This document shows, one piece after another, positions 1 to 64,000 of a DNA stretch of 64,000 nucleotides; the stretch's first letter is position 1; every line of letters begins with the position of its first letter. Origin of the DNA: Gammaproteobacteria bacterium (GTDB lineage Bacteria > Pseudomonadota > Gammaproteobacteria > CAJXQU01); assembly GCA_965238175.1 (NCBI GenBank), contig CBDEGZ010000003.1, positions 1,216,001 through 1,280,000 of the forward strand. Reading direction: 5' to 3'. The notes below the pieces were generated by a model. It did no database searches. It saw only the letters and a program-made list of their open reading frames with translations, and was not told the origin of the DNA. A program made the position numbers and the translations under genes.

Positions 1-1535
1 ATGAATCTTCCGTCACCAGAAATGTCAGCTCGGTAGGAATCGTTATTCGCCTGTTCTGTACCAGAACCAATACTAACCCTGGTAAGGTTATTTGTTGCTA
101 ACTCATAAACAAAGATGTCGCTAGAATTATTACTATCTCCAGATATTAAATCTGACGCATCGCTTTCAAAGGCGACAAAACGCCCATCGGCAGAAATAGC
201 AGCACGTTGACTAGTATTGTTTCCCGCATTACCCGAATTATTTGTACTAAGTCGTTTCAAACTATCGTTATTTCTATCGAATAAGAATACATCAGTCGTA
301 CCATTAGAATCGCCCATAACCAGATTCGAAGCATCACTTTCGAAAACAATATACCGACCATCTGCAGAGATTACAGGCAGTCTACTGGCACCGTTGGCTT
401 CAGTTCCACTACTAGTCAGGCTGATCCGAGATGTTGTGGAAGATTGTGTGTTGCGAAGGAAGACATCTCTCTTTGAGTTGGAATCTCCTGAGATCAGGTT
501 TGAAGCAAAACTATCAAAAACGACAAATGTACCATCACCAGATTGATCGGGGTTTCGACTATTACCATTACTTTGAGAGCTGCTGGCAGTAACACTTATT
601 AGAGAGGTGTTGTCTGATTGCTTGTCATAAACAAAAATATCTAACCAAGAATTAGAATCACTTATAGTGAGATCAGATGCAAGACTATGAAAGGCTATGT
701 ATCTGCCACTAGCGGAAATTGATGGGTTACCACTCTCGGCATTTGGGTTATCGCCTGAGCTATCTACGCTCACTCTCGTCGTGAGGAAAGACACGATAGG
801 TGGACTAGCTGCAACAACATCAAAATCGAAACCAAAAAATTCAAGTATACCGTTCTGATAGCCATTGTGGTTAACGGTGAAGGTATAGTATTCATCTGCA
901 AAAAACGTTGCATTAATGTTCGTAAAGTTTTGGGAAGAACCATTCTCATCATCTCTTCCCTGTAAGTTAGATAAGTTAACTCCTAAACCCGAAATATCGA
1001 AATCTGGGATGTTACCAGAGTTTGAAGTATAGGCCGATGAGCTAATGCCATCAAAAATCACGGAATTGAGGTTTACATTGTGATCAAAAATAAGATCGAA
1101 AGTATGGCTGATATTGAAATCACCACTGAACGAAGAAATATTTGCATGTCCGGCAAAAAAACCGTGAGCTAGCGGAATGAAGGGTTGGTTGCCACTAAGG
1201 TTTGTGTTATCAGGCTGACCCGAGGAACGACTTAGATCTGGCGTATTATCGTTGCCTTGTATTCTTGCTGTAATGTTAAGTGGGTTGCCAGCGAAAGTTG
1301 TGCTGATTGTACTTCGATATCCGTCTGCATATTTATCAGCGCCTGCTATATTGTATGCAGTTTGATTACCTGAGGTAGTTACATTGTATGCGTTGCTTGG
1401 CAGTGAAAACACTAATGCATTAGCCTGGTTAGACAACAACGCACTGAGTATCAAAAAGATTGATCCTGAGTAGTTGCGAACGCAGTGTGATCTTACTAAG
1501 TGTGAAATTTGTCGACTGACATTCCTTTGTATCAT
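1..1535 (-). CDS. Secreted protein with TolB-like/PD40 beta-propeller repeats (runs off the left edge)
   Basis: Not in the ORF track; manual translation from ATG at 1535 stays open and gives a signal-like N-terminus plus repeated S(A/G)DGR(Y/F)(I/V)xFxSxAS(N/D)LxxxDxNxxxD(V/I)F units. Confidence 0.8.
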   Translation of the reverse strand, partial: MIQRNVSRQISHLVRSHCVRNYSGSIFLILSALLSNQANALVFSLPSNAYNVTTSGNQTAYNIAGADKYADGYRSTISTTFAGNPLNITARIQGNDNTPDLSRSSGQPDNTNLSGNQPFIPLAHGFFAGHANISSFSGDFNISHTFDLIFDHNVNLNSVIFDGISSSAYTSNSGNIPDFDISGLGVNLSNLQGRDDENGSSQNFTNINATFFADEYYTFTVNHNGYQNGILEFFGFDFDVVAASPPIVSFLTTRVSVDSSGDNPNAESGNPSISASGRYIAFHSLASDLTISDSNSWLDIFVYDKQSDNTSLISVTASSSQSNGNSRNPDQSGDGTFVVFDSFASNLISGDSNSKRDVFLRNTQSSTTSRISLTSSGTEANGASRLPVISADGRYIVFESDASNLVMGDSNGTTDVFLFDRNNDSLKRLSTNNSGNAGNNTSQRAAISADGRFVAFESDASDLISGDSNNSSDIFVYELATNNLTRVSIGSGTEQANNDSYRADISGDGRF

Positions 1536-1776
1536 TGTAGAATTAATTTAGTTCCGTAAAGTAAAGTTGGTAAACTATCTGGCTCGTAACAACGGGTGAT
1601 TATAACTATTTTCAAAGTTCAATTAGTAGTCAGCCACCTAATTTTTAACAACTTATTACGCATTCTTAAAGATACTATCGACATAAGTCAGGCGAAAATT
1701 TTAGGAAAATTTCATGGTATTTACTGAATATCTGATTTTTTAATATGAAAAAAAAAGCAACGCGCTTCGTTTAGAC

Positions 1777-2781
1777 ATGGAGATAACTATCCTAATCTCT
1801 GGTGATTTGAACGTCGATAATGCTGCAAAGATGAATTCCCTGAAGTGTATGAGTACTTATGGGGACAGGGAATTTTTGAGTCAAAATTTACTTGAACTTT
1901 TGTTTGGGCTTTTTGGAATAACAAACGAACAAAAAAAAGATTTGCCTGTAGCAGCAATTACAGCGCTTGCTGATCTGCAAAACTCTTCTGATCAGATCTG
2001 GTTACGAGCTGATCCCGTGATTATGAAGGCAGACATGACTTCATTAAGGTTGTTCGATAGTCGACACTTTTCTCTGGAAAAAAAAGTTGCTATGAAAATT
2101 ATTTCGAGACTCAATAAGTTTTTGGAAGGTGATGGTCTCCAGATAATATGTGGTGAGGATCCTCAGCGGTGGTATATTCCTATCTCAAGTTCTCCCAAAC
2201 TAAGAACAACCGCGCCGAGTATTGCAAATGGGCAAGACATTCGTGACTTTTTACCAGAGGGTCACGACCGCAAAGTTTGGAGAGTCTTGATGAGCGAAAT
2301 TCAAATGTTTTTATTTGATTTCTTGAATCATAAGACTCAAGAAAAATCCCCGATCAACAGTGTCTGGTTTTGGGGTACTGGGGATCTTCCGAAACCAATA
2401 ACTTGTCAATTTGACTCTGTTATTAGCAATGATGTTAACGCGATAGGACTGGCGCAATGGGCGAATATTCCTTGTCAGTCACTCACGGAGAGTTTCCAGG
2501 ATCATATAGAACAATGTCAGGACGATAAAAAAATATTAATAGTTTTGTCACAGGACGATCTGGCTTTATCCTGTTTTGATCCATTTAAACAAGCTATGTG
2601 GTTGAGCGAGATGGAAAAGAATGTCTTCAATCCAATATTTAGATTACTAAAAAAAGGAAAGGTCAAAAGCATAAAGCTCAACAGTGCCGATCAATATTGC
2701 AGCATAAAACCTATCCACCTTTTCCGCTTTTGGCGTAAAAAAAACTTATGCATGAGTTTAAAAACAACAGAGATTAAATGA
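1777..2781 (+). CDS. RpfE-type / phosphoglycerate-mutase-like protein typically found upstream of recJ
   Basis: WLRADPV, SEIQMFL and INSVWFWG motifs; overlaps the recJ start. Confidence 0.65.
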   Translation: MEITILISGDLNVDNAAKMNSLKCMSTYGDREFLSQNLLELLFGLFGITNEQKKDLPVAAITALADLQNSSDQIWLRADPVIMKADMTSLRLFDSRHFSLEKKVAMKIISRLNKFLEGDGLQIICGEDPQRWYIPISSSPKLRTTAPSIANGQDIRDFLPEGHDRKVWRVLMSEIQMFLFDFLNHKTQEKSPINSVWFWGTGDLPKPITCQFDSVISNDVNAIGLAQWANIPCQSLTESFQDHIEQCQDDKKILIVLSQDDLALSCFDPFKQAMWLSEMEKNVFNPIFRLLKKGKVKSIKLNSADQYCSIKPIHLFRFWRKKNLCMSLKTTEIK

Positions 2782-4502
2782 GTATAAAAATAAAAAGAAG
2801 ATCGATTCCTAAAGCTAGCGGGTTTGTAGGTTTACATCCTGTTTTAGAACGAGTTTATGCTGCCAGAAATATAAAAAATCAGCATGAGCTTGATTATGGC
2901 TTGGCAGGATTGATCAGTTTTTCAGAATTATTAGGTATTGAGCCAGCAGTTGATCTTGTTGTTGATGTGCTTGCTAAAAATCAGCGGATTTTAATCGTTG
3001 CAGATTTTGATGCAGATGGGGCAACCAGCTGTGCGTTGGCAGTTCGAGGTTTGCGCGCTATGGGTGCAAAAGATGTCCGCTACGTTGTACCGAATCGTTT
3101 TGAATATGGATATGGTTTAACACCCGAAATCGTCGAAGTTGCGGCCAAAGAAAACCCCGATTTGATCATCACTGTTGATAATGGAATTGCAAGTAATGAG
3201 GGTGTTGCAGCGGCTAAAAAAATGGGTATAAAAGTACTAGTGACAGATCATCATTTACCGGGTGAACATTTACCTGATGCCGATGCCATTGTGAATCCCA
3301 ATCAAGATGAGGACGATTTCCCGAGTAAAGCCTTAGCTGGCGTGGGGGTCATGTTTTATCTGTTGATGGCTTTACGATCAAAGTTACGACAGTCTGGCTG
3401 GTTTGAGCAACAAGGTATTTCTGATCCAAATCTGGCTCAGTGGTTAGATATTGTCGCTTTAGGAACCGTTGCCGATGTTGTGCCGCTAGATCGAAATAAT
3501 CGAATTTTGGTTTCTCAAGGACTAGCGAGGATTAGAAAAGGTGCTGGATGCATGGGAATTCGAGCAATATCTGAAGTTGCAAAGCGAGATTTCCGGAATC
3601 TCACATCATCCGATTTAGGATTTGCGATTGGCCCCCGGTTGAATGCTGCTGGTCGTCTTGATGATATGTCGTTAGGGATTGAATGCTTGCTTAGTGACGA
3701 TGAGCAAAAAGCTAAGCAGCTTGCGATACAACTTGATCAATTAAACCATGTAAGACGCGAAATTGGTGATCAAATGTTGGGAGAAGCAGTACAAATTATG
3801 GATAAACTGGATCTTGAAAATGACGAGATCCCATTTGGATTATGTCTGCATGATCAAGACTGGCATCAAGGTGTGATCGGAATTCTGGCTTCACGTATAA
3901 AAGATCAACATCATCGACCGGTGATTGTATTTGCTACTGTGGAAGAGGGTGGGTTAAAAGGATCTGCACGCTCGGTAAAAGGCGTTCATATTCGAGATGT
4001 CCTGGATACAGTTGCCACACAAAACCCTGCGATGATCAATAAGTTTGGTGGACATGCAATGGCGGCCGGTTTGACCATAGCACAAGATTATTATGAAGAC
4101 TTTAAGCAGGCGTTTGATCAAGAAGTTCGAAAACATCTTAATAAAGAAGATTTACAAGATGTGATCAAATCAGACGGTGAGTTAAGTGCTGAAGAAATCA
4201 CGATAGATCTGGCCGAACAGCTTCGTTTTGCTGGGCCATGGGGACAGGCGTTTCCAGAACCCGTTTTTGATGGTGTATTTGAAATAGAAAGTGTAAGAAT
4301 CGTTGCTGAAAAGCATTTGAAAGTTTTGCTAAGAATTCCAAATTCAGAAATACTCGTTGATGGCATTGCTTTTAATATAACAAACCATGACTGGCCGACA
4401 GTTGTGTCGAAAGTTGAAGTTGCTTATCAGTTAGATCTAAACGAATTTCGTGGTAATCGAAATGCGCAAATGTTGATCCGACATATTTCGCCAATGTCAT
4501 AG
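2778..4502 (+). CDS. recJ: Single-stranded DNA exonuclease RecJ
   Basis: DFDADG, ITVDNG, TDHH (DHH family), GTVADVV, PRLNAAGR and FGGHAMAAG motifs. Confidence 0.97.
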   Translation: MSIKIKRRSIPKASGFVGLHPVLERVYAARNIKNQHELDYGLAGLISFSELLGIEPAVDLVVDVLAKNQRILIVADFDADGATSCALAVRGLRAMGAKDVRYVVPNRFEYGYGLTPEIVEVAAKENPDLIITVDNGIASNEGVAAAKKMGIKVLVTDHHLPGEHLPDADAIVNPNQDEDDFPSKALAGVGVMFYLLMALRSKLRQSGWFEQQGISDPNLAQWLDIVALGTVADVVPLDRNNRILVSQGLARIRKGAGCMGIRAISEVAKRDFRNLTSSDLGFAIGPRLNAAGRLDDMSLGIECLLSDDEQKAKQLAIQLDQLNHVRREIGDQMLGEAVQIMDKLDLENDEIPFGLCLHDQDWHQGVIGILASRIKDQHHRPVIVFATVEEGGLKGSARSVKGVHIRDVLDTVATQNPAMINKFGGHAMAAGLTIAQDYYEDFKQAFDQEVRKHLNKEDLQDVIKSDGELSAEEITIDLAEQLRFAGPWGQAFPEPVFDGVFEIESVRIVAEKHLKVLLRIPNSEILVDGIAFNITNHDWPTVVSKVEVAYQLDLNEFRGNRNAQMLIRHISPMS

Positions 4503-4617
4503 GTTTTGGTTTATGCCGACAAAAATTAAGTGTAGTTGGAAATGAGCGGAGTGTATGTGAGTTTACTAAAAATTCTTTCTAATATTGTCGCTTTGAAAAC
4601 ATTATTGATCCATTGTT

Positions 4618-4633
4618 TGTGATGATTGTCACA
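4618..4633. promoter_or_regulatory. CRP/FNR-family binding site upstream of the first PEP-CTERM gene
   Basis: Exact TGTGA-N6-TCACA (TGTGA TGATTG TCACA). Confidence 0.55.
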
Positions 4634-4777
4634 ATTTCGGGTTAAATAACGCTACCTACCTTTACTTGTTAGTTTTGTATATTAGTATGTTATCAAGGCA
4701 TCAGGGTCATGGACAGGATGTTCAGCCAAAATGCCACTGATAAAGGATTATCAATATTCATTACATGGAGATACAAC

Positions 4778-5389
4778 ATGAAGTTCACAGCCAAAGGATT
4801 GATATTAATCGTCTCATCGATGGTTACATTTTCTGCACAAGCAACGGTCTACAGTTTTTCCTCGGAGTTTAAAAATCGCGCAATGGAAACTTATTCCACA
4901 TCTTGGAATACGGATAGTGATGTCCTTAGTCTGACTTCCAAATTTAATAATAGTCGCGGAAAAGTAGATAATATTCGATTTACGTTGACCGATGGTGCTG
5001 TGCCAAATAGAGCTAAGCAATACTTCACATACAACTTGGATTTAGTAAACAACAAAGTAAGTGTTAGAGATTATTGGAATGGCGGAAAAGAAATCGCTGC
5101 CTTTGAGAATATTATTGATATTAAACAAGGTGAATTTTCCTTGAACCTTGACCATACTGGCTTTGACAAAAAGTATAACGTCGGTTTCGGAGATAAACTT
5201 GGTATTTGGCATTTTGTTCATAGTAAGGGTAAAAAGATAGACCAAGTAGATCAAAGTAATGTGAGAACCACTAAAGTAGATCTTCCACCGGTATCTCCGA
5301 CTAGTGTATCAGAGCCCAGTACGATGGCATTAATGGGTTTAGGATTGTTAGGATTGATAGCTAGCCGTAGAAAGTTCGCTAAGAAATAA
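4778..5389 (+). CDS. PEP-CTERM sorting-domain surface protein, paralogue A
   Basis: GGAG RBS before ATG 4778; signal peptide ending FSAQA; C-terminal VSEPSTMALMGLGLLGL followed by RRKFAKK. Confidence 0.85.
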   Translation: MKFTAKGLILIVSSMVTFSAQATVYSFSSEFKNRAMETYSTSWNTDSDVLSLTSKFNNSRGKVDNIRFTLTDGAVPNRAKQYFTYNLDLVNNKVSVRDYWNGGKEIAAFENIIDIKQGEFSLNLDHTGFDKKYNVGFGDKLGIWHFVHSKGKKIDQVDQSNVRTTKVDLPPVSPTSVSEPSTMALMGLGLLGLIASRRKFAKK

Positions 5390-5445
5390 GCTAAACAAAC
5401 CTAATGCGAAGGCTATAATCAGCAGAAGCTTTCATTTAAATTTAC

Positions 5446-5477
5446 AAAAAAGCCGAAGTTTATCTTCGGCTTTTTTG
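5446..5477 (+). terminator. Rho-independent terminator
   Basis: AAAAAGCCGAAG-loop-CTTCGGCTTTTTT; near-identical copies follow the other two paralogues. Confidence 0.85.
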
Positions 5478-5499
5478 ATTAAGAAATAGAGACTTTAAC

Positions 5500-6105
5500 T
5501 ACCCCCAACTCATGACAAGAAACTGAACTAAAAGCCCGCTCTTTGTTCAGATCAATTGAGACCTAAACAACAGACGAACTGTTTGTATGGTTTCAACTAC
5601 ACCTCACCAACCATCAAGGGAATATTTTAGCCACCAAAATCGCAACTGGTAATGTCGAGGATTGTCAGCCTGATCCTGAACTCTGCGAGAGGACGACCGG
5701 CAAACTTTACAGGGATAAAAGCTACACCAGTAACGCTTTATCCAACAATTTATTTGATGAAGACGTTGAACTGGTCATCCATGTTTGGAAAAACAGGAAA
5801 GCAAAAGTCACTTCACTCTGGGTCGGTAATTGCTCCTGCATTACCAAAACTCCCCCTTCCATGGTAGTCAGACAGAGCTATGCTGAATCGGTGTTTTGTT
5901 ATTGAAAGATCAATGGCCAATTGAAAAAGATGACTCAGACAGAACACTCAAAACACCACTCTGCGCATGGTTTATATTGTTGAATCTTGTCGGTTGATTG
6001 CTTACTGTCTTAAAAATGAAGCCTTTTTTGGAAATTATCGAGTGATGATTTTGAGTGTTTGAAACAGGCGTTAGTGACTGTGGCTTAAAACGCTCTCGAG
6101 TTAAC
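5500..6105 (+). pseudogene. Degraded IS982-family transposase remnant
   Basis: Broken frames give YGF.LHL..NHQG.I...K...GNV.D, KLYRDKSY and QLKKMTQTEHSKHHSAHGF, matching the IS982 pattern GDKGY...QIEHSRHRS..GF. Boundaries approximate. Confidence 0.65.
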
Positions 6106-6354
6106 TAAAATGGACTGAGTATTTTAACCTGAACTTGGGATGAAAACGACAATAAAAACCCTAAAATACAATGAGTTATATGAAAACGCGGTGACTGTTT
6201 TGTCCAGCAGGCTTCTTTTCGTGGCTATTTTAAGGCGGAGTTGCGTAGTAATAGTGGGCTATTGGAAACAACTCCAACGTATAGAGGCGCTAAAAGAAGT
6301 CTGCTGGATGGGTGTTTATTATCCCGAGTTCATATATGGTCTCCTCCCGTATTG

Positions 6355-6555
6355 CAAGATAAAACATTCAGATAACAGGGACAGGATTGCTGTCATATAT
6401 ACGGCCTTCAATGAAGTTTTCAACTTCTGACCTGGATGTATTACGCGCCTATTTTCCTTATCAGGTTATCGGTATTAGTTACCCCTGAGCTCGACAGGTT
6501 TTCAATAGGCTGGTTTGACCTGTTATGCCATCTTTAGTTTTACCTTCGCAATTCG
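6355..6555 (-). ncRNA. Predicted bridge RNA / seekRNA of the IS1111-type element
   Basis: Contains ATAACCTGA (equals left target flank plus core), CGAGcTCA (complement of right target flank), ATATATGA (equals donor junction) and ACATC, within stem-flanked loops. RNA ends are estimated. Confidence 0.75.
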
Positions 6556-6578
6556 TTGAAATGATTTGTTCTCTCTAT

Positions 6579-7592
6579 TTAGGCCGGTGAGTAGTCATCA
6601 CCAGAAACCGTTATAGCCCAGGCCATTCTTGCCATTTTGTTGGCATACGCCACACACGCTCGATTATGCCCCCGCGTCTCAACTAAACGATTAATCCATT
6701 GACTCAGTTTATCGCCTTTCGTTTTGGCTCTTGATACCACGGCCTTCGCGCCTAGAATTAACAAACAACGAAGGTATTTATTGCCGCGTTTACTGATCCC
6801 CAGTAGCACCTCTTTACCACCACTACTGTACTGTCGTGGAACAAGTCCTAATGAGGCGGACACATCGCGCCCTTTGTGATAATGAGCGCCGTTTCCCACT
6901 TCATTAAAATACGCGCTCGAGACCATCGGCCCAAACCCTGGAATAGTTTGTAAGCGTTGGCAAATCGCATTGTTTTTTGCCGATTGAATGATCAATTGGT
7001 CAAATGTCGCAATACAGGCATCAAGTGATTGCCATTGTTCCTTTAGCTGGCGCAGTATCCTTTTGAAAGTAACGGACAACCGTTCGTTCTCATCACTTAA
7101 TAGCAACGGGATAGATTGACGTAGGGTATTTAGGCCGGGACGAAGGCTAATGCCATATTCTGCAACAAGCGCTCTCATTTGGTTACATAATGCGGTTCTT
7201 TGTCTGACCGCTAAGTCTCTTGCTTTATGTTGTGCCTGGTTGTCTTGTTGCTCAACTGATTTAATGCCCACACTTTTTAAATGAGGTTGTTTCGCAGCAA
7301 CGGCGATGGCCAAGGCATCGTTATAATCATTCTTATTGCCGATTAGAAATGCGTTAACATGCTGAGGTGGTAGTAATTTCACCTGATGTCCCTGTTGTTG
7401 TATCGCTCGGGCCCAATACTGTGACGTTGCACAAGATTCTATTGCGACTAAACAAGGAGGTTGAGATTGAAAAAAGGAGAGTACCTGCGCTCGCTTTAAC
7501 ATTTTCTTTTTGATTATACGCCCTTGTTGATTACAGCAGACAGCATGAAATACGTTTTTTGCTATGTCTAACCCGATTGTTGTAGTCTTCAT
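6579..7592 (-). CDS. IS110-family DEDD recombinase/transposase
   Basis: GLDIAK, AIESC, KNDYND catalytic residues; C-terminal GLVPRQYSSGGK serine motif; RBS GAGGAG before ATG 7592. Confidence 0.95.
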   Translation of the reverse strand: MKTTTIGLDIAKNVFHAVCCNQQGRIIKKKMLKRAQVLSFFQSQPPCLVAIESCATSQYWARAIQQQGHQVKLLPPQHVNAFLIGNKNDYNDALAIAVAAKQPHLKSVGIKSVEQQDNQAQHKARDLAVRQRTALCNQMRALVAEYGISLRPGLNTLRQSIPLLLSDENERLSVTFKRILRQLKEQWQSLDACIATFDQLIIQSAKNNAICQRLQTIPGFGPMVSSAYFNEVGNGAHYHKGRDVSASLGLVPRQYSSGGKEVLLGISKRGNKYLRCLLILGAKAVVSRAKTKGDKLSQWINRLVETRGHNRACVAYANKMARMAWAITVSGDDYSPA

Positions 7593-7885
7593 TTTGGTCT
7601 TCTCCTCTTTTGATTGTGTGTATGTCAGTTCAATCATGGCACCTAGATGCCGTTAGGGGGAGGAGACCATCACATCAGGTTATTGTTAGATACATTGTGC
7701 ATAAAACTGTGTCAAAGTGACAGAACAATGTCACAAATTATAAACTAAGAGGTCTTGCTATTTACTTACGTCAATTATTCATTAACTATGGGCACGTATA
7801 TTGGGTTCCTGAACTGGACGTTTGATAAAGAACCACAGATAAAGGATTATCAATTTTTACTATAACAATTATAAGGAGATACAAC

Positions 7886-8509
7886 ATGAAATTCACAGCC
7901 AAAAAATTAGTTCCCGCTATTGTTTTAACCGTAGCATCAACCATCACATTTTCAGCACAAGCGACTATTTATAGTTTCTCAAAAACAGTTACTGGCAAGG
8001 CGATAGAAACTTTTTCGACTTCCTGGAATACTCAAAATAATGTTCTCAAACTATCATCAAGCTTCAATAGTAATAAAGGATATATTGACAGGTACTCCTT
8101 TGTTTTGACAGGTGGTGGTGGCCCTCGCGGAGCAGAGGAATATTTCAACTATAATTTAGATTTGGTGAGCAACCGTGTAACTGTCACTGACTATCGTGAC
8201 CAGACTAACATATTAGCGACATTTGATAATATTATCGATATTAAACAAGGTAGCTTTTCAGTGAGTCTTGATCATACGGGTGCTGGTAACAATTACAATA
8301 TTGGATATGGAGAAGACATTGGTATTTGGAACTTTTTGCATAGTGGTGGTAGGTTGGTAGATCAGCTTGATGTCCATAGTGCAAAAACTACTGCGACACA
8401 ATCACCTACTCCTGGTACTGGCGTATCTGTATCAGAGCCGGGCACATTAGCATTAATGGGCTTAGGATTGTTAGGGATGGTTAGCCGTAGGAAGTTGGCT
8501 AAGAAATAA
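7886..8509 (+). CDS. PEP-CTERM sorting-domain surface protein, paralogue B
   Basis: Signal peptide; VSEPGTLALMGLGLLGMVSRRK; homologous to paralogues A and C. Confidence 0.85.
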   Translation: MKFTAKKLVPAIVLTVASTITFSAQATIYSFSKTVTGKAIETFSTSWNTQNNVLKLSSSFNSNKGYIDRYSFVLTGGGGPRGAEEYFNYNLDLVSNRVTVTDYRDQTNILATFDNIIDIKQGSFSVSLDHTGAGNNYNIGYGEDIGIWNFLHSGGRLVDQLDVHSAKTTATQSPTPGTGVSVSEPGTLALMGLGLLGMVSRRKLAKK

Positions 8510-8535
8510 GAATAAGTCATTTTAATTTGACACTC

Positions 8536-8566
8536 AAAGCCGAAGTTAATCTTCGGCTTTTTTTTG
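8536..8566 (+). terminator. Rho-independent terminator
   Basis: AAAGCCGAAG-TTAAT-CTTCGGCTTT plus T-run. Confidence 0.85.
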
Positions 8567-8793
8567 TTCAAGGGATAGAGTTTCAGACTTTACTTAAAAC
8601 GAACTGAGTATTTTAGATACACTGCGCATAGAATTGTGTCAAAGTGACAGAAGAATGTCACAAATTATAAATTAAAAGGCCTTGCTATTTACTTACGTCA
8701 ATTATTCATTATTATAGACACATACATCGGGTTCCTGAACCGGACGTTCAGTTGATAAAGGATTATCAATTTTTACTTATAAGGAGATACAGT

Positions 8794-9459
8794 ATGAAAT
8801 TCACAGCTAAAAAGTTAGTTCCTGCCATTATTTTAACCGTAGCATCGACCATCGCATTTTCAGCACAAGCGGCATTACTTCCTGATCATGATGTTTATAG
8901 TTACTCAACTTCCTTTAACAATCGCGCAACAGAAAGCTTTTCCACGTCTTGGAATACAGCCACTAATGTACTTAGTCTTTCTTCCATGTTTAATAATGAT
9001 TATGGCAAAGTGGATAATATCCGATTTACGTTGACTGATGGCGCCGCGCCAGATCGCGCCAGGCAATACTTCTCATACAATCTGGATTTAGTAAACAACA
9101 AAGTTACTGTTGGAGATCTTTGGAATGGCGGAAAAGAAATTGCGTCTTTTGATAATATTATCGATATTAAAGACGGTAAACTGTCATTAAAACTTGATCA
9201 TTCTAGTTTTGACAAAAAGTATAATGTTGGTTTTGGAAACAATCTTGGTGTCTGGCATTATGTGTACAGTAAAGGTAAACAAATAGATCAATTGGATCTG
9301 AATAATGTTGGAACCAGGGTAGACCGCGTAATAGTAGATCCGCCAGCGGTGATAGAACCACCTGTTACCGGCGTATCTGTATCAGAGCCGGGCACATTAG
9401 CATTAATGGGCTTAGGATTGTTAGGGATGGTTGGCCGTAGGAAGTTAACTAAGAAATAA
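8794..9459 (+). CDS. PEP-CTERM sorting-domain surface protein, paralogue C
   Basis: AAGGAG RBS before ATG 8794; signal peptide; VSEPGTLALMGLGLLGMVGRRK. Confidence 0.85.
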   Translation: MKFTAKKLVPAIILTVASTIAFSAQAALLPDHDVYSYSTSFNNRATESFSTSWNTATNVLSLSSMFNNDYGKVDNIRFTLTDGAAPDRARQYFSYNLDLVNNKVTVGDLWNGGKEIASFDNIIDIKDGKLSLKLDHSSFDKKYNVGFGNNLGVWHYVYSKGKQIDQLDLNNVGTRVDRVIVDPPAVIEPPVTGVSVSEPGTLALMGLGLLGMVGRRKLTKK

Positions 9460-9485
9460 CAATAAGTCATTTTAATTTGACACTC

Positions 9486-9514
9486 AAAGCCGAAGTTAAT
9501 CTTCGGCTTTTTTT
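9486..9514 (+). terminator. Rho-independent terminator
   Basis: Same hairpin as after paralogue B. Confidence 0.85.
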
Positions 9515-9585
9515 GTTTAAGGGATAAAGGCTCAGTAACAAGATGACCGAATCGACCAGCGATAATAAAATGAAAGCTCCTTCTC

Positions 9586-10221
9586 TAGTCGAAATGCTGA
9601 ATAAATGCTGACTAAAAGCCATACGGGTGGTTTTCAACCGAATTTGATTGGGAATGAGACTTACTTCAACTACTAACTCCCTCTACCCCTTTACTAGTGC
9701 TATCCGCTCGCAATTCCCTGGCATGACTTTGAGCAAGCCCTTGCCAAGCACTACACTCAGGGATTTAGCTATATGGCAGCAAAATCTCCATTGCCAGCAC
9801 AGCGAAGGGTAATATCATCGTTGGTACAATGAGTCACTTACAGAGCCTGCATGACAGCCATACTTTTTACTGCCGTATTGATGCATATCGAAACGTTACG
9901 GGGTAAAGTCGTTCACACAGCTGTTTGTGTTCGAGACTATCGAAGCCATCATTGGCTATCTGAAATCAGATTTTCGGTTATCAAGAAACTTCCTCAAAGG
10001 TATATCAGGCAATGAAATTAATCTGCTAATGGCACTGTCTGGAACTTGAAGAAATGGCTAGTCGCCATTTATCTGGCCTTATTTTTGTGGCTTAAAAGGA
10101 ATGCTATACAGAATCAAAATCAACCCAGCATCAATGCAACGTTAAATCGAGGTTGCTCAGAGCCAAAGGCTTCTCTGGCAAATATCCATATCGTAAGTTG
10201 AAACTTTTTCAGGGGCGACTA
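9586..10221 (+). pseudogene. Degraded IS5-family transposase remnant
   Basis: Fragments such as IEAIIGYLKSDFRLSRNFLKGISGNEINLLMA...WNLKKWL; end TTTTTCAGGGGCGACTA with a weak partner TAGTCG at 9586. Confidence 0.65.
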
Positions 10222-10225
10222 TGTC

Positions 10226-10561
10226 TATACCGTGCTACTTGGAAATGCAGATTTCAGCGAGTCCAAGCGTCTACACAGGAAGGCCGTGTACGCCGAGAAT
10301 GGCCTAGTGTGTAATTTGGCTATTTTCAAGTAGGTTAACGCCGTTGTGTGGATGCTTGGACTCGCCCTCGATATATGTTCCAGGAACATTCTATCTCCTG
10401 CGTCCATGCAGTCGTCTGGCTGGCTCTAACATTCTCGCTGGGCAGCGTTGTGTTTCTTGAAAAGAGCCAAGCAACTAACAAGCCCCTTTCCGGCGAAACA
10501 TGCCTTGCCAGCAAGAACGATAGAGCCACTGAAACCTGCAGTTTCAAGTAGCACGGGTATA
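10226..10561. mobile_element. ERIC-like MITE, long form
   Basis: TIRs TATACCGTGCTACTTGGAAATGCAG / CTGCAGTTTCAAGTAGCACGGGTATA; colinear homologue at 46311-46638. Confidence 0.8.
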
Positions 10562-10595
10562 TACCGAGTTCAGATTTAGTATCATTATTCTAAAT

Positions 10596-13500
10596 CTAAT
10601 GGAAAGGTGAATTTTTTGGCTGTGGCTTTACAACAACAGTTTCAATTAAAGGCTTTTCCCAACCTCCTGTTAAGGTGTATCGCTGCTCAAGAACCTTGTC
10701 GATGACATTGGGTAAGCTTGGTATCATTTTTTTTGCAAGTACAATAGCAGTTCCTACACCTATTCCTACTGGACCAAAGACGGCCCCAGCAACGGGAAGA
10801 CTATCAGTGACAGAAGGAGTGACTGTAATCAGTTGGTCAAAATCTTGAGTAGCAAGGCCAATGCGGCCGACTATTTCAATATTGGCGGATGGGCCAATCA
10901 TATTCAGATTTTTAGTTCGGGCATTTCCTTGAGCTATTTCGAAATCACCCGAGATATTATCGAAGGTAAACCCTTTCTTAAATAGATCTTTAAAATCAAG
11001 TGTTAGACGCCGTTTTAACGACTGAAGGCTGACTAAGCCAAACACTTTCCCTAGATTATTTTTTATTTCCGTAAATCGCCCTTGTTCGACATTAATTTTT
11101 AGATTCCCTTTTAGCATTGCAAGATCAAGTTCTGCCGGTGAGCCTTGCCAGTTGGCGTCAATGATCAGTTCTGTTTTGCCCCCATCGACATCACTTTCTC
11201 CAAAACCAAATTGATCTAACATAGGGTTTAATTTTTCACCCTTAGCTTGAAGTTTGAATTCTGACCATTGTTGTTTGTCTTGTTTTACCCAATGACCGCG
11301 TATATCTATCTTAGTTGCTGGACTCGATAAAATCAGTTTATTTATATTGATTCCTTTGCTTTCAGGTTTTATGTGTAATTGTAGGGAACCGAGATTTAAA
11401 TCATTGTATTGAAAAGATTTGCTTGTAAGCTGTAGTTCCGGGATTTGTTTTGGGTTTAACTTTGATTTTTGATTGTCGTTTTTTGACGACATAATCTTAA
11501 GGCGTTTAAAATCAGTCTTTATTGAATTTCTTTGAGTGTCATATGGAATGGTTATTTTGCCTTTCGTATCTTTACTATCAATTTCGACTTGCCAGGCATT
11601 AGCCATCGTTTTTCCAATGATGTGATTATTTATAAGGTTTTGTCCAAATACATTTAGTTGATCAATGTTAAGATCAATCGATAGAAAATTTTCTGTTGGT
11701 GTCTGGTAGGAGGAGTCAGGCTCAAAAATTTGATCAAAAAAATTCGTCCAAGCGGAAGTATTTATATTATCTATGCGTCCATCAATAGTGATTAGCTGTT
11801 TTATATTTTTTTTAGGCGAGCTTTTTGAACCAAAGGTGAGTGCAAATTTCTGTAAGTCTGTGGTTTTATTCTGAGTGATAAAATCAATATTTCCATATAA
11901 CGAATTGTTGTAATCAAATTCAACATGACGTTTTGGATTGTTAGATAACGATGTGCTAATTTTTAGTGGCCGGATCCCCGTTGTTGTTTTACCGATAGGT
12001 GCTGGTGCTTTGATCTTGAGCCCTTTCAGATCGGAGCTTATCAATAGACCGGTTTCTTCATCTGGCGCACCTATTTTGGCTGGCAAAGAGAGTTGTGCTT
12101 GCCAGGCGGTACTTCCATTAATTAAATCCAGAGCTTTTAGATGTTTTGGCTGCATGCCAATTTGAATCATGCGATTCGAAATGTAACTTTTATCAGCTAT
12201 ACCAGAAAACTGGACATCGGATTTGGAGTTTCTGTCGTCAATGTCCAGAAATATTTTGATCGGACTGTCATAAAGTAAGGCTTTTAAAGCTTTCCCTCGC
12301 CAACGGTGTCGGTCAAATAAAAACTTACCTTTGAGTGCTTTAAGTTCAATTCCTAATGATTCAAGCGACAAGACATTTTTGTTTAGATGAATACTACCTT
12401 CCACTTGTGGTGTTTCTTCACCTGCAAGAGGTATATCTAGCTTGAGATCCAAATTCAATTTGCCTTTGATTTTCATGTGGTTAAGTTGTTTCCCAACAGA
12501 AGTCTTTAGGGGGCTGTTATAGATAAATCGTAAGCCATCTTTCATTTTTCCTTTGGCTTTTCCATTTATCAAAAGGTGGTGGTTGTTTGAAAGTAAATCC
12601 GGAATTTCAACAATCGTATCTTTTAGATCAGCATTATAAATTTTTGCATTTGGAGACCTTACCACCATCTTTTGACTATCAAAGACAACCTCGGCAGTGA
12701 TCTCTTCTATCCTCGGCCAACCCTCGAAATAATCTAATATGCCATCTTCGCCAGTCAGACGAACTTCAAATAAACCACTTTCATCTGTAAATGGAAATTC
12801 TTCTAAAGGGCCGCGAAAAACAACACTCCCTCCTGTTAGGCGACCACTGACGATGGAGCGATCAAGCCATTTATTTGCCTTGCCATGAAGAAGGTTTGAC
12901 GGGATCATTTTAACGATAGGTTCAACATTGCCGCGAAAAAAAGTGCCTTGTAGATCAATTAGGTGTGAGCTGCTTGTTTGTTTATCTACTGAACCCGTTA
13001 GTTGAAATTCAAGGTCAGGATTTACTAGTGTTATTTGTGGAATAGAAAGTTTCCAGCCATGACTAGATTTTTGCCAGTCTAGTTGGCCATTCAGCGTGTC
13101 TAATTTGATTGATGGTTCCAGCTCTCCAGAGTCGAGTAATCTGTCTATCAATAAGTTTTGGCTATCGAGAACTAAGGAGATGATGTTTTTATTAATTTGA
13201 ACTTTGCCTGCAAGATTTTTGAATCCTGGGATTTTTCCACTTGGAGACGTATTTAGATTTGAAAAATCACTCTCAAGCAGCATTGATGAAGGTAGATTTT
13301 TTTGGTCTAAATGTAGCTTTATATTTTCAAGATTTCCTTCTGGTTGATAGGCCGCCATTTTTTTAATGAGTGACTCTGGTAAAACTTTGGCGAGGTCATT
13401 TATGACCAGTTTACTTAGGCTAGCGTCTAACTCCGGTTTTTCAAAGGAAAAGTTTGTTGGCACATGTAGAAGTACCGACAAAGGGTGCCAGCGATGATCA

Positions 13501-14474
13501 TATGTTTTAATCAATAATTCAGGTAAAGAAAACTGCCAGTTCTCAGGAGTTGATTTTTTTACCGTAAATTCACTGCTTATAGAATTAATTGTTGCTGTAT
13601 CTATTAAGGAAAAATATCCATCCAGTTCAGTAATTTTTGAATGATGCCAGCGGATATTTGTATTCGAACTTATTGTTGGATTGTTTATGAAGATATGTTC
13701 ATTTTGTAGAGCTAAATTTAATTTTTCATTAAGATCTGTGGGTAAATAGGGTGTCAGATCAATTTGCTCTGTGACGATGTTTAGATTGGCATTCCAATTT
13801 GGATCAAATGGATTTCCTTTTATTTTTAGATCAAAGTTAAATCCGCTTTGGCTTTCAGCAATTCTGGCTGAGCCTTTTAAAAAGTGTTGATTCTTATTCG
13901 GTTTATTGGTTAGTTCTAAATCAACATCTTTTAAAATTATCTTTTGCTGCGTTTGAAGTTGCCACTTGTTTTCGTGCCAGGTGATATTCGAATCGGTGAG
14001 TTTTAAGTGCGATTGTTCTAATAACCAACGCGAAAACTGATCACTATCAGAGGCTTCTTCTGTTAAACCGAGTAGTGATACCTTTCCATCTTCTTGATGG
14101 ACAAGCTCTATCGTTAATCCAGAAAACTCAAGCTGTCCGACATTAACTTTCCACTCAACTAGAGATTGGAATAGATCAACATTTAGCTTGGCCTGATTAA
14201 ATCGTGTAAGGCTTTGGTGTGTATTTCGATTAAATACTTCGACACCAGACAGTTTCAGATGAGGGATGATGCCATGCCACTCAACCTCTAGAGCATCTAC
14301 TTCGACAGGTTGGCCAGTCGTTGTGTTTACCCATTCAAGGATCTTCGGTCTCAGATCATCAATATTTGAACTTGTTAGCCAGATTAGGCTAATCGTTAAT
14401 ATCCCAAAAATAAAAGTAAAAAATATCAGGAACCAACTCAGACTGAGCAGCGAGTGTATGAGTCGTTTAAACAT
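10596..14474 (-). CDS. yhdP: YhdP (AsmA-like phospholipid transport protein)
   Basis: 1292 aa, N-terminal TM anchor, C-terminal RRLTLDFKDLF...GF.FD.I.G motif; directly downstream of rng. Confidence 0.88.
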   Translation of the reverse strand: MFKRLIHSLLSLSWFLIFFTFIFGILTISLIWLTSSNIDDLRPKILEWVNTTTGQPVEVDALEVEWHGIIPHLKLSGVEVFNRNTHQSLTRFNQAKLNVDLFQSLVEWKVNVGQLEFSGLTIELVHQEDGKVSLLGLTEEASDSDQFSRWLLEQSHLKLTDSNITWHENKWQLQTQQKIILKDVDLELTNKPNKNQHFLKGSARIAESQSGFNFDLKIKGNPFDPNWNANLNIVTEQIDLTPYLPTDLNEKLNLALQNEHIFINNPTISSNTNIRWHHSKITELDGYFSLIDTATINSISSEFTVKKSTPENWQFSLPELLIKTYDHRWHPLSVLLHVPTNFSFEKPELDASLSKLVINDLAKVLPESLIKKMAAYQPEGNLENIKLHLDQKNLPSSMLLESDFSNLNTSPSGKIPGFKNLAGKVQINKNIISLVLDSQNLLIDRLLDSGELEPSIKLDTLNGQLDWQKSSHGWKLSIPQITLVNPDLEFQLTGSVDKQTSSSHLIDLQGTFFRGNVEPIVKMIPSNLLHGKANKWLDRSIVSGRLTGGSVVFRGPLEEFPFTDESGLFEVRLTGEDGILDYFEGWPRIEEITAEVVFDSQKMVVRSPNAKIYNADLKDTIVEIPDLLSNNHHLLINGKAKGKMKDGLRFIYNSPLKTSVGKQLNHMKIKGKLNLDLKLDIPLAGEETPQVEGSIHLNKNVLSLESLGIELKALKGKFLFDRHRWRGKALKALLYDSPIKIFLDIDDRNSKSDVQFSGIADKSYISNRMIQIGMQPKHLKALDLINGSTAWQAQLSLPAKIGAPDEETGLLISSDLKGLKIKAPAPIGKTTTGIRPLKISTSLSNNPKRHVEFDYNNSLYGNIDFITQNKTTDLQKFALTFGSKSSPKKNIKQLITIDGRIDNINTSAWTNFFDQIFEPDSSYQTPTENFLSIDLNIDQLNVFGQNLINNHIIGKTMANAWQVEIDSKDTKGKITIPYDTQRNSIKTDFKRLKIMSSKNDNQKSKLNPKQIPELQLTSKSFQYNDLNLGSLQLHIKPESKGININKLILSSPATKIDIRGHWVKQDKQQWSEFKLQAKGEKLNPMLDQFGFGESDVDGGKTELIIDANWQGSPAELDLAMLKGNLKINVEQGRFTEIKNNLGKVFGLVSLQSLKRRLTLDFKDLFKKGFTFDNISGDFEIAQGNARTKNLNMIGPSANIEIVGRIGLATQDFDQLITVTPSVTDSLPVAGAVFGPVGIGVGTAIVLAKKMIPSLPNVIDKVLEQRYTLTGGWEKPLIETVVVKPQPKNSPFH

Positions 14475-14507
14475 TCAGTAGTTTGATCCTTGTGGTTCTA
14501 TTTTTTA

Positions 14508-16046
14508 TCAAAGTAGCACAATGTCGTATTGTTCTTGATAGTACATAGGCTCAGCTTGAAATTTGATTGGGATTTTAATGAATTCTTCCAATTCTGCGAC
14601 ACCGTTTGATTCTTCATCGAGTAGTCGGTCGACAACATCTTGTGCAGCGACGACTAATAATTTACGAGCTTCAAATTGTCTTGCTTCACGGAGGATTTCT
14701 CGAAAAATTTCATAGCAAATTGTCTCTGCTGTTTTTATAGAGCCGCTACCTTTACAGATTGGACAAGGTTCACAGAGGATATGTTCCAAACTTTCACGTG
14801 TTCTTTTTCGTGTGATTTGAACCAGACCTAAAGACGTGATTTCGCTAATGGTGATTTTGGAGTGATCATGTGACAGACTTTTTTCCAAAGCGCGCAAAAC
14901 TTGTCGTTGATGCTCGGGATCTTTCATGTCGATAAAATCAACAATGATCATTCCACCTAAGTTCCTCAAACGCAATTGTCGTGAGAGTGCCAGTGCAGAT
15001 TCTAGATTAGTTTTGAAGATGGTTTCTTCTAGGTTTCGATTACCGACAAAGGTGCCCGTATTTACATCAATGGTGGTCATTGCTTCGGTTTGATCAATAA
15101 CCAGATGCCCCCCTGATTTCAGATTAACCTTTCGTTCTAGTGCTTTTTGCAGTTCATCTTCAATCGCATACAGATCCATGATCGGCCGGCCGCCAAGGTA
15201 GTGTTCAATTTTCGGAACTAGATCGGGAACAAATTCATTTGTGAAGGTGGCAACTTTGTCGTAAGTTTCTTTTGAATCGATACGAATTTTTTCGATGGAT
15301 GAATCATCAAGACTCCTGACCATACGTAATAACATCGGTAGATCTTCATATACGATTTTTGGTGCCCGAGATTCGTTCACTTGAGATCCGTTTGCCTGGT
15401 TTTTAATTGATAGCCATAAACGTTTGAGAAACTTTATATCAGTGGAGGCTTGTTTCTCCTCTATGCCCTCGGCAGCCGTTCTTAATATTAGTCCGTAGGA
15501 TCCTAGTGAACCTTCTTCTTTGTTATCTTCATTCTCATCAATTTCTTTTTTACAATTGATAATGACTTCTCTGAGGCGTTCCCGTTCTTCTATATCTTCA
15601 ATTCTTTGAGATACACCGACGACTTCCTCATTAGGAAGTAGCACTAGATAGCGAGAAGGGATGCTTAAATGCGTAGTTAAACGAGCGCCTTTGCTGCCTA
15701 AAGGATCTTTTGTTACCTGTACAAGTACATTTTGACCTTCTCGCAGAATTTGTTCGATTGCTAATTCAGATTCAGAAACCTCTGGAACTGTCTTGCCGTT
15801 GTTATTGTTTTGATTTTTATGCTCGGCGATATCGAGTACGTGTAAGAAAGCAGTGCGTTCTATCCCTATGTCGATGAAAGCGGCTTGCATTCCAGGCAAT
15901 ACCCGAGAAACTGTGCCCATGTAGATATTACCTACTAGCCCACGTTTGGCTAATCGTTCAATTACGACTTCCTGTAATACTCCATTTTCGACTAATGCTA
16001 TGCGGGTCTCTTGTGGGGTGATATTGACTAATATTTCTTCACTCAT
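14508..16046 (-). CDS. rng: Ribonuclease G
   Basis: MSEEILVN, VLPGMQAAF S1 domain, TEAMTTIDVNTG, LRNLGG motifs. Confidence 0.95.
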   Translation of the reverse strand: MSEEILVNITPQETRIALVENGVLQEVVIERLAKRGLVGNIYMGTVSRVLPGMQAAFIDIGIERTAFLHVLDIAEHKNQNNNNGKTVPEVSESELAIEQILREGQNVLVQVTKDPLGSKGARLTTHLSIPSRYLVLLPNEEVVGVSQRIEDIEERERLREVIINCKKEIDENEDNKEEGSLGSYGLILRTAAEGIEEKQASTDIKFLKRLWLSIKNQANGSQVNESRAPKIVYEDLPMLLRMVRSLDDSSIEKIRIDSKETYDKVATFTNEFVPDLVPKIEHYLGGRPIMDLYAIEDELQKALERKVNLKSGGHLVIDQTEAMTTIDVNTGTFVGNRNLEETIFKTNLESALALSRQLRLRNLGGMIIVDFIDMKDPEHQRQVLRALEKSLSHDHSKITISEITSLGLVQITRKRTRESLEHILCEPCPICKGSGSIKTAETICYEIFREILREARQFEARKLLVVAAQDVVDRLLDEESNGVAELEEFIKIPIKFQAEPMYYQEQYDIVLL

Positions 16047-16146
16047 AGGTGATTATTCTGCCTTTATTGACGTGATGTTGCCACCTTAAGAATGACAGTA
16101 TGTGATCCTTGCATTAATTGAGCCTGAATTGGGTCAATAGGGTAAA

Positions 16147-17601
16147 ATGAAACCTATGGATTTTATTGAGGGGTGCCGAAAAATATTGCCGCATGATTCT
16201 GTGATTTCGGATATGGAGTCTATGCGTCCCTACGAATGTGACGGGCTTTCTACACATCGCAGTCTACCCAAAGTAGTTTTAATGCCCGATAAGGCTGATC
16301 AAGTACAAGCGATTTTGAAGCTCTGTCATCAACATCAGGTCCCTGTTGTTGCAAGAGGTGCAGGTACAGGCCTTTCTGGAGGTGCGCGCCCAAACCCGGA
16401 TGCCGTTCTGTTGAGTCTGGCCAAATTTACCAGAATACTCGACGTTGATCCGAGCAATAGAACTGCAAAAGTTGAACCGGGTGTTCGAAACATTGTGATC
16501 TCGCAGATTGTTGAAGAGTATGGTCTTTTTTACGCACCGGATCCTTCTTCTCAGATTGCATGCACAATTGGTGGAAATGTTGCCGAAAATTCCGGCGGTG
16601 TGCATTGTCTAAAATATGGGCTGACAGTTCATAACATTCAATCGATTACCATGTTGACGATGGAAGGTGAATATCTTGAGTTGGGAGGTGATTCTCTCGA
16701 TTCACCTGGGTATGATTTATTAGCGGTAGCAACGGGATCAGAGGGTTTATTGGGTGTGATTGTGGCGGTTACGGTGAAATTAATACCGCTTCCAGAATAT
16801 ATCCAGGTCATTATGTCTTCTTTTGATGATGTTGAAAATGCAGGTAACGCAGTTGCAGCGGTGATTGCCGATGGCATTATTCCTGCTGGTTTAGAGATGA
16901 TGGATAAGCTGACAATAAAAGCGGCAGAAGATTTTATCCATGCTGGATATCCTGCAGAGGCTGCTGCGATTTTGCTTTGCGAACTCGACGGAACGCGAGA
17001 AGAGGTTGATACACAAGTCAAGCGAGTGAAAAGTATTATGGCGTTAAATGGCGCAATAGAATCTCGCATCGCAAAAGATCCTGCTGAGCAACAAATCTTT
17101 TGGGCTGGACGTAAAGCGGCTTTTCCGGCCGTTGGTCGGCTTGCACCTGATTATTATTGTGTTGATGGCACCATTCCACGAAAACATCTGGCGGCAGTTT
17201 TACAAAAGATTAATGATATTGCCGAAGAATACGGCTTACAGGTTGCCAATGTTTTTCATGCTGGCGACGGTAATCTACATCCTTTGATATTGTTTGACGC
17301 CAATAAAGATGGTGATCTTGAAAATGCTGAAGAGGTTGGTACAAAGATCCTTGAGCATTGCGTTGAAGTGGGAGGAACGGTGACTGGAGAACACGGCGTT
17401 GGAACCGAAAAACTGAAACCCATGTGTGTTCAATTTAGTGCAATGGAATTGCAACAATTTCATGCGATCAAATTTGTTTTTGATCCTGATGGTTTACTTA
17501 ATCCGGGTAAAGCGGTTCCAACGCTACAGCGATGTGCAGAATTTGGAGCAATGCATGTGCACCATGGTGAACTGTCTTTTCCTGACTTAGAACGGTTTTA
17601 A
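16147..17601 (+). CDS. glcD: Glycolate oxidase FAD-linked subunit GlcD
   Basis: YECDGL, ARGAGTGLSGG, PDPSSQIACTIGGN, HAGDGNLHP, GEHGVG and C-terminal FPDLERF. Confidence 0.88.
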   Translation: MKPMDFIEGCRKILPHDSVISDMESMRPYECDGLSTHRSLPKVVLMPDKADQVQAILKLCHQHQVPVVARGAGTGLSGGARPNPDAVLLSLAKFTRILDVDPSNRTAKVEPGVRNIVISQIVEEYGLFYAPDPSSQIACTIGGNVAENSGGVHCLKYGLTVHNIQSITMLTMEGEYLELGGDSLDSPGYDLLAVATGSEGLLGVIVAVTVKLIPLPEYIQVIMSSFDDVENAGNAVAAVIADGIIPAGLEMMDKLTIKAAEDFIHAGYPAEAAAILLCELDGTREEVDTQVKRVKSIMALNGAIESRIAKDPAEQQIFWAGRKAAFPAVGRLAPDYYCVDGTIPRKHLAAVLQKINDIAEEYGLQVANVFHAGDGNLHPLILFDANKDGDLENAEEVGTKILEHCVEVGGTVTGEHGVGTEKLKPMCVQFSAMELQQFHAIKFVFDPDGLLNPGKAVPTLQRCAEFGAMHVHHGELSFPDLERF

Positions 17602-18101
17602 TGTCGGAAGATAATCCCGAAAGTATTCCAGATCCAGTCAAACAACTTATCTCTCGTCTATCTGCGGGTGCTAACTCAATTCTCTTTGTTAGCCAAGAGA
17701 ATGATGAAGCAAAAAACAATCAAATAAATTTTGATCAAACTCATGTAATAACATTAACGTTAAGTCAGCTAAACGAAGATTTGATATCGAGATTAGGATT
17801 ATTTGACTTTGTTTTGATCAAAGACTTATTCGAAAAAATGGATAAACAAAAAGTTGAGAACATTATTGCCCAAATGCGAGATGTGCATACGCGAGAATTG
17901 TTATTGATCATCTCCGAATCCAGTTTTAATCAAGCTTCTGATTTGATTAGCCTGGGATTTACTCGGGTTGCAGAATTTGATCAAGATGGACAGGTTCACC
18001 AAGCATGGTATTTCGCACTAGAAAGTTATAAAAGGGTACCTGAGTGGTTGAATAGTCAATATTGGGCTAACCCTGAACTATTTAAAAAATACCGCTGGTG
18101 A
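17601..18101 (+). CDS. Hypothetical protein (DUF6231-like)
   Basis: C-terminal YKRVPEWLNSQYWANPE motif; coupled to glcD. Confidence 0.6.
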   Translation: MSEDNPESIPDPVKQLISRLSAGANSILFVSQENDEAKNNQINFDQTHVITLTLSQLNEDLISRLGLFDFVLIKDLFEKMDKQKVENIIAQMRDVHTRELLLIISESSFNQASDLISLGFTRVAEFDQDGQVHQAWYFALESYKRVPEWLNSQYWANPELFKKYRW

Positions 18102-18133
18102 AAAAGTGTATGACCCGCTTTGATTGATGATGG

Positions 18134-20116
18134 TTAGGAAAGTGCCGTAACGTCGACAGGTTGGGCCGCAACTATGGCAGGGTATTTTTCAACTTTTCCC
18201 TCACGATCAAGTACAATACAAACCTGATTTCGTCCTTTAGATTTTGCTGAATAAACACCTTTATCTGCGGCTTTGAGTAGATCCTTAACGTTTGAATCTT
18301 CGGCACATCGTGTTGCAATGCCAACGCTGATTGTGACGAATAGTTGTTGATCATCAACCGAAAGTGAGAGTGCTTCAACGGCGGAGCGTAAACGTTCAGC
18401 TGTCACTTTTACTTCATCTAGATCAGTATTTGTACAAATGACTAGAAATTCTTCACCACCGATGCGACAAACTTCATCATCTACACGTGCGGCTGTTCTT
18501 AAGGTTTGAGCAACTTCATGGAGAACGGTATCGCCTACGTCATGGCCGAAAGTATCATTAACGTCTTTGAACAGATCGATATCAATTAATATGCAACTTA
18601 GAGGGTTTTGATCTCGGTCAGAACTTGCCCATTCTTGATCAAGACGACTGGTGGCATAGCGCCGATTAGGTATTTTTGTTAATGCATCCGTTAAAGCGGC
18701 TTGTTCAAGGTGCTTATTTGCAATGGCAAGCTCTGCCAGAATTTGTTGGTTTTGATATTGTTCTTCTTTAATGGCTTCCTGTAATTGGAATACACGTTGT
18801 CCACCACGGATCCTGGCTTTTACTATATTGGGACGAGCTGGTTTTTCAATGTAGTCATCCACACCCGATTTGAATGCTTTAATTAGCGATCCCTCATCTG
18901 TTTTTGCAGTCAGGGCAATAATGTAAATTTTTTGACCGACACGTGTCTTTCGTAGTGTTCGACATAACTCAAGGCCATCCATTTCCGGCATCGATAAATC
19001 AGTAATCAATAATTGAGGTGTGTCTTCTAAGGCTATTTTCAGCGCTTCTTTGCCGCTGTTTGCAAAGCTGACTGAGTGCCCATCTTTCGACAGTTGATGT
19101 TCTAATAGAACGGATGATTCAGGATCATCATCGACGATTAATATTTGCAGTCCAATTTCCTGCGTTCTATCCAAATCAACAAGCTCAAACGAGGTATCGA
19201 TTTGACGACTAATTAGATCATAACCTGTTGATTCATCGATGGGGACATCAAGCAGTTGGCTCCATTCAGCCCATACTTTCAGGGCTTGATTAAAAAGTGA
19301 AGACAACTCGTCCGAATCAATTCCGGTTTTGATCACCTCTTTTTCAAGCGAGCGGTATAGAGGGTGATCCTGAGAGCGGCCTTCTACACACAAGCTGGCT
19401 AGTCGTGCGGAATAATTTAGGCATTGTGCGAGTGCTTTGGTGCGTGGATTCTTGCTCGTAAGTTGATCTATTTCATAGATGCCATAGATCGCCTCATAAT
19501 GAACAGCGGGTAAACCCCAATCCTTTAACATCGCGTGGCCCATTTCAAGGTGGTTTGTATAAAATTGTTTTTGTTCGGCGGCTAATAAGGCATCAATTGA
19601 TTTTTCACCAACGGTTTTGAGAATCTCGTTGTATTGATCTGGATAAACATTAGCCAAACCAAGACGTCCAGCATTACTTAAAAGGCCGACAGTGAAAGCT
19701 TCGTCTTTGGGAAATAGGTTGTCTCGATCACTCAACAATTGAGTACTAATGCCCATAGCAAGCGAATAAGGCCAGAAATTTTCATAATCAAAACTGCGGC
19801 AATGTCCTTGCGTATTTGTGGATAAAACCGACAGTTCCAGTGTGAGATGCTGAGTTACACCCAGTCCAATTCGAGCAATGGTTTCTGAAAGTGAAACCGT
19901 AGGTCTTGATCCGTTTGTGTTTCCACTGAGTGAATTTGCTAGTTTGATCAAGCGCCCAGCCAATGCCGGATCTGCCTGAATTATGTGGGTGATATATTCT
20001 GTAGAAACCTGCTTGTTCTGCAAATGTTCTAATACGTTTAAAGCTATACTAGTCGGGGAAGGCAGATCACCGATGGCCTTTAGTTCCAGGAAGCGGTGTT
20101 TGGATAGTCGTAGCAT
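18134..20116 (-). CDS. Diguanylate cyclase with HDOD-receiver-GGDEF architecture
   Basis: N-terminal LPSP...DPALAGRLIKLANS (HDOD); IVDDD...DLSMP (REC); RVDD I-site and GGEEF. Confidence 0.9.
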   Translation of the reverse strand: MLRLSKHRFLELKAIGDLPSPTSIALNVLEHLQNKQVSTEYITHIIQADPALAGRLIKLANSLSGNTNGSRPTVSLSETIARIGLGVTQHLTLELSVLSTNTQGHCRSFDYENFWPYSLAMGISTQLLSDRDNLFPKDEAFTVGLLSNAGRLGLANVYPDQYNEILKTVGEKSIDALLAAEQKQFYTNHLEMGHAMLKDWGLPAVHYEAIYGIYEIDQLTSKNPRTKALAQCLNYSARLASLCVEGRSQDHPLYRSLEKEVIKTGIDSDELSSLFNQALKVWAEWSQLLDVPIDESTGYDLISRQIDTSFELVDLDRTQEIGLQILIVDDDPESSVLLEHQLSKDGHSVSFANSGKEALKIALEDTPQLLITDLSMPEMDGLELCRTLRKTRVGQKIYIIALTAKTDEGSLIKAFKSGVDDYIEKPARPNIVKARIRGGQRVFQLQEAIKEEQYQNQQILAELAIANKHLEQAALTDALTKIPNRRYATSRLDQEWASSDRDQNPLSCILIDIDLFKDVNDTFGHDVGDTVLHEVAQTLRTAARVDDEVCRIGGEEFLVICTNTDLDEVKVTAERLRSAVEALSLSVDDQQLFVTISVGIATRCAEDSNVKDLLKAADKGVYSAKSKGRNQVCIVLDREGKVEKYPAIVAAQPVDVTALS

Positions 20117-20170
20117 GGCCTCTGTAGCGACAACTTGTTACACTTCCTTTAAATATCTCGGGAGAAAGAA

Positions 20171-21094
20171 ATGTCTGCATCAGGATCAAAAACTGCCATT
20201 ATTGCGGCGTTGGCCGGCAATGCATTAGTCGCAATTACCAAGTTTGTTGCTGCTGGAATTACCGGTAGTTCGGCAATGTTCTCCGAAGGAATTCATTCTG
20301 TTGTTGATACAGGCAATCAGGGACTTTTACTTTACGGGATAAAAAAAGCACAAAAACCAGCAGACGAAGAATTTCCATTTGGGCATGGTAAAGAGATCTA
20401 CTTTTGGAGTTTTGTCGTAGCGATCTTGATCTTTGCAGTGGGTGCTGGTGTATCTATCTATGAAGGTATTCATCATATTTTTCATCCTGAACCGATGCAG
20501 AGCGTTATGATCAATTACATTGTTCTTGGGCTCGCTTTTTTATTTGAAGGTGCTGTTTTTTTAGTTGCGCTTCGGGAATTCAATAAAGTAAAAGGCGATT
20601 ATGGTTATTTTGAAGCGGTTCGAAGAGGGAAAGATCCTTCACTTTTTGTTGTGTTATTTGAAGATTTTGCTGCGACTTTAGGCCTGTTAGTTGCCGCTCT
20701 GGGTATTTTTCTTTCACAAACTACCGGTATTTTGCAATTCGACGGAATTGCCTCTGTAATCATTGGCCTGATTTTAGGGTCAACTGCTTTTTGGTTAGCA
20801 ATTGAAACCAAAGGACTTTTGATCGGCGAAAGAGCTGGGCAAGGTGTTGTTGCTGGGATCAAAAAGCTTGTGAACGCTAGAGATGAAATTGATTATGTTA
20901 ATGAAGTATTGACCATGCATATGGGCCCAGAATTTATACTCCTCAATATCAGTGCGACATTCAAAGATTCAGCCAAAGCCGATGATATAGAAGACGCGAT
21001 AGAGTCGTTGAGTGAGCAGATCAAAAGTGAATATCCGAACGTCAAACGTATTTTTGTTGAAGCAGAGGCGAGGCATAGAAAAGTGGTTTCATGA
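20171..21094 (+). CDS. Cation diffusion facilitator family transporter
   Basis: SEGIHSVVD, FPFGHGKE, FEDFAA, multiple TM helices. Confidence 0.88.
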   Translation: MSASGSKTAIIAALAGNALVAITKFVAAGITGSSAMFSEGIHSVVDTGNQGLLLYGIKKAQKPADEEFPFGHGKEIYFWSFVVAILIFAVGAGVSIYEGIHHIFHPEPMQSVMINYIVLGLAFLFEGAVFLVALREFNKVKGDYGYFEAVRRGKDPSLFVVLFEDFAATLGLLVAALGIFLSQTTGILQFDGIASVIIGLILGSTAFWLAIETKGLLIGERAGQGVVAGIKKLVNARDEIDYVNEVLTMHMGPEFILLNISATFKDSAKADDIEDAIESLSEQIKSEYPNVKRIFVEAEARHRKVVS

Positions 21095-21357
21095 TCCGAC
21101 TTAGTGCTGTTTTTGGGGAAAGCTTAATAAATAACTGGTTTTTGCGTCCAAGTTTTTTAAGCAGTCTTTCGAGGTTTACTTTGCTATTTGGATCATTTTG
21201 TTTAGAGGCTAACCTAAATAGTCAGAGAGTTTGCTCATCATTATTTTCAATTCCAGAACCGAGCATATAGGACATCCGAGATTATTTTGTGCAACAGAAT
21301 ATCTAGTGCAAGATGCTTTTTTCCACTATTCAACGATTGTTTTGTCACCCTGTGTTA

Positions 21358-21599
21358 TATACCCGTGATACTTGGAAATACATATTTATAGCACGCCTGC
21401 TTTTATCCATGGCGGCGTTGTTCCTCTTTGTAGGGAATGGCTATGCGCATCGTCGTCACGCCTTGCCCTGACTGAATAGAAGCAGATGCTCTCGGCTTTG
21501 GCTTCCTGCATCTCGCTCTCGACAATAGTTCCTGCGTTGTTCTACCTTCGAGCATCCTGGAGTCGTCTAAAACATGCATTTCCAAGTATCATGGGTATA
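21358..21599. mobile_element. ERIC-like MITE, short form
   Basis: TIRs TATACCCGTGATACTTGGAAAT / ATTTCCAAGTATCATGGGTATA. Confidence 0.78.
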
Positions 21600-21719
21600 T
21601 ACGAATCGCTGAACGATTGATCTGAATTTCCTGCGTTAATTTGAGAATACTCTGCACGGATTGTTGTCTGTCCGTTATAATTCCTCCTTTTCGTCGATTG
21701 GATACCAATAGCAAAAAAC

Positions 21720-22685
21720 ATGGAATTATCCCGTAAACTCGATGTTATTCTCGCCAGACAAAGTGATTGTGTGGCGACAATCGGTAACTTCGATGGACTT
21801 CATCTGGGGCATCAGGCGGTGCTTAAGCAGCTACGTGCGCGAGCTGATGCGTTGGGTTTGCCAGCAACGGTGATTGTTTTTGAGCCGCAACCGTTGGAAT
21901 TTTTTGATCCTGATAATGCACCACCACGTTTGACGCGCTGGCGGGAGAAATATCAATTGTTAAAAGAACAAGATGTCGATCGCATGGTTTGCGTGGCTTT
22001 TAATCATGAAACAGCGGCTTTGTCTGCCGAAGCCTTTGTCACAGATATTCTATTGAATAAGGTTGGGGTTAAACATCTTGTGATCGGCGATGATTTTCGT
22101 TTTGGTCAAGGTCGTCAGGGTGATTATGATTTGCTTTGTACCTTGGGTGAAAAACACGATTATAAAGTTGAACGATCAAAAACATTTTTGATCGAAAACG
22201 AGCGAGTTAGTAGTAGTCGGATCAGAAAGGCGTTAGCGACAGATCAACTTGAGATGGCCTCCGGGTTATTAGGTCGTGCATATAGCATCAGTGGACGTGT
22301 AGCGCACGGAGATAAACAGGGGCGCGAGTTAGGTTTTCCGACAGCGAATATTGAGTTGCGTCGAATGAAAACGGTGTTGAATGGCATTTTTATCGCACAG
22401 GTAACATTTGGTGATCAATCATCACGACCGGCAGTGGCTTATATTGGAACAAAACCAACACATGGCGGAACGCGTACTTTGCTCGAAGTGCATGTGTTTG
22501 ATTACTCCGGTGATCTGTATGGTCAGTATATAAAGGTGGAGTTCCTGCAGAAGTTGCGAGATGATAAGCGGTTTGATTCGTTTGAGTTACTTAAGGATCA
22601 AATTGCGGCGGATGCAAAAGTGGCCAGAGATTATTTTAAAGAGAACTCTGACTTACTCAGAGTTTCCATTAATTATTTTAAGTGA
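21720..22685 (+). CDS. ribF: Bifunctional riboflavin kinase / FAD synthetase
   Basis: GNFDGLHLGH, GDDFRFG, GRELGFPTAN; upstream of ileS. Confidence 0.96.
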   Translation: MELSRKLDVILARQSDCVATIGNFDGLHLGHQAVLKQLRARADALGLPATVIVFEPQPLEFFDPDNAPPRLTRWREKYQLLKEQDVDRMVCVAFNHETAALSAEAFVTDILLNKVGVKHLVIGDDFRFGQGRQGDYDLLCTLGEKHDYKVERSKTFLIENERVSSSRIRKALATDQLEMASGLLGRAYSISGRVAHGDKQGRELGFPTANIELRRMKTVLNGIFIAQVTFGDQSSRPAVAYIGTKPTHGGTRTLLEVHVFDYSGDLYGQYIKVEFLQKLRDDKRFDSFELLKDQIAADAKVARDYFKENSDLLRVSINYFK

Positions 22686-22698
22686 AATTGAATAGACA

Positions 22699-25518
22699 AT
22701 GAGTTCAGATTACAAACCGACGTTAAACCTTCCTAAAACAGATTTTCCTATGCGCGGCAATTTGCCGAACCGCGAACCGGCTATGTTAAAGCAGTGGGAA
22801 GGCGATGGGCTATATCAGAAGATCCGTAAAAACCGGGCGAGTAAGGAAAAATACATTCTTCACGACGGCCCGCCATACGCAAACGGCGATATCCATATTG
22901 GTCACGCGGTCAATAAAGTGCTCAAAGATATCATCGTTAAATCACGCTCAATGAGTGATTTGGATGTGCCTTATGTTCCCGGTTGGGATTGTCATGGGCT
23001 GCCGATCGAATTAATGGTCGAGAAAAAGATCGGTAAAGCCGGTCACAAGGTGGATGCAAAAACATTCCGTAAAGCTTGTCGTGAATATGCGCAAAAGCAA
23101 GTTGATAAACAGCGATCAGATTTTAAACGTTTGGGCATTTTTGCAGATTGGGATAATCCTTATCTGACGATGGATTATAAGTTTGAGGCGAATATTATCC
23201 GCGGACTTGGAAAGATCATCGACGCTGGGCATATGCAAAAAGGTGTTAAGCCAGTGCATTGGTGTACTGATTGCGGATCGGCTTTAGCTGAGGCTGAAGT
23301 TGAATATGAAGACAAAACCTCACCAGCGATTTATGTGGCGTTTAAAGTAGAAGATTTAGCAGAATTGTCGAAGCATTTTGATCAAACATTTGCAGCGCCT
23401 GTTTCAGTTGTAATCTGGACAACAACGCCGTGGACATTACCGGCGAACCAAGCGGTGGCTTTGAACGCAGAACTAGAATACTCCGTTGTACTTTATAGTG
23501 CCGAAGAAGGCGAAAAACGGATCTTGATGGCGACGAGTTTGATAGAAGATGTAATGAATCGTTGTGGTGTTAAAGACTATACCGTTGCGATGCATTGCAA
23601 AGGATCTGATCTGGAAGGGTTGAAACTCAAGCATCCATTTTATGAGCGTATTGTTCCGGTAATTTTGGGTGATCATGTCACGACGGATGCCGGTACTGGT
23701 GCGGTACATACTGCTCCCGGACATGGACAGGACGATTTTATTGTCGGACAACGTTATGGTTTGGAAGTGGATAACCCTGTCGGAGATAACGGTGTGTTCT
23801 TGCCGAGTACAGAATTATTTGCCGGTAAGCATGTGTTCGCTGCCAATGAAATAGTGATCGATGTTCTTAAACAAAACGACGCGCTAGTTCATCACGAAAA
23901 TTTAAGGCATAGCTATCCGCATTGCTGGCGGCATAAAACGCCGATCATTTTCCGCGCAACGCCGCAGTGGTTTGTGAGCATGGATGATAATAATTTGCGC
24001 GAAACTGCACTGAAAGAAGTAGGCAAGGTCAGTTGGTTGCCAGATTGGGGTGAAGAACGCATTAATGGGATGATCGAAAATCGTCCTGATTGGTGTATTT
24101 CTCGTCAGCGAACCTGGGGTGTTCCGATAGCGGTTTTTATAAATCGAGAAACGCAGGAATTACATCCAGGGACATCAAGATTGATCATGGAAGTAGCGGA
24201 TCGAATCGAACAACAAGGCATTGAAGCCTGGTTCGAATTAGACGCTGCAGATTTGTTGGGAGATGAAGCAGCCCAATATGCCAAGGTGACAGATACGTTG
24301 GATGTTTGGTTTGATTCTGGTGTGACGCATGAATGTGTTTTACAACAGAATGAAGATCTGGTTTTTCCGGCAGATCTGTATTTAGAAGGATCAGATCAGC
24401 ATCGTGGTTGGTTCCAGTCATCATTGTTGACCTCAGTCGCAATCAATAATGTCGCACCATACAAAACGGTTTTGACGCATGGGTTTACCGTTGATGCGAA
24501 GGGCATGAAAATGTCTAAATCGAAAGGCAATGTTGTTGAACCGCAGAAGGTGATTAATCGTCTTGGCGCTGACATTCTCAGACTTTGGATTGCGTCTTCA
24601 GACTACAGCGCAGAAATGAGCGTGTCGGATGAAATTCTCGATCGTACTGCCGATGCTTATCGTCGGGTCAGAAATACAGCACGATTTTTATTATCAAACC
24701 TGGAAGGATTTGATCCAGAAAAAAATAGCGTACCATTTGATGAATTGATCAAACTAGATCGATGGGCAATTCAGCATACTGCACAGCTTCAACAGGAAAT
24801 TATTGAGGCTTACGAGAGTTTCCAATTTCATTTAATCTATCAAAAACTGCATCATTTTTGTTCGGTGGAAATGGGTGGCTTTTATCTCGATATTATTAAA
24901 GATCGACAATACACCACGAAAAGTGACAGTCATGCGCGACGTTCTGCCCAGACTGCGCTTTATCATATTATTGAAGCAATGACGCGCTGGATAGCACCAA
25001 TATTGAGTTTTACGGCTGAAGAGTTATGGCAACATATTCCGGGTAAGCGTGATGAGACGATCTTTTTGCAAACCTGGTATGAACCGTTAAATAATCTAAC
25101 GGATGTTGCTGAATTTGATCTGACTTATTGGCAAAAAGTGATCGTAGTGCGTGAAGCAATCAGTAAAAAATTAGAAGGCTTGCGAACGGAAGGAAGCATT
25201 GGTTCGTCGTTAGATGCTGAAGTGACTCTTTATTGTGAGGACGAACTTTATTCTGATCTTGAATTGTTAGAAGATGAATTACGTTTTGTTTTGATCACTT
25301 CTTATGCTCGAATTGCTCCAATGTCTGATGCACCGGATAACGCGGATTCAACGGATCTGGAAACAATGAAATTAGTTGCAGTGGCTTCTGATTATGAAAA
25401 ATGTGTACGTTGTTGGCATCACCGCGAAAATGTTGGTCAACATTCAGAACACCCAAAATTGTGTGGTCGTTGTGTTGAAAATGTTGCCGGCGATGGCGAA
25501 CCTAGATCATATGCTTGA
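22699..25518 (+). CDS. ileS: Isoleucine--tRNA ligase
   Basis: HIGH and KMSKS motifs, C-terminal zinc finger. Confidence 0.98.
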
Positions 25519-26009
25519 TATGGAGATTATTTGAAATGCGGTGGTTATGGCTTTCGGTTGTGGTAGTTATTCTCGATCAAATTAGTAAATTTCATGCGAG
25601 CGAATACCTTCTAAACCAACCACCGATAGTGATTACGTCTTGGTTGAATTTTATTCTTGCTCATAACTACGGTGCTGCTTTTAGTATATTGGGTGGTCAA
25701 CGATTATTATTGGCTGGGCTATCAGCAGTCGTTTCCATAGTTTTGATCGTTTGGATTAGTCGATTGCCTAAGAATACGTTTTGGTTACCTTGTTGTCTTG
25801 CTCTAATTTTAGGTGGTGCAGTAGGAAATTTAATTGATCGTGTATGGTTTGGTTACGTGGTGGACTTTATCGATTTCCATATCAACACTTGGCACTTCGC
25901 GACATTTAACGTTGCGGATGTGGCAATTTCAGTCGGTGCAGTAATGATGTTGATTGATGCTTTTTTTCTATCAAATGATGAAGAAAAAGAAAATTTGATT
26001 CGGGACTAG
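25515..26009 (+). CDS. lspA: Signal peptidase II
   Basis: LDQISK, NYGAAFS, GNLIDR, FNVAD; start may be the ATG of MRWLW. Confidence 0.95.
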
Positions 26010-26040
26010 TTTGTGGTTAAGCAGGGATGTTTAAGGAATA

Positions 26041-26225
26041 TGTCATCCTGAGCGACTGCGAAGGATCTCAACATCGAAGCCGCTCAGTTCAAGATTAAAC
26101 CAGTATATTAGGTTGAGTTAGGCTAGGCATGGTTTCATGCCGTAACCCAACATTAAAAGTCTCATCGACATTTGATAATCTTGATGTTGGATTACGGAGC
26201 AAAAGACACTCCTAATTCAACCTGC
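26041..26225. repeat. Cluster of REP-like palindromes (BIME-like)
   Basis: TGTCATCCTGAGCG...GAAGGATCTC (26041-26069) and an inverted pair AGGTTGAGTTAGG...CGTAACCCAACA (26109-26152) / TGTTGGATTACG...CCTAATTCAACCT (26185-26225) between convergent genes. Confidence 0.6.
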
Positions 26226-26275
26226 GCTACTCTAAGATAAAATTAAAAAGAAGGGTCGTGCAGTCCAACTCTCCC

Positions 26276-26959
26276 CTACGCCGCTTTTTTACGAAACCCC
26301 ATCAAACCCAATAACGCCGAGCCCATTAACCAAACAGCCGCCGGAACCGGTACCGCATTGACAGTCGTTGTATCAAACGCCACTTCATAATGGGTAGTGG
26401 AACTGCTTCCTAAATTAGTAAGAACTCGCAGTCGAAGATATCGAGTGCTGATATCCGTAAAGTTAAAAACCTGAGCACCTCCTCCTCCAGTATCTGTATC
26501 ATTTCCGAAGGTACCCAAGGTAGTCGTCCCAGCCATATAATCACCATCATCATCCGCAAACAGAGTAAATTGATTGATGCCTCGAGAGGATGTATCGAAC
26601 CACGAGACTATTTGAGAGACGATATAAGTATCTCCCAGGTCAAAGTCGATATCGCCCGTTGGCATATTGGCTGCTGAAAGCCAACTATAGCGTAGGCCAA
26701 TCCTATGTGTTGGTTGGCTGCTAACATAAGTATCAAAGTCTGTGACGCCGCTGATATAGCTTGAGCTAAGGTGTGCCTGATCAATAAGCGAGTTGATGTT
26801 TGTACGACCAGAAAAGCTTCCCATCGTCGTCGTCACCGAGCTTGCACTGCGGATTAATCCTGCATGACTGTAGCTTGAGAAAGCCAGTAAGGCGATTAGG
26901 CTAAAAAGTTGTGTTTTGTGTTTTGTGTTTTGTGTTTTGTGTTTTGTGTTTTGCATCAT
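26276..26959 (-). CDS. VPLPA/PEP-CTERM-type exosortase substrate, possible discoidin-like carbohydrate-binding domain
   Basis: C-terminal VPVPAAVWLMGSALLGLMGFRKKAA; signal peptide; IDFDLG...TRYLRL pattern. Confidence 0.82.
   Translation of the reverse strand: MMQNTKHKTQNTKHKTQLFSLIALLAFSSYSHAGLIRSASSVTTTMGSFSGRTNINSLIDQAHLSSSYISGVTDFDTYVSSQPTHRIGLRYSWLSAANMPTGDIDFDLGDTYIVSQIVSWFDTSSRGINQFTLFADDDGDYMAGTTTLGTFGNDTDTGGGGAQVFNFTDISTRYLRLRVLTNLGSSSTTHYEVAFDTTTVNAVPVPAAVWLMGSALLGLMGFRKKAA
26909..26953 (-). repeat. Heptamer simple-sequence repeat (CAAAACA)x6 just after the start codons
   Basis: TTGTGTT x6 plus TTG on the + strand; encodes QNTKHKTQNTKHKT. Confidence 0.95.
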
Positions 26960-27006
26960 TTTGTCCTTTAATTTTAAGAGTACTTATTATTGAGTTTATA
27001 ATAGAG

Positions 27007-27084
27007 CATCGATAGCACATTCCATGTCGATAGCACATCGATAGCACATTCCATGTCGATAGCACATCGATAGCACATTCCATG
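27007..27084. repeat. 29-bp tandem repeat, about 2.7 copies
   Basis: CATCGATAGCACATTCCATGTCGATAGCA at 27007, 27036 and partial at 27065. Confidence 0.95.
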
Positions 27085-27087
27085 CCA
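27072..27087 (-). promoter_or_regulatory. Sigma54 (-24/-12) promoter of the VPLPA-CTERM gene
   Basis: Minus strand TGGCATGGAATGTGCT has GG-N10-GC spacing; sigma54 control is typical for PEP-CTERM genes. Confidence 0.7.
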
Positions 27088-27158
27088 CTTTGTAATAACT
27101 AATATTTTCAACCACTTATGGATTCACATAAAATTTATGACCTGGTTTACGTTAATTG

Positions 27159-27176
27159 TGTCGTTTTTTAACGACA
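27159..27176. promoter_or_regulatory. Candidate enhancer-binding-protein site
   Basis: Palindrome TGTCGTT-TTTT-AACGACA (TGT-N12-ACA) about 70-90 bp upstream of the sigma54 element. Confidence 0.55.
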
Positions 27177-27345
27177 GTTATTATGGTTTTGATGAGGAGA
27201 TCTTTCGCTATACTCAGTCAGGATGACATCAAAGAGGGAGGGTATTCTGACGATTTCAGGAAGAATCTTAAGAACGAAATCTTTAAACGTACCATTTTAG
27301 TTATGCAACAAAGCGAGATGCTTATCCAGAGTTCAGCTTAAAGAA

Positions 27346-27873
27346 TCAGAATGAAGGAACAGAGTCTAGATCAATTTTTTCCGTTAAGGTCTGAATGACC
27401 AACATAACGCTTTCTTTTTCAACCGCAGCGCAGGGAATAATGGGAATATTTTCTGATAATTTCAAATGGCTACGGATTTCTTCCATCGATACAACATCTG
27501 GATAATCTTGTTTGCTAGCAGCGATAACATGCGGTAGTGAAACATCAAAGCTGGCAAGAATATTTACTGCATCGTCAAGTGAATTACGATCACTACTATC
27601 AACGACAAGAATAAAGCCTCTCATCCCTTTCGATAGTACGTCCCACATAAAGTCAAGATAGTCTTGGCCAGGTGTTCCAAATAAATTGATCTGTACAGAT
27701 TCATTAAGATCAATTCTTCCATAATCCATAGCAACGGTAGTGGTTTTCTTAGTCCCAGTTTGATCTTCAAGATCGACTTCTGTAGAGACGGTTTCGATTT
27801 CGCTGGCCGTATTTATGAAGCGTGTTTTTCCTGCGCCGTATGTTCCTGCAACGACAATTTTAACTCGTTTCAT
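27346..27873 (-). CDS. MglA/CvnD-like small GTPase
   Basis: GTYGAGKT P-loop, TTTVAMDYG, LFGTPGQ, SKQD. Confidence 0.85.
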   Translation of the reverse strand: MKRVKIVVAGTYGAGKTRFINTASEIETVSTEVDLEDQTGTKKTTTVAMDYGRIDLNESVQINLFGTPGQDYLDFMWDVLSKGMRGFILVVDSSDRNSLDDAVNILASFDVSLPHVIAASKQDYPDVVSMEEIRSHLKLSENIPIIPCAAVEKESVMLVIQTLTEKIDLDSVPSF

Positions 27874-28600
27874 ACAAATAACTTTCTAGTATTTCTCGTT
27901 CTGAAGCAGGTAAGTTCTTAGTTTTCAGTCGTTTCTTCACGAGTCGTCGGGAGATTATACCTCGTGAGATAAGGCGTCGTTTTTCTTCTGGGAGCACAGA
28001 CTCATTTAGAAAAACTTTATCAATAGGCAATATTTTTGAATCGACGATTAAATTTATTTCATCTAGCAAAGCACGGAATCCACTATCAGGATTACTTAAA
28101 CGGAGTTTCACAAATTCAGTGGGGATAGAGCCAGTTTTGTAGATAGTCTTCATTTCTGTTCGATAGTTTTCGATCAATTTTGGTTTGACAGATTTTTCAA
28201 TTCTATGTTCGAGCATCTCTATTCTTTTTGATAGAAGTGTTGTTATAAAACTATCAGATTTTTTTTTATCTCTCTTATTGGTGTTTTTTGGAAGATTCAA
28301 AATCTGATCATAAATCGAAAGAATTTGTTTTAAAGAAATTTTTTGATAGATGTCAGAAACAAAAATGCGATTACGTTTTGTTAATAAATCTTCAACTGAA
28401 TCCAAACCGAGTATAAAAATAATATCGAGTAATTCCTTGATGTCTCGATTAAAACCGAGCGCACAGATAAGTTGGCTGAGGTTTAATTGAAAATGTTGAG
28501 CAATTTCTTCAGCTGTCAAAGACATATCTACTTCGGGAGCGTAGAAAGTTTCAATTATGTCCTCAGAACTGGCAGAGAGTAGTTCATGAAAAACAGGCAT
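27860..28600 (-). CDS. Hypothetical protein overlapping the GTPase start
   Basis: 246-aa ORF in an apparent operon; no family recognised. Confidence 0.7.
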   Translation of the reverse strand: MPVFHELLSASSEDIIETFYAPEVDMSLTAEEIAQHFQLNLSQLICALGFNRDIKELLDIIFILGLDSVEDLLTKRNRIFVSDIYQKISLKQILSIYDQILNLPKNTNKRDKKKSDSFITTLLSKRIEMLEHRIEKSVKPKLIENYRTEMKTIYKTGSIPTEFVKLRLSNPDSGFRALLDEINLIVDSKILPIDKVFLNESVLPEEKRRLISRGIISRRLVKKRLKTKNLPASEREILESYLYETS

Positions 28601-28608
28601 GAATTGTC

Positions 28609-30039
28609 TTATTCCTTAATGTCATTCTGAATAAATTCAAAACTTCTTGGGAAGGGGCGAGCATCTCGATATTTTGGTGGAAGAGCCCTCCTGCCACGTA
28701 ATGATTCTTTGTGGTTTAGAAAATTCCCATAAATAACTTTATAAATTATTCGACCGTGCATGGTTGATTTGTATACTGCTTTCTCACCTTCTAGTTTAAG
28801 GTTTTTAATATAGCGTTGTGCATATTCTTCTTGATGGAATGCGATCATTTGAAGTGCATAATGTTCAGGGTTTTGTGTCTTTATCCAGTTTTCATCGAGA
28901 GGCTCTTCTGAAAAATGTATTACTGTTTCATTGTCAGTTTTTGGAATAATATTAGTTTTGGGTGATGGTTGTTTTGGTACTTCTATTGTCTTAGTAATTT
29001 TTTTAACTGGAATTGAGATAGGTTTTTCTACGAGCTTAATAGTTTCTATTTTTTGTTGTTTAGACGTTGTCGCTTTTTCAATTTTTTCTCCAGAGATGAC
29101 CTGATGGTTCTGTGGTGGTAATTTAGTCGGCGTAGGTTTTTCAGAAGGATCGTTCTCTATAATTGTTGTTTCGGGAGTTGTGAGGGTTTCCATTTCAGGA
29201 GTAGAAGAGGGCTGTGTATTAGCCGTCACAGTAACAACGGATTTTGTGGTGTCTCCTGTCATTTGCTTGGTTGTTTCATCCGAAGATAGTTTTTGTGCTG
29301 GTTCCATAGAGTTATCAAAGCCCTGGAGCCTTTCAGTTGCCTGATCAATTCCGCCTTCTGAAGCTCTTTGATACCATTTTCTGGCACCCGCTAAATCAAC
29401 ATCTGTTCCTCGGCCATGTTCAAGCAAAACGGCTAAATTATATTGTGCCTGCGCAATATTTTGTTCTGCGGCATCTTGAAAATAAGAGAGTCCTTTGGCG
29501 TAATCTTGAGCCACCCCTTGTCCAAATGAGTACATAACGCCCAGGCTATATTGAGCATGTGGGTGGCCTTGAGATGCTGCTTTTGAGTACCAATTTACTG
29601 CTTGAGTGCTGTCTTTCTCAATGCCAAGGCCGCGAGCGTACATAATACCAAGGTTATATTGCGATACGGCAACGCCATTATCAGCAGCCATACGCCACCA
29701 GGCCGAAGCTTTATCATAGTCTTGTTCAATTCCTTGTCCTTTGAAATATTTTACGCCAAGATCGTGTTGCACAGATGAATTGCCTTGTGCGGCGGCTTTT
29801 TCATACCAACTAATAGCTTTGATAGGATCTTTTTCTACACCGTGACCAAAGTCATACATAATACCAAGGGTGATTTGAGCTTTTGCATGACCTTTGCTTG
29901 CTAGAGGTTCTAATATGGAAAATGCTTTTTCGTAGTCTTTTGCTAAGTAAGCTTCTTTACCTTCTTCAAAGGAGGCTGCAAACAAGGTGTTACAGAGGGT
30001 GAGAAATAAGAGAAGTGCTAGTAAGAATTTTTTCATCAT
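28609..30039 (-). CDS. Periplasmic Sel1-repeat protein with C-terminal SPOR-like domain
   Basis: Signal peptide, about six AQxxLG.MY..G.GV repeats, T/P-rich linker, HYALQMIA...YKVIYGNF (DamX-like SPOR). Confidence 0.85.
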   Translation of the reverse strand: MMKKFLLALLLFLTLCNTLFAASFEEGKEAYLAKDYEKAFSILEPLASKGHAKAQITLGIMYDFGHGVEKDPIKAISWYEKAAAQGNSSVQHDLGVKYFKGQGIEQDYDKASAWWRMAADNGVAVSQYNLGIMYARGLGIEKDSTQAVNWYSKAASQGHPHAQYSLGVMYSFGQGVAQDYAKGLSYFQDAAEQNIAQAQYNLAVLLEHGRGTDVDLAGARKWYQRASEGGIDQATERLQGFDNSMEPAQKLSSDETTKQMTGDTTKSVVTVTANTQPSSTPEMETLTTPETTIIENDPSEKPTPTKLPPQNHQVISGEKIEKATTSKQQKIETIKLVEKPISIPVKKITKTIEVPKQPSPKTNIIPKTDNETVIHFSEEPLDENWIKTQNPEHYALQMIAFHQEEYAQRYIKNLKLEGEKAVYKSTMHGRIIYKVIYGNFLNHKESLRGRRALPPKYRDARPFPRSFEFIQNDIKE

Positions 30040-30072
30040 TTCTGTATTTTCGCATGCCGTTCTTAAAATAAA

Positions 30073-30106
30073 AACACCTCTGACAAGTTTAGTAATCAGA
30101 GGTGTT
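30073..30106 (-). terminator. Probable terminator after mtdA
   Basis: AACACCTCTGA / TCAGAGGTGTT stem followed by a T-rich run on the minus strand. Confidence 0.55.
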
Positions 30107-30154
30107 ATGTTTTACAAAATCTGACAGAAAGTCAGAATCTATAGAAGCTGAAAT

Positions 30155-31036
30155 TTACCAACCGCCTTTGTTTGCAATCATTTCTTTACAAATAGCGTAT
30201 ATTTCCATCGCATCAAAGACTTGATCGTGTGCTTCGAATAGTTTTTCTATACAACGTTTGTGTAGTGCTAGTTTTAATGTACCAACACCAATTGCTCCCC
30301 AGACTAGTTTGCCGTGATATAACTTACCTTTATCCATCATATCAATGCCACCGAAACCCAAGGGAGGCGTTGCGTTTGCATCAGATATCATTTGAATTGT
30401 TGGATTTAATCTCCATGCATCTTCTGATAACAGCTCTATACCTGCTGCGCCGCAGGCTAAAACAATCTGTGCACCCTCAAGTGCTTTTGCGGTTGATTCT
30501 TCATCTGAAGCTGCGGCTGCAGTCATTTCTACACCAAAGCTCTCATTCATGTCATCACAAGCCTGTTGAGCTCTTTCAAGATTCCGAGAAGTTAAGACGA
30601 CATTTGCGCCTTCTTTAGCCAACATTACACCAGCTCTTTGTCCTACAGGTCCTGTTCCAGCTAAAACAACAGCATGTTTGGCTTTTAGATTATTTGAGGA
30701 GTGTTCGAGTAAGGCAACCATGGCGGCAGCTGTTGTGTTTGAACCATTACTGTCAAGCATCATAGAAACACGAAAATCACCAAAGAAGTTTTTTGGGATG
30801 GTTTTAAAAAGCGCTTCACCAGCAACCATATTGCTACCACTTACAAAGATTGCAGTATGCTTTTTCTCTTTTGGAGGGCGTGTAAAGATGGTTCCTTCTA
30901 CAAGAGGTGTGACGTTTTCTGGTGTGACACCACCATAGCCTTTGACATGATCAGCACCGCCATCATAAGCAACAACCGTGTCGAAAACGCTTGGCATTGG
31001 ATCGGTATCAAAATGGAATAGTAGATTTTTAGGCAT
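30155..31036 (-). CDS. mtdA: NADP-dependent methylene-H4MPT / methylene-H4F dehydrogenase MtdA
   Basis: LLFHFDTD..PSVFD.VV.YDGGAD and FRVS.MLDSNGSNTTAAA, GTGPVG motifs. Confidence 0.88.
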   Translation of the reverse strand: MPKNLLFHFDTDPMPSVFDTVVAYDGGADHVKGYGGVTPENVTPLVEGTIFTRPPKEKKHTAIFVSGSNMVAGEALFKTIPKNFFGDFRVSMMLDSNGSNTTAAAMVALLEHSSNNLKAKHAVVLAGTGPVGQRAGVMLAKEGANVVLTSRNLERAQQACDDMNESFGVEMTAAAASDEESTAKALEGAQIVLACGAAGIELLSEDAWRLNPTIQMISDANATPPLGFGGIDMMDKGKLYHGKLVWGAIGVGTLKLALHKRCIEKLFEAHDQVFDAMEIYAICKEMIANKGGW

Positions 31037-31283
31037 TGTTGTTTCCTCACTGAGTAATGTTTTTTTAATTTTTAGAGATAAATCTGATCAGAAGTGTTTT
31101 ATATAGATTCTTAAAATGTGGCTATAAAAACCTAAACCCAGAGATATATCCAGAGAGACGCGCAAGCGTTAAATTTAACCTATCACGGCTTTTTGAACAA
31201 GTCAGATTAGACCGTGTGAGCCGACTCCCTTATAATCGCGTCTTAAATTATTATAAAAAAGTGGTGTGGAGGAACATCGGCTA

Positions 31284-31907
31284 ATGGTAAAAAATCAACC
31301 AATACAAGAATTTCTCGATCAATTAGCGAGCAGTGCTCCAACCCCTGGTGGTGGTGGTGCAGCGGCAATGATGGGAGCGTTAGGTGCGGCGCTGACCAGC
31401 ATGGTGTGTAACTTAACGATCGGAAAAGAAAAATATAAAGATGTTGAAGACGACATGCAGGAAACGCTAAAACAAGCGGAAGATCTACGTGCTCGATTGA
31501 CTGATATGATCGCAGCAGATGTGGAAGTTTTTGATAAATTGATGGGTTCTTACGGATTACCAAAAGAAACTGACGATGAAAAAGCAGCAAGAAGTGAAGC
31601 AATCCAAGTTGCATTACGGGAAGCGACAGACGTGCCACTTGAATGTGCACGAGCTTGTGCGGATGTGATTGCAGTTAGCCGTTCTGCTGCTGAAAAAGGC
31701 AACACAAATGTAATCAGTGATGCAGGCGTTTCAGTAATGGCAGCTTACGGTGCACTTAAAAGTGCGGCATTAAATGTTTATATCAATGCAGGTAGCATTA
31801 AAGATAAAGAATTTGCTGATCAGAGATTAGCGGATTTGGAAAAACTGTTAGCGAATGCTGAGAAAGATACCAATGAAATTTACGAGATTGTGAAAGGCAA
31901 GCTTTGA
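31284..31907 (+). CDS. fch: Methenyltetrahydrofolate cyclohydrolase (Fch / FTCD_C family)
   Basis: FLDQLASSAPTPGGG, GNTNVISDAGV, NVYIN; divergent from mtdA. Confidence 0.85.
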   Translation: MVKNQPIQEFLDQLASSAPTPGGGGAAAMMGALGAALTSMVCNLTIGKEKYKDVEDDMQETLKQAEDLRARLTDMIAADVEVFDKLMGSYGLPKETDDEKAARSEAIQVALREATDVPLECARACADVIAVSRSAAEKGNTNVISDAGVSVMAAYGALKSAALNVYINAGSIKDKEFADQRLADLEKLLANAEKDTNEIYEIVKGKL

Positions 31908-31912
31908 TTGTA

Positions 31913-31952
31913 AGGAATATTCCTCTATATCTTAGGGGAATGTTCCTGTTTT
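31913..31952 (+). terminator. Probable terminator after fch
   Basis: AGGAATATTCCTCT...AGGGGAATGTTCCT then GTTTT. Confidence 0.55.
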
Positions 31953-31958
31953 ATTCAC

Positions 31959-32598
31959 TCAGTCAGCTTCTGTATATTGAAGGCGTTTCTGAACTAAATC
32001 TTCAATCTTTTCAATCAAAGGTGTGATTTCATTATAAACTTCAATATATGATTTTCTCTCATCGCTAAAATCATTCATTCTGTGCTCGTTTTCCTTAGTT
32101 AGTATGGAATCCCAGATCAAATCATCTATTGCAGTGAAAATTTCTTTTAAATCACGGCTTAAAAAAATACGATTATTTTGGATAAAACTATGGAATTCTC
32201 TAGCTGATTGTTCTGTAACATTTAACTCATGCCAAAACATAATTTCATAATATGTCTTGTTTATATCAGTAGCATTCTTTAGTTCATCTTTTTGAGAGTC
32301 TTTGAAGATACTGCCATTTAGGTGTTCTTCGAGTTGTTTTTTATTTAGTGAATCTAGATTAGGGTAAATACGTGCTGGAGAAATAAAAACTTTTAATTCA
32401 TGAATTGCTTTTAGTAGTAGGCCTCAAGCCTCTGGTAGAATCTCTATTTCTTTGTTCGTGTTTATAGGATTCTAATCGTTCAACAAATTTTGCTTCCAAC
32501 CATTTAATACCTACCAATTTAAAAATAGCAAAAGCTGAAGTGACTGATAGCCCTACAAGAACTACATACTCACCTATAAATTGGAAAACTTGATCCAT
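31959..32598 (-). pseudogene. Disrupted hypothetical membrane-anchored gene
   Basis: The 66-aa and 93-aa ORFs join via a frameshift near 32450 and a TGA in EILPEA*GLLL; the frame is then open to 31959. Confidence 0.6.
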
Positions 32599-32646
32599 AT
32601 TCTTCTTGTTCCCTTACTTCTTTTTTCATAAGTAAATAAATTAGAT

Positions 32647-33477
32647 TTAATCAACAAACCGCATAGAAAGATCGACAGCCTTAACATGTTTGGTTAATGC
32701 TCCAACCGAAATATAATCAACACCTGTTTCTGCAGCAGCACGTAGGCTTTCTTTATCATAACCACCAGAAGCTTCGAGTTTTGATCGACCGTTTGTAAAT
32801 TCTACTGCTTCGCACATTTTGTCATTTGTGAAATTATCTAGCATGATAATGTCGGTTCCAGCTTCTATGGCTTCGTTTAATTGATCCATATTTTCGACTT
32901 CAACTTCTACAGGAATTTCGGGGTATCTTTTTTTCGCTTCGACAACAGCAGCTGTGATTGATCCAGCAGCATCAATATGATTTTCTTTTAATAAAATTCC
33001 GTCGTATAAACCGATGCGATGGTTTTTTCCGCCGCCCGTTTTAACTGCATATTTTTGTGCATCTCGGAGTCCGGGAATGGTTTTTCGTGTATCAAGTAAT
33101 TTGGTTTTTGTGCCTTTTAAAACTTCTACGTAATTATGAGCAGCAGTTGCAGTTGCGGACAAAGTTTGCAAAAAGTTGAGAGCTGTTCGTTCGCCGGTAA
33201 GAATCGGCTTTGTTAATCCTTCCAGATTACAAAGTTCTTGATTTGCTTCCGCCATTTCTCCATCTTTAACTAACCATGAAACTTTGATATTTTCATCGAG
33301 TTGTTTGAATACACTATTGAACCAGGGAATTCCACAAATGATCGCTTTCTCACGAGTGATTACGCGTGTTTTTGATCTGGAATCATCGGGTAATAAACTG
33401 GCTGTCAGGTCGCCGCCTTGAATGTCTTCTGCTAATGCTTGCTGAACAACTTCATCAACTGTGTTTAAAAGGTGCAT
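32647..33477 (-). CDS. nadC: Nicotinate-nucleotide pyrophosphorylase
   Basis: ERTALNF, LDTRKT, HRIGLYD, MLDNF, EASGG. Confidence 0.96.
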   Translation of the reverse strand: MHLLNTVDEVVQQALAEDIQGGDLTASLLPDDSRSKTRVITREKAIICGIPWFNSVFKQLDENIKVSWLVKDGEMAEANQELCNLEGLTKPILTGERTALNFLQTLSATATAAHNYVEVLKGTKTKLLDTRKTIPGLRDAQKYAVKTGGGKNHRIGLYDGILLKENHIDAAGSITAAVVEAKKRYPEIPVEVEVENMDQLNEAIEAGTDIIMLDNFTNDKMCEAVEFTNGRSKLEASGGYDKESLRAAAETGVDYISVGALTKHVKAVDLSMRFVD

Positions 33478-33519
33478 ATTTAATTTCTCAATTATCTTTT
33501 GTCTTTTTGGATTTAATTT

Positions 33520-34626
33520 TTAGTTTGGAATCTGTTGATTATTTATAAATTGATCCGGGTTTATATGTAGCGTTGATGTTGGAAAAGCAGTCTCAGCGCC
33601 ATGACTTTCAATCACCGCCAAGACTTTTAGAAGTACGTCCTGCTTAATTTCGTGAAAGCGGATCCAGTTGGTTGTTTTCGTAAACGTGTAAATAAAAAAA
33701 TCTAACGAAGAGGGTGCAAAGGAATTGAAATTTACGATCAACGTTTGACCGGTGTCGATCTCTTCGTGTTCTTTAAGCATAGTTTTTACATCGGCAATAA
33801 TGTCATCCATTTTGTTGGCATCATCATAACGAATTCCTATGGTTTCTTTGATCCGACGATTGGTCATTCTGGAAGGGTTTTCCACTGAGATATTCGCGAA
33901 TATTGCATTCGGTACATAAAGTGGCCGTTTATCAAAAGTGCGGATTATTGTCAGTCTCCAACCAATTTCTTCGACAGTGCCTTCTATTTCCCGATCAGGT
34001 GAACGGATCCAGTCACCGACATTAAATGGGCGATCCAGATAGATCATCAAACCTCCAAAGAAATTGGATAATAGATCTTTAGCAGCAAAACCAATTGCTA
34101 TACCACTAATCCCTCCAAAAGCGAGCAGGCCAGAAACAGTAAAGCCTAGTGTTTGTGCGATGATGATCGCACTGATGATCAGGGTGGTGAGTTTTAATAA
34201 CTTAGAGATGGCATCAAGTGTTGTACGATCAAATGGTACACCTTTCAATTGATGTTTTTCAATAATATTATTTGTACTAATCCGAATAAAACGTACCAGA
34301 AACCAGGCAACCAGTAGGATGATCGAGACTGTGCGAAATGGTTTAATATTTTCAATGAGAGTATGGCCGGTTTGAATCTGCATGATTTTTAAGACGAAGA
34401 TTAGACCTACTAACCAGAAGAAAATGACGAGTGGTTTTCGAAAGGCTTCGACGAAGGCATGATCCCAATGGGTGCCGGTTGTTTTAAGTTTGGCGTGGAG
34501 GCGCTCAAGGAATTTATATTCAATAAATGTGGCTATTAGAATAAGAAAAATAACAATAGCGATTTGAGCGGCCCAATGGCCTTCACTGTAAAAAGTGATG
34601 AGCTGATTTAACAGGTTTTGTAACAT
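33520..34626 (-). CDS. MscS-family mechanosensitive channel
   Basis: GFAAKDLLSNFFGG...DRPFNVGDWI, GTVEEIGWR. Confidence 0.92.
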   Translation of the reverse strand: MLQNLLNQLITFYSEGHWAAQIAIVIFLILIATFIEYKFLERLHAKLKTTGTHWDHAFVEAFRKPLVIFFWLVGLIFVLKIMQIQTGHTLIENIKPFRTVSIILLVAWFLVRFIRISTNNIIEKHQLKGVPFDRTTLDAISKLLKLTTLIISAIIIAQTLGFTVSGLLAFGGISGIAIGFAAKDLLSNFFGGLMIYLDRPFNVGDWIRSPDREIEGTVEEIGWRLTIIRTFDKRPLYVPNAIFANISVENPSRMTNRRIKETIGIRYDDANKMDDIIADVKTMLKEHEEIDTGQTLIVNFNSFAPSSLDFFIYTFTKTTNWIRFHEIKQDVLLKVLAVIESHGAETAFPTSTLHINPDQFINNQQIPN

Positions 34627-34674
34627 GATTTTTCCTTAATGCTTAAATCTAAATAATCAAGAAAACAACTTGAT

Positions 34675-35607
34675 TTAAAAAATGGGCTCGATGGTGAAAC
34701 CTTGTTCTTCAAGCAAGCCGAGAATGCCTTCTTCACCAGGTAAGTGCAGCGCGCCAACTGCAATAAAAGCATTGCCTTCGATAAGACGTATTTGCATACG
34801 ATCGGCCATTTTTATATTTCTTTTAGTGATCAGATTATCCATCAAGTCATCGTATTGACCTTCCTCATTGGGTTCGTACTTTTCAGCCATGAAGGCGAGT
34901 CCGGCGAGATCCTTTTTGAGATATAGATCTTTCATTTCTAAAACATCTTTTTGGAACACTCTGTAATTACAGACGGTTTCTTTTAGAAGTTGTTTTTGTT
35001 CTTTATCTGGCATGCTATCAAAAATGCCAAGTTGTTCATCTAAAGTTTCAAGACCATGAATTTCAGCGCCGAATTTTTTGCCACGATTAAAGATCACCAT
35101 ATCTAAGGGTAGTCCGCCTTTTGAAGGTGGCATACTCAATGCCAGATAAGCGGACCAGGGTTTTAGCGAGCTTGCAAGTTCATCGGTAAAACCATAATTT
35201 TTTAGCAAGAACAGTGTGTCCTGGTATAGATCGCTTCCTACTTTTCCTTTAAGCGTTGTGCCATCAGAATAGTTCATTGTTTTCGAAATGTTTTGGAATA
35301 ATTCGGGATCGAATTTAACTTCAAGTGTGACACTGAGGGCGTTGTCCAACGCATCTAAAACAGGAAGAGGCAGTGTGGTGATTTCTTTGTCAGGTAAATG
35401 CATGGTGCCATAGAGGTAACTGGGCTGGAGTCCTATTCGGCTGATTTTCCAAAGTAATCCTTTTGCATGACGATCTGGTACGGTTTGTTTTTTTTCTGCA
35501 AGTACCAATGGTTCACAGGCTATTTCAGCTTGAACCGTCCCAATGAAAATAAAGTTGAACGATAGAAGTAGTGTTGTTGTGAAAATAAGAAATTTATTCA
35601 TAGTCAT
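34675..35607 (-). CDS. TraB/GumN family protein
   Basis: SYLYGTMH, GLET..EQ, RN..M, AVGALHLPG. Confidence 0.85.
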   Translation of the reverse strand: MTMNKFLIFTTTLLLSFNFIFIGTVQAEIACEPLVLAEKKQTVPDRHAKGLLWKISRIGLQPSYLYGTMHLPDKEITTLPLPVLDALDNALSVTLEVKFDPELFQNISKTMNYSDGTTLKGKVGSDLYQDTLFLLKNYGFTDELASSLKPWSAYLALSMPPSKGGLPLDMVIFNRGKKFGAEIHGLETLDEQLGIFDSMPDKEQKQLLKETVCNYRVFQKDVLEMKDLYLKKDLAGLAFMAEKYEPNEEGQYDDLMDNLITKRNIKMADRMQIRLIEGNAFIAVGALHLPGEEGILGLLEEQGFTIEPIF

Positions 35608-35624
35608 TTGTATTATTTAGGTCA

Positions 35625-36680
35625 TTATAAAATTTTATCGTCACCAATATCGAGTTCTTGATCTGGACAAAGTTGATTGAGTTTTTTCACACGGTTTTTC
35701 CAATCTTTATCTGCAGATAATTGCTCTCGAGTAATCGCGTTTAGACCATGCATTCTGATCAACCTTATTTGTGAGACAGGATTGCTATATTGACCAAAAT
35801 GATCAAGCACCTGGATTACACCTTCTTGATCATTACAGATCAATACCATATCGCAACCAGCATCTAGCGCGGTTCGAGTTCTGGCAATAAAATCTCCACC
35901 GACCGCTGCGCCAGCCATACTCATGTCGTCAGAAAATAAGGCACCTTGAAAGTTCATTTTTTTGCGTAAGATTTCTTGTAACCAAACGGCCGAAAATCCA
36001 GCGGGTATTTCATCCACTTGTGGATAAATCACATGAGCTGGCATGATAGCTTCCAATCCATTATTGATCATCTTTTGGAATGGGATTAGATCACGTTTTT
36101 CTATCTCGTCTAAAGGACGATCATCAACAGGAATTTCATGATGAGAGTCTTCTGCGATGGATCCATGCCCGGGAAAATGTTTGCCAACTGCTGACATGCC
36201 CGCAGTTTTCATTCCACGACGATAGGCAAAAGCCAGTGTTGCGATAATATCGGGTTTTTTATGGAAGGCGCGATCATTAATTACCCGGCTGATGCCACCA
36301 AGATCGAGGATTGGTGCAAAGCTGATATCGACTCCAACTGTGCGTAATTCAGAGGCCATTACCCAACCCATGTCGTAGGCAAGATCTAACGCTTTTTCAG
36401 AATCTTGATCGTAGGCTTTGCCGAGTTCTGCACAGGCTGGCAGGCGGGTGAATTCTTTACGGAAGCGTTGTACGGCACCACCTTCGTGATCAACTGAGAT
36501 CAGCAAATGTGTGTGACTATTTTTTTGGATACTTTTGATCAGTTCAGAGATCTGATCGGCAGATTCGTAATTTCGAGTAAATAAAATGACACCACCCACC
36601 AGTGGATGTTGCAGCACTTCTTTCTCTTCTTCGGTTAATGCTAAACCGAGAACATCGATCATTAATGGGCCTAATGTCAT
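35625..36680 (-). CDS. nagZ: Beta-N-acetylhexosaminidase NagZ
   Basis: DHEGG.VQR, KHFPGHG...DSH, FSDDMSM. Confidence 0.95.
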   Translation of the reverse strand: MTLGPLMIDVLGLALTEEEKEVLQHPLVGGVILFTRNYESADQISELIKSIQKNSHTHLLISVDHEGGAVQRFRKEFTRLPACAELGKAYDQDSEKALDLAYDMGWVMASELRTVGVDISFAPILDLGGISRVINDRAFHKKPDIIATLAFAYRRGMKTAGMSAVGKHFPGHGSIAEDSHHEIPVDDRPLDEIEKRDLIPFQKMINNGLEAIMPAHVIYPQVDEIPAGFSAVWLQEILRKKMNFQGALFSDDMSMAGAAVGGDFIARTRTALDAGCDMVLICNDQEGVIQVLDHFGQYSNPVSQIRLIRMHGLNAITREQLSADKDWKNRVKKLNQLCPDQELDIGDDKIL

Positions 36681-37222
36681 GACGCCTTAATATCCATCCA
36701 GTTGCGTAATTTATCGCCAATCATATTGACTGACAATACGACGAGACACAAGGTTAAACCAGATGCAATGATGATGTGTGGGGCGACGAGCATATAGCGG
36801 GTACCATCACGGATCATTGTTTGCCATGAGGCGGTTTCTGCGATAATCACTCCGGTAATTCCAAATGTCGTTTCTACGATCACGGGCGCCATAATCAGTG
36901 GCAAAATGTGTTTTCTCAGCGTTGTATGAGTTGGTGTTGCTAATGTTTTTGCGGCTTGAATATGTTCGTGGTTTTTTATGCTAAGTGTCTGTGCCCGTGT
37001 TAGTCGGGAAAATTCAACCCAGCCAAGGCCGATTAGCGCGATAATAATATTATTGATTCTGGGACTTAAAATTCCTGCTAGAGCAATGGCAAGGAGAATG
37101 TCAACTAACGTTACTTCGACGAGATCGCCGGGGCTTAAATGCAATAGAAAAAACACTATGCAGATCACACCGGTCATTACGAACAGTGCACTTGCGGGTT
37201 TGATGAAGATGAAACGAAGCAT
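36677..37222 (-). pseudogene. Collapsed peptide ABC permease remnant (DppB-like N-terminus fused to DppC-like C-terminus)
   Basis: N-terminal VFFLLHLSPGD is DppB-like; the rest is DppC-like but lacks the FPGILL and LSFLGLG segments. Confidence 0.6.
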
Positions 37223-37356
37223 AGTTAGAATTATCACTATAAATCCACCAATCAGCAAAACCATCGTTAATTTATTGAGCTAAGCTTTGGTGAGATAGCG
37301 TGTTTCAAGGTATTATGTCGTCAATAATGATCGATCTCCACCTGGAAGAAAATCGC

Positions 37357-37911
37357 ATGGCACAATTTCAATTTGAACCTGATGACAGAGATGATATTAG
37401 ATCGGATAGACCCGTCAGGCAGGAACAACATAGTATGAGAGAACAAAAAAGTATGCTATCTAAAGCAAACAGTTTCATGTCATTTTTTGTACGTTTAATG
37501 GGGCTTTTTACGTTACTTGCTGGGCTTTGGGTTGGTGTGATAGTTATTACGGAAGTTTTGGGGCTTTACAAAGGGCCACATAGTATTGAGCGGTTTGCAG
37601 ACGCGATAGATAAAGGATCAAATCTTGATAAGGTTCTCGCTTCTTTTTCATCGAAAAAAAGTAAAAGAGTAAAACGTCGCGAAGGTCTTATTGATGAACC
37701 TGAAGTCACAACAACTAAAAATGATGATGCACTGCGTGTTTCGTATTTTTTGGCTTGGATAATTGCTATCTTTTTGCTAATGCTGATTGGGCGGCTAGCA
37801 ATATTAGCGATAAAAACCGGAGGCGAGTTAGCGCTTTATGATCTTCAGGTTAAAAAGTTTGCAAGACAACTGGTGGCAGAAGTGCGTGAGCCCGATAAGC
37901 GTCACAAATGA
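37357..37911 (+). CDS. Hypothetical two-TM membrane protein
   Basis: Two hydrophobic segments; start uncertain (37300 or 37357). Confidence 0.6.
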   Translation: MAQFQFEPDDRDDIRSDRPVRQEQHSMREQKSMLSKANSFMSFFVRLMGLFTLLAGLWVGVIVITEVLGLYKGPHSIERFADAIDKGSNLDKVLASFSSKKSKRVKRREGLIDEPEVTTTKNDDALRVSYFLAWIIAIFLLMLIGRLAILAIKTGGELALYDLQVKKFARQLVAEVREPDKRHK

Positions 37912-38019
37912 ACATAATCGATACAGTTCAGTATAGAAGATGAATGGAATTTTTAGCTAATTCAATAGCTTTTTTTATTTCAACAAGTAATTTCATAATT
38001 AATTAGCGATGGTTTAAAC

Positions 38020-38583
38020 GTGGAACAATTTCGAGGGACAACAATTTTATCAGTTCGGCGTAATGGCCAAGTTGTGATTGGTGGTGATGGTCAAGTCACA
38101 CTAGGTGATACTGTACTTAAGGGCAATGCACGAAAAGTCAGACGACTTAAGTGCGAAAGTAATGAAGTGCTGGCCGGGTTTGCTGGTGGGACAGCAGATG
38201 CATTTACTTTGTTTGAACGGATAGAGGCGAAGTTACAAAAACATCAGGGGAATTTATTACGTTCCGCAGTAGAACTGGCTAAAGACTGGCGATCTGATCG
38301 TGCGTTAAGAAAACTCGAAGCATTATTGATCGTGGCGGATAAAGAGACTTCTTTAATTGTATCTGGCAATGGCGATGTTATTGATCCTGAAGAAATTGAC
38401 AATGGATTGCTGGCGATTGGTTCCGGCGGTTCCTTTGCAAAATCTGCTGCAAAAGCATTATTGGAAAATACTGATTTGGATGCTCGCACCATCGTCGAAA
38501 AATCTCTGCATATAGCAGCTGATATTTGCATTTATACCAACCCGAATCTCGTCATCGAAGAGCTGGATGTCAAAAAAACATGA
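38020..38583 (+). CDS. hslV: ATP-dependent protease subunit HslV
   Basis: [27 protein letters not shown]. Confidence 0.97.
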
Positions 38584-39929
38584 CAAAAATTACGTCACAC
38601 AAAGAATTTACACCAAAGCAAATTGTTACAGAGCTTGATAAACATATCGTCGGTCAAAATGTCGCAAAACGTGCGGTTGCCGTTGCGTTAAGAAATCGCT
38701 GGCGTCGAGCACAAGTAGAGCCGCAGCTGCGGGCTGAAATCACGCCTAAAAATATTTTAATGATCGGGCCGACAGGTGTTGGTAAAACCGAAATTGCACG
38801 ACGGCTGGCAAAATTAGCTAATTCTCCATTCATTAAAATTGAAGCAACAAAATTTACTGAAGTCGGTTATGTTGGTAGAGATGTCGAGTCGATTATTCGT
38901 GATCTGGCCGATATTGCAGTGAAGATGAATCGTGAAGCCGAGATGGCAAAGGTTGAGCGTAAGGCTGAGGATGCGGTCGAAGAACGCATTTTGGATATAT
39001 TGCTTCCGAAGGCCAGAACCTTTGGTGAAGAGCAATCTGATGAACTTGAAGAGTCGGGCACTCGTCAGACATTTAGAAAAATGTTACGTGAAGGTACGTT
39101 GGATGATAAAGAGATTGAAATTGAAGTGAGTGCAGCTCCGATGGGTGTGGAGATCATGGCGCCACCGGGCATGGAAGAAATGACCAATCAGCTGCAAGGT
39201 ATGTTTCAGAACATGGGTAATAATCGTACTAATGAGCGTAAGGTTAAAGTTAAGGAAGCGGTGAAATTATTGCTCGAAGAAGAAGCGGCAAAATTGATTA
39301 ATGAAGAGGAAATAAAATCTACGGCTGTGGAATCCGTCGAGCAAAATGGGATTGTTTTCCTCGATGAATTGGACAAGGTGGCACAACGATCTGATCGAGG
39401 TGGTGGTGCAGACGTATCGCGCGAAGGTGTACAACGTGATCTTCTCCCATTAGTTGAAGGTTCTACGGTTTCAACTAAATATGGCATGGTCAAAACGGAT
39501 CATATTTTGTTTATTGCTTCCGGTGCATTCCATTTGTCTAAGCCTTCAGATCTGATCCCGGAATTGCAAGGACGGCTTCCAAATCGAGTTGAATTAGAAG
39601 CTCTAAGTAGTAACGATTTCGTTAGAATTCTAACTGAGCCAGACGCGTCGCTCACAGAACAGTATCAGGCATTAATGGCCACTGAAGGTGTTGATCTAAC
39701 GTTTGCAGAAACAGGTGTTAATCGTATTGCAGAGATTGCTTGGCAAGTAAACCAGGATAATGAGAATATTGGAGCTCGTCGGTTACATACTGTGATGGAA
39801 AGGTTGCTGGAAGACATTTCTTTTCAAGCGGATGGGGAATCGAAGACCGTTGAGATAGATGCAGAATATGTTGATAAGCAACTAGGTGAACTTGCTCAAG
39901 ATGAGGATATGGCGAAGTATATTCTTTAA
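38580..39929 (+). CDS. hslU: ATP-dependent protease ATPase HslU
   Basis: [22 protein letters not shown]-terminal YIL; ATG at 38580 overlaps the hslV stop. Confidence 0.97.
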
Positions 39930-40384
39930 GTTATTGGATCAGGTTTTGTGCGTGTTGAGGAGTGAATTAACCCTCGTTCATCAATCGAAAATAAGGCATC
40001 TTGAAGGTTGATAGAGACAGTATGTTTGAATAAGGGAAGTTATTACATAGAAAACTTGATATTCTCGTTCAACAGCTAGCTTATTTTTATACCTAAAAAA
40101 AGTAGTTGTACGTTTTACGAATTCTGATAATGTTCATTTCTATGTTGTAGGACAGACAGGCTTCATCAGAGATGATGTTAGAAAATCTTTTCAACTGCCC
40201 GAACAGGTAAATAATTCAGGGTTTGAACTTGTTACAAACATGCAAGGTATTCCCTTAGGAAAATATACTTTAGTCCTCATAGTTCAGTATGAGAAGGCTT
40301 CTTATATTTGTGATAATGGTCGTAACATTTTAATAATGACATAACATTGAGCCTTCATAAAAAAATGTCAGCTTTTTTATACTT

Positions 40385-41344
40385 ATGCTAGCGGATGTAA
40401 CCGTTATCATTGTTACTTGGAACAGTCAGGACCAAATTAAGACGTGTTTACAGCACCTTTCTGATCAAACGGTGCAACCACATTGTGTGATAGTGGTTGA
40501 TAATGATAGCACTGATAGTTCTGCGAGCATCGTTGAAGAATTTGAAAATGTCGATTTGAAACGTATGGATTCAAACCTGGGTTTTGCAGCAGGTAATAAT
40601 ATTGCTCTAGAGCAATGCGATACGGAGTGGGTCGCCTTGTTAAACCCTGATGCTTTCCCTGAGCCACAATGGCTTGAGGCTTTATTGGCCGCCGCGACCA
40701 AGAACCCAGACATTATTGCCTTTGGTTCACGTCAATTGTGCCATGATAATCATACGGTGATAGATGGCATAGGCGATTTATTGCATTTAAGTGGTGCCGC
40801 TTGGCGTTGTAATCACGGTGAACAACAACAGGAGGATGATCTCCTTTATAAGGAAATATTTTCACCTTGTGCGGCTGCGGCACTTTACCAGCGACAAGCT
40901 ATTAGTGAAGTCGGTGGTTTTGATGAAGATTTTTTTTGTTACATGGAAGATGTCGATCTTGGGTTTCGTTTGCATCTTGCTGGTTATAGAATTGCTTATG
41001 TACCAGATGCAGTCGTTCACCATGTTGGTTCAGCATCTACTGGAGGAAGGCGTAGCGAATTTTCAGTGTATCACGGCCATCGAAATCTAGTCTGGACCTT
41101 TGTAAAGAATATGCCGGGAATATTATTCTGGCTATTATTACCTATCCACTTATTACTAAATATAGTCACAACTATTTGGTTTATATCACAAGGGAAAGGC
41201 AAAGTGATTTTGCGTTCCAAATGGGACGCTATCAAAGGTATTCCCCATATATGGGCAAAGCGTAAGCATATCCAGAGTAATAGTAAAGCGACTACTGGTG
41301 AAATTTGGCGGGTGTTAGATAAGCGCTTTTTTATGAAGCTTTGA
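40385..41344 (+). CDS. Glycosyltransferase family 2
   Basis: VIIVTWN, VVDN.S.D, NLGFAAGNN, LLNPD, GGFDEDFF.Y.EDVD. Confidence 0.9.
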   Translation: MLADVTVIIVTWNSQDQIKTCLQHLSDQTVQPHCVIVVDNDSTDSSASIVEEFENVDLKRMDSNLGFAAGNNIALEQCDTEWVALLNPDAFPEPQWLEALLAAATKNPDIIAFGSRQLCHDNHTVIDGIGDLLHLSGAAWRCNHGEQQQEDDLLYKEIFSPCAAAALYQRQAISEVGGFDEDFFCYMEDVDLGFRLHLAGYRIAYVPDAVVHHVGSASTGGRRSEFSVYHGHRNLVWTFVKNMPGILFWLLLPIHLLLNIVTTIWFISQGKGKVILRSKWDAIKGIPHIWAKRKHIQSNSKATTGEIWRVLDKRFFMKL

Positions 41345-41632
41345 TGTTTATTGTATTTTGAGTTTAAAAACGAGTCGCCGAAGTTTTTATTGTTATGCGG
41401 CTTTAGTGAAGTACATTTGTATATCAATTAACTCAGATCATTATCACTAATAGGCCTGTTTTTTATATGAGAACGGCCAGGTTATTGTAAAACAGCATAA
41501 CTTTGAGCAATCAGCTTATCCGAACATTAGATCAAATTAATTTCTGAAGTTCACAAATATTGAGCCTATGCGTTCAGATAAGAAGATTTGAGGATAAGGT
41601 GGGCTTTTATAATTCGACGTTAGCCAGGTCGT

Positions 41633-42574
41633 TTATAAAGGATATGTCGGTTTATGTTCGCTGCGGTATTGTCTTGGTGAGCGCCCAAAGAAATGAGTGA
41701 AACGCCGACTAAAATGACTGAGGTCATTAAAGCCAACATCATAGCAAGTCTCGGTGACTGTTTTGCCTTTCTTCAGGTTATCTGCCGCAGATTTTAAGCG
41801 TCTTTGCTGTTGGTATTCGCCAGGTGAACAACCTAATTGTTTTTTGAATTCAACGTAGAGTCGGCTACGGCTCATGCAAGCCTTGCGGCAGAGCTGTTCA
41901 ATATCAAGAGGTAAAGCTATATTTTGTTCGATAAAATGTATCGTGGCGATTAATCCAGATGAGTCTGGTGCGCGATTGCAATAACTTAACAACACATCAC
42001 GACCTTGTTCTCTTAACAGTTTCGTGATGAGTTCTGAAATACCAAGATCTACCATAATTTCTTTATCTGGGTGATTCTCAGTAAATAAGGAGACCAACCT
42101 TTCCAGCAAACGTTGTGTGTCAGCCGTATGATTGCTGTGGATGATCTGTGGTTGATATTGCCAGTCATGATCAAGTTCATTTAAAGGCGTTAGATCGCGC
42201 ATACGCTCAGAAATTGTTTCGATACGTTCTTTTGGAATTTCGATGGTTAAACAAGTGGTTGGTTGTGTTTCTCTAGCTTCTGGAAAATCTATTTCGACAT
42301 GACCTCCTGGTGGCATTACATAAGATTCGTGCGGTAAAAAAACCTCTCCCTGTTTATTGTTAAAGTCATGCATGACTTTTTTACCTTGTACCATACCGCA
42401 ATACATTAATTGGTCGGCATCAAGCCCGACACCCGAAGCGGCGCGATAAGTATCATAGATACTCAACTCGGAATCAGGTCCGATAAAGGTTAGTTTGTTT
42501 TCAACTAATAACTGCCGATTTTCTCGTCGTTTTTCTATAGAGCTGTGTTCTATATGCATACTGTCTAATCTCAA
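41633..42574 (-). CDS. AraC-family regulator divergent from the aldehyde dehydrogenase
   Basis: C-terminal double HTH (CMSRSRL...FK; VGF.DLSHFSR.F). Confidence 0.9.
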   Translation of the reverse strand: MRLDSMHIEHSSIEKRRENRQLLVENKLTFIGPDSELSIYDTYRAASGVGLDADQLMYCGMVQGKKVMHDFNNKQGEVFLPHESYVMPPGGHVEIDFPEARETQPTTCLTIEIPKERIETISERMRDLTPLNELDHDWQYQPQIIHSNHTADTQRLLERLVSLFTENHPDKEIMVDLGISELITKLLREQGRDVLLSYCNRAPDSSGLIATIHFIEQNIALPLDIEQLCRKACMSRSRLYVEFKKQLGCSPGEYQQQRRLKSAADNLKKGKTVTETCYDVGFNDLSHFSRRFTHFFGRSPRQYRSEHKPTYPL

Positions 42575-42731
42575 GTACAGTTGAGTACAATTTTTAGACC
42601 GAACAGGATTCTAAGTCAAGTTTTTTAGACTGAAAACAAAGCAATATACGTATAAATCGCATTAATCTTAAAGTTTACATACATTAGACTTTACAAACCT
42701 TAATCTATAACTACAAAAAGAGAGAAAGCTT

Positions 42732-44252
42732 ATGATCTATGCACAACCAGGAACAGAAGGCGCTGTCGTATCCGCTAAATTGCGTTACGGCAATTTTATT
42801 AACGGTGGCTGGGTTGAACCAGTAAAAGGAGAGTACTTCTCGAATGTAAGCCCTGTGAATGGAGAGAGCTTCTGTGAAATACCTCGCTCAACGGAAGAAG
42901 ATATAAACCTTGCCCTTGATGCTGCCCATGCTGCTAAAGATGCTTGGGCTACAACCTCTGTTACAGAGCGCTCAAATCTAATGCTGAAAATTGCAGATCG
43001 GATCGAAGCCAATATTGAAATGCTCGCGGTTGCTGAAACATGGGACAATGGCAAGGCTATACGTGAAACACTCAATGCTGACGTGCCACTTTGTGTTGAT
43101 CATTTCCGCTATTACGCAGGTTGTATTCGAGCTCAAGAAGGCACGATGGGTGAGATTGATAATGATACAGTCTCTTACCAGTTTCATGAGCCTCTTGGCG
43201 TCGTTGGTCAAATTATTCCATGGAACTTCCCACTGCTTATGGCAGTATGGAAAATTGCACCGGCGTTAGTCGCTGGAAATTGTATTGTGTTGAAACCTGC
43301 AGAACAAACACCATTTTCTATTTTAGTATTGGTGGAATTGATCGGTGATCTATTGCCACCAGGTGTACTAAATGTTGTTAATGGTTACGGTAAAGAAGCA
43401 GGTCAAGCACTAGCAACTAGCAAGCGAATTGCTAAGATAGCGTTTACGGGTTCTACACCTGTTGGATCACATATTTTGAAGTGTGCTGCAGAAAATATCA
43501 TTCCATCAACGGTGGAATTAGGTGGTAAATCTCCAAATATCTTTTTTGAAGATATCATGCAACAAGAAGAGGATTATATCAGTAAATGTGCCGAGGGCGC
43601 GGTGCTAGCATTTTTCAATCAAGGTGAAGTTTGTACTTGTCCATCACGCGCACTCATCCAGGAAAGCATCTATGAAGAATTTGTTGCAATAGTTATAGAA
43701 CGTTCTAAAAATATCATCCGTGGTAATCCATTAGATACGGACGTCATGGTTGGTGCACAAGCCTCAAAAGAACAATTTGATAAGATTTTAAGTTATATGG
43801 AAATTGGTAAGAATGAGGGCGCAGAAGTGCTTCTCGGCGGTAAAGTTGCACAAGTTGGGAATGATTATGATAGTGGTTTTTATATAGAACCAACCTTGCT
43901 TAAAGGAACGAATGATATGCGCATCTTCCAGGAAGAGATTTTTGGTCCGGTTGTATCAATCACTACGTTTAAAGATGAAGCGGAAGCATTGGCTATTGCG
44001 AATGATACCGAGTTTGGACTGGGTGCTGGCGTTTGGACGCGAGATACAAACCGGGCTTATCGTATGGGCCGTGGTATTCAGGCTGGTAGAGTTTGGACTA
44101 ATTGTTATCACTTGTATCCTGCACATGCAGCATTTGGTGGTTATAAAAAATCAGGTGTGGGTCGAGAAACTCATAAGATGATGTTGGATCATTACCAACA
44201 AACTAAAAACCTGTTGGTTAGTTACAGTACTAGCCCACTTGGTTTCTTCTAA
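42732..44252 (+). CDS. NAD-dependent aldehyde dehydrogenase (AldB/AcoD/ExaC type)
   Basis: [35 protein letters not shown]-terminal PLGFF. Confidence 0.93.
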
Positions 44253-44271
44253 ATATAAATAAAAAAAACTA

Positions 44272-44305
44272 AAACTTCTCATCATTATTGATGAGGAGTT
44301 TTTTA
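44272..44305. terminator. Bidirectional-type terminator
   Basis: AAAACTTCTCATCA-loop-TGATGAGGAGTTTT. Confidence 0.7.
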
Positions 44306-44627
44306 TTAGTGATAATTGAAATTCAAAACGAACTGAGTTAAATGAGAATAAGCTGAAATTTGAGTGCTATATTCTTTGAGTAAAAAAGTTAGTGCAAATT
44401 GATAAGCGAAGCTAGTAATAATGCCCGGAGTTTTGATCTAGCAAACATGTATGCGTCTTGTTCTGCGGCGTGGGTACTGACATTCAGTCAATAACTGTTG
44501 CTTTCAGAGTTCCCTAAGGGTGGAAAAAAGTCTTCGATATCACAGACAATCTTTTTCGTTTACTAATAATTGTTTTCAGGTTTTTAGATAGAGCAAATCC
44601 TTTAATCATAGAGTAGTGTGTACCTGG

Positions 44628-45602
44628 TCAGAAATTCCACCCATCAATTGGCAGTTTCACAGTAAATGTAGTTCCTTTACCTAGCTCACTTTCAACTTCG
44701 ATAGTGCCACCATGTTCTTCAATAATGCCATGAGAAATAGAGAGACCCAGGCCAGTACCTTCACCAACAGGTTTTGTAGTAAAAAAAGGTGTGAACAGAT
44801 TTTCTAAGTTTTCTTCGCTAATACCTGATCCTGTATCACTAAAGCTAGCAACAACATAGCTATCCAATTTTTTTGTTTCTATTGTGATTGTACCTTGTTC
44901 TTTTATTGCTTGACTCGCATTGACGATCAAGTTCATAAATACCTGATTTAGTTTTCCGACATGACAATGTATATCAGGTAGAACACCATAGTTTTCTACT
45001 AGTTCACAATGATATTTAAGTTGATTACTGAGTAACCTAAGTGTTGATTGGATCGACTCATTAATATTTGTGCTTTCTTTTTTTCCTTGATCTTCACGCA
45101 CAAAATCTTTTAAGCCTGCTACAATTTCTTTAACTCGTTCAATGCCTTCTTTGGTTTCTTCGATTAGGTCATCAGTATCTTCTAGTATGTACTCTACTTC
45201 TTCGTTTTCAATATAATCCGAAGTCGAGCTAATTATTTTGGGTAGATCTTCGAGATTATTTGCATGTTCAATAATATTCAAAAGTTTCGAATGTGAATTT
45301 TTAAAGATTCCGATATATGAACTGAAAGTATTGATATTGCTGAGAACAAATCCAATGGGATTATTAATTTCGTGAGCAACACCCGCCGATAAAACACCTA
45401 AAGAAGCCATCTTTTCGGATTGCACTAACTGCCGCTGTTTGTGTTTTAATTCTTTATGAGCACTGCTCAAACTACTGTGTGCTTCTTTGAGTTCTTCATA
45501 AGAGAGGAACAGTTCGCGTGACTTATTTTCTAGCAGTTTTTCAGCTTGTTTTCGTTGTTTTCTTTCGCGCTCAAAAGCACGTTCTAAAACGGCGATGTCC
45601 AT
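44628..45602 (-). CDS. Cytoplasmic histidine kinase coupled to H-NOX
   Basis: AGVAHEINNP H-box, NQVFMNL, DTGSG, FFTTKPVGEGTGLGL. Confidence 0.92.
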   Translation of the reverse strand: MDIAVLERAFERERKQRKQAEKLLENKSRELFLSYEELKEAHSSLSSAHKELKHKQRQLVQSEKMASLGVLSAGVAHEINNPIGFVLSNINTFSSYIGIFKNSHSKLLNIIEHANNLEDLPKIISSTSDYIENEEVEYILEDTDDLIEETKEGIERVKEIVAGLKDFVREDQGKKESTNINESIQSTLRLLSNQLKYHCELVENYGVLPDIHCHVGKLNQVFMNLIVNASQAIKEQGTITIETKKLDSYVVASFSDTGSGISEENLENLFTPFFTTKPVGEGTGLGLSISHGIIEEHGGTIEVESELGKGTTFTVKLPIDGWNF

Positions 45603-45610
45603 AGGTGATG

Positions 45611-46147
45611 TTACTGCATAGTGATGTGCAGGTGACAGGAATTTTCGCCATCATGCATACACACATCATGCGTCAAAGAATATTGTGTATTGAAATGTTT
45701 TGCTGAGCCGGCTATTAACCCTTCAGCTAACATGCATAGTTTTCGTGGAGAGCTGTAAACCATTGTGAGCTCATTATCTTCCTCATCCACGTAATTAAAT
45801 TCGGGTAAACCTGCTTCAGGAAAAAGTTTTTTGACTTCCACATGAATTACTCGATCAACGGTTAGTAAAAAGCTTTTAAGATCCATACCCTCTTTAAAAA
45901 AAGTAGGATAGTTACTGTGGAAGTGAGGCAGCATAAATTCACCAAAACTTCGCACTAGATCATTGGTAGCAATTCCGGTTAATTTGCTTGCTTCCCCTAC
46001 AAGTTTAAATAGTTCTTCATCGGGGTAGGTTTCGGTGGCAATATAGCAGCCTTCTAAGCCAGTCTTAGTTAGTAGTGTATCCATGGCTTCCAGACCAAAT
46101 TTTTCTTCAACCATTTCGTTCAATAAAGTAAAAACTACACCTTTCAT
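45611..46147 (-). CDS. H-NOX (heme NO-binding) protein
   Basis: MKGVVF start, IHVEV proximal His region, YSSPR (YxSxR). Confidence 0.9.
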   Translation of the reverse strand: MKGVVFTLLNEMVEEKFGLEAMDTLLTKTGLEGCYIATETYPDEELFKLVGEASKLTGIATNDLVRSFGEFMLPHFHSNYPTFFKEGMDLKSFLLTVDRVIHVEVKKLFPEAGLPEFNYVDEEDNELTMVYSSPRKLCMLAEGLIAGSAKHFNTQYSLTHDVCMHDGENSCHLHITMQ

Positions 46148-46310
46148 ACTATTTCTCCTATTGGATAGAAAAGATCATGGATTCTCTTCTATGGCGAAAT
46201 TTATAAATCATCAGATTAGTCTTCCAAAAAGTTGGTAGATTATTTTTTGATAAAGAAAGTTAATATCACATAGTTAATCAGGCAATTACCGTGCCCAAGA
46301 AAAGGATATT

Positions 46311-46638
46311 TATACCTGTGCCACTTGGAACTGCAGATTTCAGCGATTCCAAGCATCTACACAGGAAGGCTGCGTACGCCGAGAGTAGCCTAGTGTGTAA
46401 TTTGGCCATTCTAACGCCGTTGTGTGGACGCTTGAACTCGCCCTTGATGCATGTTCCAGACAGCATTCTATCTCCTGTGTTCATGCAGTCGTTTGGGTGA
46501 CGCTATTATTCTCGCTGGGCAGCGTTGTGTTTCTTGAAAAGAGCCAAGTAACTAACAAGGCCCTTTCCGACGCAACATGCCTTGCCAGCAAGAATGATAG
46601 AGCCACTGATACCTGTATTTCCAGGTGGCACGGGTATA
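46311..46638. mobile_element. ERIC-like MITE, long form (second copy)
   Basis: Colinear with 10226-10561; TIRs TATACCTGTGCCACTTGGAA / TTCCAGGTGGCACGGGTATA. Confidence 0.8.
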
Positions 46639-47039
46639 TATCTATGTATATGGTTTATAGATTTATCATGATCCTTTGATAGGTTTCTAATATTCCCAAA
46701 TCTTTTTTGGTCAGCATACATTTTGATAACTCCATATAAATTTAGTAATAACATGGCAAAGGTGCTTCCTAGTGTTTACAGATATATTGGATGAATTAAA
46801 AGCATGAATTAAAAAGTCAAATACTTCTATCAAACATTTCTTTTTTAATATATTGAGTTCTATACCTTATTTGAGATTTGTATTTTCATTCTTTTGGGAC
46901 TGGTGTAATTATTTGTGTAGCTATCGGGAAAATTAGTGAGTAATTATCAAACTAAAATATCTTTGGCAAATAAAATTTGAAGTTTATTTATTTTCACAAA
47001 AACTGACTTGAGTCTTCAAGTATTTTTAGTAAATATTTA

Positions 47040-47828
47040 TTATTTTCGACTCCTTTCGATCACATCATATGCAGCCTGAATTTCTTTAGCTTGTTCTGTT
47101 GCGACAGCGATCATATCTTCAGGTAGACCTTGGCCGATGAGTTTGTCGGGGTGATATTTACTCATCAATTTACGATACGCACGTTTGATTTCTTTATCGG
47201 TATTATCTTTAGTCACACCCAGAGCCTTGTATGCCTCTTCGATTGCTGAAGCAGAAGTGGGGCGTTGGGCAGAACCTGAACCATCACCAGAAAAATGAGC
47301 CTGGTTTAGCGCCATATCCAGCATCTGTTGAAAGTCGGTTGAGCTAAAACCAAGTTGTTCCGCAGTTTGTCGTAAAAATGTTTCTTCAGCTGAATGAAGA
47401 TGACCATCGACAACAGACATCACGATCAAATAAAGCATTAACATTTGCGGTAAGTTATTCGTATGGCCGCAAATGGAAATAAACTTTTTTAACTGTTCTT
47501 GCGAATCATAGTTATCTGCTGAACCCTGTCTAAAATAATTGATTGCCGTTTGCCTGTGTTCAGCAGACATGCCCATTTGCTTGATAAAATTTTCGGTATG
47601 ATTGATCTCCTCTGGCGAGATATGACCGTCAGCTTTTGCCAGCTTGCCCATCAAACAAAAGACCGTTTCAACAAATATAGCTTGTCGCTGTCCGTGGCTA
47701 AATGGATTAACACCACCAAGCCCATAGTCGCGAGATCTATCTATAGTGCTACCAATAAAGTAACCAAAGATTGCACCGGGAAAATTAAACGCGAAATAGC
47801 CTAAAACAGCACCAATAATTTTAAACAA
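47040..47828 (-). CDS. djlA: Co-chaperone DjlA
   Basis: N-terminal TM, TerB-like LAKADG, C-terminal J-domain YHPDKL..GLPE.M. Confidence 0.9.
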   Translation of the reverse strand: MFKIIGAVLGYFAFNFPGAIFGYFIGSTIDRSRDYGLGGVNPFSHGQRQAIFVETVFCLMGKLAKADGHISPEEINHTENFIKQMGMSAEHRQTAINYFRQGSADNYDSQEQLKKFISICGHTNNLPQMLMLYLIVMSVVDGHLHSAEETFLRQTAEQLGFSSTDFQQMLDMALNQAHFSGDGSGSAQRPTSASAIEEAYKALGVTKDNTDKEIKRAYRKLMSKYHPDKLIGQGLPEDMIAVATEQAKEIQAAYDVIERSRK

Positions 47829-48575
47829 GTGAACCCCTGTTGTTGATAGGTAGCATGATTACTACTCAATGTTTCATTACTAATAATATCAGATCTGAAG
47901 AGTAATACTGACTAACCTGAAACGAAAAATGAAGAAATTCAACGTTAGAATAACAATTTCTATTAAGTAGAGGTTCTACTGAAGTAGGACAAAAACGACA
48001 TGGATAGCAGCTCATTATTATACACCCTGATGATGCCGCATAACGTAATATAAAGGATGGTGATTAAGTAATGGTTCAAAATGATCGTGGATCTTTTGAA
48101 GTACTTGCAGAAGTAAGCGAAAGTGTTATGCGGGTATTCTTCAGACTAATGTCGGATACTGGATTGAATCGCACGGGTACAGCTGTTAATTCAACAACAC
48201 CTGATGGACACTGCAACTTAGGGCAGGCTGGGCTCTATATCTGACAACTTTACCTATTATTATCAGTGCCGCCAGAAACCAATGAATCATGAAGAGTGTG
48301 CCATGATGGAGTCGATCAAAACCATTGCTGTTGAGACTGTAATGGTCTAAATAAAGTTGAATAAATTTATAGTGATTAAATCACTACATAGGAACGAATA
48401 CCAAGAAGCTTGGTATTCTGTAGCAAGCGCAAGTGCAGGTTAGGTTTGGAGTGGAACAACTCTTTAGTATTTAGAAGCTATTGGCACTTGGAAACAATTA
48501 GCGATTGGTACTATATAGATTACGTACTGTAAGGGTAAACTCCTTACATATATAATTTTTTAAAACATAGGATAT

Positions 48576-48887
48576 TTGACTATGGGACATATAGTGACTG
48601 ATAAATGCGTAGATTGCCGTTTCACCGACTGTGTAGAGACATGCCCTGTTGCCTGTTTCCATAGCGATAATGATCGGCTTTATATCAACCAAGACCTTTG
48701 TGTAGATTGCGGCGCATGTATACCTGCCTGTCCCGTCCACGCCATTTACGACATTGTGGATATGCCTGACGAATATGAACCCTGGATTGCCATAAATAAA
48801 GAACGGTCAGAGGCACTCCCTTCTATAACCGCTAAAGAAGAACCTAAATCTACCGCCGAGGCGAGAAAAGTCGAACTGGGTTATTGA
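48576..48887 (+). CDS. Ferredoxin (FdxA-type dicluster)
   Basis: CVDCRFTDCVETCP and CVDCGACIPACP. Confidence 0.88.
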   Translation: MTMGHIVTDKCVDCRFTDCVETCPVACFHSDNDRLYINQDLCVDCGACIPACPVHAIYDIVDMPDEYEPWIAINKERSEALPSITAKEEPKSTAEARKVELGY

Positions 48888-48923
48888 TAAAAAAACAGGT
48901 TTTTAAATCCAGGCTATTAAATA

Positions 48924-50309
48924 ATGGGATCATTAGGAACAGAAGAAAGGCCTCTTAAGGTTGCCGTTGTAGGAAGTGGGCCAAGTGGATTTTATGCTGC
49001 TGAGGCGTTGATTAAATCTGCCTATCGCGTTCAAGTAAACATGGTAGAAAAGCTGCCTGTTCCTTTTGGTTTGGTGCGCTACGGTATTGCGCCTGATCAC
49101 CCAAAACTGAAACTGGTTAATTTGTTATTTCACAAGATTGCACAGGATCCGAATATTCATTTTTATGGCAATGTAGAAGTAGGAAAAGATCTAACAATAG
49201 AGGAATTAAAAGCCACACATCATGCGGTAATTATTTGTTCCGGTGCTGAAACGGATCGGCGTCTAGGTATTCCGGGTGAGGATCTTACAGGTTCACATAC
49301 GGCGACAGAATTTGTTGCCTGGTATAACGGACATCCAGCTCACTGCGATACTCAATTCGATTTGGCAAATGAAACAGCAGTGATTATAGGTCAGGGCAAC
49401 GTTGCTGCGGATGTCTGCCGCATACTTGCCAAACCCGTTGATGAGCTTCGCAAAACGGATATAACAGAACATGCGCTGGATCTTCTTGCCACTAGCCAGG
49501 TGCGCCAGATCCACGTGATCGGCAGGCGTGGTCCTGCACAGGCAAAATTCACCAACCGTGAGCTGAAAGAACTCGGCGAAATATCCGATTGTACTACTAT
49601 CACCAATCCTGAAGGTTTAGTATTAAACACTCAAGATGCAATTGAACTAGCAGACAAAAGTAATGACAACGCCGCGAGATTATACGAGACCTTCCAGAGA
49701 TTCAGCCAGAATACAGTCGGTACTGCATCACGCGAGATCCACTTTCACTTTTTGTTAAGCCCAACGGATTTTAATGGTACACAACATCTTGAGAGTCTTT
49801 CATTGGTTAGAAATGAATTGATCGGAGACGTTTTTAAACAATCTGCTCAGGCAACGGAATCGACAACTCAAATCGATTGCGGACTATGCTTTCGTAGCAT
49901 CGGTTATCTTGGACAAGGCATAAGAGGCGTACCTCTAAATTCAAAACGAGGTGTTATTCCGAACGATAAAGGCCGAGTCACTAACAATAGCGGAAAGATT
50001 GAAAATAAGATCTACGCTTCTGGCTGGATTAAGCGCGGACCTTCTGGAATTATTGGAACCAACCGCGCAGATAGTGTCGAAACTATCGCCACATTACTAG
50101 AAGATCTACCTATCTTGGATGACGTTAATGTTTCATCAAAACTGGATCAGTTTATGGAGTTGGTGGAACAGAAGAACATTAACTTCGTAAATTACGATGA
50201 TTGGTGCAAAATTGATGCTGCTGAAATTGAGCGAGGTAACAATTTGGGTAAACCACGGGAAAAATTTATTGATGTTGCTGAGATGCTGGCTGTTACACAA
50301 CAGAGCTAG
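48924..50309 (+). CDS. Ferredoxin--NADP reductase (adrenodoxin reductase / FprA type)
   Basis: VVGSGPSG, PFGLVRYG.APDH, GQGNVAAD, GWIKRGPSG.IG.N. Confidence 0.9.
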   Translation: MGSLGTEERPLKVAVVGSGPSGFYAAEALIKSAYRVQVNMVEKLPVPFGLVRYGIAPDHPKLKLVNLLFHKIAQDPNIHFYGNVEVGKDLTIEELKATHHAVIICSGAETDRRLGIPGEDLTGSHTATEFVAWYNGHPAHCDTQFDLANETAVIIGQGNVAADVCRILAKPVDELRKTDITEHALDLLATSQVRQIHVIGRRGPAQAKFTNRELKELGEISDCTTITNPEGLVLNTQDAIELADKSNDNAARLYETFQRFSQNTVGTASREIHFHFLLSPTDFNGTQHLESLSLVRNELIGDVFKQSAQATESTTQIDCGLCFRSIGYLGQGIRGVPLNSKRGVIPNDKGRVTNNSGKIENKIYASGWIKRGPSGIIGTNRADSVETIATLLEDLPILDDVNVSSKLDQFMELVEQKNINFVNYDDWCKIDAAEIERGNNLGKPREKFIDVAEMLAVTQQS

Positions 50310-50337
50310 TATTTGAACTTCAGAAAATAATAAATAA

Positions 50338-50641
50338 CGCAGCAGATTCTCAATCAGGCCGTTTCTGGCAGAATCGAGGAGATGATGGTCTCGTCAGAGA
50401 AAAGCAGCTTTTGATTGATTATTTGTCTGCTAACGCAGGAAGCCCAATGTATTACATAGGCCGGGATATGAAGACATCGCATAAGGGCATGAAAATCAGT
50501 GAAAGAGATTGGTCAATATCTTTAGGACATGCAGGTGAAACCATGACCGGATTGAATGTTCCTAGGCAGAAATGTGATGAAATTGTTGCCTTCGTATTGA
50601 GTTTAAAAAGCGATATGGTCGAAGCTTACTACCTCTCGTAA
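50338..50641 (+). pseudogene. N-terminally truncated group I truncated haemoglobin
   Basis: Frame reads RFWQNRGDDG...EKQLLIDYL...AGSPMYYIGRDMKTSHKGMKISE.DW; the LYERLGG-type N-terminus is absent. Confidence 0.65.
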
Positions 50642-50720
50642 TTCAGTGCATCATCCACTTCCTTTATACAAAAATATGCTGGAGAGTATTGCCTGTGAAC
50701 GACAGGTTTGGGTAATGTCT

Positions 50721-52225
50721 TCAACTCAGTTTTCTAAACAGAAAACGAACTGGCCATGTCAGAATCATAAAGAAGGAGGCTACAATTTTGCATCCCAAAT
50801 ACAATGCGCTAATTATGAAAAATACGCTACCTAAAATGCCAAGATAAATGAAGATGAAAATTATTGTTCGACAGAGATTCAACAGGATGAAAGATATCCA
50901 GGAACCATCATTTTCTTTCGATTTTTTAGGCCAGATTTTCGCCACAGCTTTAGCCAAAAACCATCGGGTAAAAAGAGTGCTAGAACACCAAATATAATAT
51001 TACTTAAAAGTAAGGTATGAATCCAAGAGGGTATACCTTCAATAATTCGACTATCCAATTCTTTTTGATGAGACTGATTATGTGTATAAAGAGATATTGA
51101 TCGCACGACTATATGTGCTGTTAGGTTGGTTACGGTATTACTTTTAGAGATTACATTTTTATTATCGATCACATTTGATGGTGAGCTACGAAATGCGACA
51201 TAATTTTCTGAGTTGTTGGTTAGATTCAGTGAAATTGGATTTTTTTTCTGACTAAAGTTTGATAAAAAATCACCAAAGGTTGTTGTGGAAAAGGCTTCTT
51301 CAAGTTGTTTCTCTTTTAAAACATTTTTCCAGGGTAGACGACTACTGCCTAGCTGTGCAGCATTTTCTGTTTCTAAAATTATCAAATTAACATTATTTTC
51401 TTTAGCGTGATTCTGTAGCTGGTTAATATCAAGCGATTCTGGTTTTATTTCCAACAGATCACCTTTACGTTTGCCAGTGACAATTAATGTCTGGTTTCGC
51501 AAGATATTGAAACTGGTTTCAATACTTTCTGGATTAATTCGTGTTAGATCGGGTACAGCCTTTTCTGTAACAGCTTGTATTGATGAAGGCATTCCATCAA
51601 AATCTGATGAGAAAGAAACAAGTCGCATATTCCCCGTATTAAAAGAAGTTGATAATCGCCAGAGCCCTTCTTTTAGTGCTTCAGGTGTTTTTGCATCAAC
51701 AAAAAGATTATTGCTTGTTTCTACTCGCCAATGTTCTGAGCGATTATTTTTCACCCATTTTAGTGGGAACGATTTATCGTTCCGAACAAGATGAAGTTGA
51801 TCCAGATCCTTTAATAAAGACAGTTCGTTTGATCGAAATAATTGGTCCTCAGAAACAAAAATCTTAAATGTTTTTGCCTTCTTGCCATTAGGAAGAAGAC
51901 TGTTGGTTTTAATATCTCGCAACACTGAGGCAACTTCATCAGGTGAATTAACCGACCAAGAACGGCCTGAATCAGAGATGAAATTTAGTTTCCCATCTGG
52001 TGTCACATCGACACCAACTCGAGAAATCCCGGGCTCATCTGGTAGATACCTAAGGCTACTTAAACCATCAAGTTGTCGTGCGGTCTTACCACCAACATCA
52101 GCGGCATTATCAACAGACTTCATCAAAAAGCTCAGTATTCCTGCATTAGCAGAAGTTACGAAAAGTACTAATACAAAGAAGCTGACAATTAAAAGGTAGA
52201 TCGTTCGCTGATTAATTATTTTCAT
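50721..52225 (-). pseudogene. Secreted/membrane hypothetical protein with C-terminal frameshift
   Basis: 448-aa ORF plus 78-aa ORF; one extra A in the run at 50936-50939 would give WLKLWRKIWPKK and restore the C-terminal TM helices. Confidence 0.6.
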
Positions 52226-52392
52226 ACGTAAATATATTTTTGGTTTAAGTTATGTAATAGGGTGATCGGAAATAGTTAGCGGCGTTTAATGATTTTAGTA
52301 CAGAATTTTTATATATTCACTTTAGAATCCTTTCATCGCAAATAAATTTAAATGGTGGAACGATTAAAGCTAATTGGAGAACTCAGGAATCC

Positions 52393-52428
52393 TTGATTTT
52401 ATTGATTTTATTGATTTTATTGGTTTTA
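52393..52428. repeat. 9-bp tandem repeat x4
   Basis: TTGATTTTA x3 plus TTGGTTTTA, intergenic between divergent genes. Confidence 0.85.
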
Positions 52429-52570
52429 GCCTTTTTTGCCTTTCAGGAAGACTTTGATAAAGTGAATGCAACATTTAAAGGATATCCTATTATTTAGACA
52501 ATACTATTAACCAACATACCTATCGACTAGAATACTTAATAATTACAAAATAGCTTAGGCTCGCTAAATA

Positions 52571-54134
52571 ATGAAAACACTAACCATTCTTATTCCTTAT
52601 GACCACAACGCTTGCTACTTTTGCACAAACAAACTACCAGCACCAAACCATCACCATTTTTAAAAATGGTTTGGTTTATCTTGAAAAAACAGCAGAAATT
52701 GAGGTGAAAAACCAGCAAGCAGTGCTCTACCCTTTGCCTTTTTCTTCTGACCACGGTGCGCCCATTGTAATGGGGAGTTTACAACTCAAGGCTGAGGAAA
52801 ACACCATCAATGAACTTAACTACACTCGGTAGAATGTAGGGAAAAATAAGGAGCAGTATTACGACAATCTCTCGGATCTTTTTAAAAACAACATCGGCGA
52901 TAAAATAAGTATAAGCACAGAACAGAAAACCGTAGAAGGCGATTTGAAAAACATAATCTATGAACATGGAGAGCAAGGAAAACTGATGCTTGTATCTGGA
53001 AAGAAAATTCATTTCATTCCTATTCACAGTGTGCTTGCTGTCAATTTTATTGGTAAACCTCAAGCGGCTGTTGATAAAGAAAAAGAAGGTGATTGGGTTT
53101 ATGCCCTACAATTTGCGAAAAACAAAAAGCAACAAGAACTTACTATTACGTATATACAAAAAGGCATGTCATGGCTACCTAATTACTACTTAGATTTTGA
53201 AGATGACAATACTGCCACCCTCAAACTAGAAGCAACGCTCATCAATGATATTGAAGATTTTGAAAATGCAGCAGTCAATTTAGCAGTTGGGTTTCCTTCT
53301 TTTCATTTTGAAAATATTGAGTCTCCCCTAACCAATCAACAAGAACTAGAGTATGTTTTACAGGGTATTAGGCTAGGTGAGGAAAATTATGGTTTAGGAA
53401 GTAATTCCCGGCTTAGTCAAAGCCTTGGTTTAAACGTCTCTCAAGCGGATACGTCTTATGCACCCGATGCTTTGCCAGAAAATGTCAATCAGGAGGATTT
53501 ATATTTCTTTAAAAAAGAATCTATTTCAACTAAAAAAGGCAGTCGTATAGCCGTTCCTATTTTTGAAACTAAAATTAAGTATGAAGATCTCTATAAAGTT
53601 AGGCTTCAATCCAATTTGGATCGCCATGGAAAATGGAACCAACAAGATCAGCAGAAAAATCTAGTAGCTCACCATATTGGATTTAAAAATGAAACGGGTT
53701 TTCCTTTCACCACGGGGTCTATTCTTTATAGAAAAAAAGAGCACAACAAACTGAATTTTTTAGCGCAAGGAGAACTTAAATATACAGCGGCTGCTGGGAA
53801 AACTAAGCCTAAAATGACGGTTTCTGCAGATGTTCGTGTGATTGAAAAAGACAAGGAAACATCCCGTAAGGAAATGCATGACCAATACAATCGGTCGTAT
53901 TATTTGATCAATGTGGAAAGTACTATTGAGATCACCAATTATAAACCTGAGCCTATTGCTGTGGAAATCAACAAACTTGTTGCTGGAACACTTAAGAAAA
54001 GCACCATAAACTGGAATACTCAAACAGAAATTGCACAAGACAACAATCCACAAAATGAAGTGACGTGGAAGCTAAACGCTACGGCTGGAAAAACAACTAC
54101 GATAGTGTATAGCTACCAGTACTTTTCGAAGTGA
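52571..54134 (+). pseudogene. DUF4140/DUF4139-like secreted protein, disrupted
   Basis: Frameshift near ATG 52571, in-frame TAG at 52830-52832, frame continues into the 396-aa ORF (ITIFKNG, Y...GMSWLPNY motifs). Confidence 0.65.
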
Positions 54135-54996
54135 AGCAAATACCACATATTTTTGCAGTCGTTCTTTTTTTTTTGGGGAATCTGTGTGATGCACAAACAA
54201 CAGGAACTGTGAATACGCAAGTATTGAAACAACGCTGCATCATACTACCGGTATCGCCACACAAGGTAACCTAAGCACCTACTATACGTTTATAACATTA
54301 GATACTGATGCTCCAAAAGTTTGGATGCAGCTCCTTGAAGGAAGTCGAATTCTAAAGGAGGAAGAACTTGAACTGCATATTCAAAACGACGATACCCTAT
54401 CGATTGGTGATATCTCCTATGTGTATGGAAAAGACACTGCGGGACCACCAGGTATCAACGGCAAACGCACTCAGGAATATTTGCGAGCCTTGAATAGCCT
54501 AGGGCAAACCAAAGAGCTTATTGTTTTGACCCAGAAATTTCTTGTGTTTGACGAAAAAGGTAAAGCGTATCGTTCTTTGGAAGAAATCGAACAACAGACC
54601 CTTCCTCAATTCAAAAACTTTGAAAAGACCCTTTCTATAGTGCTCAACGGCATGCAAAAGCATGAGACAGAAACGCCTGAGGTAAACATTCAATTTATAG
54701 GAACCCTACAAAGCACGAGAGGCCCTTGTCAGTTTCTTCCTGGGGGAGGTAGGCGTTGGGAGCAAATTACTTATTTTGAAGTAGATAAGGTTGTATTGGG
54801 AACTGTTGCCGTTAATTCCATTAAAATAAACTTATGGCGACAAGATGTTAAAGATCTAATAGAAGGAAGTTCTTATTTGGTTTCCCTCCATGTAAACGAA
54901 CAAAGAAAACTTCAGCTACAGCGAAAAGGAAAAGAATTTTGGGAATTGGATGAACTGCTGTTTGATGAAATTAATGCTATAGAAAAAAGTGAATAA
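54131..54996 (+). pseudogene. Hypothetical protein, probably frameshifted after its signal peptide
   Basis: Signal-like frame from GTG 54131 ends early; a different frame is open from about 54190 into the 223-aa ORF. Confidence 0.45.
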
Positions 54997-55600
54997 TCGC
55001 CAAAAACCAACCTGTTCATTTGCAGCTCCTGAAAATCTTCATGAAATATTGAGCAGCGATGGCTCTTGGGAAGAAGAAACTTTTGCCCCCTTTCAATTTT
55101 GATTGAATCCCGGTAGAAGGATCTGGTATAAGACCCAGAATCACTCAGGTTAGAAGTTGCCGCACCTAAACCGATCAGACATGCCGAAGTAATCGTACCG
55201 GCTTCGAAGCCTGACGGTCATCGTCAAACCATATAATCATTATTATGTGCGGAAGCGTATTTTATTTAGACGAAGAACAAGAAACGCGGGTTTACTTTCC
55301 CAATCTGAAAGTGTGCTTGCCAGTAAAACTAAATACTAATAAAAAACGCTGCCACCTTGGGGACGCCGTAAAGAACAGCAAGGCATTTTATCGATGGGCG
55401 GTTGGATACGACTCAATTTTATCTACGCCGGCAGGTGGGATAAATGGGGTGCAAAACCAGTGAAGCTGCTCATCATGGGTTTATAGAAAAAGATATTGAA
55501 GACAATAGCCATCGGTTCGGCATCACCGAAGGAAAATGGATACAGGGAGTAGATAAACTACATGTTTTTTGTTGACGAATAAGTGGAGACTTATCCCATT

Positions 55601-56125
55601 TTATTTCGATTCTTTATAATTACAATTTTTATCTAAATTCAGATACATTCTGTCGATAATGTTACTCAAAGCACGTACGAATGAGTTTTTGATTTCACTA
55701 TCTGCAGCTAACCACAAGACGCTCGTATCCACACCTCTAAAGTGCGTTGTTTTGTTATTATTCTTATTGTGAAGAGCTAAGACAATATTTGTTTTCATGA
55801 TTCCATCTGTTGTTCTGATGTGTGCTAGCTTGATAGAAACATCAGCGAACAAATATTTTTTACTTGATGGGATATTATTCAAAAAAGAGCTTTTAATCTT
55901 AAGCGTATCACTTATCCAGCTTATCAATTCTTCACTATTAATTGGATACTTACCAATAGTTCCCAAGCTCTTTTTATCCTTACGAGCATCTGTTATTCCA
56001 TTTATTACAATAGGACAATCTCTATCGTTTTTGTCTGAACTGTGAGCAGGTTTGTTTTGCACCTGATCAAAGGTGACGTTGACTGGGGTTGTAGTACAGC
56101 CGATAGAGAAAAGCAAAACCAGCAT
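55601..56125 (-). CDS. Hypothetical lipoprotein
   Basis: LLFSIGC lipobox-like start; start position uncertain. Confidence 0.55.
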   Translation of the reverse strand: MLVLLFSIGCTTTPVNVTFDQVQNKPAHSSDKNDRDCPIVINGITDARKDKKSLGTIGKYPINSEELISWISDTLKIKSSFLNNIPSSKKYLFADVSIKLAHIRTTDGIMKTNIVLALHNKNNNKTTHFRGVDTSVLWLAADSEIKNSFVRALSNIIDRMYLNLDKNCNYKESK

Positions 56126-56190
56126 GGAGCTGGTTTTGCTTATTAAACCTAATAAAGTTCGAATAGGATGGTACCTGACAGCAATAATAT

Positions 56191-56943
56191 TTATTTTTCT
56201 AAGTCTATTTTTATTTGACTTGCTATAAAGACGGCATTAGCTTCTAGTGCAACTTTTACCTTTTCTGGATCATTATTGATATCAGAAATATTTTTTTCCT
56301 TGCTACCTGAGTTACTGAGTGTTTCGTGAGCAAGGAATGTGTTGTGATAAATATTGTCTTTCATATCTACGAAGGATTCATTCGAATCACCTATTTCTCG
56401 ATAGACTTTTAACGCATCATTTATAGGAAACATATATGCTTCAACGATTGTTTGAACTGAGTCAAATTCCGGTGACAGCTTATATGAGGCCGTTAAAAAT
56501 AGAATGGCTGACGCACCAGATTCATTATATTTCTCACTAAGAATATTTTGATTGGTCGCTCGTTCAAGATTGACTTTATTCACTTTAAAGTTAGAAATAT
56601 TCGAAATTTCACTATTGATTTTTTCATGGAGCACGGATGCATAGTCGTAATCAATAAGATGATTTCTTACTGGTACAATCGAAGATTCAGCAGTATTTGT
56701 TTGTGAACTCTCCACCATTATGTCAATTAGAGCAAAGAGGAGTCCCCCTCCAGCCGCAGCAGCCGAGTTTGAACCTTTGATATCTGCATAAATTTCATCC
56801 TGATCAACGATTAAGTGGGCATCCAATTCTTGTATAAGAGTTACAGCATTTGGGTCAAGTTGGTGAACGGGTTTTATGCTAGTACAACCTGATAGAAAAA
56901 ATGAAATGGTAATAAGGACTAATATTTTTTTCAAAGATAACAT
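56191..56943 (-). CDS. Hypothetical lipoprotein
   Basis: MLSLKK...FLSGC lipobox; GGGLLFALID glycine-rich segment. Confidence 0.7.
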   Translation of the reverse strand: MLSLKKILVLITISFFLSGCTSIKPVHQLDPNAVTLIQELDAHLIVDQDEIYADIKGSNSAAAAGGGLLFALIDIMVESSQTNTAESSIVPVRNHLIDYDYASVLHEKINSEISNISNFKVNKVNLERATNQNILSEKYNESGASAILFLTASYKLSPEFDSVQTIVEAYMFPINDALKVYREIGDSNESFVDMKDNIYHNTFLAHETLSNSGSKEKNISDINNDPEKVKVALEANAVFIASQIKIDLEK

Positions 56944-57737
56944 GTTTTCCGATCCTAAAAATAAGTTTAAAAAATGAGAATAGAACATATAAATAGATAC
57001 TTTGATGAAAAAGTAAAATATTTAGACCATTGGTAAATGGGTTTTAAGATAAACAAAGATCCTTCTTGTTGCTTAGATATACTCTGCCGTATCGAAGTAG
57101 TACTCTCTCGATAAATTCACCATTTTGCGAATTCTGGAGTCAAGGCTGCCATTCAAGATGGTAATACTCAAGTTAATGATTGCAATATCACGTAAAGACC
57201 TATTGGAAGATCCTTGTCAAGAGTCAGACAAAATAAAAGAGGGCAAGTTTTCCTAAATTCAGAGAACAGGTTTTCAATATCATGTTCTTTCGTAGGATTG
57301 TTTAAGATCATGCTACATTACCTACATTTACAAACTAGAGTTTTTCGTAAGATTTTAAATAGACATAAAGATTTTATATTTTACAGGGGAGACCAGTTTC
57401 TCCTGACGTTAACTAGAGGTAATAGAACATAATTTCTCCAGTTGGAGTGTTTCAGCTTCCATATAATTAGATTGGTTTTGTATGATGTAATTACATTCAT
57501 GGAGAATAAAAGATGAAGAAAAAAGTTGTGAAAAAAACACCTAAATATTTCATTCGGAAAGGTAATCATTAGCGGTACAGGTTTTTGGTTATTTCCACTT
57601 CTGAAGATTTTAAAGTTATTACTGGATGGATAATTATTTAATTCAATCCAAAGTTCATCAGTATTGATATTACCTCATATTTCCCAGAGGATGGTTTGAA
57701 ATCTGAGCACTGTAGATAGTGGTAATAGGGGTAGGCT

Positions 57738-59074
57738 CTGAGGGATCCCCACGAATCTGCAAGAATAATCAAACATACAGTGGCTCCCACATGAGCTGTT
57801 GAATATGTTCAAAAGCCCGCGTCCAATCTTTTTTCTTGAGTTTTAAGGTTCTATCTTTAAACGCTCTCAAACCAACAAACTGATAGGACAATACGACTTT
57901 ATCTTTGACAGAATTGGCTTGATAACGGCGATGTAAATTCGCCATCGTCACTACCACTCCAAACAGGTATAAAACAAACTGAGCTAACGCAGCAATCACC
58001 AATAACACTGTCAGACGTTTCAATATTCGTGTATTACCAAGGTTCATCTTCAACCCTGTTTTCAAGTCTCTAAAACTCTCTTCAATTTGCATCCGTGTCT
58101 GATAAAGTTTGGTCACTCGTTTAGCAAACCCTTTTTCTGGTATTAATGAGGTGACCAACAACCAAGGCTCTGCTTCCCGTTCAGCCTGTTTGCGCGAATG
58201 ACTATTACGACGGTTCTTATGACCCAGTGCCGTTTTATCTTTTCGCCCTTGTGGTTTTTTACGCACCACCACTAATTGACCTGTCATCGGCGTGTTACGA
58301 CAGAGTTGATAAGCCCCTAACCGTTTTGGTTTTATTGTCGCTTTCGTATATAAATCTTTAACTGGAAACCAACCGGGTACGGAGGTTGTCTGGCACAAAG
58401 TCCGGTTCCTTACTCTTCCCACAAAGTCCCAACCCAATGAACGGACTAACTCAAACCAGGGCGTGCGAAAACCGGCATCGGTCACAATAATCGGACGACA
58501 TGTTTCTGGAAGCATGGCCTTTAGTCTACCCATAAACTGTTTATGGGTGTTCAGTTTTTCTTTGGTTGTGACGGGATGAACTTCTTCATAAAGCGTCAGA
58601 GCACGGCCATCTACTGCGACAGAAGCACGTAATAAAAAGTGTTGCTTTCGCGGGTCACAATCTGACCAGTCTACGAGAATAACAGGGTGAGATTGTTGTT
58701 CAATTAATGCCACGCTTAAGCGTGAATAAATACCCTGACTCTCTTGCTGTAAATGGGCGTTACTGCACAGCCTATCCGCTCGTTTTATTTGATGCTTTTC
58801 ACTGGTATCACTGTCCAGAGTACGCCCTAAACTGGTCACGGATAATGCCGCGCCGGAGAGCGTGCTCAAGATCATGTCATTCAGACTTTGGCGTCGGACT
58901 TTATGCATGTTGGGCGTGACTCTTCTTAGAAGATCCTTCAGTATGGTTTGTGCTTTCATGGTGTTCACCGATTTGTGATGTTTGCTGATTGATCAGATCA
59001 ACTTATACCATGAAAGTTCAGACTTTTATATCTTAACTACTGATTCTATTAACTATTTTGTGGGGATTGCTCAG
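57738..59074 (-). mobile_element. IS4-family, IS10-like insertion sequence (1337 bp)
   Basis: TIRs CTGAGGGATCCCC / GGGGATTGCTCAG resemble IS10 ends; 9-bp TSD GGGTAGGCT at 57729-57737 and 59075-59083. Confidence 0.93.
57769..58959 (-). CDS. IS10-like DDE transposase
   Basis: ILVDWSD, IVTDAGF, YQTRMQIEESFRDLK (YREK motif). Confidence 0.93.
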   Translation of the reverse strand: MKAQTILKDLLRRVTPNMHKVRRQSLNDMILSTLSGAALSVTSLGRTLDSDTSEKHQIKRADRLCSNAHLQQESQGIYSRLSVALIEQQSHPVILVDWSDCDPRKQHFLLRASVAVDGRALTLYEEVHPVTTKEKLNTHKQFMGRLKAMLPETCRPIIVTDAGFRTPWFELVRSLGWDFVGRVRNRTLCQTTSVPGWFPVKDLYTKATIKPKRLGAYQLCRNTPMTGQLVVVRKKPQGRKDKTALGHKNRRNSHSRKQAEREAEPWLLVTSLIPEKGFAKRVTKLYQTRMQIEESFRDLKTGLKMNLGNTRILKRLTVLLVIAALAQFVLYLFGVVVTMANLHRRYQANSVKDKVVLSYQFVGLRAFKDRTLKLKKKDWTRAFEHIQQLMWEPLYV

Positions 59075-59265
59075 GGGTAGGCTCCACTTAATTTCAAAAG
59101 TATGGTTTTGGGTAACGAATATATTAAGCAACAAGATTAAAAATCTATGCTGCGGATTTTTCCACATAACTCTAAAATAAAGGTGATTAGTTAGATGGAT
59201 TATTTTAAGAATAAAAGTAATAGATAGTCTTAATATATAAGATTTTCTGATCGGGTAATGCGAAC

Positions 59266-59526
59266 TTAGCGACGCCCGCGGCCAGGCTTTACGACTTCTA
59301 AATTAACTTTCATTTGTTTACCGTGGAGTTCTTTTCCATTTAACCCGGCAATGGCTGCACGTGCTTCGTGACCTTCCATTTCGATAAACCCGAAACCTTT
59401 GCATTGCCCTGACATGACGTCGGTTACTAGATTGAGGGAACGTACCTTTCCAAATCCAGAGAATAGATTCTCAAGTTCGTGTTCTTTCGTTGATGGAGCT
59501 AAGTTGCCTACAAATAGTTTTTTCAC
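59266..59526 (-). CDS. RRM RNA-binding protein
   Basis: LFVGNL (RNP2) and KGFGFIEM (RNP1). Confidence 0.9.
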   Translation of the reverse strand: MKKLFVGNLAPSTKEHELENLFSGFGKVRSLNLVTDVMSGQCKGFGFIEMEGHEARAAIAGLNGKELHGKQMKVNLEVVKPGRGRR

Positions 59527-59690
59527 GTTTTTCCCCTTTCAGAGTTTTGATGTTGTTATTGTATATAAATTAAAAAATAGAAACCCTTCATAGAAATTTT
59601 TTGTAAGAGGATCAAAATCGTAAAACTTTTTCTTAACAATAAATAGTATTTGTTTCTTATCGAAACTAGATCATATCTACAAATAAAATA

Positions 59691-59836
59691 AGGCCGCCCA
59701 GTTGGACAGCCTAATTCTGTTTGGTGGAGACGGTGGGAGTTTAACCCATCTGCAAATTCTCCAGCTTTGGATCTATATGTTTAACCGACCTTTTTTAATT
59801 TAACTGCATGTTACCCGAACGGTAGGATGCGCGCAC
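59691..59836 (-). repeat. Degenerate duplicate of the tmRNA 3' end (about 115 nt) plus terminator; att-like scar
   Basis: 59722-59836 aligns colinearly with 61705-61820 (TGGTGGAGACGG.GGGA.TT.AACCC...CTTTGGATCTA.ATGTTTA.CCGAC...TTTAATTTAACTG...TACCCGAACGG.AGGATGCG); the terminator hairpin is also duplicated. Confidence 0.88.
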
Positions 59837-59874
59837 TTTTATAGTGCATTTGATACATGTTAATAGCTCAAACA

Positions 59875-60744
59875 CTATTGCGAGGTTTCTGATAGGAGGT
59901 CTGGGTTCATTACGAGGTTTCTTACTCCGTGAGCATGATCCTCATTGAATATATTGCTCTTACACCATTTTCCAACCGATTCAATATTTACTTTGGCAAC
60001 CTTAGTACGAACGCTCCAGGTTACCTGAAACGGAGAACCTTGTTCATTGTAACTTGGCCCTGTGGTTGAGCCTGCGTATTGAACTGGAATTCCTGTATCA
60101 TTTGGAATGTTCATTGCCTGGTGTAAACCATTTTTCATTCCATGTTGGGTAAGCTCGCCAAAGTCTCTAGCATTCTCATCATTCACCAAGACATACACTT
60201 GAGTCTCTACTCGCAACTGTGGGTTTTTGATCGAGTCATTAAGGCATGAACCTAATGTTGGGCCGGGCTTTACCTGAGCACTCGAATGAACGTAGTGAAC
60301 CTCAATTGTATCGCCAGGAGTAAGGCCGCCGTGTTTACTTGGGCAAACCTCTTGGTTGACAGGGGACAACTCCTCATTCGATAAACTCCCTGAATATTGA
60401 TAGCCGGTCTGATACCCATGACCATTGCCATGCCCCGCATATTTTGTGAATTCTCCACCTTTGTGCTCCGCATTCTTATGAAAGTGAATATTACAAAGAC
60501 TCATTTGTGAAGATGACGGGGCGGTGTTAAAGGCAATGTTGTTATTACCTGAAACTAAATCAATATCACGTGGTGATTGAGGGCCAAATCCCTTGTTTTC
60601 TGTGTTTATTGCCAGATTTCTGCGTTGTTGGGTAATCGTTTCGTCTGAAACTGGGATGAGCAGATCAGAGTTAATATCCCTTGCAACTAAGTTATAGGGC
60701 ATCCCAACTGTTGTGACTAAGAAAAAAATTATTTTTGTTTTCAT
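59875..60744 (-). CDS. Secreted delta-class carbonic anhydrase-like protein
   Basis: GPQSPRDID, LCNIHFHKNAEH, GDTIEVHYVH, YAGSTTGP, SP.QVTW motifs as recalled for this family; N-terminal signal-like segment. Confidence 0.7.
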   Translation of the reverse strand: MKTKIIFFLVTTVGMPYNLVARDINSDLLIPVSDETITQQRRNLAINTENKGFGPQSPRDIDLVSGNNNIAFNTAPSSSQMSLCNIHFHKNAEHKGGEFTKYAGHGNGHGYQTGYQYSGSLSNEELSPVNQEVCPSKHGGLTPGDTIEVHYVHSSAQVKPGPTLGSCLNDSIKNPQLRVETQVYVLVNDENARDFGELTQHGMKNGLHQAMNIPNDTGIPVQYAGSTTGPSYNEQGSPFQVTWSVRTKVAKVNIESVGKWCKSNIFNEDHAHGVRNLVMNPDLLSETSQ

Positions 60745-61116
60745 GGCAATTTCCTCTAAACATGTGTGGCGAGGTAATCAATGGATACCCCAAGTTTCAA
60801 ATATTAAGACGATAAAATACATGATGAATTTGGAGGCTGCAAATTACAATTAAATTGCTCCAGCGAAAGAATCGCTGTTGCTGAATCAGTGGCCCGAAGC
60901 CATCTACATATTTTTAGAATAAGATGCTGAAAATAAGCTGGAATATCATTAGTTACTCTCAGAATATCAGGAGCAATAATTTAATTGTAAAGTGTAGATT
61001 ATTCATGTGCTTACCCTTAGTTAAAGTTTTTTACAGTATGGTCGATATAGAAGGAACTATGTTCTATCTTCTGACTGGTTTGCTTCAAACAAACCTTTAA
61101 ATAAAGGATTATTGCT

Positions 61117-61557
61117 ATGAAGACATTACCTCTTCTCTTTTTATTTACTCTTTTTGTATCTAATCATGCATTTGCATGTCAAAAAATGACGATGTCTTAT
61201 GATGAAATTGCATTAGCTTCTAAGGCAGTTTATGTCGGTGGAATTATGAGTGTGTCTATTCCTGACTTAGCAGAAGAACAAATGAATGAAGATTTAAACT
61301 ATCCAAATGCAACTCACAGAAGTGATAGAGTCATCACGATGAATGTGTTTCAAACACTTAATGGAGAAGTAAAAGAAAGACTGGATGTCACTCTTGACTG
61401 GTGTAATGGTAAAGATGCAAAACTCGGTAAAATGGCAATACTTTATAAAATCGAGGGCGGATGGGTTTTAAAACACGATGAATTTGCCATTTCTGAAACT
61501 ATGGCAATACTCTCAACCCGATCTAAGGCAAATATTCACAATATCGCACTTTATTAG
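61117..61557 (+). CDS. Hypothetical secreted protein
   Basis: Signal peptide ending AFA-C; AAGGA RBS. Confidence 0.6.
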   Translation: MKTLPLLFLFTLFVSNHAFACQKMTMSYDEIALASKAVYVGGIMSVSIPDLAEEQMNEDLNYPNATHRSDRVITMNVFQTLNGEVKERLDVTLDWCNGKDAKLGKMAILYKIEGGWVLKHDEFAISETMAILSTRSKANIHNIALY

Positions 61558-61668
61558 TCAGATTAACTATGAGGAAGAAAGTTGACTTTTGATTGAACAA
61601 GTTCAGAAGAACAAAAATGAGTTTTTAAAATTTTTGATTGATCATTCTCAAAAACTATTTCAAGTATA

Positions 61669-61699
61669 AAAAAAGGGCTACCCGATGGATAGCCCTTTT
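61669..61699 (-). terminator. tmRNA terminator
   Basis: AAAAAAAGGGCTA-CCCGATGGA-TAGCCCTTTT. Confidence 0.8.
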
Positions 61700-61704
61700 G
61701 TATT

Positions 61705-62080
61705 TGGTGGAGACGGCGGGAATTGAACCCGCGTCCGCAAATCCTCCGCCTTTGGATCTACATGTTTAGCCGACTCTTTTAATTTAACTGGCCACTACCC
61801 GAACGGCAGGATGCGTGTACAGCGATTCCGGTAAAGTTTTAGGGAATCCACGCCGGACGCATTTCATCACGATCTTATGAGAGTCGACGCCTGAGTGTTC
61901 CGAAGAACCTGGACGCATAAGCACGGCTCCAGTCAGACGGCAATCTACCGGTTATTAAGCGGCGAGTGCGTAGTTGTCGTCGTTGGCAACTAAAAGTTTG
62001 CAACAATGATTTACGAGGAATGCTGCCTCCTCGACATGCACCTAAGGTTTTGTAACCCGCGTCGAAGCCAAGTCGTCCCC
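61705..62080 (-). ncRNA. ssrA: tmRNA (ssrA), 376 nt, tag ANDDNYALAA
   Basis: 5' GGGGACGACTTGGCTTCGAC, 3' T-arm and CTCCACCA; tag frame 61987-61955; near smpB. Confidence 0.97.
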
Positions 62081-62156
62081 TAACTTGGATAGTATATCCA
62101 ATGTGGAGTTCATCGGCCAGGGATAAGAAGTCTGAAGTGATTAGATCAGATTAAGA

Positions 62157-62339
62157 TTATTTTTTAAAGCGGCTGAGGAGGATGGTGACTAGGCCAAGCA
62201 GGAGCTCATCCACAAATGGGATAACATCAGGGATGATCAAATCAAAAACAAATAAACCCAGCGCTATTAAGAACAGGTTTTTGAACCTCAACCCTTGGGA
62301 ATAGGTGAGAAGTAACGCGATTATTGATCTGGGATTCAT
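62157..62339 (-). CDS. Small membrane protein (DUF6116-like)
   Basis: LRF..LF...LFVFDLIIPDVIPFVDELLLG; ATG 62339 lies inside the IS481 target duplication. Confidence 0.6.
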   Translation of the reverse strand: MNPRSIIALLLTYSQGLRFKNLFLIALGLFVFDLIIPDVIPFVDELLLGLVTILLSRFKK

Positions 62340-62340
62340 A

Positions 62341-63566
62341 TGTAGAAATTCAGATTTGATCTGACAGTTACCCAATTATCAGTAACCGACTGTCAGGTTA
62401 AGTTTAATTCACAAACTTTTCCTTCCAGATAGCTTGTCCGTCGATGAGTGTTTCCATCGGCGTCCTCCCGCAGCACATTTTGCCTTGGTGAGTTCGTTGA
62501 GTATTGTATTTGAGCAACCATTCGTCAAGGTCGAGTTGCAGTTCATCAATCGATTGGTAAATTTTCTTACGCAAAGCGACTTGATAAAACTCATTGAGGA
62601 TCGTCTTATGGAATCGCTCACAAATACCATTCGTCTGAGGTGATTTGACCTTGGTTTTGGTGTGTTCGATATTGTTCAACGCCATATAAAGCTGATAATC
62701 ATGCTGGTCAGCTCGCCCACAATACTCCGTCCCTCTATCTGTCAAAATGCGCAACATAGGCAAACGTTGTTCTTCGTAGAATGGGAGGACGCGGTCATTG
62801 AGCATGTCAGCTGCCGTAATCGGTGTTTTAGTCGGGTACAGTTTCGCGTGAGCGACCTTGCTGTAAGTATCAACAAACGTTTGTTGATAAACCCGACCAA
62901 TGCCTTTGAAAGTACCGACATAGTAAGTATCTTGCGAGCCAAGATAACCAGGGTGTGCCGTCTCTATCTCGCCACAAGCCTCATCGTCGTCTTTCTTGCG
63001 TTCCATCGCCGCGACTTGAGACTCAGTGAGGATCAAGCCTTCACCAGCTACCTTATCAGACAATGCCTTCAGGCGATCTTTAAAGCAAGCAAGACCATGA
63101 CGAAGCCAGATACAACGAACGCCACTGGGTGAGACAAATGTTCCCCGTTTGCGCAGCTCGTTACTGGTGCGCGTTTGACCATGTGCGGGCTCTTCCAGTG
63201 CATACTCGAGCACAACGGTTTCAATAGCCGGGTCGATTCTGTTTTTAAGATTTGGGGTACGCCGATTACGATCAAACAAGGCTTCTACACCGCCTTCATC
63301 AGCCGCTTCTTTGTAGCGATAAAATGTATCTCTGGACAAACCCATCATCTTGCAGGCTTTTGAGACATTGCCGAGTTCTTCAGCGAGATTGAGTAGACCA
63401 ACTTTATGTTTTATAACTTTGTCATTAGTATGAATCATGAGAGTTACCTCTTTGTGTTTTGATGTTTACGTTGCAGTTACATCAAAGCGGGTAACTCTCA
63501 CTAAATCAAGCGTCGCTACGCTCCGCTTGATTTAGTGATGTGTCAGATTGGGTCTAAACTTCTACA
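62341..63566 (-). mobile_element. IS481-family insertion sequence (1226 bp)
   Basis: TGT...ACA ends (TGTAGAAATTCAGATTTGATCTGACA / TGTCAGATTGGGTCTAAACTTCTACA); 7-bp TSD ATTCATA at 62334-62340 and 63567-63573. Confidence 0.92.
62404..63438 (-). CDS. IS481-family transposase
   Basis: N-terminal HTH, GSQDT, LTDRGTEY, PQTNGICERF integrase core. Confidence 0.95.
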   Translation of the reverse strand: MIHTNDKVIKHKVGLLNLAEELGNVSKACKMMGLSRDTFYRYKEAADEGGVEALFDRNRRTPNLKNRIDPAIETVVLEYALEEPAHGQTRTSNELRKRGTFVSPSGVRCIWLRHGLACFKDRLKALSDKVAGEGLILTESQVAAMERKKDDDEACGEIETAHPGYLGSQDTYYVGTFKGIGRVYQQTFVDTYSKVAHAKLYPTKTPITAADMLNDRVLPFYEEQRLPMLRILTDRGTEYCGRADQHDYQLYMALNNIEHTKTKVKSPQTNGICERFHKTILNEFYQVALRKKIYQSIDELQLDLDEWLLKYNTQRTHQGKMCCGRTPMETLIDGQAIWKEKFVN

Positions 63567-63643
63567 ATTCATATTATATTTTCCACATAACTAATACTTC
63601 TGATCGTCTATTTGTTATCTCTCAGTTAGCTCTCTGGATTATA

Positions 63644-64000
63644 TCAACGACCTTTCAGGATCCTTTGTTGTTCTCGACCCCAATCGCGCTCTTTTGACGC
63701 AGCGCGTTTGTCATGTGCTTGTTTACCTTTAGCTAGTCCAACTTCGATCTTGGCGCGACCTTTTACCCAATACATTGCGGTAGGCACTATGGTGTAGCCC
63801 TTTCTGTCGACGGCTGAAGAAAGTTTTGCAAGTTCATAAGTGTGTAATAGTAACTTTCGTACTCGTGTTTTATTGGGAGTGATGTGTGTGGAGGCTGTTT
63901 GTAGAGGCGTGATGACGCAGCCATGTAACCAGGCTTCTCCTTTATGCATCTGAATGTGGCTGTCGAGGATCTGTATTTTCCCAGCGCGCAGGCTTTTGAC
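63644..64000 (-). CDS. smpB: SsrA-binding protein SmpB (5' part outside the window)
   Basis: KSLRAG, RKLLLH, GLAKGKQAHDKR. Confidence 0.95.
   Translation of the reverse strand, partial: VKSLRAGKIQILDSHIQMHKGEAWLHGCVITPLQTASTHITPNKTRVRKLLLHTYELAKLSSAVDRKGYTIVPTAMYWVKGRAKIEVGLAKGKQAHDKRAASKERDWGREQQRILKGR

Follow-up and report, generated by a model that had tools for sequence, protein, structure and literature searches.

Locus and insertion sequence

An insertion sequence (IS) of the IS1111 family, within IS110 sensu ISfinder, lies at positions 7677-6333 on the minus strand of the window, i.e. the whole stretch of 64,000 nucleotides of gammaproteobacterial DNA analysed here. With the left copy of the TG core counted in, it measures 1345 bp, and its limits (6333..7677) are those of 24 full genomic copies, each exactly 1345 bp long. 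The parts of the IS described in the following all lie on this strand. The left end carries a terminal extension of 7 bp, TGATGTG (7671..7677), whose first two bases are the core, followed by a subterminal inverted repeat of 13 bp, ATGGTCTCCTCCC (7658..7670), which is the perfect reverse complement of 6348-6336. Its counterpart at the right end, GGGAGGAGACCAT (6336..6348), is followed by a 3-bp extension, ATA (6335-6333). Extensions of 7 bp on the left and 3 bp on the right are the rule given for the IS1111 family (PMC11187229), and the perfect 13-bp repeat together with these asymmetric extensions corresponds to the family definition.

The transposase gene (P0001, 337 aa, 6579..7592) begins with an ATG at 7592 that is preceded by AGGAG. 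A longer open reading frame of 352 aa has its start ahead of the ribosome-binding site. Only 85 nt lie upstream of the ATG, while 246 nt of non-coding DNA extend from the stop codon (6579-6581) to the right end (6333), a long downstream region of the kind that characterizes the IS1111 family. Pfam profiles PF01548 (DEDD_Tnp_IS110, E 3.6e-16, profile positions 1-153 of 155) and PF02371 (Transposase_20, E 6.4e-20) were both found in the reading frame, and the NCBIfam model NF033542, ‘IS110 family RNA-guided transposase’, scored 302.9 bits at a cut-off of 140. The protein thus has the DEDD (RuvC-like) N-terminal domain and the PF02371 C-terminal domain of IS1111-family transposases, and its length is inside the family range of 330-350 aa. 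In an alignment of 57 proteins (the window transposase and 56 homologues), at least 97% of the sequences retain D9, E52, D89 and D92, and likewise G249, P252 and G258 of the C-terminal motif G249-L-V-P252-R-Q-Y-S-S257-G258. This motif agrees with GL-P----S(T)G, given for IS1111-type transposases in PMC11187229. The solved IS621 protein aligns by sequence with only the C-terminal domain of the window transposase (E 2.3e-4).

The left junction reads ATAACC-TGA-TGTGATGG from 7683 onward on the minus strand, and the right junction reads CCATATA-TGA-ACTCGGGAT, where TGA ends at 6330. Both target and donor junctions had been read in this way in an earlier analysis of the DNA letters and their open reading frames (the sequence-only reading). 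The left target flank TAACC (7678..7682, minus strand, by site comparison) is the outermost 5 bp of an interrupted MITE-like element. The remainder of this element (6125..6332, minus strand), delimited by terminal-repeat pairs and BLAST, starts with TGAACTCGGGAT and ends in an inverted terminal repeat, ...ATCCCAAGTTCAGGTTA. When rejoined, the interrupted element is 213 bp long; its other end, at 6125-6141, reads TAACCTGAACTTGGGAT.

Eight convergent terminal-repeat pairs of this MITE family, 211-239 bp in length, were found in the genome. The terminal repeats measure about 20 bp and start with TAACCTGAACTCGGGATAAG, a matching 2-bp flank is seen in 5 of the 7 pairs with both ends intact, and BLAST returned 9 long copies with 82-87% identity. 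Being short and non-coding, with terminal inverted repeats, several copies and a target-site duplication, the target element has the defining features of a MITE. With regard to the suggestion that it serves the IS as a multi-copy safe harbour, the family is small, with 8 complete pairs, and the harbour is therefore a modest one.

Predicted RNA downstream of the transposase gene

A bridge/seek RNA with a target module and a donor module was located at 6371..6532 by means of a covariance model, R1, built from 56 homologues with the window sequence left out. The model matched 6532-6371 with 142.4 bits (E 8e-38) over its full length (model positions 1-167 of 167). In the whole genome it matched just the 25 copies of the IS and nothing outside them, which rules out orphan RNA genes of the type known for ISPpu9.

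The structure of 36 pairs is paired in 96.1% of alignment cells, compared with 31-38% when the partners are slid, and compensatory changes on both sides occur in 22 of the 36 pairs; none of 500 shuffles reached any of the five measures used. The stem that encloses the target module, with its 5' arm GCCTATT (6504..6510) and its 3' arm AATAGGC (6447..6453), corresponds to columns 68-75 and 130-137 of alignment A1 and shows both-sided changes in all 8 pairs across the family. It had been named in the sequence-only reading, which placed it correctly (6510-6504 and 6453-6447). Folding of the RNA region as a single sequence gave z = -2.8 and recovered the target-module stem, and missed some of the helices of the family consensus. 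The alignment-based structure was relied upon instead.

No match to a bridge/seek RNA family was obtained with Rfam 15 in 5800-8200, even with a permissive search (E up to 10). Rfam matches to mir-1788, FTX_4 and Afu_300 (E 0.11 to 7) all lie outside the IS and were discarded as spurious. The mir-1788 match is a long hairpin within the MITE.

Regarding expression, the sequence TTGCAA (6352..6357) is a likely -35 element of a junction promoter: T, T, G and C are invariant and both A's at least 90% conserved in 58 sequences. TTGCAA, 17 nt and TATGAT would come to stand in a row across the joined ends (spacing read by eye), and the promoter would likely be completed only once both IS ends join. 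A promoter scan detected no sigma-70-like site on the minus strand of the integrated copy, with 3 sites in total versus 2.6 expected.

Covariation of target guides and flanks

The motifs proposed earlier to be guides were found where they had been placed, namely CGAGCTCA at 6493-6486, ATAACCTGA at 6469-6461, TACATC at 6440-6435 and ATATATGA at 6400-6393, all on the minus strand. The right target guide CGAGCTCA (6486..6493) is the reverse complement of TG plus AGCTCG. The left target guide TAACCTG (6462..6468), a copy of 5 nt of left flank and the TG core, is contained in the 9-nt left match ATAACCTGA.

To describe how guides and flanks vary together, guide positions were compared with the flanks in 51 of the 58 aligned elements, namely those with distinct guide pairs and full flanks. 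Flank positions -5 to -1 matched the left guide in 228 of 255 cells (80 +/- 8 when permuted), and positions +1 to +6 matched the right guide in 242 of 306 cells (101 +/- 8 when permuted); in both cases none of 2000 permutations reached the observed value. Flank positions -6, -7, +7 and +8 matched the guides at chance level only. The programmable guide positions in the family thus amount to 5 + 2 + 6 nt. For the 9-nt left guide put forward in the sequence-only reading, this means that TAACC and TG (7 of the 9 letters) co-vary with the flank, whereas the A on either side is at chance, and position -6 varies among the 24 genomic copies. The two target guides co-vary with both flanks and overlap at the core, and the match to the top strand precedes that to the bottom strand on the 5' side, the order given for IS1111-type seekRNAs (PMC11187229). 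The guide matches of the window IS exceed chance, since they occupy the same two places where guide and flank co-vary in 51 homologues.

Individual relatives were also compared. In the case of L031, whose transposase is 77% identical, different guides match a different site, GATC-TG-AGGTTA. In the case of G003, a relative from the same genus, the guide is CGAATTCA and the flank is TGAATTCGG. A case against is the plasmid relative L111, where the left guide GTAAG-CG fits the left flank, no fit of the right guide to the right flank was seen, and an automatic search found no subterminal repeat.

These data bear on the possibility that the protein alone recognizes the terminal repeat of the MITE and that the guide matches are a coincidence or the footprint of past recombination. 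The donor-side matches are indeed short (6-7 nt), and the right target guide contains a mismatch in the window element. However, in the 51 elements the guide letters at the fixed positions track 38 different left 5-mers and 41 different right 6-mers, transposases that are 77% identical use different sites matching their own guides, and experiments in the IS1111 family reported in PMC11187229 found the RNA to be both required for movement and reprogrammable. Recognition by the protein alone is thus very improbable, and guidance of the recombinase by its RNA is the preferred reading.

Insertion sites in the genome

The genome contains 25 copies of the IS, of which 24 are complete and the 25th is interrupted by a contig end. 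All 24 sites read (T/A)AACC-TG-A, with TAACC in 23 and AAACC in one. All 24 copies are arranged as (T/A)AACC-TG-[IS]-TG-A..., in the same orientation relative to the asymmetric site, and the base at -6 is variable. One specific target, one orientation and no target duplication beyond the shared core are characteristic of the IS1111 family.

The constant left flank raises the question of whether TAACCTGA could be part of the IS itself, so that the ends would be wrongly drawn and only the right side would be target. (T/A)AACCTGA is present on the left of all 24 copies, and one-sided target logos are described in PMC11187229 as often stemming from wrongly drawn ends. Yet unoccupied MITE ends, among them the second end of the MITE in the window, carry TAACCTGAAC(T/C)... 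without interruption; homologues that share these conserved ends are flanked on the left by unrelated sequences, of which each has a copy in its own left guide; and the rule of a 7-bp extension (PMC11187229) sets the end at TGATGTG. Misplaced ends can hence scarcely account for the left flank. The empty target TAACCTGAACTCGGGAT occurs uninterrupted in the genome in 2 exact copies and in 29 with up to 3 mismatches.

The natural target had been proposed to be the terminal inverted repeat of the MITE. MITE-type terminal repeats indeed hold 14 of the 24 insertions, yet only 6 of these are in complete MITEs, and the other 10 insertions occupy look-alike sites. Measured against the 13-nt guide prediction, every one of the 24 occupied sites has between 1 and 5 mismatches, and the sole perfect site in the genome (C3:393943) is empty. 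At position +2 of the right flank the guide predicts G, but 19 of the 24 sites carry A (18) or T (1). All the same, the right guide is matched at 4 or more of 6 positions by 17 of the 24 occupied sites, compared with 17 of 467 TAACC-TG sites that are unoccupied. In two insertions just 1 or 2 of 6 positions agree with the right guide, and therefore it is insufficient to explain every event. In a second repeat family, the two occupied members read TG, whereas the empty members read TC in 4 of 5 cases. As 24 sites are occupied and none fits the right guide perfectly, the element may by its natural design be strict about the left half-site and loose about the right one.

Donor guides and core

The right donor guide UACAUC (6435..6440) pairs with GATGTG of the left end with one U-G wobble, and the left donor guide ATATATG (6394..6400) is a copy of ATATA of the right end plus the TG core. 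These are the guides contained in the donor-matching motifs TACATC and ATATATGA given above; as expected of a donor loop, they match the element's own ends. Position 6 of the left extension matches the right donor guide in 52 of 54 elements, and with position 7 included 72 of 108 cells agree (50 +/- 3 when permuted), a value reached by none of 5000 permutations. In alignment A1, the left donor guide reads ATATA, then Y, then G, and is nearly invariant; its Y agrees with the core base at the right junction, with about 3 exceptions in 54 elements. The right donor guide is a poor fit at the letter that faces the first core base (exact 0.52, with wobble 0.85), and in the window element this letter is C, mismatching T.

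The core had previously been taken to be TGA. This was rejected because position +1 of the right flank is not A in most homologues. The core shared across the family is a YG dinucleotide, and the A that follows it merely happens to be shared by the target of this element and its constant left end.

Probable recent activity and distribution

Over their 1345 bp, 22 of the 24 complete copies are identical, and the other 2 differ by one base each. Of 6 other species of the genus that were searched, 5 gave no match to the IS. An orthologous empty site was sought in six other species of the genus with the left flank (7678-8300) as query, and only paralogous gene matches with 65-83% identity were obtained. 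In a plasmid collection, no record covered 80% of the IS, and what matched was either the conserved scaffold of the RNA (about 71%) or a short segment of the gene.

The sequence occurs in three of the public runs listed, none of them an RNA run; they come from one sample of one study and are represented by contigs. Neither a circle junction nor an empty-site joint was seen among the contigs of X1, X2, X4 and X5 mapped on 5900-8100, where X4 gave no match and X5 only pieces of a distant relative. In X2, the IS is a collapsed repeat contig with a depth of 139, compared with 6-8 in the flanks.

An inactive relic, with guides that record the sites of an ancestor and present copies that are immobile, would agree with the lack of a circle joint in the mapped contigs, with the C of the right guide that mismatches the commonest target base at +2 and with the one perfect site being empty. 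Against this, the copies are almost identical, the element is intact in its reading frame, its catalytic residues, its two ends and the whole of the RNA model, and 5 of the 6 species searched gave no match to it. Taken together, copy identity, intact parts and the lack of a match in these species therefore speak for a recent burst, and a relic is unlikely. The window IS is most probably an active or very recently active RNA-guided element of the IS1111 family, to which we assign a probability of about 0.9.

Proposed mechanism

The proposed mechanism draws on the observed family features, the RNA structure obtained by covariation, the covariation of guides and flanks and the spectrum of sites. 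The recombinase, DEDD/RuvC-like and with a C-terminal Ser-Gly motif, would be guided by an RNA of about 160 nt from the 3' non-coding region (6532-6371). Its target module, closed by GCCUAUU/AAUAGGC, would present the guides in top-then-bottom order, which is the IS1111 order. The donor module would likewise present UACAUC and AUAUAUG to the joined ends of the excised circle, predicted to read ...CCATATA-TG-ATGTGATGG.... Recombination at the TG core would then insert the IS, always in one orientation, into TAACC-TG-A(G/A)CTCG, a site located 5 bp within the terminal inverted repeat that bounds a MITE-like element of about 211 bp. The left half-site is obeyed strictly and the right one tolerates mismatches, which accounts for the look-alike sites. 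By analogy with ISEc11, ISPa11, ISKpn4 and IS621, we infer transcription from the junction promoter, RNA processing, a circular intermediate and the chemistry of the reaction.

Overall, the core of the sequence-only reading, an IS1111-type recombinase with a 3' bridge/seekRNA whose target and donor loops can be read, is borne out by guide-flank covariation, by compensatory changes in the stems and by the 24 sites. The covariation among homologues, proposed there as a check, was found for both target guides.

Comparison with known systems

The mechanism, the 3' location of the RNA and the targeting of MITEs, REPs and transposon ends are already published. Insertion of an IS1111-family member into a terminal inverted repeat of another mobile element has reportedly been observed before, the host in that case being a large Tn3-family transposon and not a MITE. 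RNA-guided recombinases of the IS110 and IS1111 groups were described in 2024 (PMC11187229, PMC11208160), and the biology seen here is ordinary in that it is a clean example of this mechanism. The supplementary tables of these two papers, with predicted RNAs and targets of ISfinder elements, may already include a near relative of the IS.

The closest likeness is to ISEc11, ISPa11, ISKpn4 and ISPst6, as presented in PMC11187229. Like the window IS, they have a transposase of the DEDD type with 330-350 aa, 11-13 bp subterminal repeats, extensions of 7 and 3 bp and a long 3' non-coding region, and in their seekRNAs the top-strand match comes first and overlaps with the other match at the point of insertion. 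Natural retargeting of close relatives is seen in this group, as here, and ISPa11 targets a repeated element (REP) (PMC11187229). They differ in target, which for the window IS, known from its sequence and compared by its features, is TAACC-TG-AGCTCG.

In the case of IS621 (PMC11208160; structures 8WT6 and others), the RNA likewise has two loops with left and right guides for target and donor, and the guides pair with opposite strands, each including the 2-nt core. In contrast to the window IS, IS621 has its RNA on the 5' side of the gene and the bottom-strand guide as the first of each loop, together with a CT core and subterminal repeats of 2-3 bp. For the IS1111 group, a bridge RNA is predicted in the right end of 93.0% of elements in PMC11208160. 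ISPpu9 of Pseudomonas putida resembles the window IS in its small-RNA gene (Ssr9) downstream of the transposase gene and is inserted into repeated extragenic palindromes; it differs in having extra stand-alone copies of the RNA gene (PMC12288879).

The insertion of an IS1111 element into a MITE is not a new idea either. In Coxiella burnetii, 20 of 21 IS1111 copies are reported in the MITE QMITE2 (PMC5896051), a paper earlier than the explanation by RNA guides. As here, with 6 of 24 in complete MITEs, the MITE copies concerned are mostly short or diverged, one being clearly full-length. The target there is a different one, the GTAG REP inside QMITE2 and not the outermost terminal repeat, and the MITE family is another.

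The present locus contributes clean natural data on the IS1111 branch, which has been studied less, with 25 near-identical copies and 24 readable sites that include off-target events. To this are added the 51 elements with distinct guides, which fix the programmable positions, and a close relative that was retargeted. A possible use lies in the engineering of IS1111-type recombinases or in the prediction of insertion sites from sequence alone.

Asymmetry at the core

A further observation concerns the two copies of the core. At the first ‘core’ position, 11 of 54 elements retain T in the left junction, while the right junction and the left target and left donor guides have C; the right target guide reads C in 10 of these 11, and the reverse pattern occurs in none of the 54 elements. 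Because of this asymmetry, the crossover region may be a single G, or the resolution of a core heteroduplex may carry a fixed bias. That strand exchange in this IS1111 subfamily is unlike that of IS621 is a tentative and rather doubtful reading.

The element and its copies in the genome

The insertion sequence (the IS) spans 1345 bp on the minus strand (7677-6333). Read on that strand, its left junction, from 7683, is ...ATAACC-TGATGTG-ATGGTCTCCTCCC..., and its right junction, to 6330 and beyond, is ...GGGAGGAGACCAT-ATA-TGA-ACTCGGGAT... The subterminal inverted repeat ATGGTCTCCTCCC is perfect over 13 bp, and outside it the IS extends by 7 bp at its left end (TGATGTG) and by 3 bp at its right end (ATA). 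The transposase ORF (6579-7637, minus strand) carries Pfam PF01548 and PF02371 and gives 337 aa if read from the ATG at 7592, which is preceded by AGGAG; the non-coding DNA measures 246 nt 3' of the gene versus 85 nt 5' of it. Against NCBIfam NF033542 ('IS110 family RNA-guided transposase', cut-off 140) the protein scored 302.9 bits. Its GL-P----S(T)G motif reads GLVPRQYSSG, and D9, E52, D89 and D92 are conserved in a 57-protein alignment of the IS transposase and 56 homologues. In sequence comparison with solved structures, the C-terminal domain alone aligned, to the IS621 and ISCro4 transposases (E about 2e-4). Siddiquee et al. (PMC11187229) characterise the IS1111 family by 11-13-bp subterminal repeats, 7- and 3-bp extensions, non-coding DNA downstream of the gene, and a 330-350-aa transposase bearing the GL-P----S(T)G motif. 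As far as sequence can tell, the IS has every feature that defines this family.

The genome comprises 3.35 Mb in 3 contigs (chromosome, 40.4% G+C) and holds 25 IS copies, of which 24 are complete and have both flanks. Each of these measures 1345 bp; 22 are identical and the other two differ by one base each. Contigs of the likely source sample show the IS collapsed as a repeat with a depth of 139 versus 6-8 in its flanks, which is consistent with about 20 or more copies. The IS was not found in five of six other species of the same genus, and the sixth (G003) carries a related right end. Overall, the spread looks like a recent burst.

Some further remnants were detected. A 77-bp stretch at C3:1393269-1393345, outside the window, holds a 67-bp near-perfect palindrome in which two IS left ends meet head to head; TAACC borders it at one end and GGTTA at the opposite end. 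Solo left-end fragments of greater age are at C3:1154711 (91% identity, preceded by TAACC), C3:2897426 (84%, preceded by TAATC) and C3:2357906 (79% over about 400 bp, preceded by TAACC). The two small contigs differ in composition: C1 (10,967 bp) has 55.8% G+C and may be a plasmid, a foreign element or contamination, and C2 (8,481 bp) has 43.9%.

Target guides co-vary with the insertion flanks

The sequence-only reading had proposed that the 3' non-coding region encodes guides for target and donor, and all of its motifs were located. On the minus strand, the right target guide CGAGCTCA lies at 6493-6486 and the left target guide region ATAACCTGA at 6469-6461, in a module whose stem pairs GCCTATT (6510-6504) with AATAGGC (6453-6447). 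The observation is confirmed; the interpretation is, minor corrections aside, supported.

A scan of species-representative genomes yielded 80 loci with transposases 49-78% identical to that of the IS, from Halioglobus, Colwellia, Shewanella, Paraglaciecola, Pseudoalteromonas and many uncultured Gammaproteobacteria and Desulfuromonadales. The ends of the IS were recognisable in 61 elements (60 loci and the window copy), and a good alignment (A1) was obtained over the final 205 nt of 58 distinct ones. When flanks were compared with each element's own non-coding region, the best matches clustered at two constant spacings from the right end. Guide letters were taken from those columns of A1, with strands assigned as in Durrant et al. 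(PMC11208160) and each distinct guide pair represented by one fully flanked element (51 of 58).

The left flank from -5 to -1 equals the 3' guide in 228 of 255 cells (permuted mean 80, sd 8), and the right flank from +1 to +6 equals the reverse-complemented 5' guide in 242 of 306 cells (permuted mean 101, sd 8); in both cases 0 of 2000 permutations reached the observed value. Positions -6, -7, +7 and +8 matched at chance. Since covariation ends at these limits, the programmable target consists of 5 nt, a 2-nt core and 6 nt. The flanks of the 51 elements are diverse, comprising 38 different left 5-mers and 41 different right 6-mers. As an example, L031 (transposase 77% identical) has guides ACGATC-TG and ATAACC-TCA and sits at GATC-TG-AGGTTA. 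The element of G003 has the guide CGAATTCA, and the flank that comes after this element reads TGAATTCGGGATAAG. Within the RNA the top-strand match comes before the bottom-strand match, the order that PMC11187229 reports for IS1111-type seekRNAs and the reverse of that of the IS110 type.

A conserved RNA scaffold

For the helices of A1, RNAalifold agreed with a hand-drawn structure of 36 pairs. It contains an outer helix, the closing stem of the target module (A1 columns 68-75 with 130-137, corresponding to GCCTATT/AATAGGC), an inner stem of 3 bp, a small hairpin, and a donor module in which GGCC closes with GGCC around a second hairpin. Pairing is possible in 96.1% of 2033 cells, as compared to 31-38% when partners were slid by 1-3 columns. 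Changes on both sides occur in 22 pairs, and 0 of 500 shuffles attained any of five measures. A covariance model (R1) built from 56 relatives, leaving out the window sequence and the defective L065, matched the window over its full length at 6532-6371 with 142.4 bits (E 8e-38). Across the whole genome it found the 25 IS copies and nothing else. No Rfam 15 model matched the IS region.

In the element at L065, from a Desulfuromonadales MAG, the donor module is missing its hairpin and 5' side (about 50 A1 columns are gapped) and the target module is kept; for this reason the copy is probably defective. Large enterobacterial plasmids carry an unnamed 'IS110 family transposase' element whose non-coding region shares about 71% identity with the RNA scaffold of the subfamily, exemplified by L111 (Klebsiella plasmid NZ_CP043927.1, 187420-190820) with 53 other plasmid records alike. 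For L111 the left flank agrees with the left guide, and the right guide could not be fitted.

Donor guides and the core

In the case of the donor, the right guide TACATC lies at 6440-6435 and the left guide region ATATATGA at 6400-6393 (minus strand). In the IS, UACAUC pairs with GATGTG through one U-G wobble and AUAUAUG copies ATATA-TG, with a mismatch at the letter opposite the first core base. Because the ends are conserved in the family, less variation is available here. Left-extension position 6, which can be T, A, C or G, agrees with the 5' donor guide in 52 of 54 elements; when positions 6 and 7 are taken jointly, 72 of 108 cells match versus 50 +/- 3 permuted (0 of 5000 reach this). 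The 3' donor guide reads ATATA-YG and copies the right end and core.

A TGA core had been suggested, and TGA is indeed common to both junctions of the IS. Family-wide, the shared letters are only Y followed by G: the right flank at +1 may be G, A, C or T, whereas position 3 of the left extension is A in 54 of 54 elements. The TGA core is therefore rejected in favour of a dinucleotide, like in IS621.

T occupies the first core position of the left junction in 11 of 54 elements, in which the right junction and the left target and left donor guides have C. The right target guide is also C in 10 of these 11, and the opposite pattern occurs in 0 of 54. This asymmetry was recorded at L056, L058, L059, L077, L083, L086, L088, L090, L093, L094, L100 and L108. 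As the 11 elements fall in perhaps three lineages, it is a lead and no result; it may inform where strands are cut in IS1111-type recombination.

Insertion sites in the genome

The left flank of the 24 copies is TAACC in 23 and AAACC in one, followed by TG and then A in all of them; all four bases occur at -6. Compared with the guide prediction AGCTCG, the right flank matches at five of six positions in 10 sites, four in 7, three in 5, two in 1 and one in 1, and at all six in none of the 24. Among unoccupied TAACC-TG sites, 17 of 467 have at least four right-guide matches. By these counts half of the good sites are occupied (17/34), as against 7/457 of the poor ones. The sole perfect site in the genome, C3:393943, is empty; an IS copy that occupies an overlapping inverted half-site has its right end 9 bp away. 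At +2, where the guide predicts G, 19 of 24 sites have A or T (A 18, T 1). The mismatch is C-A (C-U at the single T site); a U in the guide would avoid C-A, and the Shewanella relative L033 has T at that guide position.

The natural target had been proposed to be the terminal repeat of a resident MITE-like repeat. This holds as the main case, with 14 of 24 insertions, and falls short of the whole spectrum, which is wider: 2 insertions lie in a second repeat family (...TAACC-TG-AGATCGGTTTAAGCC...), 3 adjoin one end of a 1226-bp IS (about 61 copies), 1 lies within that IS, and 4 have little in common except TAACC-TG-A.

After in silico removal of the IS copies, the whole genome contained 8 convergent pairs of the ~20-bp terminal repeat TAACCTGAACTCGGGATAAG (up to 5 mismatches), 211-239 bp apart. 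A matching 2-bp flank was present in 5 of 7 pairs with both ends intact. BLAST found 9 long MITE copies at 82-87% identity, and the genome has 67 terminal-repeat 20-mers. The insertion point lies 5 bp inside the terminal repeat. Complete MITEs hold 6 of the 14 insertions, including the window copy, which is at the end opposite to most others; in 3 of 14 the MITE is interrupted by another IS as well.

Concerning the second repeat family, both members preceded by TAACC-TG hold the IS, and 4 of 5 empty members read TC, not TG. The Colwellia relative L032 targets the same sequence, indicating a repeat common to several genera.

Proposed mechanism and relation to known elements

A mechanism can be drawn from the studied relatives ISEc11, ISPa11 and ISKpn4 (PMC11187229) and IS621 (PMC11208160). 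By analogy, the IS would excise as a circle, whose joined ends would put TTGCAA 17 nt ahead of TATGAT, a putative promoter read by eye. TTGCAA is invariant or nearly so in A1, and a promoter scan found no sigma-70-like site on the coding strand of the integrated copy. The transcript would then give transposase and 3' RNA. One RNA module would grip the donor junction, the other TAACC-TG-A(G/A)CTCG, with strand exchange expected at TG.

RNA guidance and natural retargeting are already published (PMC11187229 and PMC11208160), the latter predicting a 3' bridge RNA in 93.0% of IS1111-type elements. An IS1111-family element in a MITE is likewise published: according to PMC5896051, Coxiella burnetii RSA 493 has 20 of its 21 copies of IS1111 in QMITE2, only one of them in a clearly full-length QMITE2. 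According to the same literature, IS4321 and IS5075 target transposon terminal repeats, and ISPa11 and ISPpu9 target REPs. In the passages on IS1111 and MITEs examined after a full-text literature search, no description of the IS or its MITE was seen.

Neighbouring repeats and genes

At C3:1050196-1054153, outside the window, two IS copies in opposite orientation fill both terminal repeats of one MITE, itself broken by the 1226-bp IS, resulting in a composite-transposon-like nest. The 1226-bp IS is present at 62340-63566 (C3:1278340-1279566) and about 60 other genomic places; its ends are TGTAGAAGTTTAGACCC... and TGTAGAAATTCAGATTTGATC..., with 61 matches per end, and one copy has the IS1111-type IS inside, at CTTAACC-TG-ACAGTCGG. 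Members of the second repeat family, starting GATCGGTTTAAGCCACGG, are at C3:118145, 1172076, 556587, 527593, 1091245, 49113 and 1701462. Within the window MITE a long hairpin (CCAGCAGGCTTCTTTT...AAAAGAAGTCTGCTGG) at 6200-6311 (plus strand) caused a spurious match to Rfam mir-1788 (22 bits versus a gathering score of 57).

Three small secreted proteins, paralogous to one another and ending ...SEP(G/S)T(L/M)ALMGLGLLG...RRK, are encoded at 4709-5389, 7886-8509 and 8752-9459 (plus strand), a C-terminus which we take to resemble a PEP-CTERM sorting signal. The MITE and the IS sit between two of these paralogues, and more are found at C3:2842696 and C3:2914130.
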